DNA of 64,000 bases from Escherichia coli (GTDB lineage Bacteria; Pseudomonadota; Gammaproteobacteria; Enterobacterales; Enterobacteriaceae). This document shows positions 1-64,000 of this stretch, one piece after another; position 1 is the first letter of the stretch; each line of letters begins with the position of its first letter. The notes below the pieces were generated by a model. It was given only the letters and a program-made list of their open reading frames with translations. It had not been told where the DNA came from and ran no database searches. The stretch is from the NCBI RefSeq assembly GCF_044324875.1, contig NZ_CP172185.1. One strand, given 5' to 3'. The position numbers and the translations under genes are program-made.

Positions 1-1
1 C

Positions 2-781
2 GACCGTTTGCTCACTATTATGCAGCGCCTGCGCGACCCGGAAAACGGCTGCCCGTGGGATAAAGAGCAGACATTTGCCACCATTGCGCCTTACACCCTT
101 GAAGAAACCTACGAAGTGCTGGACGCCATCGCCCGTGAAGATTTTGACGATCTTCGCGGTGAACTGGGCGATCTGCTATTCCAGGTGGTGTTTTACGCGC
201 AAATGGCTCAGGAAGAAGGGCGCTTTGACTTTAATGATATTTGCGCTGCTATTAGCGATAAATTAGAGCGTCGCCATCCGCATGTTTTTGCTGACAGTTC
301 TGCCGAAAACAGTAGTGAAGTGCTTACCCGTTGGGAGCAAATCAAAACCGAAGAGCGCGCGCAGAAAGCGCAGCATTCAGCGCTGGACGATATTCCTCGT
401 AGTTTACCGGCTTTAATGCGTGCGCAAAAAATCCAGAAACGTTGCGCCAACGTTGGTTTCGACTGGACGACGCTTGGTCCGGTAGTCGATAAAGTCTACG
501 AAGAGATCGACGAGGTGATGTACGAGGCGCGGCAGGCTGTTATCGACCAGGCTAAACTGGAGGAGGAAATGGGTGACCTGCTGTTTGCCACGGTCAACAT
601 GGCACGCCATTTAGGGACAAAAGCAGAGATTGCACTACAAAAAGCCAATGAAAAATTCGAGCGCCGTTTTCGCGAAGTGGAGCGTATTGTTGCCGCGCGT
701 GGACTGGAAATGACAGGTGTTGACCTCGAAACAATGGAAGAAGTCTGGCAACAGGTAAAACGGCAGGAAATTGATCTCTAA
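2..781 (+). CDS. mazG: Nucleoside triphosphate pyrophosphohydrolase MazG, 5'-truncated by window edge
   Basis: ORF track 8..781; same frame is open back to position 2; product matches the MazG N- and C-terminal EE..E..D halves (LEETYEVLDAIARED, EEIDEVMYEARQ). Confidence 0.9.
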   Translation, partial: DRLLTIMQRLRDPENGCPWDKEQTFATIAPYTLEETYEVLDAIAREDFDDLRGELGDLLFQVVFYAQMAQEEGRFDFNDICAAISDKLERRHPHVFADSSAENSSEVLTRWEQIKTEERAQKAQHSALDDIPRSLPALMRAQKIQKRCANVGFDWTTLGPVVDKVYEEIDEVMYEARQAVIDQAKLEEEMGDLLFATVNMARHLGTKAEIALQKANEKFERRFREVERIVAARGLEMTGVDLETMEEVWQQVKRQEIDL

Positions 782-993
782 GGGAATTACGTGGTCAAGC
801 GCGATTTGTGTCATTTTTTAAATGACAAGCGCTTGATTTGCGTCAAAAACATTTACCCCAAAGGGGCTATTTTCTCACTCCTGATTTCAATAGTGCGCTG
901 GCGAAGAGGAGGGATAATGAAAGTTTGTGGCACAGGTCATGTTCGGGTATACTGCTTTCCCGTCCTGGTTATTCCATCGTCTTTTCAACCTAA

Positions 994-2646
<1,653 letters not shown>

Positions 2647-2666
2647 GTAAAAAAGTTAGAACGGCA

Positions 2667-2694
2667 ACGCGTACCCTGGGTACGCGTTGTTTGT
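2667..2694 (+). terminator. Stem-loop in pyrG-eno spacer (10-bp inverted repeat AACGCGTACC / GGTACGCGTT followed by GTTTGTCTGG); partial terminator or processing site
   Basis: Perfect inverted repeat read directly; U-rich but interrupted tail. Confidence 0.4.
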
Positions 2695-2718
2695 CTGGAG
2701 TTTCAGTTTAACTAGTGA

Positions 2719-4032
<1,314 letters not shown>

Positions 4033-4056
4033 GTCTGACTTTATCTGATTAAAAAA

Positions 4057-4082
4057 TGCCAGCCTTCGGGCTGGCATTTTTT
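4057..4082. terminator. Bidirectional rho-independent terminator between convergent eno and TPM gene
   Basis: TGCCAGCC-TTCG-GGCTGGCA hairpin flanked by A6 upstream and T6 downstream. Confidence 0.75.
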
Positions 4083-4091
4083 ATGGTTGAG

Positions 4092-4985
4092 TTACCAGCG
4101 ACCGGACGCGCCGCCACCGCCAGAAGAACCGCCCCCGCCGCTAAATCCGCCGCCACTTGAGCCGCCACCGGAAGAGGATGAAGAAGAACCTTTTCTTGAA
4201 GCTCTTTCTTTACTGAGTTTTTTGTATTTGGCGCGTAGCTTTTTATTAACGATAAGCCAAAAAATAACCAGTGGTACGATAGCAAAAGGCGTGAGCATAC
4301 CGCAGGCAACGATTAAATTCGTCCATGGTCCTGGCTCGGCAACATAGAGGAATACCATCCCATAAATTCCGCCAGTCAGTGCTATCCAGGGTAAATTCGA
4401 CGGATCGGTAAAAACAATAAAATATGAAAGTACCGCCAGCAATATAATTACAGCAAGCGATAATGGAATAGGGGGATTGATACTGTAATAATCCCCCCTG
4501 TCTTCCGGTAATTCACCATTCAACAGAAGCGCTCCGATATTTTCGCTTGCCAGTGTTAACCCACCCATCAAGTCATCACTTTTGAAGGCTGGGATTAATA
4601 TATTACGGATAATCTTCGCTGCTTGCAGATCGGTAACCACCCCTTCCAGCCCGTAGCCCACTTCTATACGGACAGCATGATCTTCCCAGGCAACCAGCAG
4701 TAAAATACCATCGTTTCGCTGCTTATCTCCCAGTTTCCAGCTATCAAAAACGCGTGTTGCATATTGTTCAATGGTATCGTCTCCGGTGGATGGCACTATT
4801 AATACGGCGACCTGGGCCCGTGTTTTTTGTGTGATATCCTGCAGCTGTTGTGTCAGTGATTGTTGTTCAGACGTGCTTAACGTACCAGTAATATCGGTCA
4901 CCTGTTGGCGCAGCTCCGGCACAGCAATTTGCTGGGCAAGCCCAGGAAGGCACCATAAAGTAAGTAGAAAAAAGATTAAGCGCAT
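4092..4985 (-). CDS. TPM-domain membrane protein (YgcG-like), paralog A
   Basis: 297 aa; signal peptide, TPM-type domain (VAVLIVPSTGDDTIEQYATRVFDSWKLGDK, ILLLVAWEDH), TM helices, Gly/Ser-rich C-terminal tail ending GGGGASGRW. Confidence 0.85.
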   Translation of the reverse strand: MRLIFFLLTLWCLPGLAQQIAVPELRQQVTDITGTLSTSEQQSLTQQLQDITQKTRAQVAVLIVPSTGDDTIEQYATRVFDSWKLGDKQRNDGILLLVAWEDHAVRIEVGYGLEGVVTDLQAAKIIRNILIPAFKSDDLMGGLTLASENIGALLLNGELPEDRGDYYSINPPIPLSLAVIILLAVLSYFIVFTDPSNLPWIALTGGIYGMVFLYVAEPGPWTNLIVACGMLTPFAIVPLVIFWLIVNKKLRAKYKKLSKERASRKGSSSSSSGGGSSGGGFSGGGGSSGGGGASGRW

Positions 4986-4990
4986 AATGA

Positions 4991-6139
4991 TTACCAGCGT
5001 CCGGATGAACCGCCGCCTCCTGAAGAACCACCACCACCGCGGAAAGAATTTCTCGACGAAGAGCGAGAATGAGCATTACGATTCCCCGTTTTCCTGTTGC
5101 TTTTTTCTCCTGACCCCAGTTTAAGATTGCCAGTAAATTTGGCCACAATGATCAGCAGAACTATGCCAGCAATGGTTATTGGGCCGATAAAATGATCAAT
5201 TAGCCCAATAATTGTTGAGATGAATGCAATATCTTTATTACTGGCGAACACCAGGCACCATCCCACAATAATTATCAGCATCACGACAAACAATGAATTT
5301 CGTCCTGATTCACGAACCTGCGGAGTCTTCTTTTGTTTTTTCACTTTAGTGTTTTTATTTTTGGGGGCCAGCATCATAGGAAATGCGCGGCACATATTAA
5401 AAACTACCGCGAGACGCTGCCAGCAGGTTGTTGCTAACAATAAACTAAAACAAACGACCGATACCCGCCGAATGATGACATCGTCCTGAAAGGAGAAAAA
5501 CCAGACCATAGGGGTAATCATCGATATCATCCATATGCCACGCCCTGGGCGGCTGGCAAATCGCCAGAGGACAACGATGGCAACGATCATCAGCAGTGTC
5601 CAGGCAAGACAAGGCAGCGAACGTTGCGGATTAGCAAACAGATGATTGGCTAAAGCATCCAAAGGGCTAAGGTTCGCTTTGATATGGGTAAACTGTGCGA
5701 TGCTTTCAATTCCGCCCGTTAATCCAGCAAAGAGATTGTTTTTTTCGAATTCTGGCTGCATATGGTAACGAACAATTTGCGCAGCTTGTTCCGGCGGCAA
5801 CATCTGTTCCAGTCCATGTCCAATCTTCATTGACGCCAGCCCTTCCGGCCATACGACGAGAATTAAGATACCTTCGCCATATCGCTTCTCTCCAACGGGT
5901 TTCCAGTGATATACCCCGTATCTCTGCGAGGCTGCAAGTTTAATGTTTTTGCCCCCTGTGGTCGGCGTGACCAACACGGCCACCTGGAAGTGGTTTTGCT
6001 GCACGAGAGTCTGTAATTGTTGAGTTAAAGCAGTTTGTTCTTCTGTCGTTAATGTCCCGGTTAAGTCAGTTACTGAAGGCAATTGTTCAGCGAATACCTG
6101 AAAACCGCATAGCATCAGAAGTAAGAGAAAAATACGCAT
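4991..6139 (-). CDS. TPM-domain membrane protein, paralog B with extra internal hydrophobic insertion
   Basis: 382 aa; signal peptide, divergent TPM domain, additional TM segments, C-terminal tail ending GGGGSSGRW. Confidence 0.8.
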   Translation of the reverse strand: MRIFLLLLMLCGFQVFAEQLPSVTDLTGTLTTEEQTALTQQLQTLVQQNHFQVAVLVTPTTGGKNIKLAASQRYGVYHWKPVGEKRYGEGILILVVWPEGLASMKIGHGLEQMLPPEQAAQIVRYHMQPEFEKNNLFAGLTGGIESIAQFTHIKANLSPLDALANHLFANPQRSLPCLAWTLLMIVAIVVLWRFASRPGRGIWMISMITPMVWFFSFQDDVIIRRVSVVCFSLLLATTCWQRLAVVFNMCRAFPMMLAPKNKNTKVKKQKKTPQVRESGRNSLFVVMLIIIVGWCLVFASNKDIAFISTIIGLIDHFIGPITIAGIVLLIIVAKFTGNLKLGSGEKSNRKTGNRNAHSRSSSRNSFRGGGGSSGGGGSSGRW

Positions 6140-6153
6140 ATCAATTCCTTTTG

Positions 6154-7047
6154 TTACCAGCGCCCGGAAGCGCCACCGCCACCAGATGAACCGCCACCAC
6201 CGCTGAAATTGTCATTGTTGAATGAAGAGGATGACGATGATGAATAGTGGGAGGAAGAATTGCTTCTTGTATGGCGTGATGGCTGGTTGGCATCACGCAT
6301 CGAATCCCGAACCTTTTTGCCGAAGGGGGTAAAAGCGATGGCGACAGCCAGGAACGGTGTGGCGAAGCAGAGTAATGTTGCGAGTACTCCCCAGCTTCCG
6401 CTGAAGCCTGCTATAGGTAAAACAAAGGCCAGTACAATAGCTGCGAAGCAAATTACTCCCAGCGTTTTGATATATCCTCTGGCAGAAATAAACGTCAGTA
6501 CTATCGCCCAGACTAACAAAGCCCACCAACCGCTAAAAGGCAAAGGGTGATCGGTCGGTGTTATCGTTGCTAAATTATTCCCCGTCAGACGACTTTCAAT
6601 ATCGCTGATTCCCTTTTGCAAACCACCAGCCAGGTCCCCTTTTTTAAATGCCGGAATAATACTGTTGCGAATAATTTTCCCGGACTGTGCATCCGTAATA
6701 ATACCTTCCAGTCCGTAACCGATTTCAATACGCACGGTATGATCCTGCCAGGCGACTAACAGTAGAACGCCATCATCGTGGTCTTTATCACCCGGTTTCC
6801 AGCTATCGAATACCCGCGTTGCGTACTGCTCGATGGTTTCATCGCCTGTTGTTTCAACCACTAACACGACCAACTGTGCGTTGTTTTTTTGCGTCAGGGC
6901 TTTAATCTGGTTGGTCAGGGTGTTTACTTCACTGTTTGTCAATGTGCCGGTTAAGTCATTCACATACCTGGGTGATTCAGGTACTGGAATTTGTGTGGCA
7001 AACACAGATGAACAGAAGAAAGCCATAAGGAAGATAAAATTTCGCAT
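6154..7047 (-). CDS. TPM-domain membrane protein, paralog C
   Basis: ORF 6154..7077; start moved to internal ATG at 7047 (MRNFIFLMAFF signal peptide, GGGGAAG 4 nt upstream); tail ends GGGGASGRW. Confidence 0.8.
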   Translation of the reverse strand: MRNFIFLMAFFCSSVFATQIPVPESPRYVNDLTGTLTNSEVNTLTNQIKALTQKNNAQLVVLVVETTGDETIEQYATRVFDSWKPGDKDHDDGVLLLVAWQDHTVRIEIGYGLEGIITDAQSGKIIRNSIIPAFKKGDLAGGLQKGISDIESRLTGNNLATITPTDHPLPFSGWWALLVWAIVLTFISARGYIKTLGVICFAAIVLAFVLPIAGFSGSWGVLATLLCFATPFLAVAIAFTPFGKKVRDSMRDANQPSRHTRSNSSSHYSSSSSSSFNNDNFSGGGGSSGGGGASGRW

Positions 7048-7060
7048 ATAACTTCCCCGC

Positions 7061-7663
7061 TTAATGCGCATTAGCATTCTGGCTAAAATCTATTATTGGT
7101 GCTTTACTCACAGCTGCGACGTCATCCGGCAAATAATTTTTCTTCGGTGTGTAATCCATGACCTTTGCGGTTAATACAGCGGGGAATTTGCGGATAGTGA
7201 CATTATATTGTTCAATGGCTTTAATATATCTTCCTCGCGCAACGGCAATTCTATTTTCACTTCCTTCGAGCTGTACCATTAAATTTTGATAGAGTTCCTG
7301 AGCTTTTAAATCAGGGTAACGTTCACTAATTATCGTTAACTGACCGAGAGTGCGAGACACCTGCGCCTGGGCTTGTTGCCAGGCTTGTAATTTTTGCGCA
7401 TCTCCCGGAGCTTGCTGAAGATCGCTACTGGCGCGATTAGCCTGGCTACGTGCCAATGTTACGGCTTCCAGTACCTCTTGTTCATGGCTGGAATAACCTT
7501 TAATACTGGCGACAAGATTAGGAATAAGATCGGCGCGACGTTGATATTGATTCAATACCTCAGACCAGGAGGCGTTAACCTGCTCATCATAGGTTTGAAT
7601 ATCGTTATATCCACAGCCTGATAAATTGGCAATAAATATAATTACGATGAATATCCTGAGCAT
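7061..7663 (-). CDS. LemA-family lipoprotein
   Basis: 200 aa; lipobox LSGC near N-terminus; LemA-like coiled region; first gene of a co-directional lemA-TPM-TPM-TPM run. Confidence 0.8.
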   Translation of the reverse strand: MLRIFIVIIFIANLSGCGYNDIQTYDEQVNASWSEVLNQYQRRADLIPNLVASIKGYSSHEQEVLEAVTLARSQANRASSDLQQAPGDAQKLQAWQQAQAQVSRTLGQLTIISERYPDLKAQELYQNLMVQLEGSENRIAVARGRYIKAIEQYNVTIRKFPAVLTAKVMDYTPKKNYLPDDVAAVSKAPIIDFSQNANAH

Positions 7664-7835
7664 GTCTATGTCCCTTTTAATTAATTCCTTAAAACATAAT
7701 ACGCCGCTTCATTTTATTCTTTATGATCTCATCCACTTTTTGCCTTAAACCTGCCTGTAACAGAATGTTAATAAGACATGATTGTTGTGGCAGGATCTGC
7801 AATAATTAACAATTATCCACTTCACAGAGAATGCT

Positions 7836-8507
7836 ATGCAGTACCCGATTAACGAGATGTTCCAGACCCTGCAAGGTGAGGGTTACTTTACCGGCGTCCC
7901 CGCCATTTTTATTCGTTTACAGGGATGCCCGGTTGGCTGTGCCTGGTGCGACACCAAACACACCTGGGAAAAGCTTGAGGATCGGGAAGTCTCCCTTTTC
8001 AGCATTCTGGCGAAGACCAAAGAGAGTGATAAGTGGGGGGCGGCGAGCAGTGAAGACTTGCTGGCTGTCATTGGTCGCCAGGGATACACCGCGCGGCATG
8101 TGGTGATTACGGGTGGTGAGCCTTGCATTCATGATTTGCTGCCACTGACTGACCTGCTCGAAAAGAACGGTTTTAGCTGCCAGATCGAAACCAGTGGTAC
8201 TCATGAGGTACGCTGCACACCGAATACCTGGGTTACCGTATCGCCAAAGCTGAACATGCGCGGCGGCTATGAAGTGTTGTCACAGGCACTGGAGCGAGCC
8301 AACGAAATCAAGCATCCAGTGGGACGCGTACGTGATATTGAAGCACTGGATGAACTACTGGCAACACTGACCGATGATAAACCGCGAGTCATTGCACTGC
8401 AGCCGATTAGCCAAAAGGATGATGCTACTCGTTTATGTATCGATACGTGCATTGCGCGCAACTGGCGTTTGTCGATGCAAACGCATAAATATTTAAATAT
8501 TGCCTGA
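7836..8507 (+). CDS. queE: 7-carboxy-7-deazaguanine synthase (radical SAM)
   Basis: 223 aa; radical-SAM Cys motif CPVGCAWCDT; position next to CRISPR array as in E. coli ygcF. Confidence 0.92.
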   Translation: MQYPINEMFQTLQGEGYFTGVPAIFIRLQGCPVGCAWCDTKHTWEKLEDREVSLFSILAKTKESDKWGAASSEDLLAVIGRQGYTARHVVITGGEPCIHDLLPLTDLLEKNGFSCQIETSGTHEVRCTPNTWVTVSPKLNMRGGYEVLSQALERANEIKHPVGRVRDIEALDELLATLTDDKPRVIALQPISQKDDATRLCIDTCIARNWRLSMQTHKYLNIA

Positions 8508-8689
8508 TTAAACATTTATAAGCGTTATAAATGGGTGGAACCTGTAAAGACTTCTACTCATTTATATTCTTTGTCGCCTCTGAAAAACCTCCATTTTGCC
8601 CATCCTGAACTAATCATTATCATTCTCTACAAATTTTATGGCGTTAATTTTTCGTTGGAGTGAAAATTATTGCGGTGAAATTTGGTAGA

Positions 8690-8845
8690 TTTTAGTTTGA
8701 ATAGAGTTATTTCAAATATTTATCTTTTTAATCAATGGATTAAATGCTCTTTAACATAATGGATGTGTTGTTTGTGTGATACTGTAAAGTTGGTAGATTG
8801 TGACTGGCTTAAAAAATCATTAATTAATAATAGGTTATGTTTAGA
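8690..8845 (+). promoter_or_regulatory. CRISPR leader (AT-rich) for array at 8846
   Basis: AT-rich tract directly 5' of first repeat; contains motif AGTTGGTAGATTGT 44 bp upstream of repeat 1, also present at the same spacing in the second leader (37409..37422). Confidence 0.65.
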
Positions 8846-9118
8846 GAGTTCCCCGCGCCAGCGGGGATAAACCGCTTCATCTGTCGGGCTAACTGGACAA
8901 AGAAACGAGTTCCCCGCGCCAGCGGGGATAAACCGTCGGTTTGACATCAAAGAAGCCATCAATCAGGGAGTTCCCCGCGCCAGCGGGGATAAACCGGTCT
9001 GGCCATAGGAACAAAGAAATTTGTCTTTGAGTTCCCCACGTCAGCGGGGATAAACCGGACACAGAGCGCCGCTATAGCGCCTATGCCAAGAGTTCCCCGC
9101 GCCAGCGGGGATAAACCA
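8846..9118 (+). CRISPR. Type I-E CRISPR array, 5 repeats / 4 spacers (29-bp repeat GAGTTCCCCGCGCCAGCGGGGATAAACCG, 32-bp spacers)
   Basis: Repeats start at 8846, 8907, 8968, 9029, 9090 (61-bp period); repeat 4 has two substitutions, repeat 5 ends A instead of G. Confidence 0.97.
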
Positions 9119-9571
9119 CCATATAACCCGTTATCTCTTTCTCAAGTTTTTATATTAGCAGTACTTGTAATAAGCAACATATCCACGTAACACCTCATGT
9201 TCAAAATAGTTCTCCATGCCAGAGAAGTTCACAATTATCGATACAAAAAATTAAATTTAATCAAAGTGTTATTTGTATGATTCTTAAATCGTTAAGAAAT
9301 TTTAATATATTATTTTTTTAATATTAATTAATGCCTGTTAATTTTTTCTTTAGAATAACAGTGTATTTTTTAAGCTTATTATTCATTGATTAAGTAATAA
9401 ATCTGGAAATTTGTCTTTGTTTTGAGGCTAATGAGTGATTTTACATAATCGCCTCTATACGCTGTTGATGAATAGTTCTTATGAATAAAGATATCCAGTT
9501 CATACTTTAAGTGAAAATTGATAAAGTGCGATTCGTATTGTCTTTTATTCTAAAGACATCGAGTGTAGTTA

Positions 9572-9709
9572 ATATTCCTTGTAAAAACAGGGATAAACCG
9601 AACTAGTTAAAGTTTTTATTATGTTCCCTGCATCAGCGGGGATAAACCGGACTTGTTATCATTTTTTAAGTTGTCGAACTTATGTTCCCCGCGTCAGCGG
9701 GGATAACCA
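9572..9709 (+). CRISPR. Degenerate CRISPR remnant (2 recognisable repeats at 9621 and 9682 with one 32-bp spacer, plus a partial repeat ending 9600)
   Basis: ATGTTCCCTGCATCAGCGGGGATAAACCG and ATGTTCCCCGCGTCAGCGGGGATAACC read directly; no convincing leader. Confidence 0.65.
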
Positions 9710-9755
9710 TTCAGGTATGTTCAGGCCGGGCAGTTTCCCGCCCGGTCTTCCTCAC

Positions 9756-11234
9756 TTACGCATTCGACCAGCTCTGGATCGAATCTTCATTCCCCAGCTC
9801 ACCATGCATCACTTCATACGATTTTTTCAGGATCACATCAGTGTGTTTGGTTAGGTCTTTGAAAATGCCTTTATTCATCGCGTTGTAGCGTTTGGCGTTG
9901 CTCTCAACAGGCATAAAGATATCTTTCACGCGAACCATTTTGTCGACAGCCGTTGCGTAATCCGGGTATAGCCCCAGACCTACCGCCGTATTAATCGCTG
10001 CCCCCAGGCTTGCACAACCATTAATGGCGTTACGGCGTGCCGGAAGGTTGAACACGTCGGCAAAAATCTGCATAAACAGATCGCTGTTCGAACCGCCGCC
10101 AGTAATGATCACATGCTTTGCAAAGTGATTCATTTCATTACACATATTGTCGTAATTGTTCTTCAGCGTCAGCGCCACGCTTTCCAGTATCGAACGATAT
10201 ATCCATGCGTAATCCATGCTGGAATCAAAGCCAATCATAATCCCGCGTTTGTACGGTTCCCACGGATTGGTCAGCCAGTCCAGCACCGTCATCAGACCAT
10301 TACAGCCTGGCGGCACACAAGAAGCTTTTTTGTTGAGTAAATCTTCCGGTGAAAGATCCTGCGCCCTGGCATCCTGAATTAACGACTCGCCTAGCATGTC
10401 GCGCAGCCAGCTCACCGTCCACATGCCTTTGCGAATACCGTAACCTTCATACAGCAAGGTTTGCGGAATAGAAGACATAATCGGCCAGTACGCTACCGGA
10501 TCTTTCGGCAGTACTTTGCCGTTCATCATCAACGCGATGTAAGTGCCAAGAGAAATTACCGCAGTTTCATCATCCAGTAACCCGGCTCCCAGTGCTTCTA
10601 CCGGTTTATCACTGGTGGTACAAACAACCGGCAGCCCAGCCGGGAAATGTGTCGCCAGCGCGGCTTGAGGAGTGATATGCCCAAGAACAGTGCCCGGCAT
10701 TTGCACATCAAACAGCATATGACGGGGGATATTAAACTTCTCCATGACTGCGGCATCTTCACTCCATGCCCAGGTCTTATAATCCACCGGCCACTGACCA
10801 AAATAGTTGGCGATATTGTCTTTAAACTCGCCGGTTAAGCGATGCGTCAGATAACCCGAAAAAGAGGTGACATATGCCACGTCAGGATTCGTATGTTCGT
10901 AAGGGCGTGTAACGCGTGCATCCTGCCAGCTAATCAACGGCGCAGCTGGCGTGCCATCGGCTTTCAATAACGCACGGCAGCAACGGATGGATCCCAGACC
11001 AATACCGACAATATCTTCTTTATTTCCGGCAAACTGACTCATCAAATCGTGACCGGCAAAGCATAATGATGCCCATAAATCGTCGTCAGGATGTTCTGCG
11101 GTATCGGCATCTGGCGTGTGCATCGGCTGCAATAAGCCTTTGCCTTCGCAAACCACATTACCTTCCAGATCGTACATCACCACTTTTGTGCTCTGACTTC
11201 CACCATCAATCCCTATGATGTATTTTTTCGACAT
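9756..11234 (-). CDS. ygcE: FGGY-family carbohydrate kinase
   Basis: 492 aa; N-terminal IGIDGGSQSTK typical of FGGY kinases. Confidence 0.88.
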   Translation of the reverse strand: MSKKYIIGIDGGSQSTKVVMYDLEGNVVCEGKGLLQPMHTPDADTAEHPDDDLWASLCFAGHDLMSQFAGNKEDIVGIGLGSIRCCRALLKADGTPAAPLISWQDARVTRPYEHTNPDVAYVTSFSGYLTHRLTGEFKDNIANYFGQWPVDYKTWAWSEDAAVMEKFNIPRHMLFDVQMPGTVLGHITPQAALATHFPAGLPVVCTTSDKPVEALGAGLLDDETAVISLGTYIALMMNGKVLPKDPVAYWPIMSSIPQTLLYEGYGIRKGMWTVSWLRDMLGESLIQDARAQDLSPEDLLNKKASCVPPGCNGLMTVLDWLTNPWEPYKRGIMIGFDSSMDYAWIYRSILESVALTLKNNYDNMCNEMNHFAKHVIITGGGSNSDLFMQIFADVFNLPARRNAINGCASLGAAINTAVGLGLYPDYATAVDKMVRVKDIFMPVESNAKRYNAMNKGIFKDLTKHTDVILKKSYEVMHGELGNEDSIQSWSNA

Positions 11235-11260
11235 GATTTTTCTCCTGTAATTTTCTGGAC

Positions 11261-12538
11261 TTACTTGCTGCTAGCCATAGCAGGGGCGCTATCAGCAGTA
11301 CGAATTTTTTGGAACAGCAAAAAGGTAAAGACGATCACCATGGCAAGCGCCGCCATGCCCATCAGCCACATATTGCGGTAGGCTTCTGCAGCGGGCAGGG
11401 TGTCTTGCCAGTAGCCGATAATCGGGTAAACGAAGACATCCGGCAGGAATCCAATCACCGAACAAATACCTACCGTGGTGCCCATAATGTAAGACGGTGT
11501 TCTCGCTTCGCCAGGGCAGGCCCAGTACAGCCCGCGTGAGGCGTAACAGGTGAATCCCAGCAGTAAAATCAGGCCAATCCCCATCGCGACCGATTGCGGG
11601 TTAGAGTTCGTGACGAGCAGGGCAGTTAACGCCAGCAAGCCGAGTACGGAAAGGATTTGGATCACGCGGGTAGGGGATTTCACTTTGCTGTAGGTGGTGA
11701 TAATGCCACCAAGTGGGCCGCACAGTGCGCGGAAGATTTTGTTGATCACAATCCCCATGTAGCTCGCCGCCACCAGCGACATGCCGTACATTTCGGTCAG
11801 ATAGTTGGTGGAGTAACTCAGAATGGCGTAGATGGTGAAGACACCAAAAATCACCATGCTGCAATACCAGGTGGTGCTGATGCGCAAAACAGCCAGGATG
11901 TCGCTAAGCTGGAATGACTGTTTTTCTTCGTTATTGGTATTGCACAGGTTGTTGTTATCGCTAACAAAAAACCAACACAAAATGCCCAGCAGAATGTAAA
12001 CCACACTATAGATAATAATGACCGTTTTCAGGCTGGCGCTGTCATCCGGTGCAAAGCGAGAAAAGACCCACATGGTAAACACCGCCAGCGACATTACACC
12101 GACGCCGCGCAGCCCTTCCATCCAGCCCATAATTTTCCCTTGCTCGCTATGATCGCCCAGCAACGAGGCGGCTTTAATCGACACCGACCACAGCATTAAA
12201 ATAGTGGTTATCGCAAAGGCGACCTGAATACAGAGCATTACCCACAGCGGTGGATATGTTGCCATTAACAGACCCAGTAATCCGGTAATGATCATCGCGG
12301 AAGTAATCATTTTGCGGTGTGAAAATTTATCGGCAATAACGCCGCTGGGGGCATAAAGAATAATAGCCGCAATACCAAAGGTACTCATTATTAAACCTAT
12401 CTCGGTATTGCTGAATCCCATAAATTTCGCCATGGGAATTTGATAAATATAACGTAAATAAGCCAGGTCGAAACTAACGCCGCCGCTAAAACTAATTATC
12501 GCGAGGGTTATCCAACGGCGATATGAGTTGTGTTGCAT
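11261..12538 (-). CDS. yqcE: MFS transporter
   Basis: 425 aa, about 12 predicted TM helices. Confidence 0.85.
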   Translation of the reverse strand: MQHNSYRRWITLAIISFSGGVSFDLAYLRYIYQIPMAKFMGFSNTEIGLIMSTFGIAAIILYAPSGVIADKFSHRKMITSAMIITGLLGLLMATYPPLWVMLCIQVAFAITTILMLWSVSIKAASLLGDHSEQGKIMGWMEGLRGVGVMSLAVFTMWVFSRFAPDDSASLKTVIIIYSVVYILLGILCWFFVSDNNNLCNTNNEEKQSFQLSDILAVLRISTTWYCSMVIFGVFTIYAILSYSTNYLTEMYGMSLVAASYMGIVINKIFRALCGPLGGIITTYSKVKSPTRVIQILSVLGLLALTALLVTNSNPQSVAMGIGLILLLGFTCYASRGLYWACPGEARTPSYIMGTTVGICSVIGFLPDVFVYPIIGYWQDTLPAAEAYRNMWLMGMAALAMVIVFTFLLFQKIRTADSAPAMASSK

Positions 12539-12562
12539 ATCGTATTCCCATTTGTAATAGAC

Positions 12563-12610
12563 AAAAAAAAGAGAAAAGTAAGCCGCCCTTTCAGGTGGAT
12601 TACTTTTCTC
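12563..12610 (-). terminator. Leader hairpin + T8 on minus strand immediately upstream of yqcE start (candidate attenuator)
   Basis: Perfect 11-bp inverted repeat GAGAAAAGTAA / TTACTTTTCTC (12571..12581 and 12600..12610) with A8 at 12563..12570 on + strand, i.e. U8 after the hairpin in the minus-strand transcript; about 22 nt before the yqcE ATG. Confidence 0.55.
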
Positions 12611-12716
12611 AGGTCTCTAGTAATTGCAATAAGAAATAACATGGAAAGCAGTGGTGTTGTGTGAGAGTAATCACGCTTCTGCTTTTTAAAATTATTTGAC
12701 AATTCGAATATCACAC

Positions 12717-12732
12717 TGTGATTACGATCACA
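12717..12732. promoter_or_regulatory. Candidate CRP binding site, TGTGA-N6-TCACA perfect half-sites
   Basis: TGTGATTACGATCACA read directly in the divergent yqcE / ygcW intergenic region. Confidence 0.55.
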
Positions 12733-12788
12733 TTAGCGATTATGCCCTTATGATAAAAATTATCTCCAGTTACCAGAGATAATGAGAA

Positions 12789-12832
12789 AGGTAACTTCCC
12801 TCTCGCGGGGGAAGTTACCTTTCTTTTTTTTT
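12789..12832 (+). terminator. Leader hairpin + T-run on plus strand 25 nt upstream of ygcW start (candidate attenuator)
   Basis: Perfect 12-bp inverted repeat AGGTAACTTCCC / GGGAAGTTACCT with 8-nt loop, followed by TTCTTTTTTTTT. Confidence 0.6.
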
Positions 12833-12856
12833 GCCTTACGGAAATTGGAGCTAACT

Positions 12857-13642
12857 ATGTCAATCGAATCTCTCAATGCGTTCTCAATGGATTTTTTCTC
12901 CCTGAAAGGCAAAACCGCAATTGTTACCGGCGGGAATAGCGGTTTAGGCCAGGCATTTGCCATGGCGCTGGCCAAAGCAGGCGCAAATATCTTTATTCCA
13001 AGCTTCGTTAAAGATAACGGCGAAACAAAGGAAATGATTGAAAAACAGGGTGTTGAGGTGGACTTCATGCAGGTGGATATCACCGCAGAAGGCGCGCCGC
13101 AGAAGATAATCGCCGCCTGTTGCGAACGTTTCGGTACCGTCGATATTCTGATTAACAATGCCGGTATTTGTAAGCTGAATAAGGTGCTGGACTTCGGTCG
13201 TGCCGACTGGGACCCGATGATTGATGTGAACCTGACCGCCGCATTCGAGTTAAGCTATGAAGCTGCAAAAATTATGATCCCGCAGAAAAGCGGTAAAATC
13301 ATTAATATCTGTTCATTATTCTCTTACTTAGGTGGACAATGGTCACCTGCATATTCTGCCACTAAACATGCTCTTGCCGGATTCACCAAAGCTTATTGTG
13401 ATGAACTAGGTCAATATAATATTCAGGTAAATGGTATTGCCCCTGGCTATTATGCAACAGATATTACGCTGGCGACACGCAGTAATCCAGAAACTAATCA
13501 GCGCGTTCTTGATCATATTCCGGCAAACCGTTGGGGCGATACTCAGGATTTAATGGGCGCAGCCGTATTCCTCGCAAGTCCGGCTTCAAATTATGTTAAC
13601 GGGCATTTATTAGTGGTCGATGGCGGTTATTTAGTGCGCTAA
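12857..13642 (+). CDS. ygcW: Short-chain dehydrogenase/reductase
   Basis: ORF 12782..13642; start set at internal ATG 12857 preceded by GGAG; Rossmann TGGNSGLG, catalytic YSATK. Confidence 0.9.
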   Translation: MSIESLNAFSMDFFSLKGKTAIVTGGNSGLGQAFAMALAKAGANIFIPSFVKDNGETKEMIEKQGVEVDFMQVDITAEGAPQKIIAACCERFGTVDILINNAGICKLNKVLDFGRADWDPMIDVNLTAAFELSYEAAKIMIPQKSGKIINICSLFSYLGGQWSPAYSATKHALAGFTKAYCDELGQYNIQVNGIAPGYYATDITLATRSNPETNQRVLDHIPANRWGDTQDLMGAAVFLASPASNYVNGHLLVVDGGYLVR

Positions 13643-13711
13643 TCCATAACGGTGGTTTCTGTTTTCTCTTATTAATGATTATTCCATTTTTATTATCAGG
13701 AAGGAATTACT

Positions 13712-15166
13712 ATGTCTTTATCTCGCGCAGCGATTGTCGACCAGCTAAAGAAAATTGTTGGTGCAGATCGCGTAATTACCGATGAAACAGTATTAAAGAA
13801 GAACAGTATTGACCGTTTTCGCAAATTTCCGGATATTCATGGCATTTATACTTTGCCGATTCCGGCAGCGGTCGTAAAACTCGGTTCCACAGAACAAGTA
13901 TCCCGTGTGCTGAATTTTATGAATGCGCACAAAATTAACGGTGTGCCGCGTACCGGTGCTTCCGCTACCGAAGGTGGGCTGGAAACCGTTGTGGAAAACT
14001 CGGTGGTGCTCGACGGCTCTGCCATGAATCAAATCATTAATATTGATATTGAGAATATGCAGGCCACGGCGCAATGCGGAGTTCCGCTGGAAGTGCTGGA
14101 AAACGCGTTGCGTGAAAAAGGTTACACCACGGGGCATTCTCCGCAGTCAAAGCCGCTGGCGCAGATGGGCGGCCTGGTAGCAACCCGCAGTATCGGGCAG
14201 TTCTCCACACTCTACGGCGCAATCGAAGATATGGTCGTTGGTCTGGAAGCAGTATTGGCTGATGGCACCGTAACACGCATTAAAAACGTACCACGCCGCG
14301 CGGCAGGCCCGGACATTCGTCACATCATCATCGGCAACGAAGGTGCATTGTGCTATATCACTGAAGTAACAGTGAAAATCTTTAAGTTCACCCCGGAAAA
14401 CAACCTCTTCTACGGCTATATCCTGGAAGACATGAAAACCGGCTTCAACATCCTACGTGAAATCATGGTGGAAGGGTATCGTCCGTCGATCGCTCGTTTG
14501 TATGACGCTGAAGATGGCACCCAACACTTCACCCATTTTGCCGACGGAAAATGCGTGCTGATCTTTATGGCTGAAGGTAACCCTCGCATTGCGAAGGCGA
14601 CGGGCGAAGGGATTGCTGAAATCGTGGCACGTTACCCGCAATGCCAGCGAGTGGACAGCAAGCTGATCGAAACCTGGTTTAACAACCTGAACTGGGGACC
14701 GGATAAAGTAGCTGCCGAACGTGTGCAGATCCTCAAAACCGGCAACATGGGCTTTACCACCGAAGTGTCCGGCTGCTGGAGCTGCATTCACGAAATCTAC
14801 GAAAGCGTTATTAACCGTATTCGTACCGAGTTCCCGCACGCCGACGACATCACCATGCTGGGCGGTCACTCCTCTCATAGCTATCAGAACGGCACCAACA
14901 TGTACTTCGTCTACGACTACAACGTCGTTGACTGTAAGCCGGAAGAGGAAATCGACAAGTACCACAATCCGCTCAACAAAATCATCTGCGAAGAAACCAT
15001 TCGCCTCGGTGGTTCGATGGTGCACCACCACGGTATCGGTAAACATCGCGTTCACTGGAGCAAACTGGAACACGGCAGCGCGTGGGCGTTGCTGGAAGGG
15101 CTGAAAAAGCAGTTCGATCCTAACGGCATTATGAATACGGGTACTATCTATCCGATTGAAAAATAA
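13712..15166 (+). CDS. ygcU: FAD-linked oxidase (GlcD / alkyl-DHAP synthase-like)
   Basis: 484 aa; FAD-binding PCMH-type N-terminal domain. Confidence 0.88.
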   Translation: MSLSRAAIVDQLKKIVGADRVITDETVLKKNSIDRFRKFPDIHGIYTLPIPAAVVKLGSTEQVSRVLNFMNAHKINGVPRTGASATEGGLETVVENSVVLDGSAMNQIINIDIENMQATAQCGVPLEVLENALREKGYTTGHSPQSKPLAQMGGLVATRSIGQFSTLYGAIEDMVVGLEAVLADGTVTRIKNVPRRAAGPDIRHIIIGNEGALCYITEVTVKIFKFTPENNLFYGYILEDMKTGFNILREIMVEGYRPSIARLYDAEDGTQHFTHFADGKCVLIFMAEGNPRIAKATGEGIAEIVARYPQCQRVDSKLIETWFNNLNWGPDKVAAERVQILKTGNMGFTTEVSGCWSCIHEIYESVINRIRTEFPHADDITMLGGHSSHSYQNGTNMYFVYDYNVVDCKPEEEIDKYHNPLNKIICEETIRLGGSMVHHHGIGKHRVHWSKLEHGSAWALLEGLKKQFDPNGIMNTGTIYPIEK

Positions 15167-15207
15167 TGTGTCAGGCAGCGTTCCGCGATGACGGAGCGTT
15201 GCCTTTT

Positions 15208-15237
15208 CGGCTTCTCAGGCGAGAAGCCGTTCTTATT
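15208..15237 (+). terminator. GC-rich hairpin (CGGCTTCTC-AGGC-GAGAAGCCG) followed by TTCTTATT between ygcU and ygcS; weak terminator or attenuator
   Basis: 9-bp perfect stem read directly; U-tract interrupted. Confidence 0.35.
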
Positions 15238-15259
15238 ACCGGACAATGAAGGGGTAAAG

Positions 15260-16597
15260 ATGAACACTTCACCGGTGCGAATGGATGATTTACCGCTTAA
15301 CCGTTTTCACTGTCGAATTGCTGCGCTCACTTTCGGCGCACACCTGACCGACGGTTATGTTCTAGGCGTCATTGGTTACGCCATTATTCAGCTTACGCCC
15401 GCCATGCAACTGACGCCGTTTATGGCGGGTATGATCGGCGGCTCGGCGCTCCTTGGTTTGTTTCTTGGCAGCCTGGTTCTTGGGTGGATCTCCGACCATA
15501 TTGGTCGGCAAAAAATCTTCACCTTCAGCTTTTTGCTGATTACGCTCGCTTCGTTCTTGCAATTTTTTGCCACCACGCCAGAGCATCTTATTGGATTGCG
15601 CATTTTGATCGGCATTGGTCTGGGAGGCGATTACTCAGTCGGTCACACCTTGCTGGCTGAATTTTCCCCGCGCCGCCATCGCGGTATTTTGCTGGGCGCA
15701 TTCAGTGTGGTGTGGACCGTAGGCTATGTGCTGGCAAGTATTGCCGGACATCACTTTATTACCGAAAGCCCGGAGGCCTGGCGCTGGCTGCTGGCATCAG
15801 CGGCGTTACCAGCCTTGCTGATTACGCTGCTACGTTGGGGCACGCCGGAATCGCCACGCTGGCTACTGCGCCAGGGGCGTTTTGCTGAAGCTCACGCTAT
15901 CGTGCATCGCTACTTTGGTCCCCATGTTTTACTGGGCGATGAAGTGGCAACGGCGACCCATAAACACATCAAAACATTGTTCTCTTCGCGCTACTGGCGG
16001 CGCACAGCGTTTAACAGCGTCTTCTTTGTCTGCCTCGTAATCCCATGGTTTGTGATTTATACCTGGCTGCCAACTATCGCCCAAACTATTGGTCTGGAAG
16101 ATGCGCTGACAGCCAGCCTGATGCTTAATGCGTTGTTAATTGTGGGCGCGCTGCTGGGATTAGTTCTGACGCACCTGCTGGCACATCGCAAATTTTTGCT
16201 GGGAAGTTTTTTGCTGCTGGCGGCAACGCTGGTCGTGATGGCCTGTTTGCCTTCCGGCAGTTCATTAACGCTGCTGCTTTTTGTTCTCTTCAGCACCACC
16301 ATTTCGGCAGTCAGTAATCTGGTGGGCATTTTGCCTGCGGAAAGTTTTCCTACTGACATTCGCTCGCTGGGCGTCGGTTTTGCCACCGCCATGAGTCGGT
16401 TGGGCGCGGCAGTAAGTACGGGCCTGCTGCCGTGGGTGCTGGCGCAGTGGGGAATGCAAGTCACCTTATTGCTCCTGGCGGCAGTGTTGTTGGTTGGTTT
16501 TGTCGTGACCTGGCTATGGGCACCAGAAACCAAAGCACTCCCGCTGGTGGCGGCGGGAAATGTAGGAGGTGCGAATGAACATTCTGTTAGCGTTTAA
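15260..16597 (+). CDS. ygcS: MFS transporter
   Basis: ORF 15188..16597; start moved to ATG 15260 (MNTSPVRMDD) with GGGG SD-like upstream. Confidence 0.85.
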   Translation: MNTSPVRMDDLPLNRFHCRIAALTFGAHLTDGYVLGVIGYAIIQLTPAMQLTPFMAGMIGGSALLGLFLGSLVLGWISDHIGRQKIFTFSFLLITLASFLQFFATTPEHLIGLRILIGIGLGGDYSVGHTLLAEFSPRRHRGILLGAFSVVWTVGYVLASIAGHHFITESPEAWRWLLASAALPALLITLLRWGTPESPRWLLRQGRFAEAHAIVHRYFGPHVLLGDEVATATHKHIKTLFSSRYWRRTAFNSVFFVCLVIPWFVIYTWLPTIAQTIGLEDALTASLMLNALLIVGALLGLVLTHLLAHRKFLLGSFLLLAATLVVMACLPSGSSLTLLLFVLFSTTISAVSNLVGILPAESFPTDIRSLGVGFATAMSRLGAAVSTGLLPWVLAQWGMQVTLLLLAAVLLVGFVVTWLWAPETKALPLVAAGNVGGANEHSVSV

Positions 16598-17354
16598 AGC
16601 CGAACCGGATGTCGGAATGCTGGCGGAAAAAGAGTGGCAGGCGGCGGCTCAGGGTAATAGCGGACCGGATGTTTCGCTTCTGCGAAGTTTACTCGGTGCT
16701 GATGAACAGGCTGCCGCCGCGCTGCTGTTGGCGCAGAGAAAAAACGGTACGTCGATGTCTTTAACCGCGTTGAGCATGGGGGATGAACGGGCGTTGCACT
16801 GGCTGCGCTATCTCATGGCTCTTGGGTTTGAGGAAGCTGTATTGCTGGAGACGGTGGCAGATCTGCGCTTTGCGCCGGAATTTGTCGCTCGCCATATTGC
16901 CGAATGGCAGCGTCAGAATCCGCTGGATCTGATAATTACCGGCTGCCAAAGCAGCGAAGGGCAGAATGGGCAAACGCCATTTTTGCTGGCGGAAATGCTG
17001 GGCTGGCCCTGCTTCACCCAGGTGGAGCGTTTTACTCTCGACGCGCCGTTTATCACCCTTGAACAGCGTACTGAAAACGGGCTGCGCTGTTGCCGGGTTC
17101 GCTTGCCTGCGGTGATTGCCGTGCGTCAGTGCGGTGAAGTGGCCTTGCCAGTACCGGGAATGCGTCAGCGAATGGCGGCGGGGAAAGCAGCAATTATCCG
17201 TAAAACTGTTGCTGCCGAATTGCCAGCGATGCTGTGTCTGCAACTGGCAAGAGCAGAGCAACAACGCGGAGCGACGCTGATTGATGGGCAAACGGTAGCA
17301 GAAAAAGCGCAAAAGCTATGGCAGGACTATTTACGCCAAAGGATGCAGCCATGA
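16575..17354 (+). CDS. ygcR: Electron transfer flavoprotein beta-subunit-like protein
   Basis: ORF 16569..17354; EtfB/FixA-like; stop overlaps ygcQ start (ATGA). Confidence 0.82.
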   Translation: MNILLAFKAEPDVGMLAEKEWQAAAQGNSGPDVSLLRSLLGADEQAAAALLLAQRKNGTSMSLTALSMGDERALHWLRYLMALGFEEAVLLETVADLRFAPEFVARHIAEWQRQNPLDLIITGCQSSEGQNGQTPFLLAEMLGWPCFTQVERFTLDAPFITLEQRTENGLRCCRVRLPAVIAVRQCGEVALPVPGMRQRMAAGKAAIIRKTVAAELPAMLCLQLARAEQQRGATLIDGQTVAEKAQKLWQDYLRQRMQP

Positions 17355-18211
17355 ATATCGCAATTGTGACAATAAATCAGGAGAATGCCGCAATAGCGAG
17401 CTGGCAGGCGGCGCAGGATTTCAGCGGTTGTACCCTGGCGCACTGGAAGATTGAACCTCAGCCCGCTGTGGCGGAACAGGTGCTGGATGCGCTGGTGGAA
17501 CAGTGGCAGCGAACGCCTGCGGACGTTGTTCTCTTTCCGCCGGGAACGTTTGGCGATGAACTGTCGACCCGGCTGGCCTGGCGTTTACATGGTGCAAGCA
17601 TCTGCCAGGTGACTTCGTTAGATATTCCAACCGTAAGCGTGCGCAAATCCCACTGGGGAAATGCGCTAACGGCGACGCTGCAAACAGAAAAACGCCCGCT
17701 ATGCCTTTCCCTGGCGCGTCAGGCGGGAGCAGCGAAAAACGCCACGTTGCCCTCTGGTATGCAGCAACTGAACATTGTCCCAGGTGCGCTTCCCGACTGG
17801 CTGGTTAGCATAGAGAATCTGAAAAATGTTAGCCGCGACCCATTAGCTGAAGCCAGACGGGTGCTGGTGGTGGGGCAGGGCGGAGAGGCAGATAACCAGG
17901 AAATCGCTATGCTGGCAGAAAAGCTGGGAGCCGAAGTGGGCTACAGTCGGGCACGAGTGATGAACGGTGGCGTTGATGCCGAAAAAGTGATTGGTATTTC
18001 TGGACATCTGCTGGCACCTGAGGTGTGTATTGTTGTTGGCGCTTCCGGCGCAGCAGCGTTAATGGCGGGCGTACGCAATAGCAAGTTTGTGGTGGCGATT
18101 AATCATGACGCCAGCGCGGCGGTATTTTCACAGGCAGATGTTGGCGTGGTTGATGACTGGAAAGCGGTGCTGGAGGCTCTGGTGACAAACATTCACGCAG
18201 ATTGCCAATAA
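17351..18211 (+). CDS. ygcQ: Electron transfer flavoprotein alpha-subunit-like protein
   Basis: ORF 17318..18211; start set at ATG 17351 overlapping ygcR stop; EtfA/FixB-like C-terminal FAD domain. Confidence 0.82.
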   Translation: MNIAIVTINQENAAIASWQAAQDFSGCTLAHWKIEPQPAVAEQVLDALVEQWQRTPADVVLFPPGTFGDELSTRLAWRLHGASICQVTSLDIPTVSVRKSHWGNALTATLQTEKRPLCLSLARQAGAAKNATLPSGMQQLNIVPGALPDWLVSIENLKNVSRDPLAEARRVLVVGQGGEADNQEIAMLAEKLGAEVGYSRARVMNGGVDAEKVIGISGHLLAPEVCIVVGASGAAALMAGVRNSKFVVAINHDASAAVFSQADVGVVDDWKAVLEALVTNIHADCQ

Positions 18212-18217
18212 CGTGCT

Positions 18218-18322
18218 GCCGGATGATCCTGCCTACGGTTCTGGGCTGGGGACTTGTAAGCCTGATAAGACGCGTCAAGCGTCGTATCAGGCGCTGAATG
18301 TCGGATGTGGCGTGCAGCCTAC
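18218..18322. repeat. REP/BIME-type extragenic palindromic repeat cluster
   Basis: GCCTGATAAGACGCGTCAAGCGTCGTATCAGGC palindrome plus flanking GCCGGATG.. and ..GCAGCCTAC units between convergent ygcQ and ygcP. Confidence 0.6.
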
Positions 18323-18357
18323 AAATCACACAAATTCAACTCGTTACGAGTATCCCG

Positions 18358-18933
18358 TCAAAGCAATTTTTTCGCTAACGTCCAGACCCCGGTATTCGTG
18401 GTGGAAAGCGCCACAACACCCGCGTTAATCGCATTACGCGCATCTTCTTCATCGCACACCAGCCCGCCGGCAATCAGCGGTTGGCGGATTTTCTCCGTCA
18501 CCCAGCCTAGCACTTTAGGCATACAGCCTGGCAGGATCTCAATACAATCCGGATTCGATTGCGCAACTTGCTTATCAATGTTGTGAAACGAAATCGAATC
18601 AACAATAAACAGGCGATGAATACAGAAAAAACCTTCCGCTCTTGCCGCTTTTAGCATCGATGCTTTCGTGCTGATAATGCCGTCCGCCTCGGTCACCAGT
18701 TTCAGAAACTGAATCACCACTTCTTTGTTCGATGCGCCTTCCAGCAAATCAACATGAATAAAGGCATATTTTCCGGCGTTTTTAATCTTTTTAACGATAT
18801 TACTGATGGTGCAGATATTGCCGTACAACACGGAAATAAACTGGCATTCAGAGTCGATTGCCAGTTGCAGGCTGGCATTATCTTTAACGGCAGCAATCAC
18901 CGGATTCTGGCGGAGCAGGTGTAAGAGGGGCAT
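18358..18933 (-). CDS. ygcP: GlpP-family putative RNA-binding antiterminator
   Basis: 191 aa; matches glycerol-3-phosphate-responsive antiterminator family as I recognise it. Confidence 0.8.
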   Translation of the reverse strand: MPLLHLLRQNPVIAAVKDNASLQLAIDSECQFISVLYGNICTISNIVKKIKNAGKYAFIHVDLLEGASNKEVVIQFLKLVTEADGIISTKASMLKAARAEGFFCIHRLFIVDSISFHNIDKQVAQSNPDCIEILPGCMPKVLGWVTEKIRQPLIAGGLVCDEEDARNAINAGVVALSTTNTGVWTLAKKLL

Positions 18934-18949
18934 AAATTATCCTTATTAT

Positions 18950-19210
18950 TTATCCAAAGCGGTAGGTGATGCCGAATCCGGAAGGCGGATAGTGCCACTG
19001 TTGTAGCGTTTTTTCATCGCACAGCAAACGGCAGGTGCCGCACTCCAGACAATTACGATAATCAACGTGCAAATCACCCTCCGGTGTGAGCGAAAAAAGA
19101 CCAGCCGGACAAGCGTTAATCAACTGTTGTGCCGTCTGGCGCTCAACGGAGTCTGCCGGAACAATATGTGGCGCATCAGCAGCGCGCCAGAGATTACGGG
19201 CTACAGACAT
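18950..19210 (-). CDS. ygcO: Ferredoxin-like protein (FixX-like)
   Basis: ORF 18950..19246; start set at ATG 19210 overlapping the ygcN stop; 4-Cys motif CLECGTCRLLC. Confidence 0.8.
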   Translation of the reverse strand: MSVARNLWRAADAPHIVPADSVERQTAQQLINACPAGLFSLTPEGDLHVDYRNCLECGTCRLLCDEKTLQQWHYPPSGFGITYRFG

Positions 19211-20502
19211 CGAATACTCCTGACAACATCGCCCGCCAGATGCCACAGGCCATGACGACGTAAATGACGCCAGAATAACTGGCGCAGCGGTGGAACAGGT
19301 TTATCACCCTGATCCCATAAATCACGGGAAATATCCTGCATTAACGCAGGCCACGCCCGATACCAGCCAGGGCGTTGCAAAAGCGCCGGAACATGCTGAT
19401 AACGCTGTAAAACATCCCACAGCAGGCTGCGCTCTACGTTGTGATGATAAAGCGGAAACAGATTTTGCGGCTCGCGGTGCTGGCAGGCGCTTATTAGCGT
19501 TTGTGCCGCCGCCTGCGCGCCAGTTAGCGCCATATCCATGCCGCGCACGGAAATTCCGGTATTGACGCAACTGCGCAACGCATCGCCCACCAGCAGTCAG
19601 CCGTTACCGGCGTATTGCATCGGCATACTGTGTAAGCCACCTTCTGGCACCAGATGCGCACCATACTCCAGTGATTCCGTGTTTTTGATAAGCGGGCGCA
19701 CTGCCGGATGCGTTTTAAAGCGAGCCAGCAGCTCGCTTGCCGGAACACGACTTTGCGTAAGGGAAGAGAGCGGGCAAACAATCCCTAACGAGAGCGTTTG
19801 TTGATTAGTATAAAGAAATGCGCCGCCGGGTAAGTCATCACAGATCCCGCCGCTGAACAGCAACGCTGCGCCTTCGTTATTCTCCAGATGAAAACGTTCT
19901 TCAATAGCGGATGTTTCCAGCGACAGCACTTCTTTGATCCCCAACGCCATCGCTTCGCCAGCAGGACGAGTCACTAACCCGTGACGTTCAGCCAGGACGC
20001 TGTTGGCACCTTCTGCCAGCACCACATAACGGGCGCGGAGAATATCGTCACCACAAATGACACCACACACCCTGCCGTTTTCTTCATACAGCGCATCCAC
20101 CGTCGCACCGGGGATGCATTCGACACCTTCTTTTTCGGCTTCGGCAACCAGCCACGGATCGAACCGTGCACGTAATACACTCCAGGATTCACCGCCGGGC
20201 TGTAAGCTGGAAAACGTCGTTGCGCCATCCGGCGTTAGCAGAGAAAGGCTTTCGTGAGTGATGCGTCGTTCAAGAGGCGCGGTCAGATGAAATTGCGGGA
20301 GGAGTTCCGCGAGCGCATGGGTGTATAAACGCCCGCCGGAAAGATTTTTGCTGCCGGGGATTTCAGCGCGTTCCAGTAACAGAACGGACAAACCTGCCCG
20401 CGCGCAGCGTAAAGCACAAGCGGTACCTGCTATACCCGCACCAATAATAATAATGTCGCAGTTGTCTTCCATGTCATGCCCCAGATATCCAGAACACAAC
20501 AC
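19201..20502 (-). pseudogene. ygcN: FAD-dependent oxidoreductase (FixC / ETF-QO-like) interrupted by in-frame TGA
   Basis: Two track ORFs (19597..20502 and 19201..19590) are in the same frame, separated by TGA at 19597..19599 (..MQYAGNG * LLVGDALRS..); N-terminal FAD fold IIIIGAGIAGTACAL. Confidence 0.6.
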
Positions 20503-20549
20503 CCTAACATGGCGTTACTTAAGGGAAATTGACCGCCGACACACTCTTA

Positions 20550-20915
20550 TCATTCGCCGCGATAGATACAGCCTGCAGTACAGGTTTCTTTTACCATCAC
20601 CGCACTTAACAGCGGCACAACGGGTTTAACCTGATCCCAAATCCATTTTGCTAAAACTTCGCTGGTTGGGTTTTCCAGACCTGGAATATCATTGAGATAA
20701 TGGTGATCGAGGCGCTCATAAGTTGGCTTAAACGCCGCTTTCAGTTCAGCGAAATCGATAATCCAGCCCGTATGCGGATCGACCTCCCCGGTAATTTCCA
20801 GTCGCACCATAAAGGAATGCCCGTGCAGGCGACCACATTTATGCCCTTCCGGGACGTGTGGTAAGCGGTGAGCGGCTTCGAAGGTGAAATCTTTAAATAA
20901 CGTGGTGGACATCAT
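20550..20915 (-). CDS. queD: 6-carboxy-5,6,7,8-tetrahydropterin synthase
   Basis: ORF 20550..20999; start set at [10 protein letters not shown] giving 121 aa; zinc-binding His residues present. Confidence 0.9.
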
Positions 20916-21230
20916 AATTTCTCTACAGGACGATAAAACCGCCGTAGAGTACCGGAAAGGCTGTTTTTTCGCATTATCTAAAACGACTTTGTTGCGCAAA
21001 ATCGCTGATTTATCTTATTGATGGGCAATATTCATTTGTTTTTCATTGGGTTGGTTAATCTATTTTGTTGTTAAAGACTATTGCTAAAACAGGTTAGTCG
21101 ATTTGGTTATTAGTTATCGCTATCCCGTCTTTAATCCACACCGTTCACCCCGTTAACCTTACCTTCTCTTCTGTTTTATGGGCGCTGACAGGGCGCAGAA
21201 ACAGCTTTGCTTACTGGAACATAACGACGC

Positions 21231-23030
21231 ATGACGACACAGGTCCCACCTTCCGCGTTGCTTCCGTTGAACCCGGAGCAACTGGCACGCCTTCAGGCGG
21301 CCACGACCGATTTAACTCCCACCCAGCTTGCCTGGGTTTCTGGCTATTTCTGGGGCGTGCTCAACCAGCAGCCAGCTGCGCTTGCAGCGACGCCAGCGCC
21401 CGCCGCAGAAATGCCGGATATAACTATTATCTCCGCTTCGCAAACCGGCAATGCGCGCCGGGTTGCTGAAGCATTACGCGATGATTTATTGGCGGCAAAA
21501 CTGAACGTTAAGCTGGTGAACGCGGGCGACTATAAATTCAAACAAATCGCCAGCGAAAAACTGCTTATCGTGGTGACGTCAACGCAAGGGGAAGGGGAAC
21601 CGCCGGAAGAAGCCGTCGCGCTGCATAAGTTCCTGTTCTCCAAAAAAGCGCCAAAGCTGGAAAACACTGCATTTGCCGTGTTTAGCCTCGGCGATAGCTC
21701 TTATGAATTTTTCTGCCAGTCCGGGAAAGATTTTGACAGCAAGCTGGCGGAACTGGGCGGTGAACGCCTGCTCGACCGTGTCGATGCCGACGTTGAATAC
21801 CAGGCTGCTGCCATCGAGTGGCGCGCCCGCGTGGTTGATATTCTGAAGTCCCGTGCGCCTGTCGCGGCACCTTCGCAATCCGTCGCTACTGGCGCGGTAA
21901 ATGAAATCCACACCAGCCCGTACAGCAAAGACGCGCCGCTGGTGGCGAGCCTCTCTGTTAACCAGAAAATTACCGGGCGTAACTCTGAAAAAGACGTTCG
22001 CCATATCGAAATTGACTTAGGTGACTCGGGCCTGCGTTACCAGCCGGGTGACGCGCTGGGCGTCTGGTATCAGAACGATCCGGCACTGGTGAAAGAACTT
22101 GTCGAACTGCTGTGGCTGAAAGGCGATGAAACTGTCACCGTTGACGGCAAAACGCTGACCCTGAGCGAAGCGCTCCAGTGGCACTTTGAACTCACCGTCA
22201 ACACCGCGAATATTGTTGAGAACTACGCCACGCTTACCCGCAGCGAAACGCTGCTGCCGCTGGTGGGCGATAAAGCGAAGTTACAGCATTACGCCGCGAC
22301 CACGCCGATTGTTGACATGGTGCGTTTCTCTCCGGCGCAACTGGATGCCGAAGCGCTGATTAACCTGTTGCGCCCGCTGACCCCGCGCCTGTATTCCATC
22401 GCCTCCTCGCAGGCGGAAGTCGAGAACGAAGTGCACGTTACCGTTGGTGTGGTGCGTTACGACGTGGAAGGCCGCGCCCGTGCCGGTGGTGCCTCCAGCT
22501 TCCTCGCGGATCGTGTGGAAGAAGAGGGTGAAGTCCGCGTCTTTATCGAACATAACGACAACTTCCGCCTGCCCGCTAACCCGGAAACCCCGGTGATCAT
22601 GATTGGCCCTGGCACCGGCATCGCGCCGTTCCGTGCCTTTATGCAGCAGCGTGCTGCCGACGAAGCGCCGGGTAAAAACTGGCTATTCTTTGGCAACCCA
22701 CACTTTACGGAAGATTTCCTCTACCAGGTGGAGTGGCAGCGCTACGTGAAAGAAGGCGTATTGAGCCGCATCGATCTTGCCTGGTCGCGCGACCAAAAAG
22801 AAAAAGTTTATGTACAAGACAAACTGCGCGAACAGGGCGCGGAGCTGTGGCGCTGGATCAATGACGGTGCCCACATTTATGTCTGCGGCGACGCTAATCG
22901 CATGGCGAAAGACGTTGAGCAGGCACTTCTGGAAGTGATTGCCGAATTTGGTGGCATGGACACCGAAGCGGCGGATGAATTTTTAAGTGAGCTGCGCGTA
23001 GAGCGCCGTTATCAGCGAGATGTCTACTAA
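21231..23030 (+). CDS. cysJ: Sulfite reductase [NADPH] flavoprotein alpha subunit
   Basis: 599 aa; flavodoxin + FAD/NADPH reductase domains. Confidence 0.96.
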
Positions 23031-24742
23031 TGAGCGAAAAACATCCAGGGCCTTTAGTGGTCGAAGGAAAACTGACAGACGCCGAGCGCATGAAGCTTGA
23101 AAGCAACTACCTGCGCGGCACCATTGCGGAAGATTTAAACGACGGTCTGACCGGTGGTTTTAAGGGCGACAACTTCCTGCTGATCCGCTTCCACGGCATG
23201 TATCAGCAGGATGACCGCGACATCCGCGCTGAACGTGCTGAACAGAAGCTGGAGCCGCGTCATGCGATGCTGCTGCGCTGTCGTCTGCCGGGTGGGGTGA
23301 TTACCACCAAACAGTGGCAGGCGATCGATAAATTTGCCGGTGAAAACACCATTTATGGCAGCATTCGCCTGACCAACCGCCAGACGTTCCAGTTCCATGG
23401 CATTCTGAAAAAGAACGTCAAACCGGTGCACCAGATGCTGCACTCAGTCGGTCTTGATGCGCTGGCGACCGCCAACGACATGAACCGTAACGTACTCTGT
23501 ACCTCGAACCCTTACGAGTCGCAGCTGCACGCGGAATCCTATGAATGGGCGAAGAAAATATCTGAACATCTGCTGCCGCGTACCCGCGCGTATGCGGAGA
23601 TCTGGCTCGATCAGGAAAAAGTCGCCACCACCGATGAAGAACCGATCCTCGGTCAGACTTATTTGCCGCGTAAATTCAAAACCACGGTAGTGATCCCGCC
23701 GCAGAACGATATCGATCTGCACGCCAACGACATGAACTTCGTGGCGATCGCCGAAAACGGCAAGCTGGTGGGCTTTAACCTGCTGGTGGGCGGTGGGCTT
23801 TCCATCGAGCACGGCAACAAGAAAACCTACGCCCGCACGGCGAGTGAGTTTGGTTATCTGCCGCTGGAGCATACGCTGGCGGTGGCAGAAGCCGTCGTGA
23901 CGACTCAGCGCGACTGGGGTAACCGTACCGATCGTAAAAATGCCAAAACCAAATACACGCTGGAGCGCGTGGGGGTTGAGACGTTTAAAGCGGAAGTGGA
24001 GCGTCGCGCGGGGATCAAATTTGAACCGATCCGTCCGTATGAGTTTACCGGACGCGGCGATCGTATTGGTTGGGTTAAGGGCATTGATGATAACTGGCAC
24101 CTGACGCTGTTTATCGAAAATGGTCGCATCCTTGATTATCCGGGGCGTCCGCTGAAAACTGGCCTGCTGGAGATCGCGAAGATCCACAAAGGTGATTTCC
24201 GCATTACGGCGAACCAGAATCTGATCATCGCCGGTGTGCCGGAAAGCGAGAAAGCGAAGATCGAGAAGATCGCCAAAGAGAGCGGGTTAATGAATGCCGT
24301 CACGCCGCAGCGTGAAAACTCAATGGCCTGCGTGTCATTCCCGACTTGCCCGCTGGCGATGGCCGAAGCCGAGCGTTTCCTGCCGTCTTTTATCGACAAC
24401 ATCGATAATTTAATGGCGAAACATGGTGTCAGCGATGAGCATATCGTGATGCGTGTAACAGGCTGCCCGAACGGTTGTGGTCGCGCGATGCTGGCGGAAG
24501 TGGGCCTGGTGGGTAAAGCGCCGGGTCGCTACAACCTGCATCTTGGCGGCAACCGCATTGGGACACGTATCCCACGGATGTATAAAGAAAACATCACCGA
24601 GCCGGAAATCCTGGCGTCGCTTGATGAACTGATAGGGCGCTGGGCGAAAGAGCGCGAAGCGGGTGAAGGCTTCGGCGACTTTACGGTGCGTGCGGGCATC
24701 ATTCGCCCGGTGCTCGATCCGGCGCGCGATTTGTGGGATTAA
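23030..24742 (+). CDS. cysI: Sulfite reductase [NADPH] hemoprotein beta subunit
   Basis: 570 aa; siroheme/4Fe-4S Cys cluster ([20 protein letters not shown]); start overlaps cysJ stop. Confidence 0.96.
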
Positions 24743-24759
24743 CCATCAGCCCGGTCTTG

Positions 24760-24795
24760 TAGGCCTGATAAGACGCGTGAGCGTCGCATCAGGCA
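24760..24795. repeat. REP element (GCCTGATAAGACGCG..CGTCGCATCAGGC) between cysI and cysH
   Basis: Inverted repeat read directly. Confidence 0.6.
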
Positions 24796-24815
24796 AGGCA
24801 AACAGTGAGGAATCT

Positions 24816-25550
24816 ATGTCCAAACTCGATCTAAACGCCCTGAACGAACTGCCGAAGGTAGATCGCATTCTGGCGCTGGCAGAAACTAACGCCGAACTGG
24901 AAAAACTGGATGCTGAAGGCCGCGTTGCCTGGGCGCTGGATAATCTGCCCGGTGAATATGTACTTTCTTCCAGTTTCGGCATTCAGGCGGCGGTGAGCCT
25001 GCATCTGGTGAATCAGATTCACCCGGATATCCCGGTGATCCTGACCGATACGGGTTATCTGTTCCCGGAAACCTACCGCTTTATTGACGAGTTAACGGAC
25101 AAACTCAAGCTCAACCTGAAAGTGTACCGCGCTACCGAAAGCGCCGCCTGGCAGGAAGCGCGCTACGGCAAACTGTGGGAGCAGGGTGTTGAAGGCATTG
25201 AAAAGTACAATGACATCAACAAAGTCGAACCGATGAACCGGGCGCTGAAAGAACTGAATGCGCAAACGTGGTTTGCTGGCCTGCGCCGCGAACAATCCGG
25301 CAGTCGCGCCAATTTACCGGTGCTGGCAATTCAGCGTGGCGTATTTAAAGTGCTGCCGATTATCGACTGGGATAACCGAACGATATATCAGTATCTGCAA
25401 AAACATGGCCTGAAATATCATCCATTATGGGACGAAGGATATTTATCCGTCGGTGATACCCATACAACCCGTAAATGGGAACCCGGCATGGCGGAAGAAG
25501 AAACGCGTTTCTTTGGCTTAAAAAGGGAATGTGGGCTGCACGAAGGGTAA
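24816..25550 (+). CDS. cysH: Phosphoadenosine phosphosulfate (PAPS) reductase
   Basis: ORF 24663..25550; start set at ATG 24816 ([11 protein letters not shown]) after GAGG; 244 aa; C-terminal ECGLH motif. Confidence 0.95.
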
Positions 25551-25815
25551 AATATCGTACCGCTTAATAAACGTCTCTGTCTGAAAAGATGGGGGCGTTT
25601 TTATTTTGCGAGCAGCATTCCTGATTTTAAACGTGAACGCCGCTGGAAGAATTATCAAGTATAGAATGGCGTTGGGTGCTTGAGGCTGTCTGGCGTTAAG
25701 CATTCGCGAGGTTCCAGATGGACAAAAGCCCCAGGCGATATTTCTATCAACCTGAGGCCAGCGTTCGAACCTAAGCAATTCGAATGTTAGTCTCTTCTTT
25801 GCAGGGAGGCAAGAC

Positions 25816-25968
25816 ATGCTGACAAAATATGCCCTTGTGGCAATCATCGTACTGTGTTGTACAGTACTGGGATTCACGCTGATGGTAGGCGACTCGTTGT
25901 GTGAGTTGAGTATCAGAGAACGTGGTATGGAGTTTAAGGCAGTTCTCGCTTACGAATCGAAGAAGTAG
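25816..25968 (+). CDS. Hok/Gef-family type I toxin (50 aa)
   Basis: Not in ORF track (<60 aa). ATG 25816 preceded by GGGAGG; product [50 protein letters not shown] has the Hok architecture (single TM then DSLCEL..); followed by ACGCGGGG-loop-CCCCGCGT hairpin (25974..25995). Confidence 0.75.
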
Positions 25969-26319
25969 CCACCACGCGGGGGTAAAACCCCGCGTATTGA
26001 ATTGTGATGGTTTGGTCTCCTGCACCCTTTTTTAATTTATATTGTTTATGTGAATATTATGCCTATGTTTATTATTCATATATATTACGGATGAAAATTA
26101 TTTGATTATTCATAATGTGCAAAATGGCATCTGAATCGATCGCAGTTTGGCATTCGAATCGATCATGATTTGGCATCCATCTCCGATCACAGTTTGGCAT
26201 CACAATCGATCACGATTTGGCATGCTTCCGATCATTGATTGGCATCCTGCCAGTCACTCCGGGAATTAACTCTTTTCACCACAGTCTCCATTGCCGTGTT
26301 TAAACCAGTGGAGACGTCA

Positions 26320-27885
26320 ATGTCCAGAAAGAGAAAATCCAGGAGCACTATGGAAACCTGTTTTAAGATCCTTCAGCTCAAGTTCGACAAGAAGCTGACT
26401 AACCGTTGTATCGGACTGACGTTACACATCAGCGCCTCAACCGTTTTTGAGGTTCTTGCCCGCTTCAAAGCCTCTTCTCTGTCATGGCCATTACCTGCTG
26501 ATATATCCCATGACACGCTGGAGAAACTCATTTTTCCGCCCAAAGACACCTTTGCATCAGAGCTTGTAATGCCTGACATGTTGTACTTCGATACGGAAAT
26601 GAGAAAACCAGGTGTGACGCGGCAACTGTTGTGGATGGAATACAAGGCACAGGCGGGTAACAAAGCGATGGGATACTCGCACTTCTGCCGTTGCTACCGG
26701 GAGTGGAAAAAAACGCGACGTCTCTCCATGCGCCAGGAGCATCGTGCCGGCGAAAAGCTTTTTATCGACTTCTGTGGTCCTACGGTTCCTGTTATTAATC
26801 CGGACACCGGTGAGATACGCCGCGTGGCAATCTTCGTGGCCGTAATGGGGGCGTCCAACTATACCTACGTTGAAGCGTGCGAAGGTCAGGACATGATGTC
26901 ATGGTTAAATGCCCACAGCCGTTGCCTGACCTTCCTGGGCGGCGTACCGAAGCTGCTCATCCCCGATAACCTCAGAAGCGCAGTGAAAAAGGCCGATCGA
27001 TATGAGCCTGTCATCAACGACAGTTATCAGGCACTGGCTGAGCACTATGGCACGGTTATCATCCCGGCCCGACCACGCAAACCTAAAGATAAACCAAAAG
27101 CAGAAAACGGCGTCCTCATCGTTGAACGATGGCTTCTTGCCCGCATCCGTAATGAAACCTTCCACACGCTCAGGGCGCTGAATGCGCGCCTTAGGGAGTT
27201 ACTGACAGACATGAATAACCGGCCAATGAAGGGGTACGGCAATCAAACCCGTGCAGAACGCTTCCGCATACTGGATGCGCCAGCACTCTCTCCGCTGCCT
27301 CTGGCACCTTATGAATACACGGAATACAAAGCTGTGAAGGTTGGCCCTGACTACCACGTTGAATATGCCCGTCACTGGTACTCCGTTCCACACGAACTGG
27401 TCGGTCAGCGTCTGTCACTGAAGGCGGGGCAGTCGGTGGTACAGCTCTGGCACAAGGGGCAGTGTGTGGCGCAACATCCGCGCAGCACACATGAATATAA
27501 ACACACAACCAATCCGCTTCACATGCCAGAGCGCCACCGGCAGCACGGGACATGGACACCGGAACGCCTGATCGAGCAGGGAAAACGTACGGGCCCGTCC
27601 ACAGGCCGGGTGGTTGAATCCATGCTGAAGGCAAAACCCCATCCGGAACTGGCTTATCGTGCAGTTCTGGGGCTGCTGGCACTTCAGAAAAAATACGGCC
27701 CGGAACGGCTGGAAAAGGCCTGTTACGTTGCCCTGCACTATAACGCCCCTGACAGACGCTTTATCGACAATCTGCTGCGTCACCATCGGGAGAACCTGGA
27801 GCTTCCATTATCCCGCCAGGGCGAACAACATCCGGCATATGCTTCAGAGCATGAAAACCTGCGTGGTCCGGGCTACTACCACTGA
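26320..27885 (+). CDS. istA: IS21-family transposase IstA
   Basis: ORF 26239..27885; start set at ATG 26320 (MSRKRK..); N-terminal HTH region and DDE-type core. Confidence 0.85.
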   Translation: MSRKRKSRSTMETCFKILQLKFDKKLTNRCIGLTLHISASTVFEVLARFKASSLSWPLPADISHDTLEKLIFPPKDTFASELVMPDMLYFDTEMRKPGVTRQLLWMEYKAQAGNKAMGYSHFCRCYREWKKTRRLSMRQEHRAGEKLFIDFCGPTVPVINPDTGEIRRVAIFVAVMGASNYTYVEACEGQDMMSWLNAHSRCLTFLGGVPKLLIPDNLRSAVKKADRYEPVINDSYQALAEHYGTVIIPARPRKPKDKPKAENGVLIVERWLLARIRNETFHTLRALNARLRELLTDMNNRPMKGYGNQTRAERFRILDAPALSPLPLAPYEYTEYKAVKVGPDYHVEYARHWYSVPHELVGQRLSLKAGQSVVQLWHKGQCVAQHPRSTHEYKHTTNPLHMPERHRQHGTWTPERLIEQGKRTGPSTGRVVESMLKAKPHPELAYRAVLGLLALQKKYGPERLEKACYVALHYNAPDRRFIDNLLRHHRENLELPLSRQGEQHPAYASEHENLRGPGYYH

Positions 27886-27901
27886 CAGAAGGAACAACAG
27901 T

Positions 27902-28657
27902 ATGAGTGATAACCTGTTAAACAAACTGACCCAACTGAAACTCCCGGCGATGGCCGGGAGCCTGATACGGCAGCGGGAAACGCCTCAGACCTACGACGAA
28001 CTGTCGTTCGAGGAAAGGCTGACGCTGCTGGTTGATGACGAGCTTCTGAGCAGGGAAAACAGCCGTGTGGCACGGTTGAGAAAAAATGCCGGCCTGAAAT
28101 ACCAGGCAACACCGGAAGGGCTGCGCTATCCGGCCTCAAGAGGTCTGCGGGCTGAACAGATGAGAGAACTGCTGAACGGCCACTACATAACCCACAGGAA
28201 AAACCTGCTGATAACCGGTCCGACAGGATGTGGCAAGAGCTGGATAGCCAATGCGCTGGGCGAACAGGCATGTCGACAGAAACACAGCGTCCGGTACTGT
28301 AGAACCGGGCGATTACTGGAACAACTGGCTCAGGGACGTGTTGATGGCAGCTGGCTGAAATATCTGAAACAGTTGCAAAAAATACAGGTTCTAATCCTGG
28401 ACGATCTGGGGCTGGAACAGTTAAGTAACGCCCAGTGTAATGACCTTCTGGAGCTCATAGAGGATCGTTACGGACAAAGCAGCACGATAGTGGTAAGCCA
28501 GTTCCCGGTAGATAAATGGCATGGTCTGATGGAGAACCCAACAACAGCAGATGCCATCCTGGACAGACTGGTACATAACTCACACCGAGTGGTCCTTCAG
28601 GGAGAGTCACTGAGGAAAAATCCCCCGGTAGTGGAAAGCAGCGAAAAAACGCGTTAA
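27902..28657 (+). CDS. istB: IS21-family ATP-binding helper protein IstB
   Basis: ORF 27659..28657; start set at ATG 27902 (MSDNLLNKLTQL); Walker A GPTGCGKS, Walker B ILDDLG. Confidence 0.88.
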   Translation: MSDNLLNKLTQLKLPAMAGSLIRQRETPQTYDELSFEERLTLLVDDELLSRENSRVARLRKNAGLKYQATPEGLRYPASRGLRAEQMRELLNGHYITHRKNLLITGPTGCGKSWIANALGEQACRQKHSVRYCRTGRLLEQLAQGRVDGSWLKYLKQLQKIQVLILDDLGLEQLSNAQCNDLLELIEDRYGQSSTIVVSQFPVDKWHGLMENPTTADAILDRLVHNSHRVVLQGESLRKNPPVVESSEKTR

Positions 28658-28808
28658 AAAGCGGTAGAAAAAGTTAAGTTCCCGGTTGATCGAATGGATG
28701 CGAATCGCTGATCGGACTTCGATGCCAATCCGTGATCGAATAGAGCGGAATACGCACATAATGTAAATATTTTATTGAACGATATATATCACAGATAATT
28801 TTTAATAT

Positions 28809-31508
28809 ATGCGTAAATATCCTTTAAGTTTACTGAAGGATAAAAATATTGTGACTTTTTTTGATTTCTGGGGAAAAACCCGACGCGGCGAGAAAGACGG
28901 GGGCGACGACTATCACCTTCTTTGCTGGCATTCGCTGGATGTAGCCGCGATGGGCTATTTAATGGTTAAAAGCAATTGCTTCGGGCTGACTGACTATTTT
29001 CGTCAACTAGGTTTCGCTGATACGGAGCAGGCAGCACAATTTTTCGCCTGGCTATTGTGCTGGCACGATACTGGAAAATTTGCCCGCTCTTTTCAGCAAC
29101 TTTACCTGCACCCACAACTCAAGGTTCCGGAAGGCGCAAGAAAGAATTACGAAAAGATCTCTCATTCAACGCTGGGCTACTGGCTGTGGCATCATTATTT
29201 AAGTGAATACGAAGAATTGCTTCCTTCATCTTCACTCTCTCCGCGCAAACTTAAACGGGTGATGGAGATGTGGATGCCCATAACTACCGGGCATCATGGT
29301 CGCCCGCCTGACCGTATTGATGAACTGGATAATTTTCTGCCTGAAGACAAAGCTGCCGCGCGAGATTTTCTTCTTGAAATCAAACCACTGTTTCCGCTCA
29401 TAGAGATCCCCGCATTCTGGGATGATGATGAGGGCATTGAACTTATAAAACACCTTTCCTGGTATATCTCTGCAACCGTCGTGCTCGCAGACTGGACGGG
29501 TTCGTCAACGCGATTTTTTCCACGCGTCGCACACCCAATGGATATTAAAGGTTACTGGCAGAAAACTTTAGTTCAGGCTCAAAACGCCTTAACCGTCTTT
29601 CCTCTAAAAGCAAAAGTCGCGCCTTTCACCGGAATTAATACGCTGTTTCCTTTTATTGAGAATCCGACACCGTTACAGCAAAAGGTGCTGGATCTGGATA
29701 TCAGCCAGCCAGGGCCACAGTTATTTATTCTGGAAGATGTGACTGGCGCAGGTAAAACGGAAGCGGCGCTTATCCTGGCGCACAGGTTGATGGCTGCGGG
29801 TAAAGCGCAGGGTTTGTTTTTTGGCCTGCCAACAATGGCAACGGCCAATGCCATGTACGATCGACTGGTCAAAACCTGGCTTGCTTTCTATTCGCCAGAG
29901 TCCCGCCCCAGCCTGGTGCTGGCACACAGTGCCCGAACATTAATGGACCGCTTTAATGAATCACTCTGGTCCGGTGATTTAGTCGGGTCAGAAGAACCGG
30001 ATGAACAAACGTTCAGTCAGGGATGTGCGGCCTGGTTTGCCGACAGTAACAAGAAGGCGCTACTGGCTGAAATTGGCGTCGGCACGCTGGATCAGGCGAT
30101 GATGGCTGTGATGCCGTTCAAACATAATAATCTGCGGCTTCTGGGACTGAGTAACAAAATCCTGCTGGCTGATGAGATCCATGCCTGTGACGCTTACATG
30201 TCATGCATTCTTGAAGGGCTGATCGAGCGGCAGGCGCGTGGCGGAAACAGCGTCATTTTGCTTTCTGCCACGTTATCTCAACAGCAGTGCGACAAACTCG
30301 TTGCTGCCTTTGCGCGTGGTACAGAGGGCCAGCAAGAAGCTCCGTTCCTGGAAAAGGATGATTACCCCTGGCTGACGCACGTTACGAAATCCGATGTGCA
30401 TTCACACCGGGTAGCGACGCGCAAAGACGTTGAGCGTAGCGTGAGCGTGGGTTGGCTTCATAGCGAACAAGAATGTATTGCGCGTATCGAATCGGCAGTA
30501 AGTCAGGGGAAATGCATCGCCTGGATCCGGAATTCTGTCGATGACGCTATTAAGGTTTATCGTCAGTTGCTTGCCCGCGGCGTCATTCCTGCTTCCAGCC
30601 TTTCTCTGTTTCATAGCCGCTTTGCTTTTAGCGATCGCCAGCGAATTGAAACGGAAACGCTGGCACGCTTCGGTAAAGAAGATAGCTCACAGCGTGCCGG
30701 AAAAGTCCTCATTTGTACTCAGGTCTTAGAGTCGAGCGTTGATTGCGATATGGACGAAATGATTTCCGACCTGGCCCCTGTTGATTTGCTGATCCAGCGA
30801 GCGGGGCGATTACAGCGGCATATCCGCGATATTAATGGTCAGTTAAAGCGTGACGGAAAAGACGAGCGTTCCCCTCCTGAATTGCTGATTCTGGCCCCCG
30901 TCTGGGACGACGCTCCAGGTGACGAATGGTTCGGCAGTGCCATGCGTAACAGTGCATATGTCTATCCCGATCATGGACGAATCTGGCTGACGCAGCGTGT
31001 ACTGCGTGAGCAAGGCGCTATTCAAATGCCACACGCAGCCCGCCTTCTTATTGAATCAGTCTACGGTGAGGACGTGGTAATGCCGGAAGGATTTGCCCGC
31101 AGCGAGCAGGAGCAAGTGGGCAAATATTACTGCGATCGCGCAATGGCTAAAAAGTTTGTGCTGAACTTCAGGCCTGGCTATGCCGCCAATATCAACGATT
31201 ACCTTCCGGAAAAGCTGTCGACACGTCTGGCGGAGGAGTCTGTTTCCCTGTGGCTGGCTACCTGTATTGCCAGTGTGGTGAAGCCTTATGCCAACGGTGC
31301 TCACGCATGGGAAATGAGCGTTGTCAGAGTGCGTCGAAGCTGGTGGAAAAAACATCGGGATGAGTTTTCTTTACTGGAAGGGGAAGCGTTCAGGCAGTGG
31401 TGCATTGAACAGCGGAAAGATCCGGAGATGGCAAACGTGATTTTAGTTACCGATGACGAAAGTTGCGGGTATTCGGCTATGGAAGGATTGACTGGCAAGG
31501 TTGGTTGA
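28809..31508 (+). CDS. cas3: Cas3 nuclease/helicase (type I-E)
   Basis: 899 aa; HD nuclease motifs (LLCWHSLDVAA, WHDTGKF), DEAH-type helicase (GAGKTEAA, LADEIHA); immediately precedes cse1. Confidence 0.93.
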   Translation: MRKYPLSLLKDKNIVTFFDFWGKTRRGEKDGGDDYHLLCWHSLDVAAMGYLMVKSNCFGLTDYFRQLGFADTEQAAQFFAWLLCWHDTGKFARSFQQLYLHPQLKVPEGARKNYEKISHSTLGYWLWHHYLSEYEELLPSSSLSPRKLKRVMEMWMPITTGHHGRPPDRIDELDNFLPEDKAAARDFLLEIKPLFPLIEIPAFWDDDEGIELIKHLSWYISATVVLADWTGSSTRFFPRVAHPMDIKGYWQKTLVQAQNALTVFPLKAKVAPFTGINTLFPFIENPTPLQQKVLDLDISQPGPQLFILEDVTGAGKTEAALILAHRLMAAGKAQGLFFGLPTMATANAMYDRLVKTWLAFYSPESRPSLVLAHSARTLMDRFNESLWSGDLVGSEEPDEQTFSQGCAAWFADSNKKALLAEIGVGTLDQAMMAVMPFKHNNLRLLGLSNKILLADEIHACDAYMSCILEGLIERQARGGNSVILLSATLSQQQCDKLVAAFARGTEGQQEAPFLEKDDYPWLTHVTKSDVHSHRVATRKDVERSVSVGWLHSEQECIARIESAVSQGKCIAWIRNSVDDAIKVYRQLLARGVIPASSLSLFHSRFAFSDRQRIETETLARFGKEDSSQRAGKVLICTQVLESSVDCDMDEMISDLAPVDLLIQRAGRLQRHIRDINGQLKRDGKDERSPPELLILAPVWDDAPGDEWFGSAMRNSAYVYPDHGRIWLTQRVLREQGAIQMPHAARLLIESVYGEDVVMPEGFARSEQEQVGKYYCDRAMAKKFVLNFRPGYAANINDYLPEKLSTRLAEESVSLWLATCIASVVKPYANGAHAWEMSVVRVRRSWWKKHRDEFSLLEGEAFRQWCIEQRKDPEMANVILVTDDESCGYSAMEGLTGKVG

Positions 31509-31605
31509 GATGCCTGCGACAGGGCTCTCTGAATAGTTGATACACCGAAAAGGATGGAATGATGGACAACCGACCTGGGATGGTCTTTTTTACGAGAGGA
31601 TGCGT

Positions 31606-33168
31606 ATGAACTCGTTTTCACTTCTGACAACCCCGTGGTTGCCCGTTCGTTATAAAGACGGAACGACAGGCAAACTGGCGCCTGTCGATCTGGCGGATGA
31701 AAATGTTGTCGATATTGCTGCGCCACGGGCAGATCTCCAGGGAGCGGCATGGCAGTTTTTGCTGGGGCTACTACAAACCAGCTTTGCGCCAAAAGATCAT
31801 CGTCGTTGGGATGATATCTGGGAAGACGGACTGGAATCTGAAAAGCTACGGGAAGCATTGCTGTCCTTAGAACACGCTTTCCAGTTTGGGCCAGATTCCC
31901 CTTCATTTATGCAGGATTTCGAGGCGCTCACAGGAGATAAAGTTCAGGTCGCTTCGCTACTGCCTGAGATTCCCGGCGCTCAAACAACGAAGTTTAATAA
32001 AGACCACTTTATCAAGCGTGGTGTAACGGAATACCTGTGCCCACATTGTTCTGCGTTAGCTCTGTTCTCCCTACAGTTAAATGCGCCGTCAGGTGGTAAA
32101 GGCTACCGCACCGGTTTACGCGGCGGTGGGCCGATGACCACTCTGATTGAATTACAGGAATATCAGGGCAATCAACAAACGCCCTTGTGGCGCAAACTGT
32201 GGCTCAATGTGATGCCGCAGGACGAAGCCGACTTACCGCTACCCAAAAAATTTGACGATCTGGTTTTCCCCTGGCTTGGCCCGACGCGTACCAGCGAACT
32301 GGCCGGTGCGGTGGTAACCGATGATCAGGTTAATAAACTCCAGGCGTACTGGGGAATGCCGCGGCGTATTCGTATTGATTTTAATACCACGACAGTCGGC
32401 AACTGCGATATTTGCGGCGAGCAGAACGACGCGCTCCTGAGCCTGATGACGACCAAAAATTACGGCGCGAATTATGCCATGTGGCAGCATCCCTTAACGC
32501 CTTACCGTGTACCCCTTAAAGAGGGCGGCGAGTTTTACTCGGTCAAACCACAACCAGGCGGTTTAATCTGGCGCGACTGGTTAGGCCTTATCGAAACGGG
32601 TAAATCAGAAAACAATACGGAACTTCCCGCGCTGGTGGTGAAACTCTTTAATGCCAGCAGTCTCAAGCAGGCAAAAGTGGGCCTGTGGGGATTTGGTTAT
32701 GATTTTGACAACATGAAAGCGCGCTGTTGGTACGAACACCATTTTCCGCTGCTGCTCGATAAAAAAGAAGGCCAGATACCGAAGCTGCGGCTGGCTGCGC
32801 AAACGGCTTCACGGATTCTGAGTCTGTTACGGAGTGCATTGAAAGAAGCGTGGTTCTCCGATCCAAAAGGTGCACGGGGTGATTTCAGTTTTGTGGATAT
32901 CGACTTCTGGAACAAAACTCAGCATCGCTTCCTGAGGTTAGTGCGCCACATTGAAGAAGGTCAGGATGCGGATGAATTACTCAGCAAATGGCAAAAGGAA
33001 ATTTGGTTATTCGCGCGTCAGGATTTTGACGAGCGTGTCTTCACCAATCCATATGAGCCCGTTGATTTGAAACGCGTCATGACCGCGCGCAAGAAATATT
33101 TTACAACATCGGCGGAGAAGCAAAATGCTAAAGCCGCCAGGGAGAAAAAGCAGGAGGCTGCTGAATGA
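31606..33168 (+). CDS. casA: Cascade large subunit Cse1/CasA
   Basis: ORF 31537..33168; start set at ATG 31606 (MNSFSLLTTPWLPVR), 6 nt after GAGG; size and position fit Cse1. Confidence 0.85.
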   Translation: MNSFSLLTTPWLPVRYKDGTTGKLAPVDLADENVVDIAAPRADLQGAAWQFLLGLLQTSFAPKDHRRWDDIWEDGLESEKLREALLSLEHAFQFGPDSPSFMQDFEALTGDKVQVASLLPEIPGAQTTKFNKDHFIKRGVTEYLCPHCSALALFSLQLNAPSGGKGYRTGLRGGGPMTTLIELQEYQGNQQTPLWRKLWLNVMPQDEADLPLPKKFDDLVFPWLGPTRTSELAGAVVTDDQVNKLQAYWGMPRRIRIDFNTTTVGNCDICGEQNDALLSLMTTKNYGANYAMWQHPLTPYRVPLKEGGEFYSVKPQPGGLIWRDWLGLIETGKSENNTELPALVVKLFNASSLKQAKVGLWGFGYDFDNMKARCWYEHHFPLLLDKKEGQIPKLRLAAQTASRILSLLRSALKEAWFSDPKGARGDFSFVDIDFWNKTQHRFLRLVRHIEEGQDADELLSKWQKEIWLFARQDFDERVFTNPYEPVDLKRVMTARKKYFTTSAEKQNAKAAREKKQEAAE

Positions 33169-33701
33169 GTATTGTAAAAGAGGAGCACAAAGCCACGCTG
33201 CGTAAATGGCACGAAGAGTTGCAGGAAAAACGCGGCAATCGTGCCAGTCTGCGGCGTAGCACAACGGTTAATGATGTTTGTCTGTCAGAAGGGTTTCGTT
33301 CTCTGCTGATGCAGACCCACACTTTGTGGAAAATTGAAGCACAAGAGTGGCGTTTTACCGCACTGGCGCTGGTCGCCGCAGTTAGCGCCAATGTTAAAGC
33401 TATTGATGAACGGCAGCCTTTTGCCGCGCAGCTGGCGGCGGTAATGTCGGAGGGGCGTTTTACTCGCCTGTCGGCAGTAAAAACGCCTGATGATTTACTG
33501 CGTCAGTTACGTCGCGCGGTCAAATTATTAAATGGTTCCGTCAATCTTATCTCTTTGGCAGAAGATATTTTCCGCTGGTGCCAGGAGAGCGACGACCTGC
33601 TCAATCATCACCGCCGCCAGCAGCGGCCAACAGAATTTATCCGTATCCGCTGGGCGCTGGAATATTACCAGGCTGGCGACGCCGATAACGAACAAAATTA
33701 A
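33165..33701 (+). CDS. casB: Cascade small subunit Cse2/CasB
   Basis: 178 aa; start overlaps casA stop (ATGA). Confidence 0.85.
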   Translation: MSIVKEEHKATLRKWHEELQEKRGNRASLRRSTTVNDVCLSEGFRSLLMQTHTLWKIEAQEWRFTALALVAAVSANVKAIDERQPFAAQLAAVMSEGRFTRLSAVKTPDDLLRQLRRAVKLLNGSVNLISLAEDIFRWCQESDDLLNHHRRQQRPTEFIRIRWALEYYQAGDADNEQN

Positions 33702-33715
33702 TAAAGGACTATCTC

Positions 33716-34771
33716 ATGACGACATTTATTCAGCTTCATTTGTTAACCGCTTACCCTGCTGCCAACCTTAACCGTGATGACACCGGTGCGCCAAAAACTG
33801 TGGTACTGGGTGGAGCAACGCGTCTGCGCGTTTCCTCACAAAGTCTGAAACGTGCGTGGCGCACTTCTGCACTTTTTGAACAGGCACTGGCGGGCCATAT
33901 TGGTATTCGCAGTGGGCGTATTGCGCGTGAGGCGGCAACTATCCTGATTGAGAAAGGCATCGAAGAGAAAAAAGCCATCGAATGGGCGGCAAAAATTGCG
34001 GATTATCTTGGGAAAGCTAAAAACGACAAAAAACCAAAAGATCCGCTCACTAACGCCGAAACTGAACAGCTAGTCCATATCAGCCCGGCAGAATTTGACG
34101 CCGTAAAAGCGCTGGCCCATCAACTGGCCGAAGAAAAGCGCGCGCCAAAAGAGGAAGATCTCGCTTTGTTACGTAAAGATCGCATGGCGGTAGATATCGC
34201 TATGTTTGGTCGTATGCTGGCGAATAAACCCGAATTTAATGTTGAAGCCGCCTGCCAGGTCGCGCATGCATTTGGTGTCAGTGAAACGATTGTCGAAGAT
34301 GATTTTTTCACCGCCGTTGATGATTTGCGCCAGGCTTCTGAAGATGCCGGTGCCGGGCATCTTGGTGAAACCGGATTCGGTTCTGCGCTGTTCTACACCT
34401 ATATCTGCATCGATAAAGATCTGCTGGTCGAAAACCTCGGCGGTGACGAAGCGTTAGCTAATCAGACCTTGCGCGCCTTTACGGAAGCCGCACTTAAAGT
34501 CTCCCCAACCGGCAAACAGAACAGCTTTGCCAGCCGTGCCTACGCCTCCTGGGCGCTGGCAGAAAAAGGCACTGAACAACCACGCTCTCTGGCGGCGGCT
34601 TTCTATGAACCCATTAATGGCACCCGGCAGTTAGATGTGGCGGTGCAGCGTATTACAACGCTTCGCGAAAATATGAATACGGTCTATGAACAGAAGACCG
34701 AATGCGCAAGCTTTGACGTGATGAACAAACAGGGAAGCATGAAGGACGTGCTGGACTTTATCTGCGCGTAA
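33716..34771 (+). CDS. casC: Cascade backbone Cas7e/CasC
   Basis: 351 aa; position and size in the type I-E operon. Confidence 0.88.
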   Translation: MTTFIQLHLLTAYPAANLNRDDTGAPKTVVLGGATRLRVSSQSLKRAWRTSALFEQALAGHIGIRSGRIAREAATILIEKGIEEKKAIEWAAKIADYLGKAKNDKKPKDPLTNAETEQLVHISPAEFDAVKALAHQLAEEKRAPKEEDLALLRKDRMAVDIAMFGRMLANKPEFNVEAACQVAHAFGVSETIVEDDFFTAVDDLRQASEDAGAGHLGETGFGSALFYTYICIDKDLLVENLGGDEALANQTLRAFTEAALKVSPTGKQNSFASRAYASWALAEKGTEQPRSLAAAFYEPINGTRQLDVAVQRITTLRENMNTVYEQKTECASFDVMNKQGSMKDVLDFICA

Positions 34772-34781
34772 GGGGCGGCTA

Positions 34782-35528
34782 ATGAGCCAATATTTGATTT
34801 TTCAGCTTCATGGGCCAATGGCATCCTGGGGCGTCGATGCCCCCGGCGAAGTGCGTCATACCCATGAACTGCCTTCGCGCTCAGCATTGCTGGGGCTGCT
34901 GGCTGCCGGGGTAGGGATTCGGCGTGATGATACCGAACGATTAAACGCGTTTAACCGCCACTATTCACTGGTGGTTTGCGCCAGCCGTAACCCGCGCTGG
35001 GCACGGGATTATCACACGGTCCAGATGCCAAAAGAGGTGCGTAAAGCGCGTTATTTCAGCCGTCGCGAAGAGTTGAGCGCCCCTGATCTTCTGAGCGCGA
35101 TTATCTCCCGGCGCGACTACTACACCGATGCCTGGTGGATGGTGGCGGTGGCAACAACCCCCGATGCGCCTTACAGGCTTGAACAGTTGCAGGACGGTTT
35201 ACGTCATCCGGTTTTTCCGCTTTATCTGGGGCGAAAAAGTCATCCGCTGGCGTTACCACTTGCGCCGTTACTGCTCGAAGGCAACGCGTCTGATGTCTTA
35301 CGTAACGCATACCAACAGTATCAGGATAGTTTCCGCGAACTGAAAGTCTCACTCCCGAAACTTCAGGATGAATGCTGGTGGGAAGGGGAACACGACGGCC
35401 TGGTCGCGAGCAAAATATTACGTCGCCGGGATGTTCCTTTAAATCGTCAGCAGTGGCTGTTTGGGGAACGCACCATCAATCAGGGGCCGTGGCTCAGCAA
35501 GGAGGAACCATGTACCTCTCAAGAATAA
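34782..35528 (+). CDS. casD: Cascade Cas5e/CasD
   Basis: 248 aa; position and size in the type I-E operon. Confidence 0.85.
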   Translation: MSQYLIFQLHGPMASWGVDAPGEVRHTHELPSRSALLGLLAAGVGIRRDDTERLNAFNRHYSLVVCASRNPRWARDYHTVQMPKEVRKARYFSRREELSAPDLLSAIISRRDYYTDAWWMVAVATTPDAPYRLEQLQDGLRHPVFPLYLGRKSHPLALPLAPLLLEGNASDVLRNAYQQYQDSFRELKVSLPKLQDECWWEGEHDGLVASKILRRRDVPLNRQQWLFGERTINQGPWLSKEEPCTSQE

Positions 35529-36156
35529 CCTTACATACCGGCCAGCTTTTGCCTGCGCAGTTGCTGCATTTGGTGGATCGCGGTGAATATGTAATGCATC
35601 AGTGGCTGTGGGATCTTTTTCCTGGCGGCAAAGAAAGGCAATTTCTTTATCGTCGGGAAGAACTCCAGGGGGCGTTTCGCTTTTTTGTCCTGTCGCAGGA
35701 ACGCCCGGCGGAAAGTGATATTTTCACCATCGAATGCCGACCATTTGCGCCAGAGTTGCGTACCGGACAATCCCTTTGTTTCAACCTGCGGGCGAATCCA
35801 ACAATTTGTAAAGCGGGCAAACGCCACGACTTGCTGATGGAGGCGAAACGGCAGGTGAGGGGGCAGGTGGAAGGAAGTGATGTCTGGTTGCATCAACAAC
35901 AGGCGGCGCTGGACTGGCTGGCAGCGCAGGGGGAAAGAAGCGGTTTTACACTACTGGATACCTCGGTCGATGCCTACCGACAACAGCAACTGCGGCGGGA
36001 AAACTCCCGGCAACTGATCCAGTTCAGTAGCGTGGATTATACGGGGATGCTTACGGTCACCGATCCTGGGTTATTTCTGCAACGTCTCAGTCAGGGGTAT
36101 GGCAAAAGCCGGGCGTTCGGTTGTGGTCTGATGCTGATCAAACCCGGAGCAGAGGC

Positions 36157-36160
<4 letters not shown>
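35510..36160 (+). CDS. casE: Cas6e/CasE pre-crRNA endoribonuclease
   Basis: ORF 35372..36160; start set at ATG 35510 (MYLSRITL) after AGGAGG; overlaps casD end. Confidence 0.88.
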
Positions 36161-37370
<1,210 letters not shown>

Positions 37371-37466
37371 GTTAGACGTTCTTTAAAAATAAGGAAATGT
37401 TTGAATTTAGTTGGTAGATTGTTGATGTGGAATAAATTTGTTTAAAAACAGATATGTATGCTTAGT
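37371..37466 (+). promoter_or_regulatory. CRISPR leader for cas-adjacent array
   Basis: AT-rich 96 bp between cas2 stop and first repeat; contains AGTTGGTAGATTGT at 37409..37422. Confidence 0.75.
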
Positions 37467-37983
37467 GTGTTCCCCGCGCCAGCGGGGATAAACCGCTTTT
37501 GTTTCTGATTTCTACGCCTGTGGGTAAGTGTTCCCCGCGCCAGCGGGGATAAACCGGAGCAACTACTCGCAGCACAACAGGCAGGTAGGTGTTCCCCGCG
37601 CCAGCGGGGATAAACCGTTTTCTCTAATTACAGTGATTTTTCAAAATCCGTGTTCCCCGCGCCAGCGGGGATAAACCGCGATTCAAAAATAAAATGACGA
37701 CGGAGGAGGCGTGTTCCCCGCGCCAGCGGGGATAAACCGCCGTCGAAGTGACCATGCTCTTTCATTGTGATGTGTTCCCCGCGCCAGCGGGGATAAACCG
37801 AACACAGCGTAAAACCGTCGCAGCCATGCCGAGAGTTCCCCGCGCCAGTGGGGATAAACCGATTGGTCGGTTATGCATCCTGCTAACCAGATTGTGTTCC
37901 CCGCACCAGCGGGGATAAACCGTAATATTAGACTAATGTTTTTTTGTTGAGTTCGTGTTCCCCCGCCACTGCGGTAGAACTCC
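37467..37983 (+). CRISPR. Type I-E CRISPR array, 9 repeats / 8 spacers (repeat GTGTTCCCCGCGCCAGCGGGGATAAACCG; terminal repeat degenerate)
   Basis: Repeats start at 37467, 37528, 37589, 37650, 37711, 37772, 37833, 37894, 37955 (61-bp period); repeats 7 and 8 carry point changes; repeat 9 is GTGTTCCCCCGCCACTGCGGTAGAACTCC. Confidence 0.97.
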
Positions 37984-38004
37984 CAGCTCCCATTTTCATA
38001 CCCA

Positions 38005-39042
38005 TCAAGACGCCTTCGCCAGCTCCTTCACCAGCGGTAGCATTATCCGCATAACATCACGGCAGCGACGTTCTATTCTTCCTGGAAGTGCCTTATCAAT
38101 ATGTTGTTGATTATCCAGTCTTACGTCATGCCAGCTATTTCCCGCAGGGAATGCAGCTGTTTTTGCGCGTTGCTGATAACCATCCTTATTCCCAAGATTC
38201 CAATTTGTTGCTTCTACCGAAAGTACGGCAATACCGGCTTTGTCGAAAACTTCGGCGTCATTACAACAGCCAGTACCCTTCGGATAATTTTTATTCAAAC
38301 CCGGATTGGTCGTTGCGGCAATTCCATGACTACGCGCAATTGCCAGTGCCCTGTCGCGCGTTAATTTCCTTACTGCTTCAGGGGTTTTTACACCACTGTT
38401 GAAATACAATTTATCGCCAACAATTAAGTTATCGAGATTAATCACCAGCAGCGTATTTTTCTTTTCGGTGTCACTCATCCGCTTGAGTAAATTCTCAGCT
38501 CCTAATTTCCCTTCCTCTTCACCACTGGTCGCCACAAATCGAATACCATACTCGGTAGGCGTATTTTTCAGGCGTTCTGCCAGTTCCAGCATGACACCTA
38601 AACCTGCGGCGTTATCATCCATTCCTTGTAACGTCAGTCCGCCGAGATTGGCATCGGCGTCAGCATCGCTCAGCGGGGCGTAAGTATCCAGATGCGCCAT
38701 AATGATGATCTGCTGCGGCGCTTTGCCTTCATGAGCGGCAATCACCGTACTTCCCGTCACGTTATGCCAGCTCTTGCGATTATCGCGGGCGGTATAAATA
38801 TACCGACTATTAAATGTCCGAATATCACTGCGATAACCCATTTGCTGAAACTGTTGGCGAATATAATCGGCAGATAACATTTCTGCAGGAGTTCCGGTCA
38901 TGCGTCCCGGAAAGAAAGTAGCAATATGTCGTGCCTGGGTATTAGCAAAATCGCCAGGTTTAGGTGACGAGGCGTGTACGGGGAGAATAAAGCATACGCC
39001 GAGCGCCAGGGCAGCGGTACGGTGGCGCAATGCGGAAAACAT
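38005..39042 (-). CDS. iap: Alkaline phosphatase isozyme conversion aminopeptidase (M28 family)
   Basis: 345 aa with signal peptide; position flanking the CRISPR array. Confidence 0.92.
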   Translation of the reverse strand: MFSALRHRTAALALGVCFILPVHASSPKPGDFANTQARHIATFFPGRMTGTPAEMLSADYIRQQFQQMGYRSDIRTFNSRYIYTARDNRKSWHNVTGSTVIAAHEGKAPQQIIIMAHLDTYAPLSDADADANLGGLTLQGMDDNAAGLGVMLELAERLKNTPTEYGIRFVATSGEEEGKLGAENLLKRMSDTEKKNTLLVINLDNLIVGDKLYFNSGVKTPEAVRKLTRDRALAIARSHGIAATTNPGLNKNYPKGTGCCNDAEVFDKAGIAVLSVEATNWNLGNKDGYQQRAKTAAFPAGNSWHDVRLDNQQHIDKALPGRIERRCRDVMRIMLPLVKELAKAS

Positions 39043-39293
39043 AGTGAGTCCTTAAATACCATGCAAATTTTTTTACCGCCATAGTATGAAACTGCCGCTG
39101 CGCTAAAACAATTTCAAATCTTCCTAAACGCCCGAAATCCGGTGGCTTAAGCACTTTTTGATATTAGCTTTGCCAAATCGTTATTCCGTTAAGGAACTAC
39201 TCATTCTAATTGGTAATTTCATTCGTTCTCTTACGCTCCCTATAGTCGAAACATCTGATGGCAAGAAAATAGCGGTATTGCAAAGGAACGGTT

Positions 39294-40202
39294 ATGGATC
39301 AAAAACGACTTACTCACCTGCGGCAACTGGAGGCGGAAAGCATCCACATTATTCGCGAGGTGGCGGCAGAATTCTCAAATCCGGTGATGCTCTACTCTAT
39401 CGGTAAAGATTCCAGCGTCATGCTGCATCTGGCGCGCAAGGCGTTTTATCCAGGTACGCTGCCTTTCCCGTTGCTGCATGTCGATACCGGCTGGAAATTC
39501 CGCGAGATGTATGAGTTCCGCGATCGTACGGCGAAAGCCTACGGCTGCGAGCTGCTGGTGCATAAAAACCCGGAAGGCGTGGCGATGGGGATTAATCCAT
39601 TCGTGCACGGCAGCGCGAAACATACCGATATTATGAAAACTGAAGGCCTGAAACAGGCGCTGAACAAATACGGTTTTGATGCCGCCTTCGGTGGTGCGCG
39701 CCGTGACGAAGAGAAATCCCGCGCTAAAGAGCGAATCTACTCTTTCCGTGACCGCTTCCATCGCTGGGATCCGAAAAATCAGCGCCCGGAGCTGTGGCAC
39801 AACTACAACGGGCAAATTAACAAAGGCGAAAGCATCCGCGTCTTCCCGCTCTCTAACTGGACCGAGCAGGATATCTGGCAATACATCTGGCTGGAAAATA
39901 TTGACATTGTTCCACTGTATCTCGCTGCGGAACGACCGGTTCTGGAACGCGACGGTATGTTGATGATGATTGATGACAACCGTATCGACCTGCAACCGGG
40001 AGAAGTGATTAAAAAACGGATGGTGCGTTTCCGTACGCTGGGCTGCTGGCCGCTGACCGGTGCGGTGGAGTCAAATGCACAAACACTGCCGGAAATCATC
40101 GAAGAGATGCTGGTTTCCACCACCAGTGAACGCCAGGGTCGCGTGATTGACCGCGACCAGGCGGGGTCTATGGAGCTGAAAAAACGTCAGGGGTATTTTT
40201 AA
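39294..40202 (+). CDS. cysD: Sulfate adenylyltransferase subunit 2
   Basis: 302 aa; PAPS-reductase-like fold ([12 protein letters not shown]). Confidence 0.96.
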
Positions 40203-40203
40203 G

Positions 40204-41631
40204 ATGAACACCGCACTTGCACAACAAATCGCCAATGAAGGCGGCGTCGAAGCCTGGATGATTGCGCAACAACATAAAAGCCTGCTGCGTTTTCTGACCT
40301 GTGGTAGCGTCGATGACGGCAAAAGTACCCTGATTGGTCGCCTGCTGCACGATACCCGCCAAATCTACGAAGATCAGCTCTCATCGCTGCATAACGACAG
40401 TAAACGTCACGGCACCCAGGGCGAAAAACTGGATCTGGCACTGCTGGTGGACGGCCTGCAAGCTGAGCGCGAACAGGGCATCACCATTGACGTGGCTTAC
40501 CGTTATTTCTCTACCGAGAAGCGTAAATTTATTATCGCCGATACCCCAGGGCACGAGCAGTACACTCGCAATATGGCGACTGGCGCATCGACATGTGAAC
40601 TGGCGATCTTACTGATCGATGCCCGTAAAGGCGTGCTCGATCAAACCCGTCGTCACAGTTTTATCTCCACACTGTTGGGGATCAAACATCTGGTCGTGGC
40701 GATCAACAAAATGGATCTGGTGGGTTACAGTGAAGAGACGTTCACCCGTATTCGCGAAGATTATCTGACGTTTGCCGGGCAGCTGCCGGGTAATCTGGAT
40801 ATCCGCTTTGTGCCGCTCTCTGCACTGGAAGGCGACAACGTGGCTTCGCAAAGTGAAAGTATGCCGTGGTACAGCGGTCCGACACTGCTCGAAGTGCTGG
40901 AAACCGTGGAGATCCAGCGAGTGGTGGATGCCCAGCCAATGCGCTTCCCGGTGCAGTACGTTAATCGCCCGAATCTCGATTTTCGTGGCTACGCCGGAAC
41001 GCTTGCCTCCGGTCGCGTGGAAGTCGGGCAACGTGTCAAAGTGCTGCCCTCTGGTGTGGAATCAAACGTCGCGCGGATCGTGACTTTTGATGGCGATCGC
41101 GAAGAAGCCTTTGCCGGAGAAGCGATCACCCTGGTGCTGACGGATGAGATCGACATCAGCCGTGGCGATCTGCTGCTGGCGGCAGACGAAGCGTTACCGG
41201 CTGTGCAGAGCGCGTCGGTGGATGTGGTATGGATGGCGGAACAGCCGCTTTCCCCAGGCCAGAGTTACGACATCAAAATTGCCGGTAAGAAGACGCGTGC
41301 TCGTGTTGATGGCATTCGTTATCAGGTTGATATTAATAACCTTACCCAACGCGAAGTTGAAAACCTGCCGCTGAACGGCATCGGCCTGGTGGATCTCACT
41401 TTTGACGAGCCACTGGTGTTAGATCGTTATCAGCAAAACCCGGTTACCGGTGGGCTGATTTTTATCGATCGCCTGAGCAATGTGACCGTGGGTGCCGGTA
41501 TGGTGCACGAGCCAGTTAGCCAGGCAACTACTGCGCCATCTGAATTCAGTGCATTCGAACTGGAATTGAATGCCCTGGTTCGCCGCCACTTTCCACACTG
41601 GGGCGCGCGCGATTTGCTGGGGGATAAATAA
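40204..41631 (+). CDS. cysN: Sulfate adenylyltransferase subunit 1 (GTPase)
   Basis: 475 aa; GTP-binding motifs [18 protein letters not shown]. Confidence 0.96.
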
Positions 41632-42236
41632 TGGCGCTGCATGACGAAAACGTCGTCTGGCATAGCCATCCGGTCACTGTGCAACAACGCGAGCTACACC
41701 ACGGTCATCGTGGTGTAGTGCTGTGGTTTACCGGCCTCTCCGGGTCCGGTAAATCAACGGTCGCCGGGGCGCTGGAGGAGGCGTTACATAAACTCGGCGT
41801 CAGTACGTATCTGCTGGATGGCGACAATGTTCGCCATGGATTATGCAGCGATCTCGGTTTTAGCGATGCCGATCGTAAAGAGAATATCCGTCGCGTCGGT
41901 GAAGTGGCGAATTTGATGGTTGAAGCCGGACTGGTGGTGCTGACCGCATTCATCTCGCCACACCGCGCCGAACGCCAGATGGTTCGCGAACGCGTAGGAG
42001 AAGGGCGCTTTATCGAAGTGTTTGTCGATACACCGCTGGCGATTTGCGAAGCCCGCGATCCAAAAGGCTTATATAAGAAAGCGCGTGCCGGTGAACTGCG
42101 TAACTTTACGGGAATAGATTCCGTTTACGAAGCGCCTGAATCGGCAGAAATTCATCTCAATGGTGAACAATTAGTAACAAATTTGGTACAGCAATTATTA
42201 GATCTGTTGAGACAGAACGATATTATCAGATCCTGA
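41631..42236 (+). CDS. cysC: Adenylylsulfate (APS) kinase
   Basis: 201 aa; P-loop GLSGSGKST. Confidence 0.96.
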
Positions 42237-42285
42237 GACACCACCGGGTTTCCATGCCCGGTTCGTCAAAGTAACAGGATCAAAT

Positions 42286-42609
42286 ATGCGTAATAGCCAT
42301 AACATTACACTAACAAATAACGACAGCCTTACTGAGGATGAAGAAACCACATGGTCACTGCCTGGTGCCGTGGTCGGTTTTATCTCCTGGTTATTTGCGC
42401 TGGCGATGCCGATGTTGATTTATGGCTCTAACACGCTGTTCTTCTTTATCTACACCTGGCCTTTCTTTTTGGCACTGATGCCTGTCGCGGTAGTGGTGGG
42501 GATTGCGCTGCATTCATTGATGGACGGAAAGCTACGCTACAGTATTGTTTTCACCCTGATGACAGTAGGCATTATGTTTAGCGCACTGTTTATGTGGCTA
42601 CTGGGCTAA
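42286..42609 (+). CDS. ygbE: Small inner-membrane protein
   Basis: 107 aa, hydrophobic; position between cysC and ftsB. Confidence 0.75.
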   Translation: MRNSHNITLTNNDSLTEDEETTWSLPGAVVGFISWLFALAMPMLIYGSNTLFFFIYTWPFFLALMPVAVVVGIALHSLMDGKLRYSIVFTLMTVGIMFSALFMWLLG

Positions 42610-42802
42610 TTTGTACTTTCTTGTCTCCTCTGTTCATAATTCAAACCGTAACTAATAATGAGATTATGTTCTGCACGCCCTGGGTATACGTAACAATGGA
42701 CAAATGTGGTACATTTGCCCGCGTTGTCGCGGTATCCCCAACAGAGGATGTAGAGTCATCTTCGGATGCATGGGATGATGATGCCGTTTTTCAGGGGGCA
42801 GG

Positions 42803-43114
42803 ATGGGTAAACTAACGCTGCTGTTGCTGGCTATTCTGGTCTGGCTACAGTATTCGCTGTGGTTCGGTAAGAACGGTATACATGACTATACCCGCGTCAA
42901 TGATGATGTGGCGGCACAGCAAGCTACAAACGCGAAACTTAAAGCGCGAAACGATCAACTTTTTGCCGAAATTGACGATCTCAATGGCGGCCAGGAGGCG
43001 CTCGAAGAGCGTGCGCGTAATGAACTCAGCATGACCAGGCCGGGCGAAACTTTTTATCGTCTGGTGCCTGACGCGTCGAAGCGCGCACAGTCTGCGGGGC
43101 AAAACAATCGATAA
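42803..43114 (+). CDS. ftsB: Cell division protein FtsB
   Basis: 103 aa; N-terminal TM + coiled coil. Confidence 0.92.
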
Positions 43115-43132
43115 ATCAGCCCAGGAATTAAC

Positions 43133-43843
43133 ATGGCAACCACTCATTTGGATGTTTGCGCCGTGGTTCCGGCGGCCGGATTTGGCCGTCGAATGCAAAC
43201 GGAATGTCCTAAGCAATATCTCTCAATCGGTAATCAAACCATTCTTGAACACTCGGTGCATGCGCTGCTGGCGCATCCCCGGGTGACACGTGTCGTCATT
43301 GCCATAAGTCCTGGCGATAGCCGTTTTGCACAACTTCCTCTGGCGAATCATCCGCAAATCACCGTTGTAGATGGCGGTGATGAGCGTGCCGATTCCGTGC
43401 TGGCAGGTCTGAAAGCCGCTGGCGACGCGCAGTGGGTATTGGTGCATGACGCCGCTCGTCCTTGTCTGCATCAGGATGACCTCGCGCGATTGTTGGCGTT
43501 GAGCGAAACCAGCCGCACGGGGGGGATCCTCGCCGCACCAGTGCGCGATACGATGAAACGTGCCGAACCGGGCAAAAATGCCATTGCTCATACCGTTGAT
43601 CGCAACGGCTTATGGCACGCGCTGACGCCGCAATTTTTCCCTCGTGAGCTGTTACATGACTGCCTGACGCGCGCTCTAAATGAAGGCGCTACCATTACCG
43701 ACGAAGCCTCGGCGCTGGAATATTGCGGATTTCATCCGCAGTTGGTCGAAGGCCGCGCGGATAACATTAAAGTCACGCGCCCGGAAGATTTGGCACTGGC
43801 CGAGTTTTACCTCACCCGAACCATCCATCAGGAGAATACATAA
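43133..43843 (+). CDS. ispD: 2-C-methyl-D-erythritol 4-phosphate cytidylyltransferase
   Basis: 236 aa; [10 protein letters not shown] nucleotide-binding motif. Confidence 0.95.
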
Positions 43844-44322
43844 TGCGAATTGGACACGGTTTTGACGTACACGCCTTTGGCGGTGAAGGCCCAATTATCA
43901 TTGGTGGCGTACGCATTCCTTACGAAAAAGGATTGCTGGCGCATTCTGATGGCGACGTGGCGCTCCATGCGTTGACCGATGCATTGCTTGGCGCGGCGGC
44001 GCTGGGGGATATCGGCAAACTGTTCCCGGATACCGATCCGGCATTTAAAGGTGCCGACAGCCGCGAGCTGCTACGCGAAGCCTGGCGTCGTATTCAGGCG
44101 AAGGGTTATACCCTGGGCAACGTCGATGTCACTATCATCGCTCAGGCACCGAAGATGTTGCCGCACATTCCACAAATGCGCGTGTTTATTGCCGAAGATC
44201 TCGGCTGCCATATGGATGATGTTAACGTGAAAGCCACTACTACGGAAAAACTTGGATTTACCGGACGTGGGGAAGGGATTGCCTGTGAAGCGGTGGCGCT
44301 ACTCATTAAGGCAACAAAATGA
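43843..44322 (+). CDS. ispF: 2-C-methyl-D-erythritol 2,4-cyclodiphosphate synthase
   Basis: 159 aa; IGHGFDVH zinc-site motif. Confidence 0.95.
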
Positions 44323-45348
44323 TTGAGTTTGATAATCTCACTTACCTCCACGGTAAACCGCAAGGCACCGGGCTGCTGAAAGCCAATCCGGAAGACTTTG
44401 TGGTGGTGGAAGATTTGGGCTTTGAGCCTGATGGTGAAGGTGAGCATATTCTGGTTAGAATCCTCAAAAACGGCTGCAATACCCGTTTTGTGGCGGATGC
44501 ACTGGCGAAATTCCTGAAAATTCATGCCCGTGAAGTCAGCTTCGCTGGGCAAAAAGACAAACATGCTGTTACGGAACAGTGGTTATGCGCTCGCGTGCCG
44601 GGCAAGGAAATGCCCGATCTGAGCGCCTTTCAACTGGAAGGCTGCCAGGTGCTGGAGTATGCGCGGCACAAGCGCAAGCTGCGTTTAGGCGCGCTGAAAG
44701 GTAACGCCTTTACCCTGGTTCTGCGCGAAGTGAGCAATCGCGATGACGTTGAACAACGTCTGATCGATATTTGCGTAAAAGGCGTGCCTAACTATTTTGG
44801 TGCCCAACGTTTTGGGATTGGCGGTAGCAACTTGCAGGGCGCGCTGCGCTGGGCGCAAACCAATACTCCGGTGCGCGATCGCAATAAACGGAGTTTTTGG
44901 TTGTCGGCAGCCCGCAGTGCGTTGTTTAATCAGATTGTTGCTGAGCGCCTCAAAAAAGCAGACGTTAATCAAGTTGTTGACGGCGATGCGCTACAATTAG
45001 CCGGACGTGGTAGCTGGTTTGTCGCAACCACCGAAGAACTGGCGGAATTACAGCGTCGCGTCAACGATAAAGAGCTGATGATAACCGCCGCATTGCCGGG
45101 CAGTGGCGAATGGGGAACTCAGCGTGAAGCGTTGGCATTCGAACAAGCAGCTGTCGCCGCAGAAACTGAATTACAAGCCTTACTGGTGCGCGAAAAAGTT
45201 GAAGCCGCGCGCAGAGCGATGCTGCTGTATCCGCAACAATTAAGCTGGAACTGGTGGGATGACGTCACCGTAGAAATCCGTTTCTGGCTTCCGGCGGGTA
45301 GTTTTGCAACCAGCGTTGTCAGGGAACTTATCAACACAACAGGTGATT

Positions 45349-45368
<20 letters not shown>
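44319..45368 (+). CDS. truD: tRNA pseudouridine(13) synthase
   Basis: 349 aa; start overlaps ispF stop. Confidence 0.93.
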
Positions 45369-46730
<1,362 letters not shown>

Positions 46731-46869
46731 AACGTGAGGAAATACCTGGATTTTTCCTGGTTATTTTGCCGCAGGTCAGCGTATCGTGAACATCTTTTCC
46801 AGTGTTCAGTATGGTGCCTTGCACGGTAATTATGTCACTGGTTATTAACCAATTTTTCCTGGGGGATAA

Positions 46870-48009
46870 ATGAGCGCGGGAAGCCCAAAATTCACCGTTC
46901 GCCGCATTGCGGCTTTGTCACTGGTTTCGCTATGGCTGGCAGGCTGTTCTGACACTTCAAATCCACCGGCACCGGTCAGCTCCGTTAATGGCAATGCGCC
47001 TGCAAATACCAATTCTGGTATGTTGATTACGCCGCCGCCGAAAATGGGAACGACGTCTACAGCGCAGCAACCGCAAATTCAGCCGGTACAGCAGCCACAA
47101 ATTCAGGCTACTCAACAACCGCAAATCCAGCCAGTACAGCCAGTAGCTCAGCAGCCGGTACAGATGGAAAACGGACGCATCGTCTATAACCGTCAGTATG
47201 GGAACATTCCGAAAGGCAGTTATAGCGGCAGTACCTATACCGTGAAAAAAGGCGACACACTTTTCTATATCGCCTGGATTACTGGCAACGATTTCCGTGA
47301 CCTTGCTCAGCGCAACAATATTCAGGCACCATACGCGCTGAACGTCGGTCAGACCTTACAGGTGGGTAATGCTTCCGGTACGCCAATCACTGGCGGAAAT
47401 GCCATTACCCAGGCCGACGCAGCAGAGCAAGGAGTTGTGATCAAGCCTGCACAAAATTCCACCGTTGCTGTTGCGTCGCAACCGACAATTACGTATTCTG
47501 AGTCTTCGGGTGAACAGAGTGCTAACAAAATGTTGCCGAACAACAAGCCAACTGCGACCACGGTCACAGCGCCTGTAACGGTACCAACAGCAAGCACAAC
47601 CGAGCCGACTGTCAGCAGTACATCAACCAGTACGCCTATCTCCACCTGGCGCTGGCCGACTGAGGGCAAAGTGATCGAAACCTTTGGCGCTTCTGAGGGG
47701 GGCAACAAGGGGATTGATATCGCAGGCAGCAAAGGACAGGCAATTATCGCGACCGCAGATGGCCGCGTTGTTTATGCCGGTAACGCGCTGCGCGGCTACG
47801 GTAATCTGATTATCATCAAACATAATGATGATTACCTGAGTGCCTACGCCCATAACGACACAATGCTGGTCCGGGAACAACAAGAAGTGAAGGCGGGGCA
47901 AAAAATAGCAACCATGGGTAGCACCGGAACCAGTTCAACACGCTTGCATTTTGAAATTCGTTACAAGGGGAAATCCGTAAACCCGCTGCGTTATTTACCG
48001 CAGCGATAA
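46870..48009 (+). CDS. nlpD: Murein hydrolase activator lipoprotein NlpD (LysM + degenerate M23)
   Basis: 379 aa; lipobox LAGCS; Gln/Pro-rich repeats; C-terminal M23-like domain; the rpoS promoter is known to lie within this gene (established knowledge, not resolved here). Confidence 0.95.
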
Positions 48010-48071
48010 TTCGGCGGAACCAGGCTTTTGCTTGCTAGTTCCGTCAAGGGATCACGGGTAGGAGCCACCTT

Positions 48072-49064
48072 ATGAGTCAGAATACGCTGAAAGTTCATGA
48101 TTTAAATGAAGACGCGGAATTTGATGAGAACGGAGTTGAGGTTTTTGACGAGAAAGCCTTAGTTGAAGAGGAACCCAGTGATAACGATTTGGCTGAAGAG
48201 GAGCTGTTATCGCAAGGGGCCACACAGCGTGTGTTGGACGCGACTCAGCTTTACCTTGGTGAGATTGGTTATTCGCCACTGTTAACGGCCGAAGAAGAAG
48301 TTTATTTCGCGCGTCGCGCACTGCGTGGAGATGTCGCTTCACGTCGCCGGATGATTGAAAGTAACCTGCGTCTGGTCGTGAAGATTGCCCGCCGTTATGG
48401 CAATCGTGGTCTGGCGCTGTTGGACCTGATCGAAGAGGGCAACCTGGGGCTGATCCGCGCGGTAGAGAAGTTTGACCCGGAACGTGGTTTCCGCTTCTCA
48501 ACATACGCAACCTGGTGGATCCGCCAGACGATCGAACGGGCGATTATGAACCAAACCCGTACTATTCGTTTGCCGATTCACATCGTAAAGGAGCTGAACG
48601 TTTACCTGCGAACCGCACGCGAGTTGTCCCATAAACTGGACCACGAACCAAGTGCGGAAGAGATCGCAGAGCAACTGGATAAGCCAGTTGATGACGTCAG
48701 CCGTATGCTTCGTCTTAACGAGCGCATTACCTCGGTAGACACCCCGCTGGGTGGTGATTCCGAAAAAGCGTTGCTGGACATCCTGGCCGATGAAAAAGAG
48801 AACGGTCCGGAAGATACCACGCAAGATGACGATATGAAGCAGAGCATCGTCAAATGGCTGTTCGAGCTGAACGCCAAACAGCGTGAAGTGCTGGCACGTC
48901 GATTCGGTTTGCTGGGGTACGAAGCGGCAACACTGGAAGATGTAGGTCGTGAAATTGGCCTCACCCGTGAACGTGTTCGCCAGATTCAGGTTGAAGGCCT
49001 GCGCCGTTTGCGCGAAATCCTGCAAACGCAGGGGCTGAATATCGAAGCGCTGTTCCGCGAGTAA
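48072..49064 (+). CDS. rpoS: RNA polymerase sigma factor RpoS
   Basis: 330 aa; sigma-70 family regions 2-4. Confidence 0.97.
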
Positions 49065-49080
49065 GTAAGCATCTGTCAGA

Positions 49081-49116
49081 AAGGCCAGTCTCAAGCGAGG
49101 CTGGCCTTTTTCTTTT
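49081..49116. terminator. Rho-independent terminator after rpoS (AAGGCCAG..CTGGCCTT hairpin + TTTTTCTTTT)
   Basis: Inverted repeat and T-run read directly; lies between convergent rpoS and the MarR-like gene. Confidence 0.75.
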
Positions 49117-49184
49117 GTTTGGGAAGTCGGTGTGTTTTGTCGCCTGGATAAGACTCGTCAGCGTCCTACCCGGCAATCAGCATC

Positions 49185-49592
49185 CTATTTGCTCATCATC
49201 TTGCGCACCAGCTGCATAAACAGCTCCTGCTCTTCTCCACTCAAACGCCCCAAAAATTCCGCATCCACACTGTCACCAATCGGTATCGCCGCAGCAAGTA
49301 CCTTTTCTCCTTCGGCAGTCAGCCAGACAAAGCGTCGCCGCTTGTCAGCGGCGTCATGTTCACGTCTGACTAAGCCACGATTTTCCATTCTTGCCAACAT
49401 TTCTGCCAGCGTTGCTTTGGTGCTGACTGCTGCTTCTATCAGTGCCGCCTGTTCGATACTAGGCTTATCAGCAATGGCGCGCATCACCGCGTACTGTGGT
49501 TTGGTGAGGTCAGGTAACTCGTGCTGCCAGCGAGCCGTGTGCTGCTGAAAAAGCTGTCGTAACTGATGGAACGCTTTATTTCGTAACGCCAT
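49185..49592 (-). CDS. MarR/SlyA-family transcriptional regulator
   Basis: ORF 49185..49625; probable start ATG 49592 (MALRNKAFHQL, GGAG 8 nt upstream), alternative 49625; winged-HTH core. Confidence 0.8.
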   Translation of the reverse strand: MALRNKAFHQLRQLFQQHTARWQHELPDLTKPQYAVMRAIADKPSIEQAALIEAAVSTKATLAEMLARMENRGLVRREHDAADKRRRFVWLTAEGEKVLAAAIPIGDSVDAEFLGRLSGEEQELFMQLVRKMMSK

Positions 49593-49707
49593 GTAAACTC
49601 CGGGCAAACTATCTGCCGCTATCATAGCGGTTTTTCAGTGACGAAGAAGATGTTGTTACTTTTCAGTGCTTGCCGCGATGAAAACAGAGGCGTATTTTAA
49701 TAATAAC

Positions 49708-49721
49708 GTTCGTATACGAAC
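49708..49721. promoter_or_regulatory. Perfect 14-bp palindrome GTTCGTATACGAAC, candidate operator of the MarR-like regulator
   Basis: Read directly 18 bp upstream of the UbiX-like gene start, in the divergent intergenic region. Confidence 0.45.
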
Positions 49722-49738
49722 AATTAAGAGAATAAACA

Positions 49739-50332
49739 ATGAGACTGATCGTCGGGATGACAGGGGCTACCGGTGCGCCTCTTGGGGTGGCATTACTGCA
49801 AGCGCTGCGGGAGATGCCGAATGTCGAGACTCATCTGGTGATGTCGAAGTGGGCGAAAACCACCATTGAACTGGAAACGCCTTACAGCGCTCGCGATGTT
49901 GCTGCCCTCGCAGACTTCAGTCATAACCCGGCGGATCAGGCGGCGACCATCTCCTCAGGTTCCTTTCGTACCGACGGCATGATCGTTATTCCGTGCAGTA
50001 TGAAAACGCTCGCCGGTATCCGTGCCGGTTACGCCGATGGCCTGGTAGGGCGCGCGGCGGACGTCGTGCTCAAAGAAGGCCGCAAACTAGTGCTGGTGCC
50101 GCGTGAAATGCCGCTTAGCACCATCCATCTCGAAAATATGCTCGCACTTTCACGCATGGGCGTGGCGATGGTGCCGCCGATGCCTGCCTTTTATAACCAT
50201 CCCGAAACGGTAGATGACATTGTCCACCACGTGGTAGCCCGCGTGCTGGATCAATTTGGCCTCGAACATCCTCACGCCAGGCGCTGGCAAGGATTGCCGC
50301 AGGCCCGGAATTTTTCTCAGGAGAATGAATAA
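49739..50332 (+). CDS. UbiX/Pad1-family flavin prenyltransferase (decarboxylase B subunit)
   Basis: 197 aa; MRLIVGMTGATGAP flavoprotein N-terminus. Confidence 0.88.
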   Translation: MRLIVGMTGATGAPLGVALLQALREMPNVETHLVMSKWAKTTIELETPYSARDVAALADFSHNPADQAATISSGSFRTDGMIVIPCSMKTLAGIRAGYADGLVGRAADVVLKEGRKLVLVPREMPLSTIHLENMLALSRMGVAMVPPMPAFYNHPETVDDIVHHVVARVLDQFGLEHPHARRWQGLPQARNFSQENE

Positions 50333-51759
50333 TGGCATTTGATGATTTACGCAGCTTTTTACAGGCGCTTGATGACCACGGCCAGTTACTGAAAATCAGC
50401 GAAGAGGTGAACGCGGAACCGGATCTGGCAGCCGCTGCCAACGCCACCGGACGTATCGGCGATGGTGCACCGGCGCTGTGGTTTGACAATATTCGCGGCT
50501 TTATCGATGCCCGCGTTGCAATGAACACCATCGGTTCCTGGCAGAACCACGCGATTTCCCTCGGCCTGCCGCCAAACACCCCGGTTAAAAAACAGATTGA
50601 TGAGTTTATCCGCCGCTGGGATAACTTCCCCATTGCCCCGGAGCGCCGCGCCAATCCAGCCTGGGCGCAGAACACCGTCGATGGCGACGAGATCAATTTG
50701 TTCGATATCCTGCCACTGTTTCGTTTAAACGACGGTGATGGCGGTTTCTATCTCGACAAAGCCTGCGTAGTTTCCCGCGATCCGCTCGACCCGGATAACT
50801 TCGGCAAGCAGAACGTCGGCATCTACCGCATGGAAGTGAAGGGCAAGCGTAAGCTCGGCCTGCAACCGGTGCCGATGCACGATATCGCTCTGCATCTGCA
50901 TAAAGCGGAAGAACGCGGTGAAGATCTGCCGATTGCGATCACACTCGGTAACGATCCGATCATCACCCTGATGGGGGCCACGCCGCTGAAATACGATCAG
51001 TCTGAGTACGAAATGGCGGGCGCGCTGCGCGAAAGCCCGTACCCGATCGCCACCGCCCCGCTGACCGGTTTTGATGTGCCGTGGGGTTCAGAAGTGATCC
51101 TCGAAGGGGTCATCGAAAGCCGTAAACGCGAAATCGAAGGGCCGTTCGGTGAGTTTACCGGCCACTACTCCGGCGGGCGTAACATGACCGTGGTGCGTAT
51201 CGATAAAGTCTCTTACCGTACCAAACCGATTTTCGAATCGCTCTATCTTGGTATGCCGTGGACCGAAATCGACTACCTGATGGGGCCTGCCACCTGCGTG
51301 CCGCTGTATCAGCAACTGAAAGCCGAGTTCCCGGAAGTGCAGGCGGTAAACGCCATGTACACCCACGGCCTGTTGGCGATTATCTCCACCAAAAAACGCT
51401 ACGGTGGCTTTGCCCGCGCGGTGGGCCTGCGTGCGATGACCACGCCGCACGGTCTGGGCTACGTGAAGATGGTGATTATGGTCGATGAAGACGTTGATCC
51501 GTTCAACCTGCCGCAGGTGATGTGGGCGCTCTCTTCGAAAGTGAACCCGGCAGGGGATTTGGTGCAGTTGCCGAATATGTCCGTGCTGGAACTCGACCCC
51601 GGCTCAAGCCCGGCCGGTATCACCGACAAGCTGATTATCGACGCTACCACGCCTGTCGCCCCGGACAACCGTGGTCACTACAGCCAGCCGGTGGTGGATT
51701 TACCGGAAACCAAAGCCTGGGCTGAAAAACTGACCGCTATGCTGGCCGCACGTCAATAA
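50332..51759 (+). CDS. UbiD-family (de)carboxylase (C subunit)
   Basis: 475 aa; start overlaps upstream stop (TAATG). Confidence 0.88.
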   Translation: MAFDDLRSFLQALDDHGQLLKISEEVNAEPDLAAAANATGRIGDGAPALWFDNIRGFIDARVAMNTIGSWQNHAISLGLPPNTPVKKQIDEFIRRWDNFPIAPERRANPAWAQNTVDGDEINLFDILPLFRLNDGDGGFYLDKACVVSRDPLDPDNFGKQNVGIYRMEVKGKRKLGLQPVPMHDIALHLHKAEERGEDLPIAITLGNDPIITLMGATPLKYDQSEYEMAGALRESPYPIATAPLTGFDVPWGSEVILEGVIESRKREIEGPFGEFTGHYSGGRNMTVVRIDKVSYRTKPIFESLYLGMPWTEIDYLMGPATCVPLYQQLKAEFPEVQAVNAMYTHGLLAIISTKKRYGGFARAVGLRAMTTPHGLGYVKMVIMVDEDVDPFNLPQVMWALSSKVNPAGDLVQLPNMSVLELDPGSSPAGITDKLIIDATTPVAPDNRGHYSQPVVDLPETKAWAEKLTAMLAARQ

Positions 51760-51769
51760 GGAGAACAAG

Positions 51770-52006
51770 ATGATTTGTCCACGTTGTGCTGATGAACAGA
51801 TTGAAGTGATGGCGAAATCGCCGGTAAAAGATGTCTGGACGGTCTACCAGTGCCAGCATTGCCTCTATACCTAGCGCGATACCGAACCGCTACGTCGCAC
51901 CAGCCGCGAACATTATCCCGAAGCGTTCCGCATGACGCAGAAAGATATTGATGACGCGCCGATGGTGCCGAGCATCCCGCCGCTGCTGGCGGCAGATAAG
52001 CGTTAA
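51770..52006 (+). pseudogene. Decarboxylase small (D) subunit-like ORF interrupted by in-frame amber codon
   Basis: ATG 51770 (SD GGAGAA upstream) opens a 78-codon frame MICPRCADEQ..CLYT * RDTEPLRRTSREHYPEAF..LLAADKR with TAG at 51872..51874; Cys-x2-Cys..Cys-x2-Cys zinc-ribbon pattern. Confidence 0.55.
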
Positions 52007-52015
52007 ATAAAAAAT

Positions 52016-52043
52016 GCCGGGTAGAGGCTTTGCTTTACCCGGC
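52016..52043. terminator. Bidirectional terminator hairpin (GCCGGGTA..TACCCGGC) between decarboxylase module and pphB
   Basis: Inverted repeat with A6 upstream (U-run for the minus-strand transcript) and T-rich downstream. Confidence 0.6.
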
Positions 52044-52047
52044 CTCA

Positions 52048-52704
52048 TTACTTTATTTTATAAAATGACAGCCGCCCGCTTTTCGGCGATCCGGTATCAA
52101 TATAAACCTGATTGGCAAATGTCTGGATATTTGTAAACATCATATGCCCGAAGATAAAACAGTCGGCACCGTTTATTTCTTTTAACTCGCCTTTGAGTGA
52201 TTTCTGCACGCGATCAACAGGCCAGAGTACCTCTCTTTCCGCTACTTCCTTGCCAAACTGATATTCATCACCCGGATAATCTGCATGTGCGATAACATAT
52301 TTTATAATATCGTTGGTGATTTCTATAATATGCGGAAGATGATGAAAGCGAAGCAACAGGTCTATTGCTTCTTTTTGTTCTGAATCATTTAACTCAAAGA
52401 ACCAGTCACCGCCACTGGCAAGCCACATATTGCCATCGCCAGTCGCGAAGGCATCAAGCGCCATTGCCTCGTGGTTGCCTTTAACCGATGTAAACCAGGG
52501 CTGGTTTAACAGGCGTAGCACGTTAAGACTATCCGGCCCACGATCAATATTATCGCCTACGGAAATAAGTAAGTCAGTTTCGGGGCAAAAAGAGAGTTGG
52601 TGTAAGCGGGATTGTAATAATTGATAATCGCCATGAATATCACCAACGGCCCATATATGGCGATAATTAAATGATTCTATTTTGTGATAGCGAATAGATG
52701 GCAT
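52048..52704 (-). CDS. pphB: Serine/threonine protein phosphatase 2
   Basis: ORF 52048..52716; start set at MPSIRYHK; metallophosphatase motifs GDIHG, GDNIDRG, GNHE. Confidence 0.88.
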   Translation of the reverse strand: MPSIRYHKIESFNYRHIWAVGDIHGDYQLLQSRLHQLSFCPETDLLISVGDNIDRGPDSLNVLRLLNQPWFTSVKGNHEAMALDAFATGDGNMWLASGGDWFFELNDSEQKEAIDLLLRFHHLPHIIEITNDIIKYVIAHADYPGDEYQFGKEVAEREVLWPVDRVQKSLKGELKEINGADCFIFGHMMFTNIQTFANQVYIDTGSPKSGRLSFYKIK

Positions 52705-52728
52705 TAATTTGAGCATTTTGGTTTGGAG

Positions 52729-53592
52729 TTAGTCTATTTTTTTTGAAATAATGGCGTTGATCTGTTTATCAGTAAATTGACCTTGGGCTTTGGCTTTATT
52801 TAACCAGAGCAACGCTTCTTCTTTATTTATGCCATTTCCATCAAGCCCCCAGGCATAAATTTGTCCTAAAGTAATTTGTGCAATAGGTAAGTTTTGAGTA
52901 GCAGCTTTCTCAAACCAGTATTTAGCCTGTCGTATATCTTTGGGAACGCCCTGACCATTAAAAAAAAGTGTCCCATAATTATATTGGCCGAGTCGCTGAC
53001 CCTTTTCTGCCGCTATTTTTAAGTGAGGGATAGCTTCAGCATACTTATTCTCTTGAATTCCGATAATCCCTAAGTTTGCATGTGCAATAGGATTGTCCTT
53101 CTGTACTGCTTTCTGAAGCCAATACTTGGCTTTGTTAATGTTTTGGAATTCCTGTGGGCCAAATTGATAAATATTCGCACAGTTTATTTGAGCTTGTTCA
53201 TTCCCTTTTTCTGCCGCTTTCTCATACCAGTATATCGCAATACGATAGTTAGGCCCCGTATTATCATATCCGTAATGATAAATCTGTCCTAAGTAAAATT
53301 CAGCTTCATCATAATTTTGCTTTGCTGCAAGGTTGAGCCAATAAAATGCTTTGTTTATATCCTTCACTGAAGGACTTTCAGATAGACCATTCAGGTATAT
53401 GAGTCCCATCACCGTTTGTGAGGCTTTATCGCCATGTTGAGCCTTGGCAATGATATCCTGCAGTTTATTTCGTGATTCCTTCGTAATATTATTTAATACT
53501 TGCTCGGGAATATCAAAATGTGAAGGGGTATCTTCGGCGCCTATTGCAGTGGCGCTAATTATTAAAATTATTGATGCAATCGTTATTCTCAT
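52729..53592 (-). CDS. Sel1-repeat (TPR-like) secreted protein
   Basis: 287 aa; signal peptide; repeated Sel1-like units (LGxxYxxG..A..WYxKAA); gene is visibly AT-rich. Confidence 0.75.
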   Translation of the reverse strand: MRITIASIILIISATAIGAEDTPSHFDIPEQVLNNITKESRNKLQDIIAKAQHGDKASQTVMGLIYLNGLSESPSVKDINKAFYWLNLAAKQNYDEAEFYLGQIYHYGYDNTGPNYRIAIYWYEKAAEKGNEQAQINCANIYQFGPQEFQNINKAKYWLQKAVQKDNPIAHANLGIIGIQENKYAEAIPHLKIAAEKGQRLGQYNYGTLFFNGQGVPKDIRQAKYWFEKAATQNLPIAQITLGQIYAWGLDGNGINKEEALLWLNKAKAQGQFTDKQINAIISKKID

Positions 53593-53696
53593 TTTTTTCT
53601 TGAATGTTTTGTTCTTAATAGTGTTTATTTTACTCCTTTTTTATCTATCGGATAAGAGATATATGAGCCCCGAAGTTTAATCGGGGCTCATTAATA

Positions 53697-56258
53697 TTAT
53701 ACCAGACTCTTCAACCGATAAATCCACTCCAGCGCCTGGCGCGGAGTGAGTGAATCCGGGTCGAGATTTTCCAGCGCTTCCACCGCGGGCGAGGTTTCTT
53801 CCGGCACTGAAAGCAGCGACATCTGCGTGCCATCGACCTGTGTCGCGGCGGCATTCGGCGAAATGCTCTCCAGCTCGCGCAGTTTTTGCCGCGCACGCTT
53901 GATCACCTCTTTCGGCACACCTGCCAGTGCAGCAACCGCCAGGCCGTAGCTTTTGCTCGCCGCGCCATCCTGCACGCTGTGCATAAAGGCAATGGTGTCG
54001 CCGTGCTCCAGTGCATCGAGATGCACGTTGGCGACGCCTTCCATTTTCTCCGGTAACTGGGTCAGCTCGAAATAGTGGGTAGCAAACAACGTCAACGCTT
54101 TAATCTTATTCGCCAGATTTTCCGCGCACGCCCACGCCAGCGACAGACCATCGTAAGTGGACGTCCCGCGCCCAATCTCATCCATCAGCACCAGACTGTA
54201 CTCGGTGGCGTTATGCAGAATATTGGCGGTTTCGGTCATCTCCACCATAAAGGTTGAACGCCCGGATGCCAGATCATCCGCTGCTCCTACGCGCGTGAAG
54301 ATACGGTCGATCGGCCCAATCTCGACTTTTTGCGCCGGTACGTAGCTGCCGATATACGCCATCAGCGCAATCAACGCGGTCTGGCGCATATAGGTACTTT
54401 TACCGCCCATATTCGGACCGGTAATGATCAACATGCGACGCTGCGGCGACAGGTTCAGCGGGTTGGCGATAAATGGCTCGTTCAGTACCTGTTCAACCAC
54501 CGGATGGCGGCCTTCGGTGATGCGAATACCCGGTTTATCAATGAAGGTCGGGCAGGTGTAGTTCAGGGTATAGGCCCGTTCCGCCAGGTTCACCAGCACG
54601 TCGAGTTCCGCTAGCGCGCTCGCGCTCTGTTGCAACGCTTCCAGATGCGGCAACAGCAGGTCGAACAACTCTTCATAAAGCTGTTTTTCCAGTGCCAGTG
54701 CTTTGCCTTTTGAAGTGAGAACTTTGTCTTCGTACTCTTTTAGCTCTGGAATAATGTAGCGCTCGGCGTTTTTCAGCGTCTGGCGACGCATGTAATTGAT
54801 GGGTGCCAGATGGCTTTGTCCACGGCTGATCTGAATGTAATAACCATGAACCGCGTTAAAGCCGACTTTCAGCGTGTCCAGGCCAGTACGTTCACGCTCG
54901 CGGACTTCCAGACGCTCCAGATAATCGGTCGCGCCGTCAGCCAGCGCGCGCCACTCATCCAGCTCTTCGTTATAGCCCGATGCGATAACACCACCGTCGC
55001 GTACCAGCACTGGCGGTGTTTCGATGATTGCCCGCTCCAGCAGATCGCGCAGCTCGGCAAACTCGCCCATTTTTTCACGCAGCGCCTGTACCGGAGCGCT
55101 ATCGACATTTTCTAATTGCGCACGCAGCTCCGGCAATTGCTGGAAAGCGTGACGCATACGGGCCAGATCGCGCGGGCGAGCAGTTCGTAAAGCCAGACGC
55201 GCCAGAATACGTTCCAGGTCTCCGACCTGACGCAGCACCGGCTGTAGCCCGGCGGTGAAATCCTGCAATGCGCCAATAGTTTGCTGGCGCTCAAGTAACA
55301 CGCGGGTATCGCGCACTGGCATATGCAGCCAGCGTTTCAGCATACGACTACCCATCGGCGTTACAGTGCAGTCGAGCACTGAAGCCAGCGTATTTTCCGC
55401 ACCGCCCGCCAGGTTCTGGGTAATTTCCAGGTTACGACGCGTCGCGGAATCCATAATGATGCTGTCCTGCTCACGTTCCATAGTGATAGAACGAATATGC
55501 GGCAGAGTCGTACGTTGGGTATCTTTCGCATACTGCAACAGACAACCGGCAGCACAAAGTCCGCGCGGCGCGTTCTCGACGCCAAAACCGACCAGATCGC
55601 GGGTGCCAAATTGCAGATTCAACTGCTGGCGCGCGGTGTCGATTTCAAACTCCCACAGCGGACGACGGCGCAGACCGCGACGACCTTCAATCAGCGACAT
55701 CTCAGCAAAATCTTCTGCATATAGCAGTTCCGCCGGATTAGTGCGTTGCAGTTCTGCCGCCATCGTTTCCCGGTCAGCCGGTTCGCTCAGGCGAAAACGA
55801 CCGGAACTGATATCCAGCGTCGCGTAGCCGAAACCTTTACTGTCCTGCCAGATAGCCGCCAGCAGATTGTCCTGGCGCTCTTGTAACAGGGCTTCATCGC
55901 TGATGGTGCCTGGCGTAACGATACGCACAACTTTGCGCTCAACTGGACCTTTGCTGGTCGCCGGATCGCCAATTTGTTCGCAGATGGCAACGGACTCGCC
56001 CTGATTCACCAGTTTGGCGAGGTAGTTTTCCACCGCATGGTAGGGGATCCCCGCCATCGGGATCGGCTCTCCCGCCGAAGCACCGCGTTTGGTCAGTGAA
56101 ATATCCAGCAGTTGCGACGCGCGTTTTGCGTCGTCATAAAACAGTTCATAAAAATCACCCATCCGGTAAAACAGCAGGATCTCGGGATGCTGGGCTTTCA
56201 GCTTGAGATATTGCTGCATCATGGGCGTATGGGCATCGAAATTTTCTATTGCACTCAT
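53697..56258 (-). CDS. mutS: DNA mismatch repair protein MutS
   Basis: 853 aa; Walker [10 protein letters not shown]. Confidence 0.97.
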
Positions 56259-56504
56259 GGGGTTATGTCCGGTTCCCTGATATTAAATGGGGTGTGATGG
56301 TTTTTATTTTCGTTGTAATCACATAAGGCGCACATGATACCGGAGTTAATCATTTCAGGGGAAGAAGCGAACGGCGAGTTCTTGATGGTGATTCCGGGAA
56401 AGATGCTGTTTTGCAGCTTTTGCGTGATGCTTATGAAGCAAGTACGCAAAATTGTATCGGTTGGCTAACCCTTCTTCTTTAGAGTCATAGTGCCCTTTAA
56501 GATT

Positions 56505-56527
56505 AAGTTGTAATATAAATGCATCTT
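56505..56527. promoter_or_regulatory. Candidate NsrR operator (AAGTTGTAATA-T-AAATGCATCTT) upstream of ygbA
   Basis: Right half matches the NsrR half-site AAATGCATCTT exactly, left half 8/11; 18 bp upstream of the ygbA ATG. Confidence 0.5.
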
Positions 56528-56544
56528 AATGAGATGGAGGCAGC

Positions 56545-56889
56545 ATGTCCGGCAAGCGTATCTCTCGTGAAAAACTGACGATTAAAAAAATGATCGATCT
56601 TTATCAAGCGAAATGCCCGCAGGCGTCAGCGGAGCCGGAGCATTATGAGGCGTTGTTTACTTACGCGCAAAAGCGGCTGGATAAATGTGTGTTCGGCGAA
56701 GAGAAACCAGCCTGTAAGCAGTGTCCGGTGCACTGTTACCAGCCTGCAAAGCGTGAAGAGATGAAACAGATTATGCGTTGGGCTGGGCCGCGAATGCTGT
56801 GGCGTCATCCGATCTTAACCGTGCGTCATCTCATCGATGACAAGCGTCCGGTGCCGGAGTTGCCAGAAAAATATCGTCCAAAGAAATAA
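56545..56889 (+). CDS. ygbA: Nitrosative-stress-induced protein YgbA
   Basis: 114 aa, Cys-rich; RBS GGAGG; position next to mutS. Confidence 0.85.
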   Translation: MSGKRISREKLTIKKMIDLYQAKCPQASAEPEHYEALFTYAQKRLDKCVFGEEKPACKQCPVHCYQPAKREEMKQIMRWAGPRMLWRHPILTVRHLIDDKRPVPELPEKYRPKK

Positions 56890-56927
56890 ATCTGCCGGAG
56901 AGCCATACTCTCCGGCAAATAAGGCGC

Positions 56928-57356
56928 TTACGCTTTGGTGGCAATCAGGATGGCTGATGCTTTGATCAATGCAATAACGCGCGAGCCAGTGGTGAGTTTC
57001 ATTTCATCCTGACTTTCATTTGTTACCACTGCCACAATTTCAAAACCCGCATCCGTTTTGATATGGACAGTGGCGTTCACTGCTCCTTCGGTGATTGTCG
57101 ACACGCTGCCAGCAAACTGGTTGCGAGCAGAGAATTTCAGTCCACAGTCTTCCGTTGCCAGCGTTACCCACGGGGCTTTAATCAGGGCAATCGCTTCTTT
57201 CCCTTTCGCCAGACCCAGCGCTTGCTGGCTGCTGTGAGTCACAATTGCCACCAGCTTTGCACCACCTGCCAGCGTCAGTTCTACTTCATCATTCACAGCG
57301 CCCATTGCTACTGCGCTAACTGTTCCGGTTAATTGATTTCTTGCTGAAACTGCCAT
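56928..57356 (-). CDS. Molybdate-binding Mop protein (tandem TOBE domains)
   Basis: ORF 56928..57395; start set at ATG 57356 (MAVSARNQLTGTVS) after AAGGAGG; two repeated TOBE units (ARNQL/F.G.V..I..GAVN..V). Confidence 0.8.
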   Translation of the reverse strand: MAVSARNQLTGTVSAVAMGAVNDEVELTLAGGAKLVAIVTHSSQQALGLAKGKEAIALIKAPWVTLATEDCGLKFSARNQFAGSVSTITEGAVNATVHIKTDAGFEIVAVVTNESQDEMKLTTGSRVIALIKASAILIATKA

Positions 57357-57400
57357 ACTGCCTCCTTTCATTGAATGTTGATCGAGTATAACCACATCTG

Positions 57401-59479
57401 TTAAATCAATGCCGATTTATCAATTCCCAGTCGCTTCATCCGTGACAGCAGAGTCGTGCGTTTCAGCCCCAGACGTTGCGCAGCGCCTTTAGGCCCGGCA
57501 ACCACGCCGTTGGTTTCTTTCAGCACGCGAACAATCAACTGATATTCATCTTCGCCCTCCTGGGCGACAACCGTTGCGGCAGGCGGCGTTTCAGGCTCCG
57601 GTAAAGCAATATCAGGCAATGACAGCTGCAGCACGTTGCCGCGTGTTAGCAATACCGCGCGCTCAATGACGTTTTCCAGTTCGCGTACGTTACCCGGCCA
57701 CTCCATGTTGCTCAAGGTGCGCAGCGTCTCGGCAGGAATGCTGTCGATATTGCGCCCCAGACGACGGGCAATTTTGAAGGTAAAGGCTTTCGCCAGCAGC
57801 GGAATATCTTCCGGACGCTCGCGTAGTGGCGGCAGGTGAATCGGGAATACGTTCAGGCGGTAATAGAGATCGCTACGGAACTCACGGTCGGCGACCATTT
57901 TTTTCAGATCGCGGTTAGTTGCGGCGATTAGACGCACGTCCGTCTGAATGATTTTGTTGCTGCCGAGACGTTCAAACTCCTGTTCCTGTAATACACGCAG
58001 CAACTTCGGCTGTAACTCCAGTGGCATATCGCCCACTTCGTCGAGGAACAGGGAGCTTTTATCCGCCAGTTCAAAACGACCGATACGCTGGGCGCTGGCA
58101 CCGGTAAAAGCCCCACGCTCATGACCAAACAGATCGCTCTCCAGCAATCCGGCAGGCATCGCCGCGCAGTTCATTTTGACCATGCGGCGATTATTACGCC
58201 CACTGAGATTATGGATAGCACGGGCAATCAGCTCTTTACCCGTGCCAGTTTCACCGAGGATCAGCACGGTACTGTCACTTTGCGCCACCATTTCAACTTG
58301 TTTAAGCACGCTGTACATGGCTTCGCTGCGGCCAATAATCTCGCCAAATTCACTATCAACATTGTTGAGCTGCTCGGTCAGGGCGAGGTTTTCATCAACC
58401 AGCCGTTCTTTCAGACGATGGATTTCCTGATAGGCGAGGGCGTTATCGACAGCGATTGCCACACGTTCGGCAATCTGGCGCAGTAAATTCAGATTGGTAG
58501 TGGTAAACACTTTCTCTTCGCATTGCGCCAGTTTCAGCACGCCCAGCATGGTGTCGCCAGACATCAGCGGTAACAGGCACAAGGTTTGAATCTGGTTGCC
58601 CCAGGTGTCGAACAACATGCGTTCATAGGGGGCTAAATCGTCCCGCTCGTGGAGATTAATCAGCAGCATCTCTTTGCTTTTGAACACGCGTTCGGTGAGG
58701 GTTCCGGCTTCATCGACTTCGCTCTGTTCGTGGGCGGGATGCTGTTTATCAAGATAGTGAGTGGAGTAGATGTTGAGTTTGTTTTTACGGTGGCTGCGTA
58801 AGACGATGCTGATATCGTCAATGTCGAAGTAGTAATGGATTTCTTTGGCGACTTCGCTGACCAGTTCGTCCATATCCAGGCGGGAAAGCACCGCGTTGGT
58901 AATGGCAACCAGGATGCGGAAGTTATCGCGCTCCCGGCATAACAACTCATAGTCGACATTATTGACGACGCGGCTCTGGATTTGTTCGGTGACGACAGAA
59001 ACGATCTGCGTAAATGTTTGCAGACGATTGAACTCTTTTTCGCTCCAGGGGCGATCGTCATAACGAATAAATTCACAGCCACCAAAAATATGCCCTTCCG
59101 CCGCCAGTGGCATCAGGCAATAGTGACCAAATTTGGGGTATAGCCCACCTGCGGCCAGCTGCGGCCAGGTTTCACAAAATTCTTCGTAACTGCAATGCAG
59201 CGTATCAGGGCGCGACAAAATGCTGCGTACCGGACCGTGTGCCAGAACAGTTTCGTCTTCATATTTAATGGGGGTGTCTTTTTCACGCGATGCGTAATAA
59301 GACGCACGTTGAGTCTGCGCTTGCCACAACACAATAGCCGCGTTGTCGGCGAGCGCAGAACGCTTTACCAGTTGCGAAAGAGCCTCACACAGCGAGGCCA
59401 GATCGGGCTGCTGCAATAGTGTCCGAGTGATGTCGAACAACCCTTGTTGTCCGAGATCACTCATCGGTGTATATGACAT
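57401..59479 (-). CDS. fhlA: Formate hydrogenlyase transcriptional activator FhlA (sigma54-dependent)
   Basis: ORF 57401..59515; start set at MSYTPMSDL (692 aa); GAF domains, AAA+ sigma54-interaction domain (GETGTGKE, GAFTGA), C-terminal HTH. Confidence 0.95.
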   Translation of the reverse strand: MSYTPMSDLGQQGLFDITRTLLQQPDLASLCEALSQLVKRSALADNAAIVLWQAQTQRASYYASREKDTPIKYEDETVLAHGPVRSILSRPDTLHCSYEEFCETWPQLAAGGLYPKFGHYCLMPLAAEGHIFGGCEFIRYDDRPWSEKEFNRLQTFTQIVSVVTEQIQSRVVNNVDYELLCRERDNFRILVAITNAVLSRLDMDELVSEVAKEIHYYFDIDDISIVLRSHRKNKLNIYSTHYLDKQHPAHEQSEVDEAGTLTERVFKSKEMLLINLHERDDLAPYERMLFDTWGNQIQTLCLLPLMSGDTMLGVLKLAQCEEKVFTTTNLNLLRQIAERVAIAVDNALAYQEIHRLKERLVDENLALTEQLNNVDSEFGEIIGRSEAMYSVLKQVEMVAQSDSTVLILGETGTGKELIARAIHNLSGRNNRRMVKMNCAAMPAGLLESDLFGHERGAFTGASAQRIGRFELADKSSLFLDEVGDMPLELQPKLLRVLQEQEFERLGSNKIIQTDVRLIAATNRDLKKMVADREFRSDLYYRLNVFPIHLPPLRERPEDIPLLAKAFTFKIARRLGRNIDSIPAETLRTLSNMEWPGNVRELENVIERAVLLTRGNVLQLSLPDIALPEPETPPAATVVAQEGEDEYQLIVRVLKETNGVVAGPKGAAQRLGLKRTTLLSRMKRLGIDKSALI

Positions 59480-59552
59480 TTTGTTCTTCCAGGAAAGCAC
59501 CGCAAAGCGGTGCAAAAGGTCATTGACTAACTATAGGAGATTTAGAATTTTA

Positions 59553-60563
59553 TTAGCATATACGCGGAAGCGGTTCGGCGTGCGGTAGATCGAGGGTTCG
59601 TTTCACGCCATACAGACCGGCAAGACGAACACCTTTACGTTCCACCACTTCACCAATCAGCGCCGCGTCTTTTCCCAGTGGATGGGAATGTAACGCTGCC
59701 AGCACTTGCTCTGCCGCGTTGCGTTCAACGGCGATCACCAGTTTGCCTTCGTTGGCAAAGTTAAGGGCGTCCAGTCCCAGCAGTTCGCAAACGCCGCGCA
59801 CAGCAGGTTTAACCGGCAGTGCCGCTTCTGAAATTTCAATACCGCAACCGCAGGCTGCCGCGAACTCATGAACTACCGCGTTCACACCACCACGGGTGGC
59901 ATCACGCAGCGCTTTCACGCCGGGAATGTCACGCAGCGTCTGAATAAGCGGCGTTAGTACCGCACAGTCGCTGACCAGTTCGCCATCCAGCCCCAGCTGC
60001 TCACGCAGGTTAAGGATAGTCGCCCCGTGGTCGCCGAGTGTACCGCTAACCAGCAATACATCGCCTGCGGTTAGCGTCTGTGCGCCCCAGTGAATATTCG
60101 CCGGAATTGCGCCCATGCCAGCGGTGTTGATAAACAGTTTATCTGCCGCGCCGCGCTGCACCACTTTAGTATCGCCAGTGACGATGGCAATGCCTGCCGC
60201 GCGCGCGGTTTCTGCCATGCTGGTCACTACGGCTTTCAGTGTCTCCATCGGCAATCCTTCTTCGAGGATAAAGCCACAGGAGAGATAGCGCGGAATAGCG
60301 CCACTGACCGCAACGTCATTCGCGGTGCCGCAAATCGCCAGCTTGCCGATATTACCGCCAGGAAAGAACAGCGGGTCAATGACGTAACTGTCGGTGGAGA
60401 ACGCCAGACGGTCGCCTTCCGCTACCAGCTGCGCCAGATCAAGACGGGCCTGATCTTCCTGCTCTGCCAGCCACGGGTTGGCAAAGGCTTCCATAAACAG
60501 GCTGTTGATTAATTGCTGCATCGCCTGGCCGCCGCTGCCGTGGGCGAGTTGGATATTATTCAC
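59553..60563 (-). CDS. hypE: Hydrogenase maturation protein HypE
   Basis: 336 aa; C-terminal PRIC. Confidence 0.95.
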   Translation of the reverse strand: MNNIQLAHGSGGQAMQQLINSLFMEAFANPWLAEQEDQARLDLAQLVAEGDRLAFSTDSYVIDPLFFPGGNIGKLAICGTANDVAVSGAIPRYLSCGFILEEGLPMETLKAVVTSMAETARAAGIAIVTGDTKVVQRGAADKLFINTAGMGAIPANIHWGAQTLTAGDVLLVSGTLGDHGATILNLREQLGLDGELVSDCAVLTPLIQTLRDIPGVKALRDATRGGVNAVVHEFAAACGCGIEISEAALPVKPAVRGVCELLGLDALNFANEGKLVIAVERNAAEQVLAALHSHPLGKDAALIGEVVERKGVRLAGLYGVKRTLDLPHAEPLPRIC

Positions 60564-61681
60564 GCTTCACTCTCCTGCTGACGATACTGATACCACGCGG
60601 CGCACGCTCCTTCGGAGGAGACCATCAGTGCACCAAACGCGGTTTGAGGATTACAGGTGTTACCAAACAGCGGGCATTGATGCGGCTTACATTTGCCCGT
60701 TAATACTTCGCCACAACGCGCACGCGGGTCATCGCAGACCTGCTGCGGTGCCGGGCGGAAATGCGCTTCGGCATCGAATCGTTGATAATCCGGCGTCAGG
60801 TGTACACCAGAAGATTCAATCACGCCTAAGCCGCGCCATTCGCTGTCGCCGTTGACACAGAACACATCGGCAATCGCCTGTTGCGCCAGCAGGTTACCGG
60901 CATCCGGCACCACCCGACGATACTGATTCTCCACCTTGCTGTGGGCCGCTATTTTCTGCTCCACCAGCATGACCACGCCTTGCAGTAGATCAAGCGGTTC
61001 GAAACCAGCCACCACCAGCGGACGATGAAAATCGCTGGCGATAAAATTATAGGCATCAGTGCCGATCACCATACTGACGTGGCCGGGCGCGAGGAACGCG
61101 TCGATACCGTTATCCGGCTGTTCCAGCAAACTGCGCAGTGTTGGGATGAGCGTAATATGCTGGCAGAAGAAGTAAAAATTCTGCACATCGCGGGCTTTTG
61201 CCTGTTGCAGCGTGATGGCGGTGGTCGGCATGGTGGTTTCAAACCCTAAGCCGAAGAACACCACTTTGCGGGTTGGATTCTCCTGAGCCAGTTTTAACGC
61301 ATCCATTGGCGAGTAAACGATGCGCACATCGGCACCGCGTGCCTTTGCCTGTAACAGCGAACCCTGTTTCCCTGGTACGCGCATGGCGTCGCCAAAGGTA
61401 CAGAAGATGACTTCCGGATGGCTGGCAATCTCCACGCAGGTGTCGATTCTACCCATCGGCAGTACACACACCGGGCAACCGGGACCGTGGATAAACTCAA
61501 CGTTTTCCGGTAGCAACTGGTCGAGGCCGAATTTAAAAATGGCGTGGGTATGACCGCCACACACTTCCATAATCCGCAGAGGGCGTTCGGCGGTGTAAGA
61601 GAGATGTGAAGCACGTTCGCGCAGATGCTCAATTAACTGCATCACCTGTTCCAGCGCGCGATATTCATCAACAAAACGCAT
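60560..61681 (-). CDS. hypD: Hydrogenase maturation protein HypD
   Basis: 373 aa; CGGHTHA and CPVCV motifs. Confidence 0.95.
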   Translation of the reverse strand: MRFVDEYRALEQVMQLIEHLRERASHLSYTAERPLRIMEVCGGHTHAIFKFGLDQLLPENVEFIHGPGCPVCVLPMGRIDTCVEIASHPEVIFCTFGDAMRVPGKQGSLLQAKARGADVRIVYSPMDALKLAQENPTRKVVFFGLGFETTMPTTAITLQQAKARDVQNFYFFCQHITLIPTLRSLLEQPDNGIDAFLAPGHVSMVIGTDAYNFIASDFHRPLVVAGFEPLDLLQGVVMLVEQKIAAHSKVENQYRRVVPDAGNLLAQQAIADVFCVNGDSEWRGLGVIESSGVHLTPDYQRFDAEAHFRPAPQQVCDDPRARCGEVLTGKCKPHQCPLFGNTCNPQTAFGALMVSSEGACAAWYQYRQQESEA

Positions 61682-61953
61682 TATTTTTCCTCGCCATACA
61701 ACAGCGCACCGACATCCGGCTCAACGTCAAACATATTTTGTAAGGCGTCGAGAGTGTCGCGCGCTTCGGCTTCATTAATTACGCTCATGGCAAAGCCAAC
61801 GTGAACCAGTACCCACTGGCCTACGCGTGGCTGACCGTTTTCATCGCAGCTGCCGACTAACGTTAAATCGACATCGCGCTGAATGCCGCAGACGTCGACT
61901 TTCGCCTGGTTGCCGTCAATGGTGCGGATTTGGCCGGGAACGCCTATGCACAT
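61681..61953 (-). CDS. hypC: Hydrogenase maturation chaperone HypC
   Basis: ORF 61681..61980; start set at MCIGVPGQI (90 aa). Confidence 0.92.
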
Positions 61954-62816
61954 CGCTGTGTCTCCAGCCAGTTCAGCCACTGGTCCATCCCTTCGCCGCT
62001 GGTGGCGGAAATAAGGATGATTTCAATTTCTGGATTGACTTCGCGGGCGCAGGCGATGCACTTCTCAACGTCAAAGTTGAGATACGGCAGCAGGTCAACT
62101 TTGTTGAGCAGCATCAGCGAGGCGGCGGCAAACATATGGGGATATTTCAGCGGTTTGTCTTCACCTTCGGTAACGGAAAGCACCGCCACTTTGTGTTTTT
62201 CACCGAGATCGAAGCTCGCCGGGCAAACGAGATTGCCGACGTTTTCGATAAACAAAATACCGTTATCGTCCAGTGGCAGGCGCGGTGCGGCGTCGGCAAT
62301 CATCTGTGCGTCAAGATGGCAGCCTTTACCGGTGTTCACCTGAATCGCTGGTGTGCCGGTAGCGCGAATGCGTGCGGCATCGTTCACGGTTTGCTGGTCG
62401 CCTTCAATAACTGCGCACGGAACGCTGTCTTTCAGGCGCATTAAAGTTTCCGTCAGCAGGGTGGTTTTACCGGAACCAGGGCTGGAAACCAGGTTGAGCA
62501 CCAGTTGCTTGCGGGCAGCAAAGCGCGCGCGGTTGCGTTCAGCCAGACGGTTATTTTTGTCCAGCACGTCAATTTCGACTTCCAGCATCCGACGCTGGCT
62601 CATGCCCGGCGAGTGAGTGCCCGCTTCGCCATGACCGTAATGCAGGTCGCCTTCTTCAGTCTGGCTGGGGGTAAATTCAGGCGCTTTAATGCCGGTGATT
62701 TTCATCTTCGGGCGTGCCGCCGGGGCAAATGGCGCGCTACGAAACGCGGAATGAGGGTTATGTTCATCACCCTCGATATACAGGTTGCCTTCACCGCAAC
62801 CGCATGTTGTACACAT
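61944..62816 (-). CDS. hypB: Hydrogenase nickel-incorporation GTPase HypB
   Basis: 290 aa; N-terminal Cys/His metal site, G-domain GSGKTT. Confidence 0.95.
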
Positions 62817-62819
62817 CGC

Positions 62820-63170
62820 TCACTCCTGGTCTATTTCTATCCGCCGAATCTGTAAACCGTCGTCTGCCACAATCTGTAGCATGTCACCATGACACTGTGG
62901 ACAGCGGCGGACGCGTTGGGTCAGTAGCGTCACATACTGTTGGCATGTTTCACACCAGCATTCGGCCTCTTGTTCTTCGAGGTGCAGTTTACAACCTTCC
63001 GCCACGCTGCCGCGGCAAACCAGATCAAAACAAAAGGCAAGAGAGCTGGTTTCGACACAAGAAAATGCGCCAATTTTGAGCCAGACCCCAGTTACGCGTT
63101 TTGCGCCGTGTTTTGCGGCCTGCTGTTCGATCAATTCCAGTGCCCGTTGGCAGAGGGTTATTTCGTGCAT
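62820..63170 (-). CDS. hypA: Hydrogenase nickel-incorporation protein HypA
   Basis: ORF 62820..63182; start set at MHEITLCQ (116 aa); CxxC..CxxC zinc site. Confidence 0.92.
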   Translation of the reverse strand: MHEITLCQRALELIEQQAAKHGAKRVTGVWLKIGAFSCVETSSLAFCFDLVCRGSVAEGCKLHLEEQEAECWCETCQQYVTLLTQRVRRCPQCHGDMLQIVADDGLQIRRIEIDQE

Positions 63171-63200
63171 ATCGCCTCCCATTAACTATTGCCAGCTACA

Positions 63201-63216
63201 AGCAATAATTGTGCCA
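63201..63216 (-). promoter_or_regulatory. sigma54 promoter (TGGCAC-N5-TTGCT on minus strand) upstream of hypA
   Basis: Reverse complement of AGCAATAATTGTGCCA reads TGGCACAATTATTGCT, a perfect -24/-12 consensus. Confidence 0.65.
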
Positions 63217-63329
63217 GTGTTGATTATCCCTGCGGTGAATAATGTCGATGATGTCGAAATGACACGTCGACACGGCGACGAAATTCATCTTTAGCTTAAA
63301 AATCGCTTTAATAACAACAAATTAAAAGT

Positions 63330-63345
63330 TGGCACAGAAAATGCT
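63330..63345 (+). promoter_or_regulatory. sigma54-type promoter (TGGCAC-N5-ATGCT) upstream of hycA
   Basis: TGGCACAGAAAATGCT read directly about 37 bp upstream of the hycA ATG. Confidence 0.55.
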
Positions 63346-63381
63346 TAAAGCTGGCATCTCTGTTAAACGGGTAACCTGACA

Positions 63382-63843
63382 ATGACTATTTGGGAAATAA
63401 GCGAGAAAGCCGATTACATCGCACAGCGGCATCGTCGCCTACAGGACCAGTGGCACATCTACTGCAATTCGCTGGTTCAGGGGATCACGTTATCGAAAGC
63501 GCGCCTGCATCACGCCATGAGCTGCGCGCCGGACAAAGAACTCTGTTTCGTCCTTTTTGAACATTTTCGTATTTACGTCACCCTGGCGGATGGCTTTAAC
63601 AGCCACACCATCGAGTATTACGTCGAAACAAAAGATGGTGAAGACAAACAGCGGATTGCGCAGGCGCAACTGAGCATTGACGGCATGATTGATGGCAAGG
63701 TCAACATCCGCGATCGCGAACAGGTTCTGGAACACTATCTCGAAAAAATCGCTGGCGTTTACGACAGCTTATACACCGCCATTGAAAACAATGTGCCGGT
63801 GAATTTAAGCCAACTGGTAAAGGGACAAAGCCCGGCAGCATGA
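63382..63843 (+). CDS. hycA: Formate hydrogenlyase regulatory protein HycA
   Basis: 153 aa; divergent from hypA. Confidence 0.93.
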   Translation: MTIWEISEKADYIAQRHRRLQDQWHIYCNSLVQGITLSKARLHHAMSCAPDKELCFVLFEHFRIYVTLADGFNSHTIEYYVETKDGEDKQRIAQAQLSIDGMIDGKVNIRDREQVLEHYLEKIAGVYDSLYTAIENNVPVNLSQLVKGQSPAA

Positions 63844-63967
63844 GCTGAGGCTTTGCCCGTTTTGCAGGCGTTACGCCTGTTTGGGGATGGGCGTGTCGAT
63901 GAGTGTCGAAAATGACATTTCATCGGCATGTTTTCGTCAAAAATGACAATCACCTGAGGAATGCCTG

Positions 63968-64000
63968 GTGAATCGTTTTGTAATTGCTGACTCCACGCTC
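63968..64000 (+). CDS. hycB: Formate hydrogenlyase subunit HycB, 3'-truncated by window edge (GTG start)
   Basis: GTG 63968 seven nt after AGGA; translation VNRFVIADSTL.. matches the HycB N-terminus as I recall it. Confidence 0.55.
   Translation, partial: MNRFVIADSTL

Follow-up and report, generated by a model that had tools for sequence, protein, structure and literature searches.

A conserved gene for a probable ModG-type molbindin directly behind fhlA in Enterobacteriaceae, deleted from the Escherichia coli lineage that includes K-12

Analysis of a 64,000-nucleotide stretch of DNA from Escherichia coli (NZ_CP172185.1; referred to here as the window) showed that the open reading frame (ORF) directly behind fhlA, at 56928..57356, is a genuine, strongly conserved gene, and that its product is very probably a ModG-type molbindin, i.e., a standalone di-Mop protein. 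The gene is ancestral at fhlA, and its absence from K-12 is the result of a deletion. For the complete reading, a ModG-type molbindin with expression linked to formate hydrogenlyase (FHL), we put the probability at roughly 0.6. The features referred to below are as follows, in window coordinates.

56928..57356, minus strand: coding sequence (CDS) of the di-Mop gene, 142 aa, with start ATG at 57356..57354 and stop TAA at 56930..56928
57361..57367, minus strand: Shine-Dalgarno (SD) sequence AAGGAGG, 4 nt upstream of the di-Mop ATG
57357..57400, minus strand: spacer of 44 nt from the fhlA stop to the di-Mop ATG
57401..59479, minus strand: ORF of fhlA (formate hydrogenlyase transcriptional activator), the upstream neighbour of the di-Mop gene
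56545..56889, plus strand: ygbA, the convergent downstream neighbour, 114 aa in the window versus 117 aa in K-12
56890..56920, minus strand: intrinsic terminator (hairpin plus U-rich tail) directly 3' of the di-Mop gene, common to the convergent ygbA
57385..57390, minus strand: -10-like hexamer TATACT, 34 nt upstream of the di-Mop ATG, part of a candidate promoter of the gene's own
56917..57396, no strand assigned: segment absent from K-12, BL21, and O157:H7, which have about 6 nt (TTTGCA) instead (three-way alignment)

A preliminary description of this DNA had placed an ORF here, on the same strand as fhlA, after a gap of 44 bp and with an AAGGAGG of its own, and all of these were found as described. 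Orthologues in other genera always start with M-[AST]-[VI]-SARNQ behind GGAGG, and the GGAGG/GGAG core of the SD sequence lies in the same place in every genus examined. A 155-aa version starting at GTG 57395, which is used in some GenBank records (e.g., P0277), was rejected, as the extension is not conserved. The spacer between fhlA and the di-Mop gene is 36 to 56 nt long in most genera, with a maximum of 101 nt. FhlA in the window is 99 to 100% identical to RefSeq FhlA from S88, K-12-like, and O157 genomes.

Fifty orthologues were retrieved, 45 of them distinct; every one is exactly 142 aa long, with zero indels, and the retrieved set has 58 invariant positions out of 142. The gene is under strong purifying selection, with dN/dS values of 0.03 to 0.12 in comparisons with E. 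albertii, Citrobacter, Klebsiella, Kluyvera, Enterobacter, Kosakonia, and Edwardsiella. When compared with Citrobacter, the di-Mop protein is 91 to 95% identical versus 89 to 91% for FhlA, and the GC content of the gene (0.51 to 0.52) equals that of its flanks. A chance ORF, or an untranslated and decaying remnant, would be in keeping with the absence of the gene from most E. coli and with its truncation by IS1 in one strain; given the low dN/dS, the length of 142 aa fixed in all 45 distinct orthologues, the conserved SD sequence, the intactness of both domains, and an intact gene in 1,889 of the 1,892 carrier genomes, we consider the probability of this explanation negligible.

The 142-aa protein is built of two tandem Mop/TOBE repeats (approximately residues 1 to 70 and 73 to 142), which are identical to each other at 30 of 70 positions. 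Pfam TOBE (PF03459) matched twice, at residues 4 to 66 (E = 1.6e-17) and 76 to 137 (E = 6.2e-16), and NCBIfam TIGR00638 ("Mop") scored 142 bits against a curated cut-off of 55, which bears out the two-TOBE, Mop-type identity proposed in the preliminary description; no further Pfam or NCBIfam domain was found in the protein. ModG of A. vinelandii (1h9j) matched with an E value of 5e-33 and 48% identity, collinear over residues 1 to 140, and the next sequence match was the di-Mop sensor domain of E. coli ModE (E = 1.2e-15). An AF2 monomer model, for which 69 diverse di-Mop sequences served as input, had a pLDDT of 96.7 and a pTM of 0.88. Foldseek placed this model closest to ModG (1h9j/1h9k/1h9m; TM 0.94 to 0.95, rmsd 1.4 Å) and then to the ModE di-Mop domain (TM 0.87 to 0.90); the predicted fold has the OB-like five-stranded beta-barrel, with ModG, ModE di-Mop, Tub, and MopII among the Foldseek matches. 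Two other identities were tried and rejected: the ModE regulator model (NF007957) was matched only at positions 124 to 261 of 263, with 88 bits versus a cut-off of 369, and of the ModC/WtpC (ABC ATPase) profiles only the C-terminal ~65 positions were matched, with 26 to 49 bits versus cut-offs of 285 to 440. Lacking both a DNA-binding half and an ABC ATPase domain, the protein is therefore in all likelihood a ModG-type molbindin, and neither a regulator nor a transporter.

Ligand residues were compared in the numbering of Tub from E. limosum (PMC11980592), with Ser or Thr allowed at position 40. In the Tub structures, the type-2 buried oxyanion site consists of Ser4, Arg6, Ser40, Lys60, and Ala61 and the axial type-1 site of Ala20-Val21-Asn22, and these sites are described as resembling those of ModG, Mop, and ModE (PMC11980592). 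The set is complete in repeat 1 (type 2, S4/R6/T40/K60/A61; type 1, A20-V21-N22) and again, at an offset of +72, in repeat 2 (type 2, S76/R78/T112/K132/A133; type 1, A92-V93-N94). ModG has the same residues at 16 of 16 ligand positions. In the 45 distinct orthologues, 14 of the 16 are invariant, with slight variation at V21/V93 and A133, and among the 69 diverse di-Mop proteins the ligand positions are invariant or at least 90% conserved. Judged by alignment, all oxyanion-hydrogen-bonding residues of the solved molbindins are kept in both repeats; the interface ligands are also conserved, which is compatible with a ModG-like trimer.

ModG of A. vinelandii (1h9j/1h9k/1h9m) resembles the window protein in being a cytoplasmic di-Mop protein of ~140 aa made of two tandem Mop/TOBE units alone, with SARN, GAVN, T-x-x-S, and KA motifs in both repeats. 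The two differ in setting, as A. vinelandii modG serves nitrogenase, whereas the window gene follows fhlA/hyp in non-diazotrophic enterics. The A. vinelandii gene lies in the mod (molybdate transport) region and is ModE-controlled (Mouncey et al. 1996, cited by title in PMC9542535); neither trait was found for the window gene, whose neighbours are fhlA/hyp and ygbA and which has no ModE box. The C-terminal di-Mop part of E. coli ModE (1h9s, 1o7l, 1b9m) shares the double-barrel fold (TM 0.87 to 0.90, 34 to 36% identity) and the molybdate-binding motifs of repeat 1; however, ModE has an N-terminal winged-helix DNA-binding domain that is absent from the window protein, and the second ModE repeat lacks the SARN and KA ligands, whereas the window protein is complete in both repeats. 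Single-domain molbindins, namely Mop/MopII (C. pasteurianum 1gug, Sporomusa ovata 1fr3) and Tub (9beb), are each ~70 aa long and align to one repeat (E = 2e-9 to 3e-5 against each repeat; TM to target, 0.84 to 0.91), with equally numbered ligands (S4, R6, A20-V21-N22, S/T40, K60, A61). They differ in that their one-domain chains form homo-hexamers; with two domains fused, as here, a trimer is the equivalent assembly. The C-terminal TOBE part of ModC/WtpC shares the TOBE fold at weak similarity (E = 1e-12 to 1e-13; 3d31, TM 0.76), but the window protein has no ATPase domain.

The gene is not as new as the preliminary description implied, since it is already a conserved RefSeq CDS (WP_000301062.1, "TOBE domain-containing protein"; S88 and 042 encode the identical protein) and is in print under the name "modE," in passing, in a paper on the evolution of SPI-1 (PMC7232297). 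E. coli annotations call the product either "TOBE domain-containing protein" or "molybdopterin-binding protein." The labels "modE" and "molybdate transport system regulatory protein" are wrong, because there is no N-terminal DNA-binding domain, the score against the ModE model is below cut-off, and both repeats are complete; the database label "transporter" is a misnomer, because there is no ATPase domain. The present identification thus corrects a set of inconsistent names ("transporter," "molybdopterin-binding protein," "molybdate transport system regulatory protein," and "modE"). In the literature searched, we found no functional study of the di-Mop gene, no paper that treats a TOBE domain together with fhlA, and none that mentions WP_000301062; the ModG/molbindin work found there concerns A. 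vinelandii and E. limosum only. Measured against that literature, the identification as a ModG orthologue, the conserved position at the end of hyp-fhlA, and the clean deletion in the K-12/B/O157 lineage are new; the protein type, fold, and ligand chemistry were already well known, and the gain is incremental.

A look at other genomes between fhlA and ygbA, as the preliminary description had suggested, showed that 1,892 of the 5,426 complete E. coli genomes carry the gene, 1,889 of them with 80% or more of its length intact, and always as a single chromosomal copy. Carriers include S88 and 042, which we take to belong to phylogroups B2 and D, and the gene order of the window is that of strain 042: rpoS, MarR-family regulator, hydroxyarylic acid decarboxylase BCD, pphB, TPR/Sel1, mutS, ygbA, the di-Mop gene, fhlA, and hypE. 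The preliminary description also knew of no such gene in K-12, correctly, as it is missing from the genomes of a K-12-like O16:H48 strain, BL21(DE3), and O157:H7. These and the other gene-less genomes gave a uniform match of 835 bp versus 1,301 bp, a uniformity that held across all gene-less genomes listed. A 151-bp probe spanning the K-12 junction matched in full in 3,505 genomes, and one or other of the two alleles is present in 5,394 of the 5,426; the E. coli site is a two-allele polymorphism. The segment missing from K-12 (56917..57396) holds the whole CDS, the SD sequence, and the leader and reaches one base past the fhlA stop. Since outgroups and other genera have the gene directly behind fhlA, its presence is the ancestral condition here and K-12 has undergone a deletion; a single event of ~470 to 480 bp, leader included, in the E. 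coli lineage with K-12, B, and O157:H7 would account for it. Recent acquisition by some E. coli was considered and rejected, as the gene occupies the same place in E. albertii, Escherichia sp., Citrobacter, Klebsiella, Kluyvera, Enterobacter, and others, its dS scales with genus distance, and its GC content matches the flanks.

Beyond E. coli, fhlA lies directly upstream of the gene in 36 of 49 species loci in the Enterobacteriaceae, in the genera Escherichia, Citrobacter, Pseudocitrobacter, Klebsiella, Raoultella, Kluyvera, Enterobacter, Pluralibacter, Yokenella, Lelliottia, and Kosakonia; the Escherichia outgroups that have the gene are E. albertii, Escherichia sp. MOD1-EC7003, and E. fergusonii. 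In Phytobacter, fhlA is not adjacent and the di-Mop gene follows hypE, and in Raoultella sp. BIGb0138 and Enterobacter sp. BIGb0383 it follows PTS genes. Lone orthologues (69 to 89% identity) were found in Serratia, Cedecea, Edwardsiella, a Salmonella island, and Pantoea and Klebsiella plasmids; the protein therefore functions in the absence of an adjacent fhlA. The Salmonella copy sits in an island beside fimbrial usher/chaperone genes and an IS66 TnpB, and the neighbours of the standalone and plasmid copies are a sugar-type ABC transporter with a DeoR regulator, IS3, an Ada-type methyltransferase, a permease, dapA/bcp, and an aldehyde dehydrogenase. No hint of a molybdenum enzyme was seen among the neighbours of the standalone, plasmid, and Salmonella copies.

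In K-12, an FhlA/formate-dependent promoter before hypA drives the hyp-fhlA unit, together with an FNR-dependent one within hypA and a weak one for fhlA. A site scan of the 44-nt spacer in the window found no terminator-like or sigma70-like site, and the fold of the spacer RNA is no better than that of shuffled sequences (z = -0.06). At the other end of the di-Mop gene, the terminator scan identified the hairpin at 56890..56920, which is GC-rich, with 14 pairs and the tail TTATTTCTTT; its minimum free energy is -25.4 kcal/mol (z = -4.7), and 0 of 200 shuffles were as good. With fhlA lacking a terminator and the di-Mop gene ending in a strong one, the two genes are likely to be co-transcribed by read-through in Escherichia. 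In K-12, a related hairpin lies directly 3' of fhlA, which fits a gene located inside a transcription unit that ends at that terminator. In Lelliottia, our reading of the spacer places a terminator-like hairpin between fhlA and the di-Mop gene; co-transcription is therefore not universal.

The gene may also possess a promoter of its own. The hexamer TATACT lies 34 nt upstream of the ATG in Escherichia, Pseudocitrobacter, and three genomes of the Citrobacter group, 46 nt upstream in Kluyvera, and 35 nt upstream in the Salmonella island copy, which does not adjoin fhlA. A promoter scan covering the spacer and the 3' end of fhlA found neither an acceptable -35 element to go with TATACT nor a full sigma-70 promoter. 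Across genera, the enrichment of TATACT 5-mers is marginal (12 of 30, against at most 11 in shuffles), with common descent as a confounder, and in some genera the TATACT-like 5-mer is the "GTA TAA" end of fhlA itself. By eye, the spacer contains no sigma-54 GG-N10-GC. No ModE box (TATAT-N7-TAYAT, at most 1 mismatch) was found in or around 56,900-57,700 or in the upstream regions of 13 standalone orthologues, and no Moco riboswitch or other Rfam family was found in 56200..57800 at E ≤ 1.

The preliminary description proposed a functional link to FHL, and here the evidence divides. In its favour, the gene adjoins fhlA in 36 of the 49 species loci although the region is plastic (the fhlA-mutS interval is a hotspot of gene gain and loss [PMC7232297]), and FDH-H and hyc depend on molybdate (PMC3149613); maximal fdhF/hyc expression requires molybdate, ModE, and MoeA (PMC3149613, which cites Hasona 1998 and Rosentel 1995). 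Against it, ~65% of complete E. coli genomes, including that of K-12, with its working FHL, are without the gene, lone orthologues exist, and neither a ModE box nor a Moco riboswitch accompanies the gene. FHL in K-12 is normal and molybdate-dependent without the di-Mop gene (PMC3149613); any contribution of the gene to FHL is therefore dispensable in laboratory conditions. The link is plausible but weak, and the genomic data support at most co-expression with the genes of FHL maturation and regulation, not a dedicated partnership. A role as dedicated sensor of molybdate, or as chaperone, within the FHL regulon, in contact with FhlA, ModE, or MoeA, we hold to be very unlikely.

The protein could instead be a ModG-type molybdate/tungstate buffer that serves general housekeeping from a promoter of its own, next to fhlA by historical accident and with no specific FHL connection. 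Adjacency might then have been kept simply since a spacer of 36 to 101 nt offers little room for insertions, and such a role agrees with the standalone orthologues in unrelated contexts, the persistence of the gene where fhlA is not adjacent (Phytobacter, Raoultella sp. BIGb0138, and Enterobacter sp. BIGb0383), the -10-like TATACT that accompanies it into the Salmonella island, the terminator-like hairpin 3' of fhlA in Lelliottia, and the fact that most E. coli have lost it and show no known defect in FHL. However, adjacency has been maintained across at least 10 genera within a hotspot of gain and loss (PMC7232297), the Escherichia locus has no terminator after fhlA and no full promoter that could be detected, and in Phytobacter the hyp operon still precedes the gene; on balance we think a purely general role with accidental adjacency rather unlikely. 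A second alternative gives the protein a regulatory task, with the free di-Mop unit (the equivalent of the C-terminal half of ModE) sensing molybdate and signalling to FhlA, ModE, or MoeA to tune hyc/fdhF. Its homology to the ModE sensor domain extends over the full length (E = 1.2e-15; TM 0.87 to 0.90), its gene adjoins that of the FHL activator, and hyc/fdhF need molybdate, ModE, and MoeA (PMC3149613). Yet the protein has no DNA-binding domain and is nearer to the storage protein ModG (48%) than to ModE (34 to 36% identity), the full ligand set in both repeats is what is expected of a high-capacity binder, whereas the second ModE repeat is degenerate, molybdate control of hyc operates in K-12 in the absence of the gene, and standalone copies occur in other contexts, all of which makes such a sensor highly improbable.

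Tungstate might also be the principal ligand, with a "TudG"-like protein sequestering it and so guarding molybdoenzyme synthesis, or storing tungsten. Molbindins bind both anions, PDB entries include tungstate complexes of ModE di-Mop and MopII, and the TudG/ModG architecture is reported from more tungsten-using than molybdenum-using gut species (PMC11980592, the E. limosum Tub study). Set against this, neither the window nor the other loci have a tungsten transporter or tungstoenzyme nearby, and molybdenum and tungsten binding are not separable by sequence alone. We also know of no physiological use of tungsten in E. coli, and a protein devoted mainly to tungstate seems highly improbable here.

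Under the preferred reading, a ModG-type molbindin with FHL-linked expression, the di-Mop gene would be the last cistron of the hyp-fhlA unit in Escherichia, and the protein would be made under anaerobic, formate-inducing conditions, when the molybdo-selenoenzyme FDH-H is built; a weak promoter of its own may add to expression. ModG holds eight molybdates per trimer (PMC11980592). By analogy, three chains of the window protein would form a pseudo-hexamer with two axial and six interfacial sites for up to eight molybdate or tungstate ions, tungstate probably being bound too, and this assembly would buffer or store the anion in the cytoplasm for molybdenum-cofactor synthesis. The gene would be helpful but not essential.

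In the work consulted on molybdate control of FHL (PMC3149613 and the studies cited there), E. coli K-12 and B strains were used, and both belong to the roughly two-thirds of E. coli without the gene. Most other Enterobacteriaceae, like E. coli S88 and 042, have this probable ModG-type molybdate binder encoded at the end of hyp-fhlA. Were the protein a sensor or chaperone after all, wild-type Enterobacteriaceae would use it to link hyc/fdhF expression or the maturation of FDH-H to molybdate, and all K-12-based studies would have missed this component because K-12 has deleted the gene. If the protein buffers molybdate for FDH-H or other molybdoenzymes, it may alter how the bacteria that have it cope with molybdenum scarcity or with tungstate in the gut or urinary tract.

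The gene-less allele found in K-12, BL21, and O157:H7, in which window positions 56917 to 57396 are replaced by about 6 nt, is not simply the window allele minus the di-Mop gene, as comparison of the K-12-like E. coli locus L002 (positions 1985 to 2040) with window positions 56880 to 56920 shows. The 3' end of ygbA differs, with an 8-nt indel and a product of 117 amino acids in K-12 versus 114 in the window, and the middle of the terminator hairpin is not alike in the two. By eye, the K-12-type hairpin (containing CCTGTCCGGCATACT) is closer to that of Citrobacter amalonaticus (L012) than the window hairpin is. Together this suggests that the allele is old or that the junction has recombined.

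Other features of the locus and its relatives are as follows.

Window 52729 to 53592, minus strand: gene for a 287-aa Sel1/TPR-repeat protein, inserted between pphB and mutS.
L004 (E. coli FDAARGOS_1285, NZ_CP070152.1) 1100 to 3130: region with IS1A and a remaining 5' piece of the di-Mop gene, which carries a pseudogene annotation.
Window 57385 to 57390, minus strand: -10-like TATACT, a candidate promoter element 34 nt 5' of the di-Mop ATG.
Comparison loci L037 and L049, each 5920 to 5942: palindrome cTATACCCAT-gataagaaa-ATGGGTATAg, about 60 to 80 nt 5' of the di-Mop ATG.

The Sel1/TPR-repeat protein has four significant Sel1 repeats (Pfam) and an apparent signal-like hydrophobic segment at its N-terminus. 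Among complete E. coli genomes (5,426 in all), only 181 carry its gene, with at least 99% identity in every copy; it is present in strain 042 and absent from S88. At the FDAARGOS_1285 locus, IS1A lies between nlpD and the di-Mop remnant, and rpoS, pphB, mutS, and ygbA are all absent from this locus; this strain would therefore be deficient in both rpoS and mutS, unless the two genes are located elsewhere in its genome.

PGAP mislabels the formate hydrogenlyase activator gene fhlA as "flhA" in all RefSeq records examined (L001, L002, L003, and L059). The di-Mop protein appears in databases as "transporter," "molybdopterin-binding protein," "molybdenum-pterin-binding protein," or "molybdate transport system regulatory protein," and is called "modE" in PMC7232297; none of these names correctly describes a ModG-type molbindin.

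Upstream of the di-Mop ATG, TATACT is conserved in several genera; the apparent "GTATAA" in Raoultella, Yokenella, and others is merely the final fhlA codons and stop. The palindrome is seen in Phytobacter, at the di-Mop copies that follow hypE without fhlA. L042 has a variant of it, and so does L057 (Klebsiella plasmid pCAV1344-250); a plasmid-borne K. pneumoniae copy has one upstream. The palindrome is a candidate operator, with a spacing that does not fit a ModE box.

Some Salmonella serovars carry a di-Mop copy, 87% identical, away from fhlA (L054 to L056, Salmonella enterica contigs, positions 1 to 6200), in an island where it sits between paired fimbrial usher and chaperone genes, a DUF6429 gene, and a TnpB gene of IS66. 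Since this copy has kept the leader, including GGTTATACT and AAAGGAGGCAGT 5' of its ATG, the di-Mop gene and its leader can move as one unit.

Follow-up and report, generated by a model that had tools for sequence, protein, structure and literature searches.

How is transcription directed into the hyc and hyp operons from the short spacer between them in Escherichia coli, and does one set of repeats in that spacer serve both operons? The original prediction, made on the stretch of DNA analysed here (64,000 nucleotides, hereafter the window), described back-to-back sigma-54 promoters in the hypA-hycA intergenic region, separated by GTCGA-rich repeats that could be upstream activating sites for FhlA, and proposed that FhlA activates both operons. 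We identified the genes with NCBIfam equivalog models. The last 6.6 kb of the window consist of fhlA, hypE, hypD, hypC, hypB and hypA on the minus strand, followed by hycA and the first bases of hycB on the plus strand (Table 1). The NCBIfam matches thus bore out hypA and hycA as the flanking genes and the presence of FhlA in the window. The spacer between the two genes covers positions 63171-63381 (211 bp) and has the same length in K-12 MG1655. The original prediction had its right edge in the correct place, but its left edge, set at 63183, followed an over-extended open reading frame; hypA starts at 63170 (MHEITLCQ...), which gives a full-length HypA match.

The 1.2 kb around the spacer show 99.7% identity to their best matches and are held by 5425 of 5426 complete E. 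coli genomes, where they are annotated hypB-hypA / hycA-hycB. Within the 211-bp spacer, the window differs from K-12 MG1655 at three single bases (63305 G/T, 63318 C/T and 63337 G/A). Two of them are located in the A/T-rich region of a putative IHF site, the third falls among the non-consensus spacer bases of the hyc promoter, and no defining base is affected. The region is almost certainly the known E. coli control region that separates the divergent hyc and hyp operons, with sigma-54 promoters activated by FhlA. As this control region is already known, the original prediction is a correct rediscovery, and it shows that sequence alone can suffice for a first-stage reader to spot a genuine sigma-54 control region. 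In response to formate, the region switches on the synthesis of hydrogenase 3 (hyc), the hydrogenase maturation proteins (hyp) and FhlA, its own activator, and in this way it determines how enterobacteria produce hydrogen by fermentation and relieve acid stress. It is also a frequent engineering target. The motifs described below, their rarity, their conservation and their spacing are observations made here.

Table 1. Positions of the genes and of the observed or predicted control elements at the hyp-hyc locus, numbered from the first base of the window
Feature	Position	Strand	Sequence or identity	Remarks
fhlA	57401..59479	-	last gene of the hyp operon; sigma-54 enhancer-binding activator, 692 aa, contains GAFTGA	NCBIfam NF011958, 1548.6 bits (cut-off 830), full length
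hypA	62820..63170	-	first gene of hypABCDE-fhlA	NCBIfam NF002979, 242 bits, full length (1-116)
P_hyp, hyp sigma-54 promoter	63201..63217	-	CTGGCACAATTATTGCT	-24 GG 63215-63214; -12 GC 63203-63202; predicted start ~63190
UAS1, predicted FhlA enhancer, conserved core	63243..63270		TGTCGA-TGA-TGTCGAAATGACA-CGTCGA	FhlA matrix and conservation
Distal part of the repeats	63271..63288		CACGGCGACGAAATTCAT	with 63265-63270 forms the dyad CGTCG-N6-CGACG; lineage-restricted
A/T-rich tract and IHF-like core	63297..63324 (core 63312-63324)	+	TAACAACAAATTA (core)	between UAS1 and P_hyc; predicted from sequence
P_hyc, hyc sigma-54 promoter	63329..63345	+	TTGGCACAGAAAATGCT	-24 GG 63331-63332; -12 GC 63343-63344; predicted start ~63356
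hycA	63382..63843	+	formate hydrogenlyase regulator, first gene of the hyc operon	NCBIfam NF007567, 301 bits (cut-off 180), full length
UAS2, predicted second FhlA-type cluster	63893..63948		GTGTCGA-TGA-GTGTCGAAAATGACA ... TTTCGTCAAAAATGACA (also given as GTGTCGATGAGTGTCGAAAATGACA ... TTTCGTCAAAAATGACA)	FhlA matrix and conservation
hycB start codon	63968	+	GTG	only the first bases of hycB are inside the window

The two promoters are readily recognizable. The predicted TGGCAC-N5-TTGCT on the minus strand facing hypA (TGGCACAATTATTGCT, 63216..63201) and TGGCAC-N5-ATGCT on the plus strand facing hycA (TGGCACAGAAAATGCT, 63330..63345) are both found as described. TGGCAC-N5-WTGCT has exactly two matches in the 64 kb, for 0.08 expected, and no set of two was obtained in 100 shuffles; both matches fall within the 211-bp spacer, each facing the correct gene. 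P_hyp is a perfect TGGCAC-N5-TTGCW, and P_hyc has ATGCT in place of TTGCW, with GG and GC 10 bp apart. Their predicted starts would leave leaders of 20 nt before the hypA ATG (63170) and 26 nt before the hycA ATG. Scanning the window with a published RpoN weight matrix, built from 186 promoters, returned P_hyp and P_hyc as the two best matches (scores of 18.65 and 15.27, respectively).

Could one or both of these -24/-12 matches be fortuitous rather than working promoters? The score of P_hyc falls inside the spread of best chance matches obtained with shuffled sequence (14.5 +/- 1.6), and a motif of similar score occurs inside hycA. Since the matrix score alone lies in the chance range, P_hyc draws its support from its position, its orientation, its conservation and published ChIP-seq data. 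To assess conservation, we collected 80 orthologous loci through a HycA search, from Escherichia, Salmonella, Citrobacter, Enterobacter, Klebsiella, Kluyvera, Raoultella, Lelliottia, Kosakonia and others. All 80 have both promoters: in every locus, the 260 bp before hycA contain a single GC-N8-TGCCA (hyp) and a single TGGCA-N8-GC (hyc). Given also the number and placement of the exact matches, and the ChIP-seq occupancy and EcoCyc-confirmed status of both promoters, a chance origin is vanishingly improbable, and the ChIP-seq data effectively refute it.

The motif inside hycA (TGGCACATCTACTGCA, 63451-63466, plus strand), the third-best RpoN match (14.97), was rejected as a promoter. It encodes a conserved W-H-I-Y-C stretch; its -12 GC lies in the Cys codon, which varies among the orthologs (TGT in 15 of 80, otherwise TGC), and no sigma-54 ChIP-seq site is listed there. 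It is thus probably a by-product of the coding sequence. The segment around it (63448-63475) also carries GCTGG at the same offset as in P_hyp and P_hyc.

We noted that the two promoters resemble each other beyond their defining elements. Segments 63190-63216 and 63330-63356 form a 27-nt inverted repeat with 78% complementarity. Both promoters share TGGCACA-N5-TGCTT-NN-AGCTGGCA, a likeness that extends past the -12 element to about -1; its downstream part is not conserved beyond Escherichia and some Citrobacter. Scans for sigma-70 promoters and terminators gave nothing above shuffle expectation, the single 'terminator' called being the CGTCG-N6-CGACG dyad within the repeat cluster. An Rfam scan of 62700-64000 returned only a meaningless miRNA match (E = 0.95).

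Sigma-54 occupancy, the confirmed status of the promoters, their FhlA dependence and the FhlA matrix and consensus used below are taken from the literature. In K-12, Bonocora et al. (2015) mapped sigma-54 by ChIP-seq and listed a hypA site (OS28, CTGGCACAATTATTGCT, FAT 201) and a hycA site (OS27, TTGGCACAAAAAATGCT, FAT 91), the occupancy of both being very high. EcoCyc marks each of them as experimentally confirmed, and the starts predicted for them lie 20 and 26 nt ahead of the respective genes. Starts at 63190 and 63356 reproduce these distances exactly; the predicted ChIP-seq starts thus agree with the -24/-12 elements of the original prediction. The OS28 motif is identical to that of the window, and the OS27 motif differs from its counterpart by one spacer base. 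More generally, the window shares with the divergent hycA-hypA promoters of K-12 (Lutz et al. 1990; OS27/OS28) the locus, the genes, the 211-bp spacer, the -24 and -12 hexamers, the core of the upstream activating sequence and the predicted starts. In vitro selection with the sigma-54 holoenzyme also recovers the hycA/hypA spacer.

Similarly, ChIP-chip and microarray expression data for Salmonella Typhimurium (Samuels et al. 2013) describe an orthologous divergent pair, TGGCATGGAAAATGCT and TGGCATAAATATTGCT, which was assigned to FhlA with reference to the 'divergent NtrA-dependent promoters' of Lutz et al. 1990. The Salmonella -24 element is TGGCAT rather than TGGCAC as in the window, and the spacer sequences also differ. 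The Salmonella locus of our set (L009) retains three features of the window, namely the core of the UAS, the IHF-like site and a UAS-to-promoter distance of 71 bp. Published descriptions have FhlA activating fdhF, hyc and hyp, and IHF is listed as an activator of the hyc and hyp genes. The published assignment of the hyc and hyp promoters to FhlA supports the proposal that FhlA activates both operons.

We then turned to the repeats. The string quoted in the original prediction, TGTCGATGATGTCGAAATGACACGTCGACACGGCGACGAAATTCAT, is present at 63243-63288 and contains four GTCGA/TCGAC starts in 46 bp (63244, 63253, 63266 and 63277), 9-13 bp apart. This is the only cluster with four such starts in the 64-kb window (Poisson P about 2.5e-6). 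The FhlA sites of fdhF, hydN-hypF, hyc and hyp are upstream activating sequences of the formate regulon (Schlensog 1994 and Leonhartsberger 2000, as cited by later papers), and we used the FhlA consensus and the matrix of 13 sites as quoted from Leonhartsberger et al. 2000 in papers that cite it. The UAS1 segment at 63243-63256 is the second-best match to this matrix in the 64 kb (15.33), a score that is partly circular, as the matrix was partly built from these E. coli hyc and hyp sites. The two best matches in the window are found in the two spacers that flank hycA. The centre of the UAS1 core (~63256) is at about -100 from the predicted hyc start, 63356, and about -65 from the hyp start. 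As in the other upstream activating sequences of the formate regulon, TGTC/GACA-type units occur in the window approximately one helical turn apart, some 100 bp ahead of a sigma-54 start and separated from it by an IHF-like site. Repeats related to UAS1 are also present upstream of the sigma-54 promoters of fdhF and hydN in K-12.

Alternatively, the GTCGA/TGACA repeats might bind a regulator other than FhlA, or result from compositional chance and merely resemble FhlA sites. The 16-bp palindromic FhlA consensus CATTTCGTACGAAATG has no match with up to three mismatches anywhere in the window, and an equally high matrix score (15.30) was obtained at 27009 within an IS21 transposase gene, which indicates that single matches can be due to chance. 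We regard the match in the transposase gene (27009-27022) as fortuitous, since no more than 292 of 5426 complete E. coli genomes contain that gene; the IS21-family element that carries it (istA transposase) is located at about 26239-28657. As for the palindrome, it is an idealisation and was given no weight as a criterion for FhlA sites, and the similarity of the UAS sites to 'the consensus' is loose. The match to CATTTCGTACGAAATG is poor. The E. coli dyads have an internal spacing of 5 bp (UAS1) or 6 bp (UAS2), which varies among genera. Against this alternative, the density of the cluster is unique in the window, the cluster has been maintained across genera in spite of the divergence of the flanking spacer, the same module is duplicated beside hycB, related repeats precede the K-12 fdhF and hydN sigma-54 promoters, and the secondary literature attributes FhlA sites to these operons. 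Repeats unrelated to FhlA therefore appear very unlikely, and we consider UAS1 as a probable FhlA enhancer.

Not all of the repeat string is equally conserved. We aligned the spacers of 12 genera, out of 80 related species fetched, and also produced an alignment of 81 sequences. Conserved islands stand out in an otherwise diverged spacer, namely the two promoters, ATGTCGAyG..TGwCGAAATGACAyGTC (63242-63268) and an A/T-rich stretch that ends in an IHF-type core. The columns of the UAS1 core are invariant or nearly so in both alignments. Conservation of the distal part of the repeats, in contrast, does not extend beyond Escherichia, Salmonella and Citrobacter; Pseudescherichia and its relatives lack this part but keep both promoters. 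The GTCGA cluster is of the published FhlA enhancer type, and conservation across genera supports this reading for the core and not for positions 63271-63288.

The original prediction had both promoters and the repeats in its layout of the region and missed a putative IHF site. The core of that site, TAACAACAAATTA, is the sole match to WATCAANNNNTTR with at most one mismatch in 63150-63400, and it has one mismatch; the majority consensus of the 12 genera at this place is a perfect AATCAATAAATTA. The block TAATAACAACAAATTAAAAGTTGGCA (63307-63334) before hycA is nearly repeated before the sigma-54 promoter of K-12 hydN as AAATAACAGTAAATTAAAAACTGGCA, at about positions 183-157 on the minus strand of the hydN upstream sequence (L083). 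Common to the two blocks is an IHF-like core that directly abuts the -24 element.

The distances between these elements fall into discrete classes. In the 80 loci, all from Enterobacteriaceae species, the two -24 elements are separated by 93, 103-104 or 113-117 bp only, the window having 115 bp. From the UAS1 core to the hyc -24 element there are 49, 60-63 or 71-72 bp, and from the hyp -24 element to the UAS1 core 43-45 or 53-56 bp. Klebsiella, Kluyvera and Raoultella have approximately 10 bp more on the hyp side, which adds a TGTCGA-like unit, and approximately 10 bp fewer on the hyc side. The insertions and deletions on either side of the enhancer core are of about 10-11 bp, or about 22 bp in one lineage. 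Such steps of approximately one helical turn would fit face-of-helix constraints that link the enhancer to both promoters, although with about four independent insertion or deletion events this is suggestive only.

A second cluster of the FhlA type, UAS2, lies in the hycA-hycB spacer. The original prediction had proposed a single intergenic set of FhlA sites; the core of that set was found and this additional cluster had been missed. UAS2 holds the best match to the FhlA matrix in the window (63904-63917, 16.44 out of a maximum of 16.55) and a further match of 12.08, scores that again come from a matrix partly derived from E. coli hyc and hyp sites. Its first half corresponds to the UAS1 module, i.e. 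TGTCGA, three to four bases, then TGTCGAAA(A)TGACA. The blocks of UAS2 are invariant across the 12 aligned genera, and they are better conserved than UAS1: TTTCGTCAAAAATGAC is exact in 76 of the 80 loci, and 75 of the 80 contain the first UAS2 module. The cluster is upstream of the hyp start by ~730 bp and downstream of the hyc start by ~570 bp, and 19 bp separate its end from the start codon of hycB. The RpoN matrix scan detected no sigma-54 motif between UAS2 and hycB, and therefore UAS2 must act at a distance. Our literature search yielded no usable account of the hycA-hycB site or of FhlA binding across the genome. Just past the hycA stop codon and upstream of UAS2, a hairpin (CAGGCG-TTA-CGCCTG, followed by TTTGGGG; 63865-63886) is found in a segment that only Escherichia, Salmonella and Citrobacter possess in the alignment; the scan did not call it a terminator.

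The presence of two clusters raises the question of which one feeds P_hyp. The geometry of P_hyc is canonical, with the enhancer centred at about -100 and the bend site in between. On the other side, UAS1 begins 26 bp from the TGGCA pentamer of hyp and no IHF-like site intervenes, an arrangement that is awkward for looping. Together with the stronger conservation of UAS2 and its necessary action at a distance, these features suggest a division of labour in which UAS1 would be the enhancer of P_hyc only and P_hyp would be activated from UAS2, in which case the picture of one repeat set for both promoters would be half right. Work of the Bock laboratory (Hopper in 1994, Leonhartsberger in 2000) is said to have assigned the hycA-hycB site to hyp. 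The spacing data point the other way: in the genera devoid of the inserted unit, the hyp -24 element and the first TGTCGA stay 26-28 bp apart, and where this distance changes, it does so by approximately one helical turn, which suggests that UAS1 is constrained relative to P_hyp too. On balance, we give the strict division of labour slightly less than an even chance. In one engineered strain, an fdhF gene fused to hycB took the place of hycA, and hyc was weakly expressed from 'what remains of the native promoter'. This hint, which does not amount to a controlled test, is compatible with a role for UAS2.

Combining these elements, we propose the following model, which corresponds to the standard enhancer mechanism of sigma-54 promoters and in which the looping geometry and the allocation of enhancers to promoters are what we infer. 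Sigma-54 RNA polymerase would sit in closed complexes on the divergent P_hyp (63217..63201, minus strand) and P_hyc (63329..63345, plus strand). Formate-activated FhlA would bind the TGTCGA/TGACA cluster, with its core at 63243-63270, on one face of the DNA, and IHF would bend the A/T-rich DNA at ~63297-63324, such that FhlA meets the polymerase at P_hyc, ~100 bp away. ATP hydrolysis by FhlA would then open the promoter. P_hyp likewise depends on FhlA according to the literature, and it would be fed by UAS1, by UAS2 from ~730 bp upstream, or by both. As fhlA is located downstream in the hyp operon, this regulation would include positive autoregulation.

It is conceivable, albeit rather unlikely, that both promoters, the FhlA enhancer and the IHF bend form one stereospecific complex. 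The distances between the promoters correspond to about 9, 10 or 11 helical turns, and thus a single bound FhlA oligomer, always facing the same side of the helix, might serve both closed complexes, or choose between them. No such phasing rule for the promoters was found in the literature searched. The spacing classes across species and the very strong conservation of the hycA-hycB site are small additions to what is known of this control region, and they could guide promoter engineering.

Finally, we looked for a site for FNR. Nothing better than three mismatches to its consensus, TTGAT-N4-ATCAA, was detected in 62600-63450. A published FNR ChIP-seq summit assigned to hyc (2,848,688 in U00096.2) maps to ~63151, in the 5' coding region of hypA.
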